Both the position numbers and the translations under genes were made by a program. 32,000 bases of DNA from Microcystis aeruginosa NIES-843 (GTDB lineage: Bacteria > Cyanobacteriota > Cyanobacteriia > Cyanobacteriales > Microcystaceae), in assembly GCF_000010625.1 (NCBI RefSeq), contig NC_010296.1, positions 1,590,001 through 1,622,000 on the forward strand, given 5' to 3'. How positions within the stretch are numbered: position 1 is the first letter of the stretch; the number at the start of each line of letters is the position of its first letter. This document shows, in pieces, positions 1 to 32,000 of this stretch. The notes below the pieces were generated by a model, which was not told the DNA's origin, did not search any database, and worked only from the letters and a program-made list of their open reading frames with translations.

Positions 1-1
1 T

Positions 2-421
2 GCTAAACAAATGAATGCTCGCTGGGTGCGGGGTTGTTATTTCAAAAATTATGGGGCTTCTTTAATGTTAGGGGTAGCAGTACCGATTCCAATTTTAAGC
101 GAGGAAATCGTTCGACATTGTGCGGTAAAAGATGAGGAAATTGTCGCTCCAGTGGTGGATTTTTCTATTCCCCGGCGAGTCCGTCCTACCTTTGGTTTAA
201 TCACCTACGCTAAACTAAAAAGCGGTCGGATTATGATCGAGGGAAAAAGTGTTAGGGTGGCTCCTTTGGCCAGTATTTCCTTGGCTCGGGAAGCCGCTTT
301 AGAATTAAAAGCACTAATCGAATCGGGAGAATTTACCCTCACAGAACCCGTGGCAAAAATTAATCTAGAGCGGACTTTTATACCCCAGGATCGTTGGGGT
401 GGAAAATTATCAATTGAGTGA
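2..421 (+). CDS. Homocysteine biosynthesis protein family (COG1900/DUF39), C-terminal part; 5' end lies outside the window
   Basis: The frame is open from base 2 with no stop before the ATG at 11. The translation (GASLMLGVAVPIPIL..., LTEPVAKI) resembles my recollection of the C-terminal region of DUF39/COG1900 proteins. Confidence 0.7.
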   Translation, partial: AKQMNARWVRGCYFKNYGASLMLGVAVPIPILSEEIVRHCAVKDEEIVAPVVDFSIPRRVRPTFGLITYAKLKSGRIMIEGKSVRVAPLASISLAREAALELKALIESGEFTLTEPVAKINLERTFIPQDRWGGKLSIE

Positions 422-640
422 GGAGTTAAAGGATTGCGTGCAGGTGGCACAACTACAATTAAGATGACGTAAAATCGGATTTTCTTCGCCGGTTGTCTTG
501 CCGATAATCATGTCACCTAAGTTCTCGGTGTTGAAACTAGGATGAAAGGACTCTGGGGCAGCTTGTACGGAGTTAGTGGTAACTAATAGGGCTAATAAAC
601 TAGCGGAAGCAGTGGCAAGAATAAAGACTTTTTGATTCAT
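410..640 (-). CDS. Small secreted hypothetical protein (76 aa from the ATG at 640)
   Basis: MNQKVFILATASASLLALLVTTNSVQA looks like a signal peptide. The mature part contains CSCATC. The listed 87-aa ORF begins at a GTG 33 nt upstream. I recognise no family. Confidence 0.4.
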   Translation of the reverse strand: MNQKVFILATASASLLALLVTTNSVQAAPESFHPSFNTENLGDMIIGKTTGEENPILRHLNCSCATCTQSFNSSLN

Positions 641-699
641 AAGTTTGCGGGAATTATTAGCAATGAATACCACTGATTATAGCACCCTCCTTGCCGATG

Positions 700-1105
700 A
701 GGAGATATTCTAATCATAAGAGTCAGAGAGGGCTAACCGTCAAATTAGCCAGATTGCGAATTTCTACTTTTTGTTCTTGGGCGGCAATTTCTCCGGCTTT
801 TTGTAACAACTTGAGGGCACTTTCCTTAATTCCGCTTTCCCTAAAAGGGCGGGTAATACTAAATCCTGTTTAAAAGGTATTATTAGGAGAATGGGAAGCG
901 GGAAGCGGGGAGAAACAATCCAGATCTTGCGGATTTTTGCTTAACTCATCCCGATAGTTTCTGAATATCGGGAGCGGATTTTGTCGGTGAATCAGCACGA
1001 AATTGGGCGTAACCACCCGCTAAAAAAACGGTTTTACCCACGCCGCGTTGACCGATACCGAGTAAATTAAAAGGGGGGGGTTGTTGTGGGTGATAATATT
1101 TTCAT
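700..1105 (-). pseudogene. Decayed P-loop NTPase remnant with a TPR-like tail, broken over three frames
   Basis: The minus strand reads MKILSPTTTPP, then a G8 tract (1073-1080), then in the next frame FNLLGIGQRGVGKTVFLAGGYAQ (Walker A GxxGxGKT) ending at the TGA at 947-949. A further frame gives GIKESALKLLQKAGEIAAQEQKVEIRNLANL. Confidence 0.3.
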
Positions 1106-1264
1106 GAGCAAATTACAGCGTTTCTCAGATACATGAGGTTGGTTCTTGCATCTGAAATACTTGATTATCGACGATTGGTCTGTGCTTCACCTTTACGAGA
1201 AAGGCTGTAATAGAGTAATCTAATTAGCTAATCGATCAATTTTTGGCAAGCACCTCCCAATTTA

Positions 1265-2785
1265 ATGACAAAAAAGACAGCTTATCATCTTAATACACCC
1301 ATAATTATACCCACGATCGCCTGTTTAGCCATTCTGTTAATTCTCGTGATAGCAGAAATTAGCGTGGCCCAGACGGCAACTAGCGACAATAGCGAGGCTT
1401 TATACCGAGAATTAAGGGTGAAAATCGATACTTTATGGGTAATTTTCACCGCTTGCCTTGTCTTTTTTATGAATGCCGGCTTTGCCATGCTAGAGTCTGG
1501 TTTTTGCCGCTCGAAAAATACCGTTAATATCTTAACCAAAAACTTAATTGTTTTTGCCTTGACAACGATCGCTTTTTGGTCTTTTGGTTTCGGCTTAATG
1601 TTTAGTCAAGGTAACGGTTTTGTCGGTCTTAGCGGTTTTTTTGTGCTAGGAGCCGATAATAGCCCCAATACTGGTCTCAACTATCTTGGCATCTTTCCCT
1701 CCCTTTCTTGGGCGGGCATACCTCTACAGGCTAAATTTTTCTTTCAATTAGTCTTTGCCGGCACTGCGGCCACGATTGTTTCGGGGGCAGTGGCCGAAAG
1801 AATCAAATTTCTGGCTTTTTTCCTGTTTAGTCTGCTATTAGTGGCTTTTATCTACCCGATCACCGGTCACTGGATTTGGGGAGGAGGTTGGTTAGCGCGG
1901 CTCAATTTTTGGGATTTTGCCGGTTCTACGGTAGTACACACGGTCGGTGGTTGGGCCTCTCTCGTCGGGGCAGTGTTATTGGGGCCGCGTCTGGGCAAAT
2001 ATCAAGGCAGTAATTCCATGGCACTACCCGGTCACAATCTCACCCTCTCTACCCTCGGCTGTTTTATCCTCTGGTTAGGTTGGTTTGGTTTTAACCCCGG
2101 TTCCACCCTGGCGATGGAACCCGAGGCTATTTCCCGCATCCTCCTCAACACTAATATGTCGGCGGCCACCGGCGGCATCGCCGCAACCCTAACCGCTTGG
2201 CGCTATTTCGGTAAACCAGACCTCTCGGTGATTATCAATGGCATTCTCGGTGGTTTGGTGGCCATTACCGCTGCCTGTCCCTATGTACAGATCGGTTGGG
2301 CGGCAATTATCGGCATGATCAGCGGTATTTTAGTGGTTTTGAGCGTCGATTTCTTCGATCGCCTCCAGATTGACGATCCGGTTGGGGCGCTATCGGTACA
2401 TCTAGTCTGTGGTTTGTGGGGAACTTTTGCGGTAGCTTTATTTGCCGCCGGTATCGAGGCTAATTTTTATACCCAGGGACCGGTGAGGGGATTACTGTTG
2501 GGGGGAGGATTACCGGCAATTAAACAGGTATTCGTGCAACTTTTGGGCTGTGCGGCAGTTAGTCTTTATACTGTAATTGTCAGTTGGTCAGCATGGAAGG
2601 CGATCGATTTTTTCGTCGGTTTAAGGGTATCGACGGAAGCAGAATTGAGAGGACTGGATCTGAGCGAACACGGTTTACAAGCTTACAGTGGTTTTCTGTT
2701 TAAATCCGACCTTGCCCATAAGGTCTCGGCTATTATTCCCAAAAGAACCATTATTCCTCCCAAAGATCGGGGAGCGGATAAGTAG
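1265..2785 (+). CDS. amt: Ammonium transporter (Amt/MEP family)
   Basis: 506-aa polytopic membrane protein with Amt-typical stretches (FFMNAGFAMLESG, AGSTVVHTVGGW, LGWFGFNPGS, DDPVGALSVHLVCGLWG). Confidence 0.95.
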   Translation: MTKKTAYHLNTPIIIPTIACLAILLILVIAEISVAQTATSDNSEALYRELRVKIDTLWVIFTACLVFFMNAGFAMLESGFCRSKNTVNILTKNLIVFALTTIAFWSFGFGLMFSQGNGFVGLSGFFVLGADNSPNTGLNYLGIFPSLSWAGIPLQAKFFFQLVFAGTAATIVSGAVAERIKFLAFFLFSLLLVAFIYPITGHWIWGGGWLARLNFWDFAGSTVVHTVGGWASLVGAVLLGPRLGKYQGSNSMALPGHNLTLSTLGCFILWLGWFGFNPGSTLAMEPEAISRILLNTNMSAATGGIAATLTAWRYFGKPDLSVIINGILGGLVAITAACPYVQIGWAAIIGMISGILVVLSVDFFDRLQIDDPVGALSVHLVCGLWGTFAVALFAAGIEANFYTQGPVRGLLLGGGLPAIKQVFVQLLGCAAVSLYTVIVSWSAWKAIDFFVGLRVSTEAELRGLDLSEHGLQAYSGFLFKSDLAHKVSAIIPKRTIIPPKDRGADK

Positions 2786-2929
2786 TCTGGCAAAATTAAT
2801 TTCCTAGTCGAGACTCCAATTCAGTGATCAGTGATCAGATGTGAGTTTTCACTGTTGCCCCTTGCCTTCAGAAGCTGACTACTGACTCCTAACCAACCAC
2901 GACAATTTTTGATTTTGACCGGAGTCCCC

Positions 2930-4192
2930 TTATCGACCTAAAAGATTGGCAATATCAGCACATCCCCCCGGAATGGTTGCGCGGGACTTTTCCCCACACC
3001 AACGACAACAATAGTGACGTTGTTCCTCGCTCATATTTTTCACCCCGGTAAAATTGACATTTTCTACCACTGCTCCCGTGTGTTCTCCAGTGTCATAATT
3101 GGGGGGAACGCTGCGACTGCGGGGGGTAGCATTTTCTAGGGAACCATAAAATAAACGCATCCCTTTCATATCTGCCCCTCTTAAATTAGCTTCGTAGAGA
3201 ATTGTCCGCGATACATTTGCTTTCACCAAATCGCTATAACTTAAATCGGCCCGCACCATATTCGCTTCGCTTAAATCCGTCCAGCGCAAATCCTGCCCAG
3301 AAATGTCGGACCCCGCTAACATTACCCCCAATTGTACTACTCTTGTACCGAACTCTCGATCCTCCGCATAACCCCCTTCCCCGTCTAGAATCGGTCTGCC
3401 TAGATAACGATCGCGTTTAATCGGTGATAATAGCCGCGATTGACTCAAAAAACGCAGTATTTTCGCTTTTCCAGAGGCATCGACACTGCTGAGGATGGAA
3501 GCGGTGCGACCTTCTGCGATCGCTCTTTCCTGGGGCCAATCTTCTAAAAATCCCTCCTCATCCAAGGCTAGATCGGAAATCCCTTGAAAATAGGAATCGA
3601 TCGTCTGTTGTTGGGTAATGCGATTTTGTTGTATGGTTAAATCCTTAGAAATAACGTACTGTTCCCAGGCCACATAGACAGCTAACACGGCGATCATAAT
3701 CTGTCCCAAAGCCCCCACCCACTCGGCCCAGGAACCAAACTCATCGTATTTAAAACTCTCTAACCATCGCAATATGCGCTCGTAAACTCCTAAATATTTC
3801 CCTAATGCTGCCAGAGCAGCTATAAAAACTATAAAGGCAAAAACCGTCTGACGTTCAGAGGGGGTGAGATAATGGGCGATCCACTGGCGAATAGAGGGCA
3901 AAATCACCTGTAAAGATATTAATATCGCTACTATCGCCCCAGAAAAGCCTAACCAGTCCCAGCTAAAGACCAGGCCGATGGTCATCACCATCAGGGGGGC
4001 CAGTAGTAACCCCGCGTTACCCGGTCGAAGATCTTTTAATAGTAGGATGCGCTGACGCACGGGATTACGCGAAGATAAAGAGGAGACGTATTCAGAAGCA
4101 TCGGGGGGCGATAAACTGGTTTTACCGTTATTTTCGGGGTTATCGTCCCTATTTTCCGCGGCGAGTTTTTCTGGGTCTTTGCGATCGCTCAT
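2930..4192 (-). CDS. Membrane-anchored pentapeptide-repeat protein
   Basis: The C-terminal half carries A(D/N)LXX-type repeats (RWTDLSEANMVRADLSYSDLVKANVSRTILYEANLRGADMKG), and several TM helices lie in the middle. I prefer the ATG at 4192 (MSDRKDPEK) because the longer ORF extension runs into the IS left end. Confidence 0.8.
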   Translation of the reverse strand: MSDRKDPEKLAAENRDDNPENNGKTSLSPPDASEYVSSLSSRNPVRQRILLLKDLRPGNAGLLLAPLMVMTIGLVFSWDWLGFSGAIVAILISLQVILPSIRQWIAHYLTPSERQTVFAFIVFIAALAALGKYLGVYERILRWLESFKYDEFGSWAEWVGALGQIMIAVLAVYVAWEQYVISKDLTIQQNRITQQQTIDSYFQGISDLALDEEGFLEDWPQERAIAEGRTASILSSVDASGKAKILRFLSQSRLLSPIKRDRYLGRPILDGEGGYAEDREFGTRVVQLGVMLAGSDISGQDLRWTDLSEANMVRADLSYSDLVKANVSRTILYEANLRGADMKGMRLFYGSLENATPRSRSVPPNYDTGEHTGAVVENVNFTGVKNMSEEQRHYCCRWCGEKSRATIPGGCADIANLLGR

Positions 4193-4282
4193 CGAAAATT
4201 TGGGTCTGAAACCCCGTCGTTCTACGACGGCTTTACTGTTAAATATTAGCACATTTACGAAATATATGCTAAAACGTGAGGT

Positions 4283-5470
4283 ATGGAAAAAGCCTATTCG
4301 TTTCGATTTTACCCAACACCCGAACAAGAGTCGCTATTGCGGCGCACTTTGGGCTGTGTAAGATTAGTTTACAACAAAGCTCTCCACGAACGAACACAAG
4401 CTTGGTACGAAAAGCAAGAAAGAGTAGGATATGCTGAAACTTCTTCAATGCTAACCGAGTGGAAAAAACAAGAAGAATTAGACTTTCTCAACGAGGTAAG
4501 CTGTGTACCTTTACAACAAGGGTTAAGACATTTACAAACAGCTTTCACTAATTTCTTTGCTGGTCGTACTAAGTATCCTAACTTTAAGAAAAAACATCAG
4601 GGAGGAAGTGCCGAATTTACCAAGTCTGCTTTTAAATTTAAAGACAAACAAATCTATTTAGCCAAATGCACAGAACCTTTACCTATTCGATGGTCAAGAC
4701 AAATTCCAGAAAGCTGTGAACCAAGCACAGTAACAGTCAGATTACATCCTTCTGGACGTTGGCATATTTCAATTAGATTTGATGACCCAACAATTAAGCC
4801 ATTACCCCCAACCGATAAAGCCATCGGAATTGACTTAGGAATTAGTAGCCTAGTAATTACCAGCGACGGCGATAAAGTATCTAATCCTAAGCATTTTAAG
4901 AAACATTATCAGAGGTTGCGAAAGGCCCAAAAAAATCTTTCTAGAAAACAGAAAGACTCAAAGAATCGAGAAAAGGCAAAAATCAAAGTAGCCAAAATTC
5001 ACGCTCAAATCACCGATAGCAGAAAAGACCATTTACATAAGCTAACCACTCAATTAGTTCGTGAAAACAAAACGATTGTGGTTGAGAATTTAGCCGTTAA
5101 GAATATGGTCAAAAACCCGAAATTATCTCAGGCAATATCTGATGTAAGCTGGGGAGAAATAACCCGACAATTAGCCTATAAATGCCGTTGGTATGGGAGA
5201 AACTACATCGAAATAGATAGATGGTTTCCTAGCTCTAAAAGGTGTAGTAATTGCGGGTATATTGCTGAGAAAATGCCGTTAAATGTTCGAGAATGGGACT
5301 GTCCAGACTGTGGGACACACCATGACCGAGATATTAACGCCAGTAAAAATATTTTGGCCGCAGGGCTTGCGGTGTCAGTCTGTAGAGCGACTATAAGACC
5401 AGAACAGAGTAAATCTGTTAAGGCAGGTGCGAAAAATCCTTCGGGACAGAAGCAGAAACCTAAATCGTGA
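4283..5470 (+). CDS. tnpB: TnpB (OrfB_IS605) RNA-guided endonuclease, apparently intact
   Basis: 395 aa. The RuvC triad is visible (IGIDLG, VVENL, HDRDINAS), as is the zinc finger CSNCG...CPDCG. The N-terminus has the typical YRFYPTPEQ motif. Confidence 0.95.
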   Translation: MEKAYSFRFYPTPEQESLLRRTLGCVRLVYNKALHERTQAWYEKQERVGYAETSSMLTEWKKQEELDFLNEVSCVPLQQGLRHLQTAFTNFFAGRTKYPNFKKKHQGGSAEFTKSAFKFKDKQIYLAKCTEPLPIRWSRQIPESCEPSTVTVRLHPSGRWHISIRFDDPTIKPLPPTDKAIGIDLGISSLVITSDGDKVSNPKHFKKHYQRLRKAQKNLSRKQKDSKNREKAKIKVAKIHAQITDSRKDHLHKLTTQLVRENKTIVVENLAVKNMVKNPKLSQAISDVSWGEITRQLAYKCRWYGRNYIEIDRWFPSSKRCSNCGYIAEKMPLNVREWDCPDCGTHHDRDINASKNILAAGLAVSVCRATIRPEQSKSVKAGAKNPSGQKQKPKS

Positions 5471-5512
5471 GGTTTGGGAATCACCGTCCGTTTACGGCGG
5501 TGAGGATGTCAA
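5383..5512 (+). ncRNA. Predicted omega-RNA (reRNA) scaffold overlapping the tnpB 3' end and the right end
   Basis: The position is predicted by analogy with characterised TnpB elements. It contains the RE hairpin, and 5383-5428 is the block conserved in the mini-copy (10999-11044). The 5' boundary is not determined, and a guide would continue past 5512. Confidence 0.4.
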
Positions 5513-5513
5513 G

Positions 5514-6182
5514 TTAATCCTTGTCAAGAGAAAATAATTCCACACCGAAAACTGAGGCGAAAACTCTCGATAAATCTTGCTGTACTTGCATAAGACTAAT
5601 ATTAGGCAGAAACTGCCGTAAACTGCCCACGGGTTTATTAGCAATCCCACAGGGAATAATCTCGGCAAAACCGCTTAAATCTGGACAAACATTGATGGCA
5701 AAACCATGATAGGTAATCCAATGACTAACTTTAATACCGATCGCCGCTATTTTATACCCTTCTACCCATACCCCCGTCAGGCCCGCGATTCTTTCCCCCG
5801 ACAATCCATAAATAGCGATAGTTTGCAGGATGACTTCTTCTAATTGTCGCAAATACCAGTGTAAATCCTGCCGATAATAGCGCAAATTGAGGATCGGATA
5901 GCCCACTAACTGCCCCGGACAGTGATAGGTGACTTCGCCTCCTCGCTCGATTCGGTACACTTCTTTGTCGGTTTTGTCAAGATTAAATTTAATAAACTTA
6001 ATATCTGAACCAGTACCGAGGGTGTAAACGGGGGGATGTTCCAGCAGCAGCAGCACATCGGGTAAGTCAGGATTAGCAATTCTCGCCTCCACCAGCGATC
6101 GCTGGTGCGACCAAGCGAGAGAATAGGGAGTAATTGCCTGAATTTTTAGCCCACAGAGACGAGGCATTTTTTGAGCATTCAT
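5514..6182 (-). CDS. lipB: Octanoyl-[ACP]:protein N-octanoyltransferase LipB
   Basis: Shows [39 protein letters not shown] and GFAINV, which are LipB hallmarks including the catalytic-region C and K. Confidence 0.9.
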
Positions 6183-6257
6183 CGAGAGATGTGATTGTTC
6201 AAATTATTTAAGAAATGTGGAAGATCACCAAGGAAAATTAAAAGAAGGGAAGAATAG

Positions 6258-6530
6258 ATGTTGGGGAGAATAATAAGCACTAATCTAAAGTTATCTCATC
6301 TATCATCTCTTGGGATCAGTATCCTCCAGTTTATCCTCATCGGCGCAAAAAAAGCACCAAAACAAGTTCAATCCTTGATTGAGCAAACCCACCAACAGGT
6401 TGTTGACCCTAACAATCAAAGAAATGTTATCGAGTTAATCGAGAAGATTATTATCTACAAATTTACTCACCATGGCACTGCTCTAAGATGGAGACAATCA
6501 ATTATGCTAGGTGTTCACGCATTAAAACAA
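6258..6530 (+). pseudogene. Remnant resembling the C-terminal part of Rpn-family/DUF4351 putative transposases
   Basis: NVIELIEKIIIYKFTH...MLGVHALKQ resembles the conserved LIETIxVYKLP...MLGLSELKQ region. No nuclease domain lies upstream. Confidence 0.3.
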
Positions 6531-6758
6531 CTCTATGAGATTGATGACTCTCAATGGCTAGGAGAAACCATTAGCCTACTCAGAAATCATTAATTTCAAC
6601 AGCTAGACTTAGAACATTTAATCGAGGAATTAGAGGATTTGGGCAAAGAAAAGAAAAATGCTGTAGCCAGTCTTTTAGAACAGGTTATCCGCCATTTATT
6701 ATTCCTGCAATACTGGAGCAAGGAAGCAGAATATAAGACAATTTATTGGCAGGAATAA
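6531..6758 (+). pseudogene. DUF29-family remnant with an in-frame TAA
   Basis: LYEIDDSQWLGETISLLRNH, then TAA (6591-6593), then in the same frame FQQLDLEHLIEELEDLGKEKKNAVASLLEQVIRHLLFLQYW. This is the typical DUF29 N-terminal pattern, and the C-terminus is truncated. Confidence 0.45.
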
Positions 6759-6808
6759 ATCGATAACTTCCGTACTCAATAAAATCAGGCTAGTATGTTT
6801 TCTGACTG

Positions 6809-8143
6809 CTATTTTTCAATTTTATTGGTGAGAGTTCCGACCACATCAATACCGAGGGTTTGATGGACACTGGCGAGGAATTGATTGACGATTTCGGGAT
6901 AGACTTTAATCAGGGTAGCGAGGGATTTCCCATCACCATTATCAACAATATTAACTCGCTCGAGGTGTAAGCGTTTAGGAATTTTGATCGCTTCTTCTAG
7001 GATAGTTTCTAACTGTTGAATCAAGAAAATTGCCTCTGCTTCGCTGCCGGTATTTTGCCAGACTTCCGCGAATAATTCGTTAACCAAGGCTTCAGCTTTG
7101 GCATTTTCTTCAAAAATTGCCGCTTCTCCTCTAGCGCGGAAAGTTTCGGCTTCCTGCTGCGCTTCTGCGGGTAAAACTTGATCTGCTTGGAGACGTAATC
7201 TTTCCAATTCTGCCCTAACCTGTTGCAATTTTTCCTCAACTATAGCACGTTTTTCCTTAGCGGCAGCAATAGTTATTTCTTCTTCGGATTTAGCCTGTTG
7301 TTCCAGTTTTGCCTTTAACTTTCTCAATTCGTTTTCTTGCTCTAAAATGATAATTTGATCGCGGGTTTTAGCTACGGTTGCCTGTTCCTCACATTCCGCA
7401 ACTATTTGTTCAGCTTCATTGAGTGCATTTGATTCAGCAATTTCAGCATCACGCATGACTAAAGCGATTCTTTCCCGTCCGAGGGAGTTAAGATAATCCA
7501 CGTCATCGGCAACATTTTGAATTTTGAGAGTATCAATTTCTAAACCGAGTTTAAACAGGTCTTGACTGACGTTACTGGTAATACTTTCGGCAAATTTTAG
7601 ACGATCTTCGTTCACTTGTTCGGGGGTCATTGTTGCGACTACACCCCGCAAGTTTCCTTCTAAAGTTTCTTTAGCTACGCGAATAATTTCTTCTCGATCT
7701 CGATCTAAAAAACGTTCGATCGCATTGCCGACTATTTCAGGTTTAGAACTAACTTTCACGTTAGCAATTGCCACTATATTCAGGGGAATATTGCCCTTAG
7801 AATAGGCATTTTTAATCTCAATTCTGATCGGGGTTGTGGTGACATCCATGCGTTTAACGGTTTCTAAAACTGGAATACGAATCGCCCGCCCCCCCGATAT
7901 CACTCGATACCCCACATCCTGTCTATCTTTTGATTTGCGTTTCATCCCACTCAGAATTACCACTTCATTGGGTTTACAAATACACAAAAAAGCATTGATA
8001 AACCAAATCGCACCAATCCCCAGAAATATCAATAAAGCAATGGGAACACTATTCAATAATAAATTACCAGCACTGTTGTTATTATTGTTGTCGTATTGAT
8101 TGGAATTGATTTGGATGAGATAGGAATTATTTTGACTATTCAT
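6809..8143 (-). CDS. Flotillin-like SPFH (band 7) domain protein
   Basis: 444 aa with an N-terminal TM helix, an SPFH core and a long Ala/Glu-rich coiled coil (EAQQEAETFRARGEAA). It is paired with an upstream NfeD-like gene. Confidence 0.9.
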   Translation of the reverse strand: MNSQNNSYLIQINSNQYDNNNNNSAGNLLLNSVPIALLIFLGIGAIWFINAFLCICKPNEVVILSGMKRKSKDRQDVGYRVISGGRAIRIPVLETVKRMDVTTTPIRIEIKNAYSKGNIPLNIVAIANVKVSSKPEIVGNAIERFLDRDREEIIRVAKETLEGNLRGVVATMTPEQVNEDRLKFAESITSNVSQDLFKLGLEIDTLKIQNVADDVDYLNSLGRERIALVMRDAEIAESNALNEAEQIVAECEEQATVAKTRDQIIILEQENELRKLKAKLEQQAKSEEEITIAAAKEKRAIVEEKLQQVRAELERLRLQADQVLPAEAQQEAETFRARGEAAIFEENAKAEALVNELFAEVWQNTGSEAEAIFLIQQLETILEEAIKIPKRLHLERVNIVDNGDGKSLATLIKVYPEIVNQFLASVHQTLGIDVVGTLTNKIEK

Positions 8144-8171
8144 AGTTAGTTACCCTTTGGTCTAGAAGAAA

Positions 8172-8513
8172 TTACAAATTTCCTCTGATATACTTTTCCG
8201 CAATGACTAAAACTTTATTGTCCTGGAAATTGAGGATAAATGCTTGATCCCCGACATTAAATTGTTCTTCCCCTTCCGTTATCGCTACTATATCGATCAG
8301 ACTATCCCCGACATTAACTCGCACTTTCCCCTTGCTATTTTTATCGAAGGGGATTTGAACAACTCCGATTAAACCGATGAGAGAGTGATGATCGACGATA
8401 CTATTTACCTGTTGGTTGCAGCGTCTTAACTTAACTAAAATTAGGAGTAGAATGGCCAAACCAATACCTACCCCTAAAGAAATTAAAACGATTGTGAGCA
8501 GTTGAGCATTCAT
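8172..8513 (-). CDS. NfeD-like membrane protein (flotillin partner)
   Basis: An N-terminal TM helix is followed by a short beta-rich C-terminal domain (GKVRVNVGDSLIDIVAIT). It sits 28 bp upstream of the flotillin gene on the same strand. Confidence 0.7.
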   Translation of the reverse strand: MNAQLLTIVLISLGVGIGLAILLLILVKLRRCNQQVNSIVDHHSLIGLIGVVQIPFDKNSKGKVRVNVGDSLIDIVAITEGEEQFNVGDQAFILNFQDNKVLVIAEKYIRGNL

Positions 8514-8561
8514 AGTTTAGTTATTTACCGTTATAGTTGCCCCCAATCTAATTACTGTTAA

Positions 8562-9128
8562 CTAATTCGAGACTTCGGCCATTTCAATCACGCGATCAGC
8601 ATTATCTTTGACCAAAAAATTTAAAGGTTTATTGCGACGAACTTTATACTTTAAGCGTCGTGATTCCACCCGCATCAGAATTTGTTCTAAACAATCGTGA
8701 TCAAAACAAACGTGACGATGACGATCCTTATAACCCGCGGTTGCTCCAGCAACGATGTGCAGTTGGGTATTTTTCTTTAACTGATACCATAAACCCTGGG
8801 GTTGATCTCCCAAAGAAGTATGAGCAGTAGTCACAGCCGGATTACTAGACATATAAAATGGGTCAATCATATTATTGCCCATCGTCTGCTCATAATTGTA
8901 ATAGTAATGGAGGGGAACATCGGCCGTGGGTAAATTTAAAAGTCCTTCATAAAATTGTCGGGCTGTCTCCAAATCTGTCACCATGATTGTATGAACTTTT
9001 GGGGCGCTGGTTAGAAACATCCACATGGCTAAAGCATAAGCGGCCAGAAGCATAACCATAATCCCCTGGGTGGACAGGAGAGTATCAAGGGGTAGGAAAG
9101 CGCCGAAGAAAAGATGATTTATCAACAC
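8562..9128 (-). CDS. VOC (glyoxalase/bleomycin-resistance/dioxygenase) family protein with an N-terminal TM segment
   Basis: HTIMVTDLETARQFYEGLLNL is the typical VOC first beta-alpha module, and HVCF follows later. Confidence 0.55.
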   Translation of the reverse strand: MLINHLFFGAFLPLDTLLSTQGIMVMLLAAYALAMWMFLTSAPKVHTIMVTDLETARQFYEGLLNLPTADVPLHYYYNYEQTMGNNMIDPFYMSSNPAVTTAHTSLGDQPQGLWYQLKKNTQLHIVAGATAGYKDRHRHVCFDHDCLEQILMRVESRRLKYKVRRNKPLNFLVKDNADRVIEMAEVSN

Positions 9129-9255
9129 TGATGTGATCCTATTGCCTAAGAATTTCTATCATTCCCTAATTATAATCACGACGCTGAAACTTAAGTGAAC
9201 AGGGTGGGGAGTTACCGAGTTCCGTACATTTGTATTAAAATGCTCCCTACCCAGT

Positions 9256-9476
9256 TTAAATAGGGTTTGCTGAAAAAGCTTTTCGGTGGTGGCAGGGTGT
9301 GGGGTGTGGGGTGTGGGGTTTTATCGATTTTCAGGTGGTCAAGTAGCTAATTTTCAGGGAAAAAGTCCAGGAATTTTCCCCCCGATCCCCGCAATGGCTG
9401 GCACTTTTTGAGGGGAAAAAAGTCCAAAAGTCTTATCCAACAAGGTTTTTAGATTTATTCAGCAGACCCTAAATAC
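9256..9476 (+). mobile_element. MITE copy 1 (about 220 bp), with termini TAAATAGGGTTTGCTGAA / TTCAGCAGACCCTAAATA
   Basis: Inverted termini are visible. The body recurs reverse-complemented at 22510-23528. The same terminus heads the IS5/IS1182-like fragment at 25141. It contains three GGGTGTG units. Confidence 0.7.
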
Positions 9477-9746
9477 AGTACAATTTGCCTCAAATTTTCC
9501 CTATGGGATGAATAAATGATGAGATGATGACATTGCGGACGGAAATATGAGGAGTTAGCGGAGATGAAAGCGTATATTGGAAATAGAGCCATCCCTAGAA
9601 AAGTGAGCCACTGTTATGAATTCTTTTGCGCTTCCCGTCTTTCTGCAATCAGGTTTAACCCTACTGGCATTTTTAGTGCTGGTTATCCTGATGGCCTAAA
9701 TTTTAATCCGTCTGTGACTTCGATCGAGCAGGGGACGATCGATAGC

Positions 9747-10907
9747 TCAGACTAGATTTTCATAGACGGTTAGCATCTCTTCAGCGATCGCTGACCAACT
9801 GTATTGATTTAAGACTAAATCCCTGGCATTTTTCCCTCGTTGTTGGCGAATTTCAGGATTAGTGATAGCCGTTGCCAAAGTATTAGTTAAATCCTCAAGC
9901 TGACAAGCTGTCACCCATCCCGCAGCCGCTGCTGCTACCGCAGGATATAGATCCACCCGGTCGGAGATAACCACGGGAATTCCGGCAGCCATAGCTTCTG
10001 CCACTGCGATGCCAAAATTTTCATAGTAGGAAGGTAAAACAAATAAATCGGCCCTAGCGAGGAGGTTATTTTTTACTTCTCCGGTCACAAATCCGGTAAT
10101 TGTTGTATTTTTGCCCAAGATTGACCGCTCGATCTGATTTTTAATGCGATTTTCGTACTCCCGATCCTGGGGATTGCCTCCTGCTAAGACAAAATGAAAA
10201 TCTAGGCCCTTTGCTAACAGACTTTCTAAACTGGGCAGCAATAAATCTAGACCTTTTTTCGGGTCAAGACGGGACATATAGAGGATGATCGGTTTATTTT
10301 GGGGAAGATCAAAACCGTTTACCGGTAGAGCTTGTGGGTCAAAAAAATCTACCCCTAGGGGGATGACAATATCCTTAGTTTTTATATTAAATCTTTCGGC
10401 GATTTGACACTCCTGCTGACTGGTAAAATGAACTGCCGCCGCCGCCGCTAAATTGGGTTTTTCCAGAAAATTGGCATATATTTGTTTAAGTTGCCGTTTT
10501 TTTTGCAAATCTGCCGGATCGAGGGTGCCTAGGGGACGGAGAATATAGGGCAGTTGACGGTAACGAGCGATCGAAGCCGATATACTGCTCACTGGGGAGA
10601 ATAAGGCATGAATATGGGCGATATCGTAATCTTTTGCCCTATTAGCCAACCAAGTAAACAGATCAAGGGAAAATTTATAGCGGCGAAAGGGAGAACAGCG
10701 AAAATAATAGATTTGATAGCCATTTTGACTAACAGGGACCCCTAAAGGCACATCTAGGGGTGCTTGTCCCGTGTCACCATTGGAATCGGTGGTAATAATA
10801 GTCACCTCTTGGCCTAGTTGGGCCAAGGCCGCTGACAAACCGAGTACCATTTGACTGGGGCCACCATAAACAAGGGAAATCGAAGGAACAATCTGAAGAA
10901 TTTTCAT
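9747..10907 (-). CDS. Glycosyltransferase family 4 (GT-B fold)
   Basis: MKILQIVPSISLVYGGPS N-terminus and the C-terminal EX7E-type region (PSYYENFGIAVAEAMAAGIPVV). Confidence 0.9.
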   Translation of the reverse strand: MKILQIVPSISLVYGGPSQMVLGLSAALAQLGQEVTIITTDSNGDTGQAPLDVPLGVPVSQNGYQIYYFRCSPFRRYKFSLDLFTWLANRAKDYDIAHIHALFSPVSSISASIARYRQLPYILRPLGTLDPADLQKKRQLKQIYANFLEKPNLAAAAAVHFTSQQECQIAERFNIKTKDIVIPLGVDFFDPQALPVNGFDLPQNKPIILYMSRLDPKKGLDLLLPSLESLLAKGLDFHFVLAGGNPQDREYENRIKNQIERSILGKNTTITGFVTGEVKNNLLARADLFVLPSYYENFGIAVAEAMAAGIPVVISDRVDLYPAVAAAAAGWVTACQLEDLTNTLATAITNPEIRQQRGKNARDLVLNQYSWSAIAEEMLTVYENLV

Positions 10908-11079
10908 CGAAAAATTGGGTCAGAAACCCCGTCGTTCTAGGTTGGCTTTACTGTTAAATACTAGCGCATTTGCACGATATATGCTAGAAAGTGCCACTTA
11001 GAGCGACTCTAAGACCAGAACAGAGTAAATCTGTTAAGGCAGCTGGGAAACCGCTCAAGAACCCCGAAGAGGATATCAA
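10904..11079 (+). mobile_element. Miniature deletion derivative of the tnpB element (left end fused to right-end/omega-RNA region)
   Basis: 10904-10990 aligns with 4189-4275 (TCATCGAAAA.TTGGGTC.GAAACCCCGTCGTTCTA...). 10999-11044 aligns with 5383-5428. It ends GAGGATATCAA, against GAGGATGTCAA in the full copy. Confidence 0.65.
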
Positions 11080-11158
11080 ATTCAGCTAGTTCGGAACAGG
11101 GAACGGTTGAAAACGAATATCAAATTTAGATGCACAATAGCTTATCCCTCTGATTTAC

Positions 11159-11366
11159 CAGTTATCAGTAAACAGTAAGCAGTTATCAGTGATGAGACGG
11201 GGAGTGGGTAGCATTTTCTGCTCAGTAAATGATAATCGGTCAAGGGTAAAAAGACAGCAAGAAACCGCCATTTAATAAGTAGGTCAGCCCCCCCCTTATT
11301 AAGGGGGGCAGGGGGGGATCACTTAATACTCAAATCTGATAACTGCTCACTGATAACTGCTCACTG
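11159..11366. repeat. Palindromic repeat unit: CAGTTATCAG-type arms around a C8-TTATTAA-G6 hairpin
   Basis: Left arm CAGTTATCAGTAAACAGTAAGCAGTTATCAG and right arm CTGATAACTGCTCACTGATAACTGCTCACTG are inverted. The central hairpin is at 11288-11308. The unit lies directly 3' of trpB. Confidence 0.5.
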
Positions 11367-11379
11367 AAAAGGCTAAAGG

Positions 11380-12657
11380 TTAACCATTCATCGATAAATA
11401 TTTAGCCACCGATTGCACATCTTTATCACCCCGTCCAGAGAAATTAATAACAATGCGAGGACTACCAGTTACTTGCGGGCAAAGAGTTTCTAAATAGGCT
11501 AAAGCGTGGGCAGTTTCTAGGGCCGGAATAATCCCTTCTAAACGGGAAACTCTTTGAAAAGCTTCTAATGCTTCCCGGTCAGTGACACTGTAATATTCGG
11601 CGCGACCACTATCTTTTAAAAAGCTATGTTCTGGCCCGACTCCGGGATAATCTAAACCGGCACTAATGGAGTGGGCCTCGATAACTTGACCTTCGCTATC
11701 TTGTAATAAATAACTCATTGCTCCATGTAGAACCCCCGGTTGACCTTGGGTAAGGGTGGCGGCGTGTTTTCCGGAAGCGATACTTTCCCCGGCGGCCTCA
11801 ACACCAATTAAACGCACGGAAGCTTCTTTAACAAACTCATGAAATAAACCCATAGCATTAGAACCACCCCCCACACAAGCGAGGAGAATATCCGGTAAAC
11901 CGCCCCATTTTTCCAGACTTTGCTGACGAGTTTCTTGACCGATAACCGCGTGAAAATCGCGCACCATCATCGGATAGGGATGGGGACCTGCCACAGAACC
12001 AAGGATGTAGTGAGTGGTTTCCACATTCGTTACCCAGTCGCGAATCGCTTCCGAGGTGGCATCTTTCAGGGTTCCTGTCCCGGCGGCCACGGGTTGCACC
12101 GTCGCCCCAAGCAGTCTCATGCGGAAAACATTGAGTTCCTGGCGTTCCATGTCGTGAATTCCCATATAAATCACGCATTCTAGACCAAAACGAGCGCAAA
12201 CCGTAGCGGTGGCCACGCCGTGCTGTCCTGCCCCGGTTTCGGCGATAATTCGCTTTTTACCCATGCGTTTGGCTAATAAAACCTGACCGAGGGCGTTATT
12301 AATCTTGTGGGCCCCGGTATGGTTTAAATCTTCCCGTTTCAGGTAAATTTGCGCCCCAGTGCCGTCAGCTTTGGCATAATGGGCGGTGAGACGTTCGGCA
12401 AAATATAAGGGACTGGGTCTACCGACGTAATCCTTGAGCAGTTGATTTAATTCTTCTTGAAAATCGGGGTCGTCTTGATACTGATTATAGGCCGTTTCTA
12501 GTTCACTTAAGGCTGGCATCAGGGTTTCCGGGACGTATTTGCCCCCGTAGCGTCCAAAACGCCCAAAAGCATCGGGATACTGGGTTGCTGTGCCGGCTGA
12601 GGCGGCATAAATCGGCGTGATAGTCATGTAAACCTTCGATGAGAGACCACGATCCAT
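11380..12657 (-). CDS. trpB: Tryptophan synthase beta chain
   Basis: [11 protein letters not shown] (PLP lysine) and GGGSNAMG, with strong full-length TrpB similarity. The start could instead be the ATG at 12627 (MTITPIY). Confidence 0.95.
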
Positions 12658-12729
12658 TATAAATCTAAGGGTTTAGTCTCTGGGTTAACCTGAGTTTCAG
12701 GGCAATCATCACCTAACCTACTTAATAAT

Positions 12730-12756
12730 CAAAGGGTGAGCATTGCCCACCCTTTG
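12730..12756 (-). terminator. Hairpin immediately 3' of the GH57 gene
   Basis: CAAAGGGTG-9 nt-CACCCTTTG, followed on the minus strand by AUUAUU. It is 8 nt after the stop at 12764. Confidence 0.4.
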
Positions 12757-12763
12757 ACTGATT

Positions 12764-15334
12764 TTACAGCCAAATACTCACATCAACTTTTAACACCTGT
12801 CCTAATAGTAATAACCATTTTAATTGAGTCATTGGCCAGGGACAGGCAGCATCTATGGAATTGGACTGCAAAGAATTAGGAACTAAACGATCATGGAAGT
12901 AATAATAGTATAATTCCTGAGAGCGATCGAGGGATAATCCTAGCTTTAATTGTTGGCTAACTTCAATTAAACGGGTGATTAGGCGAGTATCCTCCTCCGC
13001 CGTTAAAGGATCGCCATCGTGTAATAATTTCCCAAGAGATTGCCAGAGCAGACTTTCTAAGGTTTGACGCGCTTCGGGGATGTTTAATTGACAGTGTAAA
13101 TGATTGGCTTCCTTAGCAATAGCCAATAATTGATCGAGATTATTTTCCGTCGCTTGCCGCTGCTCAAAATCTTTTTCTAGGGCATTAATCACCTGTAAAC
13201 AACGGTGAGAAATGGCAATATCGGCCGCCACCTGTAACTCTTGAGGTACGGGAATCTCATCCCGTTGGAAAGCCGCTAAAATGCCGTAATTATCCCGATA
13301 AACTTGGGTGTATAATTGATCGAGACGTTTTTTAGTTTCTGCTGTCACTTTCTGCATTATCCGGTGTCTTTCATCGGCAAAAAGATGGGGTAAAGCAAAA
13401 AAGTTTTCTCCCAATCCGCGCCCCATTTCTACGATCATGGTCGAGACACTGGCCTGTTGTAAAGATTCAAAGAGATGATCCTTAAGATTGGTATAGATTA
13501 ACCGACCGTTAAAAGGTTGAATGCAGCAGTAAAAATCCCAACCTCCTAAATGTAGAACAGCAAAGACAAAATGTTCACTTTCTTGGGTAATTTCCGAGGT
13601 TAATTCCACCTGTCCCACTGCTAAAGTTAAAGACCCGATCGCTTGTTTTTGATAATCTAATTGACGGGTATTGTAACAATAAATCCGATGATGACTGGGA
13701 TAATTGGTAAATAGGGAACTAATAGCGTAATGGGCCGCCACCCGTTCCAAATCGACCCGCGCAGAAGTGACCAATTGTCGATAGACATCAGCCCCATCTT
13801 GATATAACTTAACGTTACTGGGAGCGAAGGCTAGACGACTGAGGAAATTCATTTCTAATTGAATTCCAGCCACTTCTCCAGCTAATTCCAGGGCCCGGCC
13901 AGCATATCTCAAAATTTGCGTGCCTTCAGGTCGAGAAATTTCCTCAAAAAACCAGCCACAACTGGTAAACATCAATAAAGCCTGTCTTTGCATTTCTAAT
14001 AAACGCAAAGCATCGATTTTCTCGCTTTTACTCAGGTGGCGACTTTGATGCAAAGCGAGGAAATGTTCGATCGCGTCTGGGGAGCGATCTAAAATAACTG
14101 CAATGTAGTCATCCCTTGTCTGCCAAGGATCGCGGAAAAATTCCTGTCCTTGAATCTCATAGACCTTAATTAACTCATCTCTGAGCCAATTTAGGGACTC
14201 CCGCAGGGGTTTACGCCATTTTTGCTGGTAATTTCCCCCTCCCCCGCAACCACAGTCATCCTGCCAACGATTTACGCCATGGACACAACTCCAAGCGGTC
14301 ACGGGTTTTAATTCCACTTCCCAAGTCGGGGGGCAAATACTGAGATAATGGGCGAAATTGGTGACTGTCCAGCCGTTTTTAGGGAAAGATTCCGTAAAAG
14401 CATAGCTAAGACACTTCTCTGTCCCCTGTTTGTGGTGGCCGAAGGTTTCCCCATCGGTAGCGACGCTGATTAACTGGGAGGGACGATGATCCCCTTTAAT
14501 TGCCTGTCCCAGACGACCGACGAGAAAATCACTGCTGGCTAGGACATCATTAAAGCCCATATCGCGAGAAATTGGACCATCGTAGAAGAAAATATCCAGA
14601 TAGCGACCATCGGGGATGTAACAGCGATAGGGACGGGTGGGATCGATTTGACCTCCGGCCACCGCGTGCCATTGGGGATGAGGATCCTGGTCGCTAGGGA
14701 AAGGACGACAGCGCAGGGCCTGGGAAGGGGCTAAAATGGTGAATTTAATCCCCTCATCGATTAAAGCTGTCACTGTGGCTAAATCAATGGCTGTTTCCGC
14801 TAACCACATTCCTTCGGGATCCCGGCCGAAACGGTGCTGAAAATCGGCTTTTCCCCAGCGAATTTGGGTGTATTTGTCCTGTTTGTTGGCTAGAGGCAGA
14901 ATGATATGATTATAGACCTGGGCGATGGCGTTACCATGACCGTTTAAGCGTTGACAACTTTTTTGATCCGCTGTCAGGATGCGTTGGTAAACTTCGGGAT
15001 CATGGGATTGCATCCATGACATGAGGGTGGCCCCGATGTTAAAGCTGAGATATTCGTAGTTATTAACTATTTTGATCACTTCCCCCCGGTCATTGTAAAT
15101 GCGCGCAAAAGCATTGGCACGATAACACTCGTGATGGATGCGTTCATTCCAATTATGGAAGGGATGGGCGCTCGGTTGCCGTTCAATTCTGTCTAGATAG
15201 GGATTTTCTCGCGGTGGTTGGTAAAAATGTCCGTGAACCGTGATATAAACTCCGTGAGCGGTTTTCAGGGGATCGACCCCCGTATCGGTATAGGAATAAA
15301 AGGTTGTAGAAGGATTTTCAACAAGATAAGTCAT
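12764..15334 (-). CDS. Glycoside hydrolase family 57 protein with a long C-terminal (DUF3536-like) extension
   Basis: HGHFYQPPRENP at the N-terminus, then WLAETA and ATDGETFGHH, which are GH57 signature regions. 856 aa. Confidence 0.9.
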   Translation of the reverse strand: MTYLVENPSTTFYSYTDTGVDPLKTAHGVYITVHGHFYQPPRENPYLDRIERQPSAHPFHNWNERIHHECYRANAFARIYNDRGEVIKIVNNYEYLSFNIGATLMSWMQSHDPEVYQRILTADQKSCQRLNGHGNAIAQVYNHIILPLANKQDKYTQIRWGKADFQHRFGRDPEGMWLAETAIDLATVTALIDEGIKFTILAPSQALRCRPFPSDQDPHPQWHAVAGGQIDPTRPYRCYIPDGRYLDIFFYDGPISRDMGFNDVLASSDFLVGRLGQAIKGDHRPSQLISVATDGETFGHHKQGTEKCLSYAFTESFPKNGWTVTNFAHYLSICPPTWEVELKPVTAWSCVHGVNRWQDDCGCGGGGNYQQKWRKPLRESLNWLRDELIKVYEIQGQEFFRDPWQTRDDYIAVILDRSPDAIEHFLALHQSRHLSKSEKIDALRLLEMQRQALLMFTSCGWFFEEISRPEGTQILRYAGRALELAGEVAGIQLEMNFLSRLAFAPSNVKLYQDGADVYRQLVTSARVDLERVAAHYAISSLFTNYPSHHRIYCYNTRQLDYQKQAIGSLTLAVGQVELTSEITQESEHFVFAVLHLGGWDFYCCIQPFNGRLIYTNLKDHLFESLQQASVSTMIVEMGRGLGENFFALPHLFADERHRIMQKVTAETKKRLDQLYTQVYRDNYGILAAFQRDEIPVPQELQVAADIAISHRCLQVINALEKDFEQRQATENNLDQLLAIAKEANHLHCQLNIPEARQTLESLLWQSLGKLLHDGDPLTAEEDTRLITRLIEVSQQLKLGLSLDRSQELYYYYFHDRLVPNSLQSNSIDAACPWPMTQLKWLLLLGQVLKVDVSIWL

Positions 15335-15606
15335 AGAAAGGCCTAGAAAATCGGTTTTTTTGAGCGAAAATAGCTGTAGAATGTAGCGACCTGATGTTTA
15401 AAAAAACTGAAAACTTGGCCGTCTTTCACGGCCTTGGGGTCACAATACCATGTTTTATTTTCCTAGCAAAGCTAAGGTTAACAATTCGCAACTTCTCTAT
15501 ACACAGCCCTAAGTAGGGTTTGCTGAAAAAGCTTTTCCTGGGTGTGGGGTGTCGGGTTTTAAGGGTGTTAGGGATATGCTGACAATAAATCCGGTTAAGT
15601 ACCTAA

Positions 15607-15689
15607 GCAAAATTAATTACACATATCTAACCACCTCTTGCCTCTTGCCTCTTGCCTCTTGCCTATCTTCACTAGGAAATTAATTTTGC
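15607..15689. repeat. Small palindromic element with internal heptamer array (CTCTTGC x4)
   Basis: Termini GCAAAATTAATT / AATTAATTTTGC. A homologous inverted copy lies at 31776-31849 and a solo end at about 2792-2812. Confidence 0.6.
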
Positions 15690-15868
15690 ACGACTACTTA
15701 TTAAAGACTGATTATTTATTCCCCCTTTTGCCTGTCCTGATCTGTAGCCTATACTCAACGGATTTAGTATAACCAACCATAAAATCGGCGATCGCCCTTG
15801 AAACCACAAGAAAATGGCGATCTCAGTTGATGTTCTTGCTTGACATATTACGCAAAACGGAATAGCAT

Positions 15869-16156
15869 TTGAATATGATTCAATCTTTCCGATGCAAGCA
15901 TACGCGATTACTTTTTGAAGGAGGATATCCGCCTCGTTTTCGCGGTTTCAAAGATACTGCTATTCGGAAGTTGACTCAATTAGATGCGGCTCAAACCTTA
16001 GAGTTTCTGCGCTCTCCACCAGGCAATCAACTTGGAGCTTTAAAAGGCGATAGAAAAGAACAATATAGTATTCGGATTAATTCTCAGTTTCGATTATGTT
16101 TTATCTGGACAAATAATGGACCTACTGATGTTGAAATTGTTGATTATCACTCATAA
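15869..16156 (+). CDS. higB: HigB-type toxin (plasmid maintenance system killer / RelE superfamily)
   Basis: MIQSFRCKHT...PPGNQLGALKGDRKEQYSIRINSQFRLCF...VEIVDYH is the canonical HigB pattern. It is followed 10 nt later by higA. Confidence 0.85.
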   Translation: MNMIQSFRCKHTRLLFEGGYPPRFRGFKDTAIRKLTQLDAAQTLEFLRSPPGNQLGALKGDRKEQYSIRINSQFRLCFIWTNNGPTDVEIVDYHS

Positions 16157-16166
16157 ATAATTAATT

Positions 16167-16481
16167 ATGAATAACCGTCCTATTAATCAAATGCGACCCG
16201 TTCACCCGGGAGAAATTCTGCGGGAAGATTTTTTGATTCCTCTAAATATGAGCGTGAATGCTTTAGCTTTAGCCTTGAAGGTTCCTGCATCTCGTATTCA
16301 TGAAATTGTTAAAGAACGTCGTTCTGTTTCGGCTGATACGGCAGCAAGATTAGCCCGCTATTTTGGCGGGGATGCTGCTTCCTGGCTCAATCTTCAAGTA
16401 ATTTATGATCTGAAGACTTTATCTAACCGTGAGGAGATTATTCAGCAAATTCAGCCCCGTATTTCCGAACAAATTGCCTGA
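16167..16481 (+). CDS. higA: HigA antitoxin (XRE-type HTH)
   Basis: HPGEILREDFL...NMSVNALALALKVPASRIHEIVKERRSVSADTAARLARYFG is the canonical HigA HTH. Confidence 0.9.
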   Translation: MNNRPINQMRPVHPGEILREDFLIPLNMSVNALALALKVPASRIHEIVKERRSVSADTAARLARYFGGDAASWLNLQVIYDLKTLSNREEIIQQIQPRISEQIA

Positions 16482-16667
16482 TTTTTAATTAGATTAAGTC
16501 CCAGAGATTAAAACACTTTCAAAAGGGTAAAAGGTACATGGGACGAACTCTACAAAATCGGCACTCGCTCCTGCTGCTGCCCAAAAAGCGATCGCTCTTT
16601 GCGCTCCTATCCCAAGCAATGGCAATTTTAAAGTTTAATCAAGAAGATGACGGCGATTACATTGAGC

Positions 16668-17123
16668 CTAGTCATAATGAAATTTACAACTGATAATAAT
16701 AATTTCTGTTTCTGTAATTTTATATACTAAGCGATGTTCATCATTAATGCGTCTTGACCAATAACCCTTGAGTTGATATTTTAACGGTTCGGGTTTACCG
16801 ATTCCAGAGAAAGGATGGCACAATATATCATCAATTAAATCAACGATTTTTGGCTCTTCGGTTTGTGTTATGCAATAAACGGAGGTTATAAGAGATGGAA
16901 CCCTTATAGAGAAAGGCATTTAGCGATTTTTGTCAATTATTTTTGATCTAGAGCGAACTAATCAATTAAGTCTCTTGCCAGATAAGGATTTAGTCTATTT
17001 ATGCCCCCCTATCGAACCATAACAAGTCCCGAAGAGCCCGATTTTTTTATAGAGTTTTTTGTTTTCTATCGACAATTCATTGAATTCTTTAAAAGCTTTC
17101 GGATCAAATACTATATTTTTCAC
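16668..17123 (-). pseudogene. yoeB: YoeB/Txe-family toxin gene split by a MITE
   Basis: Removing 16852-17038 plus one TSD copy joins 85 nt and 176 nt into an 87-codon frame: (GTG)MKNIVFDPKAFKEFNELSIENKKLYKKIVDLIDDILCHPFSGIGKPEPLKYQLKGYWSRRINDEHRLVYKITETEIIIISCKFHYD*. The annotated 83-aa ORF takes its first 31 codons from the MITE. Confidence 0.85.
16852..17038. mobile_element. 187-bp MITE with ISL3-type terminal inverted repeats and an 8-bp TSD
   Basis: Termini are GGCTCTTCGGTTTGTGTTATGC and, reverse-complemented, GGCTCTTCGGGACTTGTTATGG. A direct repeat CGATTTTT lies at 16844-16851 and 17039-17046. The termini resemble the right end of the ISL3 element at 26638 (GGCTCTTCGTTACCCTTTATGC). Confidence 0.85.
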
Positions 17124-17385
17124 TCCATTCTTTTGTGGTAATTGTCACTAAGTTTTCTTTATTTTCTATTCTGTCAATAGCTTCCGATAATTGACGCTGA
17201 TTGGCTTCTGTTGAAAGAAGATATTCGGTTGTATCGGGTTCAGAATCAGATACTAAAATAATAATATCCACATCTGTTCCTTCTTCTAGTTCCGCAGAAT
17301 AAAGCTCTATTTTTCCTTCTCTGCCAACAATTCCTTTCTGTTTAATCGCTCTAATCATGATTTTTTCTCTTAAGATGTCAAACAA
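17104..17385 (-). CDS. Putative antitoxin of the yoeB cassette (YefM/Phd-like C-terminal segment)
   Basis: TEYLLSTEANQRQLSEAIDRIENKENL resembles the YefM/Phd C-terminal toxin-binding part. Its stop overlaps the reconstructed toxin start. The N-terminus is atypical, and the start may be the ATG at 17358. Confidence 0.6.
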   Translation of the reverse strand: MFDILREKIMIRAIKQKGIVGREGKIELYSAELEEGTDVDIIILVSDSEPDTTEYLLSTEANQRQLSEAIDRIENKENLVTITTKEWSEKYSI

Positions 17386-17588
17386 TTATGGCTATTATAT
17401 CAAAATCAGCATGAGTTAGCACTGATGAAAAAAAAGTGATCGCCATTCCCCAAAAATTGATCCCTCCAAAAGCGATCGCCGTTCACCTCATCAAAAAGCG
17501 ATCACACCATGAGAAGAAAACCTGATCGCACTAAAGTCCAAAATAATCGCAAATCAGATAATTATTGTTAAAAAAACAATTTGGTACG

Positions 17589-17927
17589 TTACATTTCATT
17601 AGCGTACCCTACACGATCACCGACCATACTAACCGGTTGCTTGTCGAGGGCAATTTCAAATAAAAATTCAGGGGCAAAGTCTGCTCCGTTTGGCCATTCT
17701 ATTGTCCGACTATTTACATATACTTTTTGAAATAAGCTTTTATCTTTTAAGGGTTCAAAGATTTCTCCATACAATTCTTGTTCTAAATCTACAATCCCTT
17801 CTATTCCATTATTAAAGGTTAGCTTTAATTGATACTTATCCAGATATTTCACACAGATAACATGAAGAAATAGCTCCTTTTTAGGGAAGGGGATCGATTC
17901 TGTTAAGAGGTTTTCTTTGACGCGCAT
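17589..17927 (-). CDS. DUF2442 domain protein
   Basis: VICVKYLDKYQLKLTFNNGIEGIVDL...IEWPNGADFAPEFLF is the DUF2442 pattern. The start is uncertain (17927 or 17966). It overlaps the end of the DUF4160 gene, as is usual for this pair. Confidence 0.7.
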   Translation of the reverse strand: MRVKENLLTESIPFPKKELFLHVICVKYLDKYQLKLTFNNGIEGIVDLEQELYGEIFEPLKDKSLFQKVYVNSRTIEWPNGADFAPEFLFEIALDKQPVSMVGDRVGYANEM

Positions 17928-18138
17928 TTTCCCAGTTCTCCAATAGTTCAGATTGTTGTAGATCAAGCCACTCCCATATTAAATTTAATCCTCTTTTGGG
18001 CATTTGACCACAAACTTCACCTGTTTGAATCATTATAATCGCTTCATAATCTTGATACTCGGCATGGATATGAGGCGGATTGTGATCATTATAGTTCATT
18101 GTGATTTTGATTCCATAGAAGCTTGATAGATTAGGCAT
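17881..18138 (-). CDS. DUF4160 domain protein
   Basis: MPNLSSFYGIKITMNYNDHNPPHIHAEYQDYEA is the characteristic DUF4160 N-terminus. The listed 159-aa ORF is an upstream over-extension through repeat DNA. Confidence 0.8.
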   Translation of the reverse strand: MPNLSSFYGIKITMNYNDHNPPHIHAEYQDYEAIIMIQTGEVCGQMPKRGLNLIWEWLDLQQSELLENWENARQRKPLNRIDPLP

Positions 18139-18268
18139 GAGTAAGAATCGTAATAAAGGTTGCTTTCTAAAAGTTTGCCCCCTATTGTAAGCGATCGCCC
18201 TCATTCCCAAAAAACGATCGCACTTCCCATCATCAAAAAGCGATCGCACTACAAGATTAGCGATCACA

Positions 18269-18697
18269 CTAATTCCAGTTTTGGAAGTTGCCGCCGTTGC
18301 AACCCAGGGTGTAGACCTTGCCCTCAGTGTTGCTATCCAGACACAAGCCAGTGGACACATTAACTAAGCTCTGACCAGATCTCTTCCAGTTTTGGAAGTT
18401 GCCGCCGTTGCAACCCAGGGTGTAGACCTTGCCCTCAGTGTTGCTATCCAGACACAAGCCAGTCGAGCCGTTCTTATATGCTGCATTCACTGATGTCGAA
18501 TCAGGTAAGTTTACTGATGGATGCATTGCTACAACCAAAAAAATTACGCTTAGTACGAACGCCATAAAGCGTAAGAGTGGATTGTAAACAGTTGACACTA
18601 CCTCAGCCCCAAAAACACTGAAGTTACCTCCAAGAATGGCAATCAACAAAAGAATTGCGCCAAAGACGAACGCTCCGATTTTCAAGTTCTCTGGCAT
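18269..18697 (-). CDS. Membrane-anchored protein with two ricin-type (QxW) beta-trefoil lectin repeats
   Basis: Two N-terminal hydrophobic helices, then GLCLDSNTEGKVYTLGCNGGNFQNW twice. Confidence 0.7.
   Translation of the reverse strand: MPENLKIGAFVFGAILLLIAILGGNFSVFGAEVVSTVYNPLLRFMAFVLSVIFLVVAMHPSVNLPDSTSVNAAYKNGSTGLCLDSNTEGKVYTLGCNGGNFQNWKRSGQSLVNVSTGLCLDSNTEGKVYTLGCNGGNFQNWN
18273..18463. repeat. Tandem duplication inside the lectin gene (111-bp period, 78-80 bp identical)
   Basis: 18275-18352 and 18386-18463 are identical base for base. Confidence 0.9.
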
Positions 18698-18835
18698 AGT
18701 CCTCCTAAAAGTGAATTTACATATAAAGCTCTTTCTAGTTTCTTTAGGCAGTAAGAAAAATATGATTTGGTGTAAAACTTATTTTTGCTTAATGCCATAG
18801 TCATATTATCAAGAAATATTCTGGATAAGACTATT

Positions 18836-19120
18836 TTAATATAATAACTCGATCTCTCCTGGTTGCCAAGTCTTATCAAACCAAGGCTCAAGCGGGCTAT
18901 AAAGCCGAAGAATCGTATTCCAACCCGTTTCAGGAATCGTCTGCACCCAGTTATTCTCCTTACCCGCAGGCGGTTTCGGCCCGAAATAGATATCTACAGA
19001 GCCATCGGCATTAACCAAAAGTCCCTTTGTCTGACTACCGACACTAGGAAACTGTTGATCCGCCTGAATCATCGCTCGCGTCTGGTTACTGTAAAGAATC
19101 ACTGACCAGAATAGTAGCAC
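18836..19120 (-). pseudogene. C-terminal fragment of a DUF1214-domain protein
   Basis: NADGSVDIYFGPKPPAGKENNWVQTIPETGWNTILRLYSPLEPWFDKTWQPGEIE matches the DUF1214 C-terminal pattern. The rest of the (normally >400 aa) protein is absent. Confidence 0.5.
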
Positions 19121-19271
19121 GCTAGGATGTGTTAGCGTAACGCAGAATAATTACAAATTAATCATGATTAAAAGCAAAAAAGTGCGTTAAGTAACTATTT
19201 TTTAAGTCAAGACGGCAATTAGCGATCGCCCCTCTTCATCAAAAAGCGATCGCCATTCCCCAAAAATTGCT

Positions 19272-19493
19272 CTATACAGTGCTTAATGCTTTGATTTTCG
19301 CTATCTCTGTTTCTAAGTTGGGAAGTTTTTGATTATATTTTTGGGCTGTTTCTAACCATAAATCTTTTACTATCAGTAATTCTTGTAGGGTTTCTTCTAA
19401 GGTTTCACCCTGAGCCAAACAGCCAGATAGTGCTGGAATTTCAGCGACAAAACCGCCTTCTTCACAGGGATAAATAATAATTGGATAATTCAT
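19272..19493 (-). CDS. hicB: HicB-family antitoxin
   Basis: YPIIIYPCEEGGFVAEIPALSGCLAQGETLEETLQEL is the HicB/UPF0150 N-terminal fold pattern. It lies 2 nt downstream of hicA. Confidence 0.85.
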   Translation of the reverse strand: MNYPIIIYPCEEGGFVAEIPALSGCLAQGETLEETLQELLIVKDLWLETAQKYNQKLPNLETEIAKIKALSTV

Positions 19494-19495
19494 CT

Positions 19496-19756
19496 TTAGT
19501 TATCTCCGATAATTTCAAGAACTCGACGAATATAAACAGATTTTACTTTTTTATTATGAACAGGTATGACCAAAATAATATCATTTCTTTTAAAAATGTG
19601 ATGGCTACCTGTAATTCTATCAAGGGAAAACCCTTCTAATTCTAGCAGTTGACAAATATCGTTGAATCTTGCGTTATTAGGACTATTCTTCAGTAGTTCT
19701 AGTAGTTTATCCCTTTTAGACACGAGTGAATGCCATTCAACAATGAGCTTGAGCAA
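19496..19756 (-). CDS. hicA: HicA-family toxin
   Basis: FNDICQLLELEGFSLDRITGSHHIF...VIPVHNKKVKSVYIRRVLEII is the HicA pattern with the catalytic-region GSHH. Confidence 0.8.
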   Translation of the reverse strand: MLKLIVEWHSLVSKRDKLLELLKNSPNNARFNDICQLLELEGFSLDRITGSHHIFKRNDIILVIPVHNKKVKSVYIRRVLEIIGDN

Positions 19757-19990
19757 AAATCCATTTTAACCCAAGATGATCGCTATTTTCCCCTCCTCAT
19801 CCCCAAAAAGCGATCGCCCTCTGCGTTCCTATCCCAAGCAATGGCAGTTTTAAACATTAATCAAGAAGATGACGGCGATCGCACTACGTTCTTCGGCATC
19901 GCACTTAGACTCACAGCTGCAATCAATGTGCATGGTGCGTTCTCCAAAATCGATCGCTGGAGTAGTAGGACTTGCATTAGGGAACGCACC

Positions 19991-21009
19991 CTAGGACTGA
20001 GTTATACATTGTTTTTCTTTGTCAGTTAAATCAATATATTCAGTTTTTATTCGTTTATTCTTGATTAGTATTCTAAAATACGGACATTTTCCATTTACTG
20101 ATAAATCTTTATCATCATTCCCTTTCCTGAATTTAATTATTTCAAATTGGTCGGGATTGAATTTATGTAAAAATGTTATTGGTACACCCATAACCCCCTT
20201 GAAGTCTAAGGGAATGTCTTGGGTTTTATTGACATTAATTCCATCATAATTGTCATATTTTGGATATTCAGCTTCATTGCCAAAATATCTTTTTGTGAGA
20301 GCCATATCTTCCTGTCGTTTTGATGTGTCTAAGTTGGTTAACCATAAACAATTATTTGGAGAGAATTGTCAATACGAGCCTCTGTTCCATAAAGTTCATA
20401 TTGTTCGGGAACAATAAAACCAGAAATACCTCTACCAAGATTTATTCCTAACCACGCTTTGTTTTCTTTAATTAGTTTGAAAATTTCTTGATAGGTTATT
20501 GCATTAATATTGCCAATTATCAAAAACTTTTTGTCGTATTTAACTAATTGAGCTACATATTCTCTGAATAATGAAAATGGGGGATTAGTCACAACAATAT
20601 CGGACTTTTTTAATAGTTCAATACTTTCAGGACTACGAAAATCCCCATCCCCATTAAAGTAAACAATGTCAGTTGAACTATGTTTATTTTTTTCTCTCTC
20701 TGTACCTGTATATTCAAAGAAAAAACCCTTTTCATCTTCTTCTGCATTAAATAAATCTCTCACTTGTTCTCGATAACAAGATGTTATTATTTTTTTTAGA
20801 CCTAACTTTTTAAAGTTTGAGGCAAAATACTTAAAAAAGTTACTAATTCGGGGGTCATCGCAATTGCAATAAACTACTTTATTTTCAAAATGACTTTTAT
20901 AGTGTTGCAACTCACTTTCTATATCTGAAAGTTGTGTATAAAACTCGTCACTTTTTAATTTTTTAGCATTTTGCAATAATTTATTTGTCGCATTTCTTGC
21001 CATGTTCAA
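19991..21009 (-). pseudogene. EcoRI-methylase-family N6-adenine DNA methyltransferase, frameshifted
   Basis: ORF 20338-21009 carries DEFYTQ and VVTNPPFSL. ORF 19991-20305 carries YPKYDNYDGINV...GVMGVPITFL. A third frame between them reads NNCLWLTNLDTSKRQED and bridges into the second ORF, which indicates a 1-nt indel near 20350-20385. Confidence 0.85.
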
Positions 21010-21122
21010 CCTTTTTTGATTTAATAAATCTTTTGTTTTTAGTTATTTACTTTTGGTTATCTGATTAAATATTTCACTGCCTAATAATTGAAGAGAGGTT
21101 TTAGAAATTTTAAGCATAATAT

Positions 21123-22479
21123 TGGGACTTAAACAAATTTCAAGCCCAAATGTAGCCCAAAGCCGCTTTGTGAGCGGAAAAGACATCAATATTCTGCGTT
21201 AGCCAAGTGAAAAAACGAAAAGACATCGCTGTACGAAAAGCCTCCAAAGCATCAGTAAATGTCTCCAAAGGTTTATTCGCCCATCGCCTTTGTAGTCCCC
21301 CGGTTAAGTGATGCCAGAGAATAAAAGTGTAGGCACAAAACACTAGGATAAAATGGCGAAGAAGGCTTTCTTTCTCGCGAACCCGATATTCTCTTAGCCC
21401 TAACCATCCTTTCGCCTCTCGATAGAAAACTTCTACCCAATTTCTTTGGGAGTAAGTTTCTACTACCCATTGCGGGGTTACTTTTTCCGCCTGGACATTC
21501 GTGATAAAATAATCGATGTCCGTCGCTTCTTCCCAAGAACTTGCGTTCATGACGATGGCAAAAGTTCTCTCTTCTTCTCAAGAAGCGATGCGAGCGTAAA
21601 CAATAAACACGTATAGGGTTTTCGGTTTTTCAACTGAGAGAATTACTGGGTTAAAACTCTCTAGATTCAAGCTTTTTGCTAATTTCTCCAGACTGATTTC
21701 TTCCTCGATTCCTGATTCCGTTTTTCGGATAATTTTTCGATTTTTAGCCACTCCTCCTAAATACTTTAGTTTTCTCTTTTCTAACTCTTTCAGAAACGGC
21801 GTGTTGTTTTCATACCCCGCATCTATCAAGACAATTTTCGGTCGGTATTTTCGCTTTAAACTTCGGTCGATTAATTCGAGTCCGAGTTCGGGTTTCTTTT
21901 TCAACTCTTCGTCTTCTTTTCCCGATAGTAGAGAAGATGCCGGTTGATAGAGCTCGATGTCTAAGGGTAAGCTTTTTTTCCCGTCGTAGAGATGGGTGGT
22001 TACTACCACTACTCCGTTGTCTGTCTTGCCGATCTCACCGAGGTATTGTCTTCCGACTCCCTCGGTAAAATTGCCACTTTTTCGATGTCCCGAATCATCC
22101 AGAATCATCGTGAAGCCCACGCCGATCCTAGTCGGCGAGCATTTGTTCATCACTTCCAGACGACGTTGGTTAATTGGCGTCGCCGACCAAGGAGCCTCGG
22201 TTAAAAAGTGATGTAATCGGTGATAAACCACCCCCACCGAGTTATCCGCCATCTGGGTTAGGTTTTTTCGCTCGCTTTCTCCTAATAATCCGCCTAAATA
22301 TTGTCGGAAGCCATCTTTTTGCGACTGGTTTTTGAAACAGTCATCGAATCTAGCGCACCATCTCTCGAAGCAGGGCGGCATAGCGGATGGGGTCGTTTCT
22401 CCCATGGGCGTATTTTGACGTGAAAGCCTACTATGACTTGATTATAGCTAAAAAAGTTCGGTTCTGTGTTTAAGTCCCA
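21123..22479 (-). mobile_element. IS701-like (IS4 superfamily) insertion sequence
   Basis: 13-bp terminal inverted repeat TGGGACTTAAACA at 21123-21135 and, as complement, at 22467-22479. It encloses a DDE transposase gene. Confidence 0.8.
21140..22405 (-). pseudogene. IS701-family DDE transposase with a single in-frame TGA (21578-21580)
   Basis: ORFs 21578-22405 and 21140-21550 are in the same frame: ...VYARIAS*EEERTFAIVMNASSWEE... Candidate catalytic motifs DDSGHRK and LIDAGY lie upstream of the stop, and YREAKGWLG lies downstream. Confidence 0.8.
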
Positions 22480-22509
22480 CTATCCCACTTCCATCGGTCT
22501 AACACCCCC

Positions 22510-23528
22510 TAAATAGGGTCTGCTGAATAAATCTAAAAACCTTGTTGGATAAGACTTTTGGACTTTTTTCCCCTCAAAAAGTGCCAGCCATTGCGGGGAT
22601 CGGGGGGAAAATTCCGGGACTTTTTCCCAGAAAATTAGGTACTTGACCACCTGAAAATCGATAAAACCCCACACCCCACACCCCACACCCGTTACAGTAG
22701 AGCAGGAAGTCGCCTTCCCACCCCCTGCTTCAAAACCGGACTTACGACTTTCGCCGTATCCGGCTCCTGAGTAACTAGGCTACTGTCATTAGTAGAATAA
22801 TAATGGGAATTATTATTTCCTTGTCTATTCAACCCTCTTGGCTGTATCCCCACCAGACAAGATTGTTGGTTTTAGGGCGTATATGACCGTTGATTGTTGC
22901 TTAGACTTCCTAGTTACCCGTCCTTTGTCAGCATATCTTTGATATTACTCAAAGCCTTGGCTTTTAAGGACATCCTCTCCCTCTATTGACTTGCGGATGG
23001 TTTCCTACTGCCCCGAACGGGCAGAGTCAATCAGGGTTACTTCGTTCCCTATAACCATTGGTTGAACCCTTAGGATGATACTGTCCACAACAGAGTAACG
23101 GGAATGCCTTACTGATAGTGGTATGAGCTATCAGCCCCAACTCTGTTAACTTTTGTTTCGAGCCTGTCAGCCTTTTGGCTCGTGGGTGTTGACGATGGTT
23201 AATTCGTATCTTCGCCCCAGGGCTATCCATAGGTTCTGGCTCAACGGGTTTCTGATTTAGGCTATCAGATACCGCTTTTTTTTCCTCGCTCACTACCTCA
23301 GATGTACCAAGTCTAAAGCAGCAGGAAATGCCGTCACTCTAGGCATCTAGAGGACAGGACTAAGGTTATTACTAACCCGCACCTGTAGGGTTATAAAGTT
23401 ATCAAGGTACTACATTTACCAAGCGGCTAATCCTCTAAACGTCTTACTGTCTAGTTTCTAGCCAACGAATTGCACCACACCCCACACCCTGCCACCACCG
23501 AAAAGCTTTTTGCCGCAAACCCTAAATA
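22510..23528 (-). mobile_element. MITE copy 2 (inverted relative to copy 1), carrying a 785-bp insertion
   Basis: 22510-22690 plus 23476-23528 is the reverse complement of 9256-9476. The interruption falls inside the GGGTGTG repeat. Confidence 0.7.
22691..23475 (-). ncRNA. ORF-less group II intron (ribozyme/retroelement)
   Basis: The minus strand starts GTGCAATTCG. Domain V reads GAGCCGGATACGGCGAAAGTCGTAAGTCCGGTT. Domain VI has a GCGA loop and a bulged A 8 nt from the end, ...CTACTGTAAC. There is no RT ORF. Confidence 0.8.
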
Positions 23529-23897
23529 AAACCCAATAGCGCACCGTGCGGTTTAATCACCGCAATTTGAGGATAATTACCGCACAGAGGGGTCTAGCAT
23601 TCCACTCAAGACGTGAAGACGACAATACCAAGCAATTGAGGCGGCATAACTCCCCATCTCCCCATCTCCCCATCTCCCCATCTCCGCCCGCAATGCGCAG
23701 CAAGTGGTCTCGCCGAAAAATTTTAGATTTTCTTAAGATCGACCTGAAAAACATTGGCTATTTTTTCCAATATAGTGTAAGTTAAGAAAAGTAAAGATTT
23801 CTCACAATTCTTCCACACATCTGCTCGCCTGCTCGGATGGATGGAGGAGAGAGGGCGGAATCTTAGCAATAATATACATTTTTCGGAGAAAACCCCC

Positions 23898-24953
23898 ATG
23901 ACCATTGCTGTCGGACGCGCCCCAGAAAGAGGGCTGTTTGATGCTCTCGATGACTGGCTCAAAAGAGACCGTTTCGTCTTCATCGGTTGGTCTGGTTTAC
24001 TACTCTTCCCCTGCGCCTTCATGGCCCTAGGTGGATGGTTAACCGGCACCACCTTCGTCACCTCCTGGTACACCCACGGGTTAGCCAGTTCCTACCTGGA
24101 AGGCGGCAACTTCCTGACTGTAGCCGTCTCCACCCCCGCCGATGCCTTCGGTCACTCCATCCTCTTTCTCTGGGGACCGGAAGCCCAAGGTAACTTCACC
24201 CGTTGGTGTCAAATCGGCGGTTTATGGCCCTTTGTCGCCCTGCACGGTGCTTTCGGTCTGATTGGCTTCATGCTACGTCAGTTTGAAATCGCCCGTTTGG
24301 TCGGCATTCGTCCCTACAACGCCCTCGCCTTCTCAGGTCCGATTGCGGTGTTCGTCAGTGTCTTCCTGATGTACCCCCTCGGTCAGTCTAGCTGGTTCTT
24401 TGCCCCTAGCTTCGGCGTGGCTGGTATCTTCCGTTTTATTCTCTTCTTCCAAGGCTTCCACAACTGGACCCTCAACCCCTTCCACATGATGGGTGTAGCT
24501 GGTATCCTCGGTGGTGCGCTTCTCTGTGCTATTCACGGAGCGACCGTAGAAAATACCCTGTTTGAAGACGGTGAAGGTTCCAACACTTTCCGAGCTTTTG
24601 AACCCACCCAAGCGGAAGAAACCTACTCCATGGTCACTGCGAACCGTTTCTGGTCGCAAATCTTCGGCATCGCTTTCTCTAACAAACGTTGGTTACACTT
24701 CTTCATGCTCTTTGTCCCCGTGACTGGTTTATGGATGAGTGCTGTGGGTGTGGTTGGATTAGCGCTTAACCTACGGGCCTATGACTTCGTTTCTCAGGAA
24801 TTGAGAGCGGCGGAAGACCCGGAATTTGAAACCTTCTACACTAAAAATATTCTGCTTAACGAAGGTCTGAGAGCTTGGATGGCTCCCCAAGACCAACCCC
24901 ACGAAAACTTTATCTTCCCTGAAGAAGTATTACCTCGCGGTAACGCTCTCTAA
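23898..24953 (+). CDS. psbD: Photosystem II D2 protein, monocistronic copy (no overlapping psbC)
   Basis: [40 protein letters not shown]... to ...[10 protein letters not shown], 351 aa, unmistakable D2. The listed ORF start at 23841 is an upstream extension. psbC does not follow. Confidence 0.97.
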
Positions 24954-24982
24954 AGATGGCAAGAAAATTCACTGATTAGAGG

Positions 24983-25014
24983 GAAGGGTGAAGTTAAATC
25001 ACCCTTCTTTTTTG
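24983..25014 (+). terminator. Rho-independent terminator of psbD
   Basis: GAAGGGTGA-agttaaa-TCACCCTTC followed by TTTTTTG, 30 nt after the stop. Confidence 0.65.
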
Positions 25015-25037
25015 TTGATTAACGCACTTCAAGCAAC

Positions 25038-25128
25038 TAAGCTTAGACGCACTTACATTGCACTTTAATATCCTGGAACGCCTTGTAGATAGGGATACGA
25101 GTAGGAAACTTAAATGCGTCTAAGCTTA
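25038..25128. repeat. 14-bp inverted repeat pair (TAAGCTTAGACGCA / TGCGTCTAAGCTTA) with a 63-bp spacer
   Basis: Perfect inverted repeat seen directly. It could be a tiny MITE or a structured element. Confidence 0.4.
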
Positions 25129-25140
25129 ATACCAATTCTC

Positions 25141-25411
25141 TAAATAGGGTTTGCTGAATAATGGTAAAAACCTTACAGGAAAGGGCTTTTAGCTTGATTG
25201 AGAGCTTCCCAAATGCACTTAAATCTGCTAGAATCGCTCAAAACCCTTGCATCACCCTTGCATCTTCTCTCATTAGTGCTAATGTACCGTAAAATCGAGT
25301 TACCCTCAACCCCACCGGAAAACTTCGAGCTGCCCTTTGAGGGGAAATTATCCCAAGAAAATCGTTGGGTAATTATGGCCAACCTCATTCCCTGGTCAGA
25401 ATTTGAAAACT
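25141..25411 (+). mobile_element. Left-end fragment of an IS5/IS1182-like element (probable parent family of the MITEs)
   Basis: Starts TAAATAGGGTTTGCTGAA. From the ATG at 25282 it encodes MYRKIELPSTPPENFELPFEGKLSQENRWVIMANLIPWSEFE, the typical N-terminus of IS1182/IS5-type transposases. Similarity is lost at about 25411. Confidence 0.55.
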
Positions 25412-26638
25412 ACGGGAGCGTCTCATTTATGCAAGCGAGTAATTATACTTGTCCCTAAAACTGGTTTCTAGCAAGGCTTTCAAAATAGCTTGACATAAAA
25501 CCTGATTTAGGGGTTACAAAGGTGAGATGCTCCCTAAACTACACCAAAATCATCGATATTTAGTCAAAGATTTACCAATCTCAGGACAACCAGTGTACCT
25601 ACAAGTTAATCGTCGTCAATTTAAGTGCGGTAATTGTCAGAGACCCTTTAGCGAAGAGTTAGATTTTGTCGCCAAGAAACGAACCTATACGAAAAGACTA
25701 GCCGAAAATATACTCGAACAATTAAAAGAAGGAGATATTTTAAATGTTAGCCGAAGAAATAACGTAACGGAAGAAGAGATTCAAAGAATGGTAGAGGACA
25801 TCGCCGAAGAAATTACAGAGCCAGATTTATCGAAATTAAAAAGACTAGGAATTGATGAAATCGCTCTAGTCAAAGGACAAAAAAATTACTGTGCGGTTTT
25901 AGTAAATTTAGATACGGGAAAACTAATAGCTATTCTAGAGAAGCGAACACAAGAGGAGTTGAGAGAAACGCTTACGGGCTGGGGAAAAGAGGTGTTAGAG
26001 CAAATTGAAGAAGTCAGCATAGATCTTTGGTTGCCCTATAAAAATTTGATGAAAGAATTGATGCCATCGGCCGAGGTAGTCGCCGATAGATTCCATGTCA
26101 TGAAACAAATTAATCAAGAGTTAGACGAACAGAGAAGAGCGGAAAAAAGAGCCGTAGAAGCGCAGAAAAATAAAAAACAGAAAGCGGAAAAAGAAGCAAA
26201 GCTAGAAGTTTTAAAGCGAAGTAAATATAGCCTGTTAAAAAATGAAGAAGATTTAACGGAACCCCAAAAAATTAAACTAGAAGCTATCAAAGAAAATTTG
26301 ACAAATTTGAAAAAGATGCAGGAATTAAAGGAAGAATTTAGAAAGATTTATGAAACCTCAAAGAATCCGACAGAGGGAATGCTATCCATCTCGGAATGGT
26401 TGGCAAAATCCTCCAGTGTTTTTACCAAGAGTTGTCAAACAATCCGAAACTGGTTTGGAGAAATAATTAGTTATTTCGAGCGAAGGACAACGAATGGGGT
26501 GGTCGAGGGAATCAACAATAAACTTAAACTAATAAAACGGAGAGGCTATGGCTTTAGAAACTTTCGGAATTTTTGGGTTAGAAGTATGTTATCTTGGCAT
26601 CTTGTATGTTGATTTAGCATAAAGGGTAACGAAGAGCC
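25412..26638 (+). mobile_element. ISL3-family element, right IR intact, left end degenerate
   Basis: The right terminus ...GGGTAACGAAGAGCC ends at 26638. The left side has only a weak match (GGGAGCGTCTCATTTATGC at 25414). Confidence 0.6.
25527..26612 (+). CDS. ISL3-family transposase (N-terminal zinc-finger region apparently missing or decayed)
   Basis: LHQNHRYLVKDLPISGQPVYLQVNRRQFKCGNCQRPF, GIDEIAL, SIDLW and NGVVEGINNKLKLIKRRGYGFRN are ISL3 hallmarks. The usual upstream CPxCG segment is absent, and frames upstream contain stops. Confidence 0.85.
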   Translation: MLPKLHQNHRYLVKDLPISGQPVYLQVNRRQFKCGNCQRPFSEELDFVAKKRTYTKRLAENILEQLKEGDILNVSRRNNVTEEEIQRMVEDIAEEITEPDLSKLKRLGIDEIALVKGQKNYCAVLVNLDTGKLIAILEKRTQEELRETLTGWGKEVLEQIEEVSIDLWLPYKNLMKELMPSAEVVADRFHVMKQINQELDEQRRAEKRAVEAQKNKKQKAEKEAKLEVLKRSKYSLLKNEEDLTEPQKIKLEAIKENLTNLKKMQELKEEFRKIYETSKNPTEGMLSISEWLAKSSSVFTKSCQTIRNWFGEIISYFERRTTNGVVEGINNKLKLIKRRGYGFRNFRNFWVRSMLSWHLVC

Positions 26639-27037
26639 CATCTAACCTTGATCAGATACTTTTTGTTAGATGGTAGATTAGATTACTTATAAGATGCTAT
26701 ATAATGTACACTATCTTAGATTAAATCAGATTATGTCAAAAGTATTAAGCTTCTCGATCAGCGATCGCTATCTATTCTCATCAATTAATAACTAGATGCA
26801 GCTCGAATAAGCGATCACAGGATAGCGGGGTAATCATGGCAAAAGCAAAAAGTAATAGCGGACAATCTAAAGAACCGAAAAACTACAATCACGGTCAGAC
26901 ACATCCCCAACGTCCCGATATTGGAACCGATGCTTGCAAAAAAAACAAGTAAATCCAACAAAAAATCATCTCTTACAAATCAATAAAGACGATATTGCCT
27001 TCATCGAATTCACCCCACCAACTTCTGACTTGATTAA

Positions 27038-27625
27038 ATGTCGTTAATGGTAATAAGTCAACAGATTTACACTTTTATTGAACCCATAGTTAGAGTAATT
27101 TTTCTTCGCCTAAATGTAGCTTTTTCGGTGATTCCATCTTTGGCTGACTGTGGGCTATCCCTCCTACTCTTATTATTATTTACTTTAATTGTCTTACCTC
27201 TAGGATTTAGGTTTAACTTTATTAAATTTGAAATACTAACCCTGTCATGGCCAAAACTAACCCGATTGCTTGTATTTCTCTTTTTCATGCCTGCAATGGG
27301 AGAGGAAATCATTTTCCGAGTTTTACTCTTGCCCAATGTTAATTTAGAAAACCCTTCGCTTATCTCCATGTTTGTGTGGGGAAGTATTAGCTTAATTGCT
27401 TATATTGTTTATCATCCTTTGAACGCTTTAACTTTTTATCGAGCAGGTTTTCCAACTTTTTTTAACCCAATTTTTCTGTTTTCAATGACACTACTAGGCG
27501 TAATCTGTACAATTTCCTATTTTAAATCTGGTTCACTTTGGCTCTCGGCAATAATTCATTGGCTCGTTGTGGTCGGATGGCTAATTTTTTTTGATGGATA
27601 CAGGATGTTATCTAAAGCAAATTAG
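27038..27625 (+). CDS. CPBP-family intramembrane glutamic endopeptidase (CAAX/Abi-like)
   Basis: Polytopic membrane protein with EEIIFR (motif 1), YIVYH (motif 2) and IIHW (motif 3). Confidence 0.75.
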   Translation: MSLMVISQQIYTFIEPIVRVIFLRLNVAFSVIPSLADCGLSLLLLLLFTLIVLPLGFRFNFIKFEILTLSWPKLTRLLVFLFFMPAMGEEIIFRVLLLPNVNLENPSLISMFVWGSISLIAYIVYHPLNALTFYRAGFPTFFNPIFLFSMTLLGVICTISYFKSGSLWLSAIIHWLVVVGWLIFFDGYRMLSKAN

Positions 27626-27644
27626 AGATCAAATTTGTCTTGTT

Positions 27645-27940
27645 TTAGTTGATAGTACCAGTGAGAATCAAGACGAAAGGGTCAATTTCGTTGGGAGTAT
27701 GCCAAGTTTGACGGGGTAAATCGAATAAAGCCCGCTGTTGCAGCTGTTTCTGCTCCCTAGTAGATTGCTGGTACTCGAAAATGCGCTGCTTCCAAAGGAC
27801 AAGGTTCTCTTTGTCCACGACTAGCTTTTCTTGTTGACGAGGGAGCTTGCGGTCGCAACGCGCTCGCTACGCGAGATCGCTCTCTTTAAACAGATTGAGT
27901 TGTTTCATCAATTCTTCCCATTGTTCCGTTAACCAGTATC
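27645..27940 (-). pseudogene. Remnant ORF interrupted by an in-frame TAG, family not identified
   Basis: The minus strand reads TEQWEELMKQLNLFKESDLA*RARCDRKLPRQQEKLVVDKENLVLWKQRIFEYQQSTREQKQLQQRALFDLPRQTWHTPNEIDPFVL. It looks like coding sequence but is broken and truncated. Confidence 0.25.
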
Positions 27941-28281
27941 TAGTAACCAGTTAAGGATTTTGGGCATCTTTAGATTTATTGGGCTTTTTCCCGATTTTTA
28001 GCCAGTAACGGAACGGCGGAAATTCTCTTAATCCCCCCTACAGCGTAGGGTTGATTCATTTAAATTAAGTACAGCGGATTTTGAGTCAATAAATTTGAAT
28101 GAAAATTCTCAAGTTTATCTTTTTCTAATCAAAAAAGTTAGTGACAATAACTAATCTTTAATCCTCTGCCAATATTGATTATGAATAAATTGATAAAGCT
28201 TGTTTCCAAGCCACTAAAAGCCTATCTCTCTTCAAATTTTCTGAGAGTACATCCTGTTAATTTAGCTAATTTTTCTGCTTC

Positions 28282-29403
28282 TTACGTCGATAAAACTATC
28301 AGTTTTTCCCCACGTTCAGCTAACCACCTCTGTCCCTCTGTTATTGAGAGAAAACCCAAACCTCTGAAAAGATTCAATCCTATAGTTGTGAGAATTGACC
28401 AATTGCTGGCCGCTTGAAAATCACTTATCTCGCTTTTATCTTCCTCAAAAATTACATCTTTTACCCAATGTAACTGATTTTCTATTTTCCAATGTCCTCG
28501 AATAATTTTAGCAAATACTTGGGCGGATTCGGTTAGGCTACTGATATAGTAAGCTGTTTCTTCATAAGTTTTATCCCCGCGACTACCCCTTCTTTCTACT
28601 TTAATAATTCGGCGCAGATTTTCAAACCCTTGTCTTTCATTTTTCCTCACTTTAAAAACTTCTATTTTTCTTGATATTTTTCGTCCATGACTATTGTCTT
28701 GTTCAAGAAAACAACTTTCTGGCTTTGAGGAATTACTCAGGTCTTGTATTCGCTTATAAAGATTTTTCTGATTTCCTTTAACGGTGATAACATAGTCATT
28801 TTTACTCTTGGCTATTAAGCTGATTGTTTTTTTCTGACAGTGTAAAGCATCCCCAGTAAAAACTTTATTTTGGAGAGAGCAATCCTGAATTATAGCTTGA
28901 TCTTCGTCGATTTCAGACCCTTTTTTGTTTTCGATTCTTTTTAAGTGTAATACTCATCCACTTTCTTGACTAAACAATGAGACAAACATAATAAAATTTT
29001 GTTGTTCATTGTTAGGATTCTTTAGGGTGTTTTTGAGACTTTTTCCATCTATGCCTAGCCAATTTATATCACTTCTTTGTCCATATTCTTGTAATGCCCA
29101 TTCATTAAACATTTTTAACAAACTCTGCCATTCAACTCCCATCATTACCCTTCTAATTGTTGAATAGGATGGGACTCTTTCTGGAATTATGTTAAATTCT
29201 TGACTGAGCCTGTGCCGATTATTTTTAGCGAACTCTCCCAGTTCTCTATAACCTGAGTATCCTAGCATTGTTACCAGTATTATTACTATTAATACTATCC
29301 ATAAAGGGTGTCTTTTTCCTTGATCTTTCCGAAAGTCCTTGACTTGTTTTAGTTTTTCTATTAAGCTCAACATATATTTAAAAAGTTGGCGGTCACTCCT
29401 CAT
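28282..29403 (-). pseudogene. ISAs1-family (H-repeat) transposase with a single in-frame TGA (28954-28956)
   Basis: I translated 29403 to 28282 continuously: 373 codons with one stop (...FSQESG*VLHLKRIENKKGSEI...). GIDGK, TGDALHCQ and HWKIENQLHW motifs are present. Confidence 0.85.
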
Positions 29404-29475
29404 TTTACCTGACTGTGATCGCTTTTACTTTTGATATTCTGATGGGAGAATGAAACAGCCCTACCCTCCACAGAC

Positions 29476-29675
29476 TTGCTAAGAAAGCCAGAAAAAGCCA
29501 AAGAAGGCGAAAAGAAAGAGGGACGCAGCCCAGGAGGGCAAAAAGGGCATGAGGGAAAAACCCGCAAAGGATTTGGACGAATAGACCGCACTGAGAGCGT
29601 CAAAGCCGAAAAGTGCCCCCATTGTGGCAGCATCCATCTCGCCCCGGGTGAACGCCGACAACGCACTTTGATAGT
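29476..29675 (+). pseudogene. IS66-family transposase N-terminal fragment
   Basis: SPGGQKGHEGKTRKGFGRIDRTESVKAEKCPHCGS matches the conserved GGQxGHxG...CxxCG region. It is cut at 29676 by the IS5-family element and abuts the ISAs1 gene upstream. Confidence 0.5.
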
Positions 29676-30597
29676 AGATCTCTTGCATAAGTCTAGACAA
29701 AATAGGATAAAATAGTCCAAGAGTTAAGATTGAAAGATGAATTACGAACAAGTAAAAACTTTAAAGCCAACAGAGTTCAAACGCTTGTGTGGCGTGTATC
29801 CAGATACATTTAAGGATATGGTAACAGTCCTAAAGGCAGAAAAAGTTTGGCAAAAAAAGACAGGTAGACCTAGCAAATTGAGTACGGAAGACCAACTACT
29901 AATAACATTAGAATATTGGCGAGAATATCGCACCTATTTTCATCTGGGAAATAGTTGGGGTATTAACGAATCAACGGCGTATAGAATTGTTAGGAAAGTA
30001 GAGAATATTCTCATCAAATCAGGTCTGTTTAATCTACCCAGAAAAAAAGCCCTATTAGAAAGTAATAGTGAAATAGAAGTAATAGTGGTGGATGTGTCAG
30101 AACAGGAGATAGAAAGACCCAAAAAAAAACAGAAATCATGCTATAGTGGCAAGCAGGGATACCACACATTAAAGTCGCAAGTCGTTGCCGATCAAAAAAG
30201 CGAGCAGGTAATCTGTGTCCGTTGTGAGAAAGGAAGAGTCCATGATTTTCGACTGTGGAAAGAGAGCAAAATAAGGTTAAATAAGGAAATAGAAATATTA
30301 GGGGATAAAGGCTATCAAGGAATTCAGAAAATCCATCAAAACAGTCAAATTCCTCATAAAAAAAGAAAAAAGAAAAACTAAGTAAAGAGCAAAAAAAAGC
30401 CAATCGTCAGTTATCACAACGGCGCATAGTTATAGAACATATTCATCTTCGTCTCAAAATATTTCGGATACTTTCATCAAGATACAGAAATCGCAGACGG
30501 CGATTTGGTCTGAGATTGAATTTGATTGCTGGTATCTACAATTACGAACTTCGTTACCGACAAAAGGATATATCTTGATTACTTTTGCAAGAGATCT
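29676..30597 (+). mobile_element. IS5-family insertion sequence (DDE_Tnp_4 type), 922 bp
   Basis: 17-bp inverted repeats AGATCTCTTGCATAAGT (29676-29692) and ACTTTTGCAAGAGATCT (30581-30597). Confidence 0.85.
29737..30578 (+). CDS. IS5-family transposase requiring a -1 frameshift (two overlapping frames)
   Basis: Frame 0 runs 29737-30381. The -1 frame is open from 30372 to the TGA at 30576-30578 and encodes ...QRRIVIEHIHLRLKIF... The total span is 842 nt (2 mod 3). The heptamer A_AAA_AAG lies at 30366-30372. Confidence 0.75.
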
Positions 30598-30710
30598 AAT
30601 GATTTCATGGTGAAAATCTTAGCCGCCAGTGCCGTTGACAGCGAGAGGAGGTAGATGTTAATCCTGTAGTTGATGAGGAGTTTTGGGAATTTAAGGAACT
30701 GAGTAGATAA

Positions 30711-30990
30711 CCCACATTCCGCACCCTCAACTGTCACATTGAAAATTTTATCTAAATCGTCAAAACGATTGCCGGCTCTGAATTACAGGCTAATTTGTTT
30801 GCCCAGCAGACGCACAATTAGCCCTAAAAATCTGATAGCTCTGATACCAAATTATTGAGATAAACTCTCATTAAGCTGGCGATCGCTGACTAGAGTGTGA
30901 CACTTCATAATTCTTAGTAATCGCTAAAAGTCTTACTATACAAGGGCTAGAGCAACTTTTGATTTCAACGACTAGGGTGCGGAATGTGGG
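30711..30990. mobile_element. 280-bp MITE with perfect 17-bp TIRs and a 6-bp TSD
   Basis: CCCACATTCCGCACCCT (30711-30727) and AGGGTGCGGAATGTGGG (30974-30990), flanked on both sides by AGATAA. Confidence 0.75.
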
Positions 30991-31122
30991 AGATAAGGTC
31001 AGTTGGGGGTTTGTTAGGCCATAATGACTGGCAAAACCAGAGATTCCGGAGCCTTGTGCAGGTCAAAGCCTGAGTTGCCCATCGAATTTTAGACCTAACT
31101 CCTCGGAATTTGAGAACTCTAT

Positions 31123-31259
31123 AGACCTCTTGCATAAATCCGAAAACAAACGATAGAAACAATAATGGGAAGGACTTTCAGTTAATTATTTATTAGTAGT
31201 TGATAATCTTCAAAAATGTTGCTGTACAAGGATCGACTTAAGACTTTTGCAAGAGGTCT
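31123..31259. mobile_element. 137-bp MITE related to the IS5-family element
   Basis: Termini AGACCTCTTGCATAAAT and ACTTTTGCAAGAGGTCT differ from the IS termini (AGATCTCTTGCATAAGT) at 2 positions. Confidence 0.65.
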
Positions 31260-31534
31260 TATCAATATGCGATTACCCTGATGGAAAAATAAATTAACAG
31301 AACTTTTGAAAGCGATCGCACCTTGACTCTAAGAGTGCTTGAAAAGCAAAATCCAAACAACTATTAGAAATTGCTACTCTAGGAGTAGAAAAAGCGATAG
31401 AAACCGATGAAGAAACGGCAACCGCTTGGATAAACCAACAACTAGAAAGCTTGAGAGTCAAACTAATCTGATCAAGACAAAAATAGAACTACCCTGGATT
31501 TTTACCAGAGGTCTATTTTTAACGGGGGAGGATG

Positions 31535-31744
31535 TCAACCCTCACTCCCAGATTCAACAGTATGGCCGACTTCGCTGATCCATTGGGCAATTTCTGCGGG
31601 GGATGCGGTGGTTTCTACCGTGACGATTTTATTGGCTACATCCACCGATATTTGGGCCGCCGGTTGCTGATTGTTAATCGCTTTAGTAATGGTATTAGCG
31701 CAACCTTCACAGGCAATACTAGGCACTTTTAGGGTAATTGTCAT
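31535..31744 (-). CDS. Heavy-metal-associated (HMA) domain copper chaperone
   Basis: 69 aa, MTITLKVPSIACEGCANTITKAI, with a CxxC metal-binding motif in a ferredoxin-like HMA pattern. Confidence 0.8.
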   Translation of the reverse strand: MTITLKVPSIACEGCANTITKAINNQQPAAQISVDVANKIVTVETTASPAEIAQWISEVGHTVESGSEG

Positions 31745-31775
31745 TGTTGTAACTCCAGTAACTTATAAGTAGTCT

Positions 31776-31849
31776 TGCAAAATTAATTTCTTGGTTAGGA
31801 TAGGCAATAGGCAATAGGCAAGAAGTAGTTAAATCTGTGTGATTAATTG
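31776..31849. repeat. Second copy (inverted) of the small palindromic heptamer-array element
   Basis: GCAAAATTAATTTC...(GGCAATA)x3...GATTAATTGC. The reverse complement aligns with 15607-15689. Confidence 0.55.
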
Positions 31850-31916
31850 CGTTCAGTAAATTATAGCTAAAAACTAGCATAAATTGTCAGAGGTAGCTGA
31901 TTTTTTAAGAGTTTAT

Positions 31917-32000
31917 TTACCATTTCAGCACTGCCGCTTCGATCCCCTGTTCCCGACGCAGTTGACTATCTTTTTCTAGCCATTGGATTACCTGTTTATG
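31917..32000 (-). CDS. 3' end of an unidentified gene continuing beyond the window
   Basis: The minus frame is open to the window edge: ...HKQVIQWLEKDSQLRREQGIEAAVLKW* with the stop at 31917-31919. It is too short to assign. Confidence 0.3.
   Translation of the reverse strand, partial: HKQVIQWLEKDSQLRREQGIEAAVLKW

Follow-up and report, generated by a model that had tools for sequence, protein, structure and literature searches.

A 187-bp ISL3-type MITE splits a yoeB toxin gene in Microcystis and leaves the antitoxin gene intact

Introduction

The closest described counterpart of the element studied here is the 187-nt MITE of Microcystis PCC 7806, for which Stark et al. 2024 (BMC Genomics 25:922, PMC11448079) reported GGCTCTTCG ITRs, 8-nt direct repeats, a pair of small ORFs that read outward and folding into a stem-loop. 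The same study proposed mobilisation by ISL3 transposases (1,215-bp genes) and documented new insertions within ~26 years of culture. In NIES-843, Kaneko et al. 2007 (PMC2779907) described a 187-bp element, MaeMITEb, in 132 copies, together with the ISL3 family element ISMae36 (1424 bp, 32 copies).

[quoted passage not shown] The catalytic residues of E. coli YoeB are Glu46, Arg59, Arg65, His83 and Tyr84, whose roles are set out in PMC3814384; Glu46 and Arg59 are among the residues needed for activity (Feng et al. 2013, PMC3814384). The α1 and α2 elements of E. coli YoeB form the dimer interface, Trp5 and Trp10 make up a pocket for YefM binding, and Arg22 and Lys26 of α2 contact the 16S rRNA, while the W5A substitution alone lowers the Tm by ~20 °C (PMC6821326).

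Here, we analyze a stretch of 32,000 nucleotides of DNA (the window) in which a copy of this MITE sits inside yoeB. We found no mention of the yoeB insertion in the text and supplementary files of Stark et al. 2024 that were covered, or in papers that name both Microcystis and YoeB. A preliminary description of this DNA implied more novelty than there is, since both the MITE family and its ISL3 link had been published before. The locus represents an ordinary gene knockout and no new kind of element or mechanism, with a published MITE family acting as it is known to act in Microcystis.

The yoeB gene and its insertion

We reconstructed the toxin gene by joining positions 16668-16851 to 17047-17123 on the minus strand (Table 1). 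As the preliminary description had claimed, removal of the element and one repeat copy (187+8 bp) restores an 86-aa YoeB/Txe protein with a GTG start (MKNIVFDPKAF...SCKFHYD), ending in CKFHYD. The Pfam search proposed there as a check returned a full-length YoeB, with a match to the entire YoeB_toxin profile (PF06769, profile 1-80/80, E 7.6e-31, 106.4 bits against a cut-off of 27), of which only positions 21-80 are still encoded in the interrupted gene. The reconstructed protein also matched TIGR02116 (99.6 bits, cut-off 51.8) and, at E 1e-21 to 1e-22, three proteins of solved structure: RelK from M. tuberculosis and YoeB from E. coli and from S. aureus.

Table 1 Features of the interrupted toxin locus and the related ISL3 copy in the window.
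Feature	Position	Strand	Description
yoeB 3' fragment	16668..16851	-	K27 to D86 and stop codon
Chimeric 83-aa ORF	16668..16919	-	23 MITE-derived residues (MPFSIRVPSLITSVYCITQTEEP) in frame with 60 YoeB residues
TSD, left copy (CGATTTTT)	16844..16851	.	Single copy at empty sites
187-bp MITE	16852..17038	+	Matching termini, 8-bp TSD, no transposase; Microcystis 187-nt MITE, non-autonomous, ISL3-type
Left terminal inverted repeat (GGCTCTTCGGTTTGTGTTATG)	16852..16872	+	Matches the L047 ISL3 element (1422 bp) at 19/22 positions of its left end
Right terminal inverted repeat	17018..17038	-	Reverse complement is GGCTCTTCGGGACTTGTTATG
TSD, right copy (CGATTTTT)	17039..17046	.	Single copy at empty sites
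yoeB 5' fragment	17047..17123	-	GTG start through codon 25, plus first 2 nt of codon 26
Intact 84-aa antitoxin gene	17104..17358	-	YefM-like C-terminal motif, weakly RelN-like N-terminal part; 20-nt overlap with yoeB start
5'-truncated ISMae36-like ISL3 copy	25535..26638	+	Ends match the MITE; ~319 bp missing, including left TIR and transposase N-terminus

The protein shares with the YefM-YoeB systems a full-length YoeB assignment and Glu/Arg/Arg/His/Tyr at the catalytic positions, and the cassette likewise has the antitoxin upstream and overlapping genes. Judged by these features the protein is a YoeB/Txe toxin, for which ribosome-dependent mRNA cleavage and neutralisation by the upstream antitoxin would be expected. 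The residues at the catalytic positions E47, R60, R66, H84 and Y85 are all those of the family consensus, and thus the MITE probably struck a working toxin. The GTG start at 17123 does overlap the antitoxin gene as described, yet the overlap is 20 nt rather than limited to the stop codon, and the same start is called in uninterrupted relatives.

The element ends in GGCTCTTCGG and CCGAAGAGCC, a perfect 10/10 inverted repeat, with 17/21 complementarity when extended. The target 8-mer reads AAAAATCG in yoeB, or CGATTTTT on the plus strand of the window, and completes codons 26-28 of the gene, while reading of the 5' fragment on into the MITE gives a 42-aa ORF (16995-17123). No transposase is encoded, the ORFs within the element all being of 30 codons or fewer, and its RNA is predicted to form a long hairpin (-54.3 kcal/mol, z -4.9). 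The 21-nt terminal pattern occurs three times in the window against 0.08 expected by chance, at both ends of the MITE and at an ISL3 element end at 26618-26638. There is no second copy of this MITE in the 32,000-nt window, where the sole other GGCTCTTCG terminus is that of the truncated ISL3 element.

We compared the locus to related genomes. The same insertion is present in a JGI contig (3300015613) that is 100% identical to the window, in the finished genome of M. viridis NIES-102 (AP019314.1, 99.8% over 10 kb) and in at least three further independent ENA metagenome assemblies. Five contigs encode the identical antitoxin next to an uninterrupted 86-aa yoeB, two from NCBI assemblies (L007, GCA_027532315, and L014, GCA_046343395) and three from JGI metagenomes (L010, L015 and L016). 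Alignment of the window to L007, L014, L010 and L016 opens a single gap, exactly 195 bp long (187+8), and these four contigs have the 8-mer only once, while BLAST junctions place the same empty site in L015, L011 and L060. The closest non-Microcystis relative, Crocosphaera subtropica ATCC 51142, taken as the outgroup, also has an uninterrupted cassette, consisting of an 84-aa antitoxin and an 86-aa YoeB with a 20-nt overlap. Thus, the identical insertion in independent assemblies, the empty sites, the single 8-mer and the uninterrupted outgroup indicate that the insertion is derived, and that the 187 bp are neither ancestral sequence nor an assembly artefact. The comparison with related strains called for in the preliminary description therefore upholds a clean split of yoeB, and the locus provides a clean example of a recent knockout by a MITE, for which the empty-site alleles are known.

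The MITE family and its probable ISL3 partner

One contig with the insertion, L012, enters a different MITE copy of ~90% identity, and exposes blocks that are conserved across copies. A 20-mer taken from one such block, shared by the window and L012, was used to scan species-representative genomes. The scan returned 32 loci, nearly all from Microcystis, of which at least 15 lie in one complete genome (BLCC-F210). The exceptions were contigs of a Crocinitomicaceae MAG and one Nocardioides contig, which we suspect to be contamination. A strict two-anchor pattern, GGCTCTTCGGNNNNTGTTATG...CATAACANNNNCCGAAGAGCC, gave no matches in the genome scan; the pattern was too narrow for the majority of the family, in which the end is ...ACGAAGAGCC or CATACCA is present. 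The right end of the window copy is ...GTCCCGAAGAGCC, compared with ...GTAACGAAGAGCC in most family copies.

The family comprises 31 full-length copies of 186-187 bp, including the window copy, with pairwise identities of 87-100% (mean 93%). Perfect 8-bp TSDs flank 21 of the 31 copies and two more have TSDs with one mismatch; the TSDs are 76% A+T, frequently with a T-run at the end. Homologues were found on three Microcystis plasmids, in agreement with Stark et al. 2024. A phage collection held no match to the MITE, and Rfam returned nothing for the MITE or the TA locus.

The window element and the 187-nt MITE of Stark et al. 2024 share the 187-bp length, the GGCTCTTCG repeats, the 8-bp duplication, the stem-loop fold and the outward ORFs, and both are restricted to Microcystis. 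The peptides encoded at the two ends are also alike, with MPFSIRVPSLITSVYCITQTEE in the window against MSFSIRVPSLITPVYCIRQTEE (19/22 residues) and MPPYRTITSPEE against MPPYRTITSNEE (11/12). By these sequence features the window element is the 187-nt ISL3-associated MITE. It is probably also the MaeMITEb of Kaneko et al. 2007, an assignment based on length and family rather than on sequence. The preliminary description of a 187-bp, ISL3-type element at 16852-17038 with an 8-bp direct repeat agrees with both the family analysis and the literature.

A complete ISL3 element of 1422 bp was found in L047. This element encodes a 404-aa transposase (NCBIfam transpos_ISL3, E 8e-99), has its own 8-bp TSD (GGAATTGG), and ends in GGCTCTTCGGTAACTGTTATGC on the left and ...GGGTAACGAAGAGCC on the right (also written ...GCATAAAGGGTAACGAAGAGCC). 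The ISMae36-type elements (1424 bp in NIES-843, 1422 bp in L047) have the 8-bp TSD and the host genus in common with the MITE, and their termini match at 19/22 positions on the left and 18/22 on the right, whereas the ~140-bp MITE interior is unrelated and lacks a transposase. The shared termini and TSD length suggest that the MITE may be mobilised in trans by the ISL3 transposase. The window has no intact ISMae36-like copy, only the truncated one, which lies 8.5 kb from the MITE, is 96.6% identical to the L047 element and retains a 361-aa ORF (331 bits against transpos_ISL3). An ISL3 copy beside this region in NIES-102 (L008 1-500) was considered as the partner and rejected, as its subterminal sequence differs (GGCTCTTCTAGG...).

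The antitoxin

Strains that carry the MITE insertion and strains that lack it encode the same antitoxin protein. The preliminary description was thus right that the antitoxin is left intact, since its sequence is that found beside the uninterrupted toxin. Relatives are few, with 88 hits among 1.84 billion representative proteins.

We searched for the family of this antitoxin. The single sequence had no hit in Pfam, PhdYeFM_antitox (PF02604) included, no significant hit in the PDB and a sub-threshold match to NCBIfam RelN. Among 44 family members, PF02604 matched one (E 0.009), and weak NCBIfam matches were to RelN in nine and to YefM in eight. A profile of the family weakly matched YefM, RelJ and S. 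aureus YefM in their toxin-binding C-terminal part (E 0.0025-0.02). The AlphaFold model, of low pTM (0.38), contains helices at residues 44-48, 51-65 and 75-82.

Comparison to YefM indicates where the likeness lies. The antitoxin has TEYLLSTEANxxxL in place of the E. coli C-terminal motif TAYLLRSPANxxxL, but scores below all Pfam PhdYeFM thresholds, and its N-terminal 40 residues are weakly RelN-like and unlike the YefM dimerisation/DNA-binding domain. From its sequence, the antitoxin is best viewed as modular, joining a YefM-like C-terminus to an N-terminal domain of another kind. It falls outside the Phd/YefM family as Pfam defines it and is not a canonical YefM.

A model for the probable loss of the toxin

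We propose that the 187-bp MITE inserted into codons 26-28 of yoeB in an ancestor shared by M. viridis NIES-102 and the window strain. The non-autonomous MITE would have been mobilised in trans by the DDE transposase (404 aa) of a 1422-bp ISMae36-like ISL3 element, and a staggered cut followed by repair would have duplicated the 8-bp target. The first ~26 codons of yoeB are thereby parted from the other 60, such that the full-length toxin can no longer be made and its function is presumably lost. Upstream, the 84-aa antitoxin gene and its start region are untouched, as presumably is the promoter, and the antitoxin may continue to be expressed. The 83-aa chimera is a by-product, given that ATG-initiated ORFs of the MITE read outward over both ends and one of these is in frame with the yoeB remnant. 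Taken jointly, we regard this account as very probably correct.

Other lesions in the same toxin

We examined other alleles of the cassette. The reconstructed 496-bp window cassette differs from L007, L014 and L016 at 2 nt, both non-synonymous in the toxin (R60H and E73K). The L055 allele, which represents proteins found on more than 70 contigs, has two further changes, E47K (toxin) and E68K (antitoxin). None of the differences among these near-identical alleles is synonymous. E47 and R60 are equivalent to the E. coli general base Glu46 and to Arg59, the transition-state arginine, respectively.

Insertions are found at a second site in yoeB. An IS630-type MITE with a TA duplication follows codon ~78 in L049-L051 (protein P0019), and a different insertion of ~92 bp occupies the same TA in L052-L054 (protein P0023). 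Another member of the family of this IS630-type MITE lies at ~15595-15701 of the window. In L011, 1 nt is deleted from the A-run used as the MITE target, a possible frameshift on a contig with a coverage of only ~3.6x. The M015S2 allele (P0002, L060) is the only one to resemble the consensus, save for a one-codon deletion. Read from these sequences, the same toxin has been damaged in independent ways in related strains: the lesions are one or two other small insertions, the E47K/R60H substitutions and possibly a frameshift.

Chromosomal toxins of TA systems reportedly decay to leave orphan antitoxins, in the anti-addiction idea attributed to Saavedra De Bast and co-workers (2008). The likeness here is a disabled toxin whose cognate antitoxin is kept intact; the difference is that several distinct lesions of the same toxin occur in closely related lineages, and protection against an incoming yoeB is hypothetical. 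Several toxin lesions, no synonymous change and a retained antitoxin would indicate positive selection for toxin loss. Convergent disarming of YoeB across Microcystis under such selection, for instance for immunity against plasmids or phages bearing yoeB, is a tentative and rather doubtful proposal. The allele pattern, drawn from small counts, would be in keeping with a toxin whose loss is selected for or tolerated while the antitoxin is kept.

A rather unlikely reading is that the insertion is neutral debris in an already non-functional cassette, and reflects only the very high activity of MITEs in Microcystis. Microcystis genomes hold hundreds of MITE copies, the MITE is often near TA loci (Stark et al. 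2024, PMC11448079), and the insertion hit an A/T-rich run, which the family prefers as a target. However, the interrupted allele has the consensus at all catalytic positions and nothing suggests its prior death, all allele differences in the near-identical cassette are non-synonymous, with E47K and R60H at residues required for activity, and other lineages have independent insertions. This evidence together suggests that toxin loss was favoured or well tolerated while the antitoxin was kept, although the numbers are small. The intact-consensus, MITE-split, E47K/R60H and other insertion alleles form a natural allelic series, usable to test the selective loss of chromosomal toxins with antitoxin persistence.

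The chimeric reading frame

An in-frame chimeric ORF of 83 aa does exist, as the preliminary description stated, and is annotated by NCBI as 'MULTISPECIES: Txe/YoeB family addiction module toxin [Microcystis]' (P0067). Its make-up had been given as 31 MITE codons and 52 YoeB residues, which is incorrect: 22 MITE codons plus 2 nt supply 23 residues, and the YoeB part is K27-D86, 60 residues. The outward ORF that supplies the ATG is present in 28 of the 31 family copies, as is the ORF at the other end (also 28/31). Outward ORFs are therefore general in the family, and a fusion ORF is the expected by-product of a genic insertion in the right frame.

The chimera keeps all of the catalytic residues, while unrelated sequence takes the place of YoeB residues 1-26, which form α1 and half of α2. 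In the AlphaFold model the MITE-encoded N-terminus has a pLDDT of 45-53, is not helix-like and is predicted to be disordered; the model says nothing about the stability of the core, as the fold of its 60 C-terminal residues is dictated by the alignment. Given the roles of α1 and α2 in E. coli, a protein lacking α1 and half of α2 is most likely unstable or inactive, and we consider it likely that the chimera is non-functional.

The chimera could instead be a functional toxin, possibly attenuated or re-regulated, with the MITE providing the start codon and perhaps a promoter, in which case the insertion would be a rewiring and not an inactivation. We regard this as very improbable. The fusion is in frame with E47, R60, R66, H84 and Y85 retained, the yoeB remnant is unchanged from the inferred ancestor, and RefSeq names the product a Txe/YoeB toxin. 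The chimera might also be made, as the MITE contains two promoter-like hexamers directed towards the ORF (TTGATT-18-AATAAT), but this match is weak (9/12) and 1 kb contains seven such sites, compared with 3.3 expected. The replaced residues, now unrelated and predicted-disordered sequence, include the E. coli equivalents of the dimer interface, the YefM pocket and the Arg22/Lys26 rRNA contacts, in a region where W5A costs ~20 °C in Tm, and an active toxin unable to bind its antitoxin would be lethal. With outward ORFs in 28 of 31 copies, about one genic insertion in three should yield an in-frame fusion. Both RefSeq and IMG call the 83-aa chimera a Txe/YoeB toxin, with the consequence that TA censuses of Microcystis will count a broken gene as functional.

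Origin and relative age of the insertion

In the metagenome contigs L006 and L012 the assembly stops within the element or jumps there to another copy, a sign that assemblers struggle with this MITE, but the idea that the 187 bp are an assembly or scaffolding artefact, or ancestral sequence precisely deleted in other strains, has next to no probability and is already refuted by the identical insertion in the finished AP019314.1 and at least five independent assemblies, the perfect TSD, the 30 other copies at unrelated sites (most with their own TSDs) and the absence of the element from the outgroup Crocosphaera.

Derived insertion of the MITE into yoeB can be placed in order relative to the lineages, and the inactivation is datable, as had been claimed, in this relative sense rather than in absolute terms. 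The insertion predates the separation of NIES-102 and the window strain, and took place after the empty-site alleles had diverged from this lineage. The yoeB remnant in the window has acquired no later substitutions, which points to a recent event.

Alterations of yoeB in other Microcystis strains

We compared the yoeB cassette of the window with the uninterrupted cassettes of other strains (contigs L007, L014, L016 and L055). The "intact" yoeB genes of these strains carry the substitutions R60H and E73K, to which the commonest alleles add E47K. By equivalent position, E47 and R60 correspond to Glu46 and Arg59 of E. coli YoeB, residues that are needed for its activity (PMC3814384). All nucleotide differences across the 496-bp cassette are G-to-A and non-synonymous, with zero synonymous changes.

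Two further small insertions, both at one TA dinucleotide, were found after codon ~78 of yoeB in other Microcystis contigs. The first is an IS630-type MITE of ~126 bp (TIR AGTA..CAAAATTAATT) and the second is a ~92-bp insert (CAGCACTTTT...AAAACGCTG). The 112-aa products of yoeB genes split at this position, P0019 and P0023, lack the C-terminal His-Tyr. In the ENA contig L011, which has no 187-bp MITE, yoeB is frameshifted by a 1-nt deletion in the A-run of the MITE target site, beside an intact antitoxin gene. This frameshift may be a homopolymer error, since coverage is only ~3.6x.

The toxin-antitoxin island and its repeats

Small modules of addiction or defence type are densely packed in the island that holds the yoeB locus; they include HigB/HigA-like, DUF4160/DUF2442 and HicA/HicB modules and a split EcoRI-methylase gene. 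A ricin-B-lectin gene within the island contains a 111-bp tandem duplication. A direct repeat recurs between consecutive toxin-antitoxin cassettes, as if fencing each of them, and shorter HIP1-containing repeats lie upstream of cassettes. Another Microcystis TA module is fenced by a different repeat of 152 bp (Klemencic et al. 2021).

Coordinates of features in the window and in related contigs
Feature	Location	Remark
Second and third yoeB insertions	L049:2700-2880, L050:1030-1230, L052:2700-2860	yoeB orthologous or paralogous to that of the window
Frameshifted yoeB	L011:1126-1500	
Yardstick yoeB cassette	window 16668-17358	
Island modules	window 15869-16481, 17589-18360, 18269-18697, 19000-21000	
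Tandem duplication, ricin-B-lectin gene	window 18273-18466	
Direct repeat, ~100-110 bp	window 16546-16657, 19768-19879; L060 (contig with uninterrupted cassette) ~523-627, 1218-1315, 2576-2667, 3269-3350	
HIP1-containing repeats	window 17431-17514, 18210-18270, 19241-19272	
Second MITE family, copies or ends	window 15595-15701, 2778-2813, 31756-31823	TIR AGTAGTC.GGCAAAATTAATTTCC
ISMae36-like ISL3 element	window 25535-26638	5'-truncated
Extra NIES-102 ISL3 element	L008:1-500	corresponds to window ~21859
DDE_5 transposase gene	window 21578-22405	275 aa
Group II intron catalytic domain	window 22691-22768, minus	RF00029
Inverted repeat pair, 177 nt	window 9295-9471, 22514-22690	

Mobile elements

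The truncated ISMae36-like element has lost ~319 bp, among them the left TIR and ~43 codons of the transposase gene, and its 361-aa ORF begins at a fortuitous ATG. The adjoining sequence (25300-25420) resembles the part of a different transposase gene that encodes the N-terminus. An extra ISL3 element in M. viridis NIES-102, which encodes a 384-aa transposase and has the end GGCTCTTCTAGG..., interrupts a DDE_5 transposase gene that the window carries uninterrupted. The strain of the window is thus closely related to NIES-102 but distinct from it.

The 187-bp Microcystis MITE is also found at full length in contigs classified as non-cyanobacterial, namely L035, L037, L038, L041 and L044 (a Crocinitomicaceae MAG) and L020 (Nocardioides allogilvus). 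These most likely represent Microcystis contamination of bins or assemblies. The second MITE family of the window probably belongs to the IS630 type and has a TA duplication, and one copy or end sits between higB and a GH57 gene.

Finally, a group II intron catalytic domain was matched in the window (Rfam, 55 bits), adjoining a pair of inverted repeats that are 98% complementary and 13 kb apart. Together, the match and the repeats suggest that the 3' end of a group II intron is present twice.

Follow-up and report, generated by a model that had tools for sequence, protein, structure and literature searches.

An ORF-less group II intron family in G-rich heptamer arrays of Microcystis genomes

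Introduction

Upstream of psbD in the genome of Microcystis aeruginosa NIES-843, a non-coding MITE is interrupted by an insert of 785 nt. What is this insert, how did it come to lie within a repeat carried by another mobile element, and which protein could have moved it? We consider these questions for a stretch of 32,000 nt of this genome (NC_010296.1, positions 1,590,001 to 1,622,000), referred to here as the window, whose own numbering is used for all positions. An initial annotation of the window had read the insert as an ORF-less group II intron that homes into the repeat of the MITE. M. aeruginosa NIES-843 has been reported to encode seven group II reverse transcriptases (RTs) (PMC8934634). 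The literature covered, from which subscription journals were mostly absent, gives no account of group II introns, whether in Microcystis or in heptamer repeats.

Results

Identity and boundaries of the insert

The insert occupies positions 22691 to 23475 on the minus strand, where it reads GTGCAATTCG from position 23475 onward, and runs over 785 nt from GUGCA to a terminal GUAAC. Both boundaries follow from the end of the match to RF00029, the Rfam model of domains V and VI, and from the ends shared by 13 copies. The RF00029 match (22691-22768, minus strand) extends over the full model and scores 55 bits, the gathering score being 40 (window-wide E = 2e-8), and its end coincides exactly with the proposed 3′ boundary of the intron. 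The match to RF01999 (D1-D4) is partial and under its gathering score (E = 0.005). The 5′ flank ends in GGGTGTGGGGTGTG and the 3′ flank begins with GGGTGTGGGGTGTGGGGTGTGGGG; both rejoin in register. Over D1-D3 and D5-D6 the insert is homologous to full-length cyanobacterial introns encoding RT/maturase/HNH proteins, which were taken for comparison from a plasmid collection. These RT-encoding relatives from cyanobacterial plasmids all begin with GTGCGATTCGTT, and 10 full-length relatives open with GUGCG or GUGUG. The closest RNA relatives encode proteins with the domains RVT_N+RVT_1+GIIM+HNH; the insert itself is without an intron-encoded protein (IEP).

The MFE fold of the insert comprises six domains, and for 13 family members RNAalifold predicts 112 pairs over D1-D3, of which 84 show compensatory change. 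MFE fold and RNAalifold together delimit domain I (23041..23469, intron 7-435), closed by the helix UUCGUU/AACGAA, domain II (22979..23036, intron 440-497) and domain III (22920..22971, intron 505-556), all on the minus strand like the remaining domains. Domain V (22732..22767), placed by RF00029 and the MFE fold, has an AGC triad, an AA bulge and a GAAA loop, and its sequence GAGCCGGATACGGCGAAAGTCGTAAGTCCGGTT corresponds to intron positions 710-742 (22734-22766). Domain VI (22694..22728), placed by RF00029, the fold and comparison, has a GGAAG-GCGA-CTTCC core and a bulged branch-point A at intron position 778 (22698) followed by CUGUAAC; its helix recurs, with compensatory changes, in 12 family members. 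The Microcystis intron family may splice with lariat formation.

By its Rfam match, fold, homology and covariation the 785-nt insert is a group II intron, probably of the cyanobacterial chloroplast-like (CL)/IIB type. The claim of an ORF-less group II intron is thus borne out by a significant RF00029 match, a six-domain fold and homology to RT-encoding introns, and the features on which the initial annotation had built it, i.e., the 5′ end, domains V and VI, the EBS hairpin and the flanks, were all found in place. Two outcomes that it had named as fatal did not occur: the covariance models did give a significant match (RF00029), and the related copies, rather than having different boundaries, share exact ends and domain V in 13 cases.

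Loss of the ORF from domain IV

Domain IV (22769..22919, minus strand, intron 557-707), delimited by alignment and blastx, is ~150 nt long and contains no RT ORF; the earlier argument that the insert has no room for a reverse transcriptase holds, since only degenerate ORF remnants are left. The domain aligns with the DIVa/ORF-start region of 12 relatives, with ACG in place of ATG and an in-frame stop, and its end matches IEP C-termini (blastx). As remnants of both the start and the end of the ORF are visible, the intron would be a deletion derivative, as in Thermosynechococcus, and it probably lost its ORF from domain IV of a cyanobacterial intron. The C-terminal remnant was rejected as strong evidence because the same stretch is also conserved as RNA (the D4 closing stem and D5).

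Pairing of the intron with its exons

The 5′ exon target (23476..23490, minus strand) consists of an A at -15, IBS2 (GGGTGT, 23484-23489), two spacer nucleotides and IBS1 (GGTGTG, 23476-23481). An Id3-type hairpin, identified from the fold and the relatives (CTGATAG-CTCATACCA-CTATCAG, intron 342-364, 23112..23134, minus strand), presents the loop CUCAUACCA carrying EBS1. EBS1 (CAUACC, intron 351-356, 23120-23125) pairs with GGUGUG at exon positions -6..-1 with one G-U. EBS2 (ACACCC, intron 287-292, 23184..23189, minus strand), placed by the aligned positions of relatives, pairs with GGGUGU at -14..-9. The 3′ exon opens with a heptamer tract, (GGGTGTG)3.6 (22666..22690, minus strand), in which the G at 22690 is IBS3 and two core motifs are still unoccupied, both without the A at -15.

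With wobble pairs allowed, D1 contains two 6-mers that can pair with GGTGTG, and for GGGTGT there are eight. An EBS match alone is, therefore, weak evidence, and it is the comparison with relatives that makes the assignment specific. The loop aligned with EBS1 in 10 RT-encoding relatives pairs with their own 5′ exons at 6/6 positions in four, at 5/6 in five and poorly in one. Of the 11 introns scored, among them the Microcystis intron, 10 have their cognate exon in first or second place out of 11. The EBS1 proposed in the initial annotation is confirmed by this positional homology and by the complementarity of the aligned loops to the relatives' own exons. Its EBS2 is supported more weakly: in three relatives (L146, L153 and L151) the aligned stretch forms 6/6 pairs with positions -14..-9 or -13..-8 of the intron's own exon, and in others it pairs partially. 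C393 (23083, minus strand), which lies in D1 at a distance from the loop of EBS1, as in the IIB/CL lineage, is a candidate EBS3 pairing with the +1 G of the 3′ exon. Its alignment column is Watson-Crick complementary to position +1 in 9 of 11 family members, at a modest significance estimated at ~0.05 after correction for the number of columns, and +1 is a G in all 13 Microcystis sites for which both flanks are available. Given the complementarity to EBS1, EBS2 and EBS3, one target is made up of two heptamer units and the G that follows, with the motif A-GGGTGTNGGGTGTN-G.

Sister copies in Microcystis

Sister copies were retrieved by means of a spurious 88-aa ORF in D1, through exact-sequence look-up followed by a search for homologues. 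At least 13 further copies with identical ends were found in Microcystis assemblies; they are 98.5-99.9% identical, and most differ by one base from the window copy. All 13 sites with both flanks (the window included) conform to GGGTGT-N-GGGTGT-N|GGG, with variants tolerated at -8 and -1, and 12 of the 13 have the A at -15. Some of these 13 sites stem from short-read metagenome contigs, where a repeat of 785 bp can give rise to chimeric joins, and L127-L130 have one 3′ flank in common, so that the 13 sites represent ~10 independent insertions. Many assembly contigs end inside the intron, as expected for a repeat. Gene callers also predict spurious ORFs of 60-95 aa inside the 785-nt introns.

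The initial annotation had the intron homing into the repeat of the MITE. The GGGTGTG repeat stands as the target, but the MITE is not required. Copies do lie in members of the MITE family of the window (the window copy, L126, L131 and L142, and partly L124 and L127), but others occupy plain heptamer arrays with MITE sequence on neither side (L123, L125, L128-L130 and both copies of L140). The target is, therefore, the heptamer array preceded by the A at -15, which appears to be preferred, rather than the MITE. M. viridis NIES-102 carries two copies in one heptamer array, 21 nt apart. Signs of decay were observed as well, i.e., insertions of an IS and a mini-element in copy A of NIES-102, the end of a TnpB element inside D4 of L132 and an internal deletion in L141. 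On the assemblies compared, the intron copies are shown to form a young family of many copies in Microcystis, each at one and the same point of a G-rich heptamer array.

The host MITE and the psbD locus

The host MITE copy (22510..23528, minus strand) measures 1019 bp including the intron and has the TIRs TATTTAGGGTTTGCGG... and ...CAGCAGACCCTATTTA; the MITE ends TAAATAGGGTTTGCTGAA and TTCAGCAGACCCTAAATA agree at 15 of 18 positions. The window contains an intron-free paralogue of 219 bp with TIRs (9257..9475, plus strand), whose (GGGTGTG)3.6 tract holds a perfect empty target, A-GGGTGTGGGGTGTG-G; the filled MITE has 5.6 heptamer units, two more than the 3.6 of this empty paralogue. Several further copies of this non-coding element (78-100% identity) occur in ~250 kb of Microcystis DNA, and most of the MITE copies observed are intron-free. 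The MITE recognised in the initial annotation was thus found both here and in other Microcystis contigs, and the 785 bp are no integral part of it.

MITE and intron lie upstream of the neighbouring psbD in the opposite orientation to this gene. Strains without the insertion were found in the comparison that had been proposed earlier: at the orthologous site upstream of psbD, L162, L164 and L170 have neither MITE nor intron. Instead of the MITE, 16 unrelated nucleotides (TTAATAGGACTTAATA) are present, with no clear target-site duplication visible. No minus-strand promoter was identified upstream of the intron, and scanning the locus for consensus promoters and terminators was uninformative. Against the window MITE, the MITE halves that adjoin other copies of the intron reach just 78-88% identity, whereas the introns are 98.5-99.9% identical; together with the intron-free MITEs and the empty orthologous locus, this makes the intron younger than the MITE copies.

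A private substitution in the window copy

The 5′ terminal pentanucleotide of the window copy (23471..23475, minus strand) is GUGCA, with A at position 5 (23471) where the sister copies have G. Each of the 12 other copies whose 5′ end can be read begins with GUGCG, so that this G5-to-A change is private to the window copy. The family conforms to the 5′ consensus GUGYG; the window copy departs from it at the conserved G5, yet it remains a member by descent. G5 of group II introns is part of the network of the 5′ splice site and the active site. The window copy may, therefore, splice poorly, and it has probably been weakened or killed by this later substitution.

Search for a helper reverse transcriptase

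Neither the window nor ~250 kb of Microcystis loci contains an RT gene, and tblastn with an IEP gave no match in these loci. The exact 33-mer of D5 retrieved nothing but ORF-less copies from JGI metagenomes and had no match in IMG/VR, where neither the EBS1 hairpin nor the 5′ 27-mer had one. Scans with D5, EBS and 5′-end sequences, together with IEP searches, retrieved no RT-encoding intron with the same D5, D1 or EBS set. Whole-IEP searches with Hormoscilla and Acaryochloris queries gave no Microcystis-named protein among the best 120, about a quarter of the proteins being named. Four IEP matches, high in copy number or closest, were rejected as parents at ~66-68% D1 identity. When the distal stem of the D5 pattern was left degenerate, it matched genome contigs of many phyla, with no close relative among at least 120 loci, and the plasmid collection gave nothing but short and weak matches for the intron and none for the MITE. 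We infer that the RT/maturase serving the ORF-less intron acts in trans.

Discussion

We consider it likely, with a probability of roughly 0.85, that the insert is an ORF-deleted CL/IIB intron that has been mobilised in trans by retrohoming into heptamer arrays; this estimate covers the intron type, the loss of the ORF and the retrohoming jointly. The intron would be transcribed by read-through, after which an RT/maturase with an HNH domain, as in the relatives, encoded elsewhere in the cell by a different intron would fold and splice it, the retained DIVa region being the likely binding site of this protein. The lariat RNP could then reverse-splice into further heptamer sites and be copied into DNA. 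Since an array has several units, a target persists beside an inserted copy and tandem insertions can occur, and non-coding arrays, including those borne by MITEs, would be harmless landing sites. The window copy would have entered a MITE that was already present upstream of psbD and would have acquired G5-to-A later. Because the perfect targets in the window are unoccupied, mobility is at best infrequent.

Those same empty targets would also suit a family of immobile relics that owe their persistence and spread solely to vertical descent or to recombination among heptamer arrays, with neither active retrohoming nor a helper today. Such a fossil family would explain why no helper RT turned up in the D5 scans, the IEP searches or the Microcystis loci, and why copies are decaying (the window copy by G5-to-A, copy A of NIES-102, L132 and L141). 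We nevertheless regard it as unlikely, as copies at ~10 loci are 98.5-99.9% identical in surroundings of MITEs at 78-88%, the presence of the intron differs among strains, and the exact common ends at EBS-complementary sites are not expected from recombination. Group II RTs have, moreover, been reported in Microcystis genomes.

It is much less probable still that the intron is passive cargo of the MITE, moved together with it by a DNA transposase and without any RNA-based homing. At least four copies do reside in members of the MITE family (the window copy, L126, L131 and L142, with L124 and L127 in part), but several others (L123, L125, L128-L130 and both L140 copies) have no MITE on either side, divergence is far greater among the host MITEs than among the introns, and most observed MITE copies are free of the intron. 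A DNA insertion element with a 14-bp target duplication (GGGTGTGGGGTGTG) and a coincidental likeness to domain V, which the two additional heptamer units of the filled MITE might suggest, is refuted by the RF00029 match above the gathering score, the full-length homology to RT-encoding group II introns with structural covariation in RNAalifold, the lack of terminal inverted repeats and of a transposase in the insert, 3′ flanks that elsewhere are no copy of the 5′ flank (e.g., GGGAGATTAAAT, GCCCCCCC and GAAGGGG) and a heptamer number that varies freely among arrays.

Trans-mobilisation by retrohoming could be taken one step further, into an extension that is possible but doubtful. The lineage would have specialised on the heptamer as a quadruplex-prone microsatellite, an array of which would keep offering it fresh in-phase sites, with the A at -15 as a contact of the borrowed RT and with homing altering the number of heptamers. 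The A at -15 is unexplained by base pairing with the intron, and it may mark contact by a borrowed, non-cognate reverse transcriptase. That retrohoming, or the repair following it, changes the number of units (5.6 in the filled against 3.6 in the empty MITE) is more speculative. If true, intron activity would help to drive repeat instability in Microcystis genomes.

Comparison with known systems

The Microcystis intron belongs to an established class of selfish elements, of which it is a new case with an unusual target niche, and it represents no new kind of biology; the understanding of how group II introns function is left unchanged by this family. It does provide a natural example of a protein-less group II intron that would multiply by means of an abundant, harmless and self-renewing 7-nt repeat and a protein made elsewhere. 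The 15-nt target, together with the variation tolerated at -8 and -1 and with A at -15, forms a natural data set that bears on target recognition by a IIB intron with a non-cognate IEP. Knowledge of the family is also of use in annotation, as the 785-nt introns break Microcystis assemblies, and in studies of the plasticity of Microcystis genomes.

Group II introns in repeated or mobile DNA are known from the IIC introns at terminators and attC sites, from RmInt1 in ISRm2011-2 and from archaeal introns residing in the ORFs of other introns. Like these, the Microcystis intron homes to abundant and dispensable repeats where insertion does little harm. Unlike introns that recognise stem-loops, it would use ordinary EBS1, EBS2 and EBS3 pairing to a linear motif, and its repeat is a microsatellite-like array of 7-nt units that offers several overlapping in-phase targets.

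Full-length CL relatives include introns of Acaryochloris marina pREB1 (L151), of an Aphanizomenonaceae TIOX110 plasmid (L143) and of Nostoc PCC 7120 pDelta (L152). The Microcystis intron shares with introns of this type the 5′ end GTGCGATTCGTT, D1 at 45-65% identity with the same helices, the positions of EBS1, EBS2 and EBS3, the D5/D6 architecture and a 3′ ...AAC tail. They differ in carrying an ORF of ~1.7 kb in D4, compared to a D4 of ~150 nt in the Microcystis intron, and in targeting protein-coding genes, e.g., those for a Tn3 transposase and a T4SS coupling protein.

The ORF-less IIB1 introns TeI3a-t of Thermosynechococcus elongatus are mobilised in trans by the IEPs of TeI4 "driver" introns (Mohr, Ghanem and Lambowitz 2010, PMC2882425). 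Like TeI3a-t (PMC2882425), the Microcystis intron appears to be a CL/IIB intron with the domain IV ORF deleted and remnants of its N- and C-terminal parts still visible. Both occur in numerous, almost identical copies that lie for the most part in non-coding or mobile DNA, have good EBS/IBS matches at their sites and favour an A just upstream of IBS2. They differ in that no twintrons were observed among the Microcystis copies, although two copies stand in tandem in one array, and in that the Microcystis host is a mesophilic bloom-former for which a driver IEP is postulated. The clearest difference concerns the target: TeI3a-t insert at unique intergenic sites or in the ORFs of other introns, whereas the Microcystis intron appears to use a tandem heptanucleotide, two units of which serve as IBS2 and IBS1.

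Intron Identity and Loss of Its Reading Frame

The 785-nt insert (window 23475-22691, minus strand) starts with GTGCAATTCG and ends with CTACTGTAAC, and every string that the initial annotation quoted from it is present where it was placed. The Rfam search proposed there yielded a sole match above the gathering score in the whole window, i.e., RF00029 (group II intron domains V/VI) at 22691-22768 on the minus strand, which spans the full model with 55 bits (threshold, 40) and stops exactly at the proposed 3' end of the intron. When the locus was scanned permissively, a partial match to the D1-D4 model RF01999 was added (E=0.005, below its threshold). The minimum-free-energy fold has the expected six domains: D1 (intron 7-435), D2 (440-497), D3 (505-556), D4 (557-707), D5 (709-744, with the AGC triad, an AA bulge and a GAAA loop) and D6 (748-782, with a bulged A at 778). 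D4 contains no ORF of any size, in line with the earlier claim that there is no reverse transcriptase (RT). A consensus fold of 13 sequences comprises 112 pairs, 84 of which have compensatory changes, and such changes also occur in the conserved D6 (a 15-bp helix, the bulged A, 3-4 more pairs and a 2-3-nt tail). Judged from sequence and predicted fold, the insert belongs to the group II ribozymes of the cyanobacterial chloroplast-like/IIB type, is structurally intact and lacks a reverse transcriptase.

The full-length relatives compared, RT-encoding introns from cyanobacterial plasmids plus two from assemblies, all start with GTGCGATTCGTT, as does this element, and their D1-D3 align with it at 45-65% identity. 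DIVa and the start-codon region of these relatives align to the 5' portion of D4; their ATATGTCTAAAAC corresponds to ATACGCCCTAAAAC in the element, which has lost the start codon and has an in-frame stop beyond it. The end of D4 and D5 weakly match the C-termini of intron-encoded proteins (IEPs), a match that was given less weight since the same stretch is conserved as RNA. The same pattern is found in the ORF-less introns of Thermosynechococcus, which were born by ORF deletion and are mobilized in trans by driver IEPs (PMC2882425).

Host MITE and psbD Locus

Together, the two intron flanks make up a small inverted-repeat element. This MITE also occurs uninterrupted (9257-9475, plus strand, 219 bp), with the ends TAAATAGGGTTTGCTGAA and TTCAGCAGACCCTAAATA and (GGGTGTG)3.6 inside. 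The intron-filled copy (22510-23528) has the intron between 2.1 and 3.6 heptamer units, and the flanks rejoin the tract in register, which bears out the proposed nesting. Further MITE copies in ca. 250 kb of related contigs are 78-100% identical; most of them, like that at 9257-9475, are intron-free, and the 785 bp are thus not integral to all MITE copies. To the right of the filled MITE lies psbD, and the orthologous psbD-upstream region in other genomes is 93-95% identical with 16 nt instead of the whole 1019-bp unit of MITE and intron. Consequently, the intron was inserted into the MITE, which is itself a strain-specific insertion, and the intron is younger than its host MITE copies.

At the MITE-free sites (contig L162, 2105-2130, and contigs L164 and L170, compared with window 22505-23540) TTAATAGGACTTAATA occupies the place of the MITE. 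It resembles MITE-end fragments, a target-site duplication is not clearly visible, and it might be a degenerate MITE remnant or have been left by excision. The left side of the MITE (20338-22405) looks degraded: an ORF for an EcoRI-type adenine methyltransferase is truncated (223 aa, profile positions 2-219 of 345), and a DDE transposase is in two pieces, the ORFs 21140-21550 and 21578-22405. An ISL3 transposase (25527-26612) comes after psbD.

Other repeats in the window include a (CTCCCCAT)4.5 array between MITE and psbD (23650-23685), a (CCTCTTG)4.4 array (15634-15664) next to a diverged MITE left end (15510-15557), and heptamer arrays at 2821-2838, 11155-11190 and 31800-31821. Dispersed repeats at 2775-2813, 15592-15710 and 31756-31823 resemble another small family with different heptamers. 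An 83-nt segment occurs twice (18273-18355 and 18384-18466; 111 nt start-to-start, 99% identity) inside overlapping ORFs, one with a DUF4160 domain. An IS200/605-type TnpB element (4189-5470; HTH_OrfB, OrfB_IS605 and Cas12f1-like TNB domains) has an ORF-less miniature derivative with both ends nearly back to back (10904-11050), and its right end is also inserted in domain IV of an intron copy on a related contig (L132, 1-112).

Sister Copies and Target Site

Sister copies were found through a spurious 88-aa ORF inside D1, exact look-up of which led to seven contigs; homologues of this ORF, and a search of metagenomes for the exact D5, led to more. For two of the contigs the source records give Microcystis aeruginosa and M. 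viridis NIES-102 as the organism. Across the full 785 nt the copies have 98.5-99.9% identity with that in the window, and they share both its ends, so that the differing boundaries envisaged as a counter-argument are not observed; many metagenome contigs end within the intron, as expected for a repeat. Public assemblies contain spurious "hypothetical proteins" of 60-95 aa called inside domain I (window 23027-23293, minus strand), i.e., P0001-P0007, among them myaer102_47720 from M. viridis NIES-102. Wherever the 5' end of another copy can be read (12 copies), it starts with GUGCG; only the window copy has A at intron position 5. Since a G5-to-A change in the conserved GUGYG should reduce splicing, the window copy is probably decaying.

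The 13 sites with two flanks, including that in the window, have the 5' exon GGGTGT-(G/A)-GGGTGT-(G/A) and a 3' exon starting with GGG; some derive from short-read assemblies and may be non-independent, leaving approximately ten independent insertions. Where only the 3' flank is available, the first base is G and the following ones vary (e.g., GCCCCCC, GAAGGGG, GGGTTTAG). Some sites lie inside MITE family members and others in heptamer arrays without MITE sequence nearby. The initial annotation, which had the intron homing into a repeat carried by another mobile element, was therefore right about the heptamer array; the MITE is not always present. Unoccupied targets remain in the window, one of them perfect and located in the empty MITE. 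A single heptamer array in M. viridis NIES-102 (AP019314.1; contig L140, 5730-8838) holds two intron copies separated by three units (21 nt). The one lying upstream has since been disrupted twice, at intron position 171 by a palindromic mini-element of 87 bp and near 262 by an IS that has a DDE_Tnp_1 transposase.

Position -15 (window 23490; the same position in related contigs L123-L142) is A in 12 of the 13 sites, against an array default of G there, while A occurs just twice at each of the equivalent positions -8 and -1. No intron base beside EBS2 could pair with this A, which may be a protein contact, comparable to the selection of A-14/A-15 that has been reported for TeI3c and the TeI4c protein. 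A (GGGTGTG)n tract that has at least four G-runs matches the canonical G-quadruplex motif (G3 runs, 4-nt loops; window 9295-9319 and 22666-22690), and the homing site is thus on a potentially quadruplex-forming strand.

Exon-Binding Sites

With wobble allowed, D1 offers two 6-mers complementary to GGTGTG and eight complementary to GGGTGT. As several fit, complementarity alone is weak evidence, and the full-length relatives were therefore compared. In ten relatives the loop aligned with the proposed EBS1 (CATACC) pairs with the last six bases of the relative's own 5' exon at 6/6 in four, 5/6 in five and poorly in one. Cognate exons ranked first or second of eleven in 10 of the 11 introns scored, the Microcystis intron included, and EBS1 is well supported. 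The proposed EBS2 (ACACCC) is backed more weakly: the aligned stretch pairs at 6/6 with the own exon (-14..-9 or -13..-8) in three relatives and partially in several. In 9 of 11 introns the base in the D1 column of C393 is the Watson-Crick complement of that at 3'-exon position +1. In IIB introns EBS3 sits away from the EBS1 loop; C393 lies accordingly and is a candidate EBS3.

Proposed Mobility and Comparison With Known Introns

Near-identical copies of the element are numerous and occupy one defined position in heptamer arrays, complementary to its EBS sequences. We propose that the intron would be transcribed by read-through, that a maturase/RT from another intron would splice it and form an RNP with it, and that this RNP would then retrohome into further heptamer arrays. 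Seven group II RTs, six with an HNH domain, have been reported for M. aeruginosa NIES-843 (PMC8934634), so candidate helper proteins exist. The D5 scans and IEP searches made here recovered none of them. A fossil family without current mobility fits poorly with copies that are near-identical at about ten different loci and whose presence varies between strains. Spread as a passenger of the MITE is contradicted by intron copies outside any MITE and by MITEs that are far more diverged than the introns. A DNA transposon with a 14-bp duplication is excluded by homology and covariation, and by sites with differing flanks.

The Thermosynechococcus TeI3/TeI4 set is the nearest known system, and full-length introns of Acaryochloris pREB1 and an Aphanizomenonaceae plasmid are among the closest by sequence. 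A group II intron niche targeting heptamer repeats was not described in the literature searched, coverage of which was incomplete. The mechanism itself is standard, and the difference lies in the target niche: compared with TeI3/TeI4 and the full-length relatives, the element targets tandem repeats of 7 nt. IBS2 and IBS1 come from two units and IBS3 from the next, so that the array offers repeated in-phase targets.
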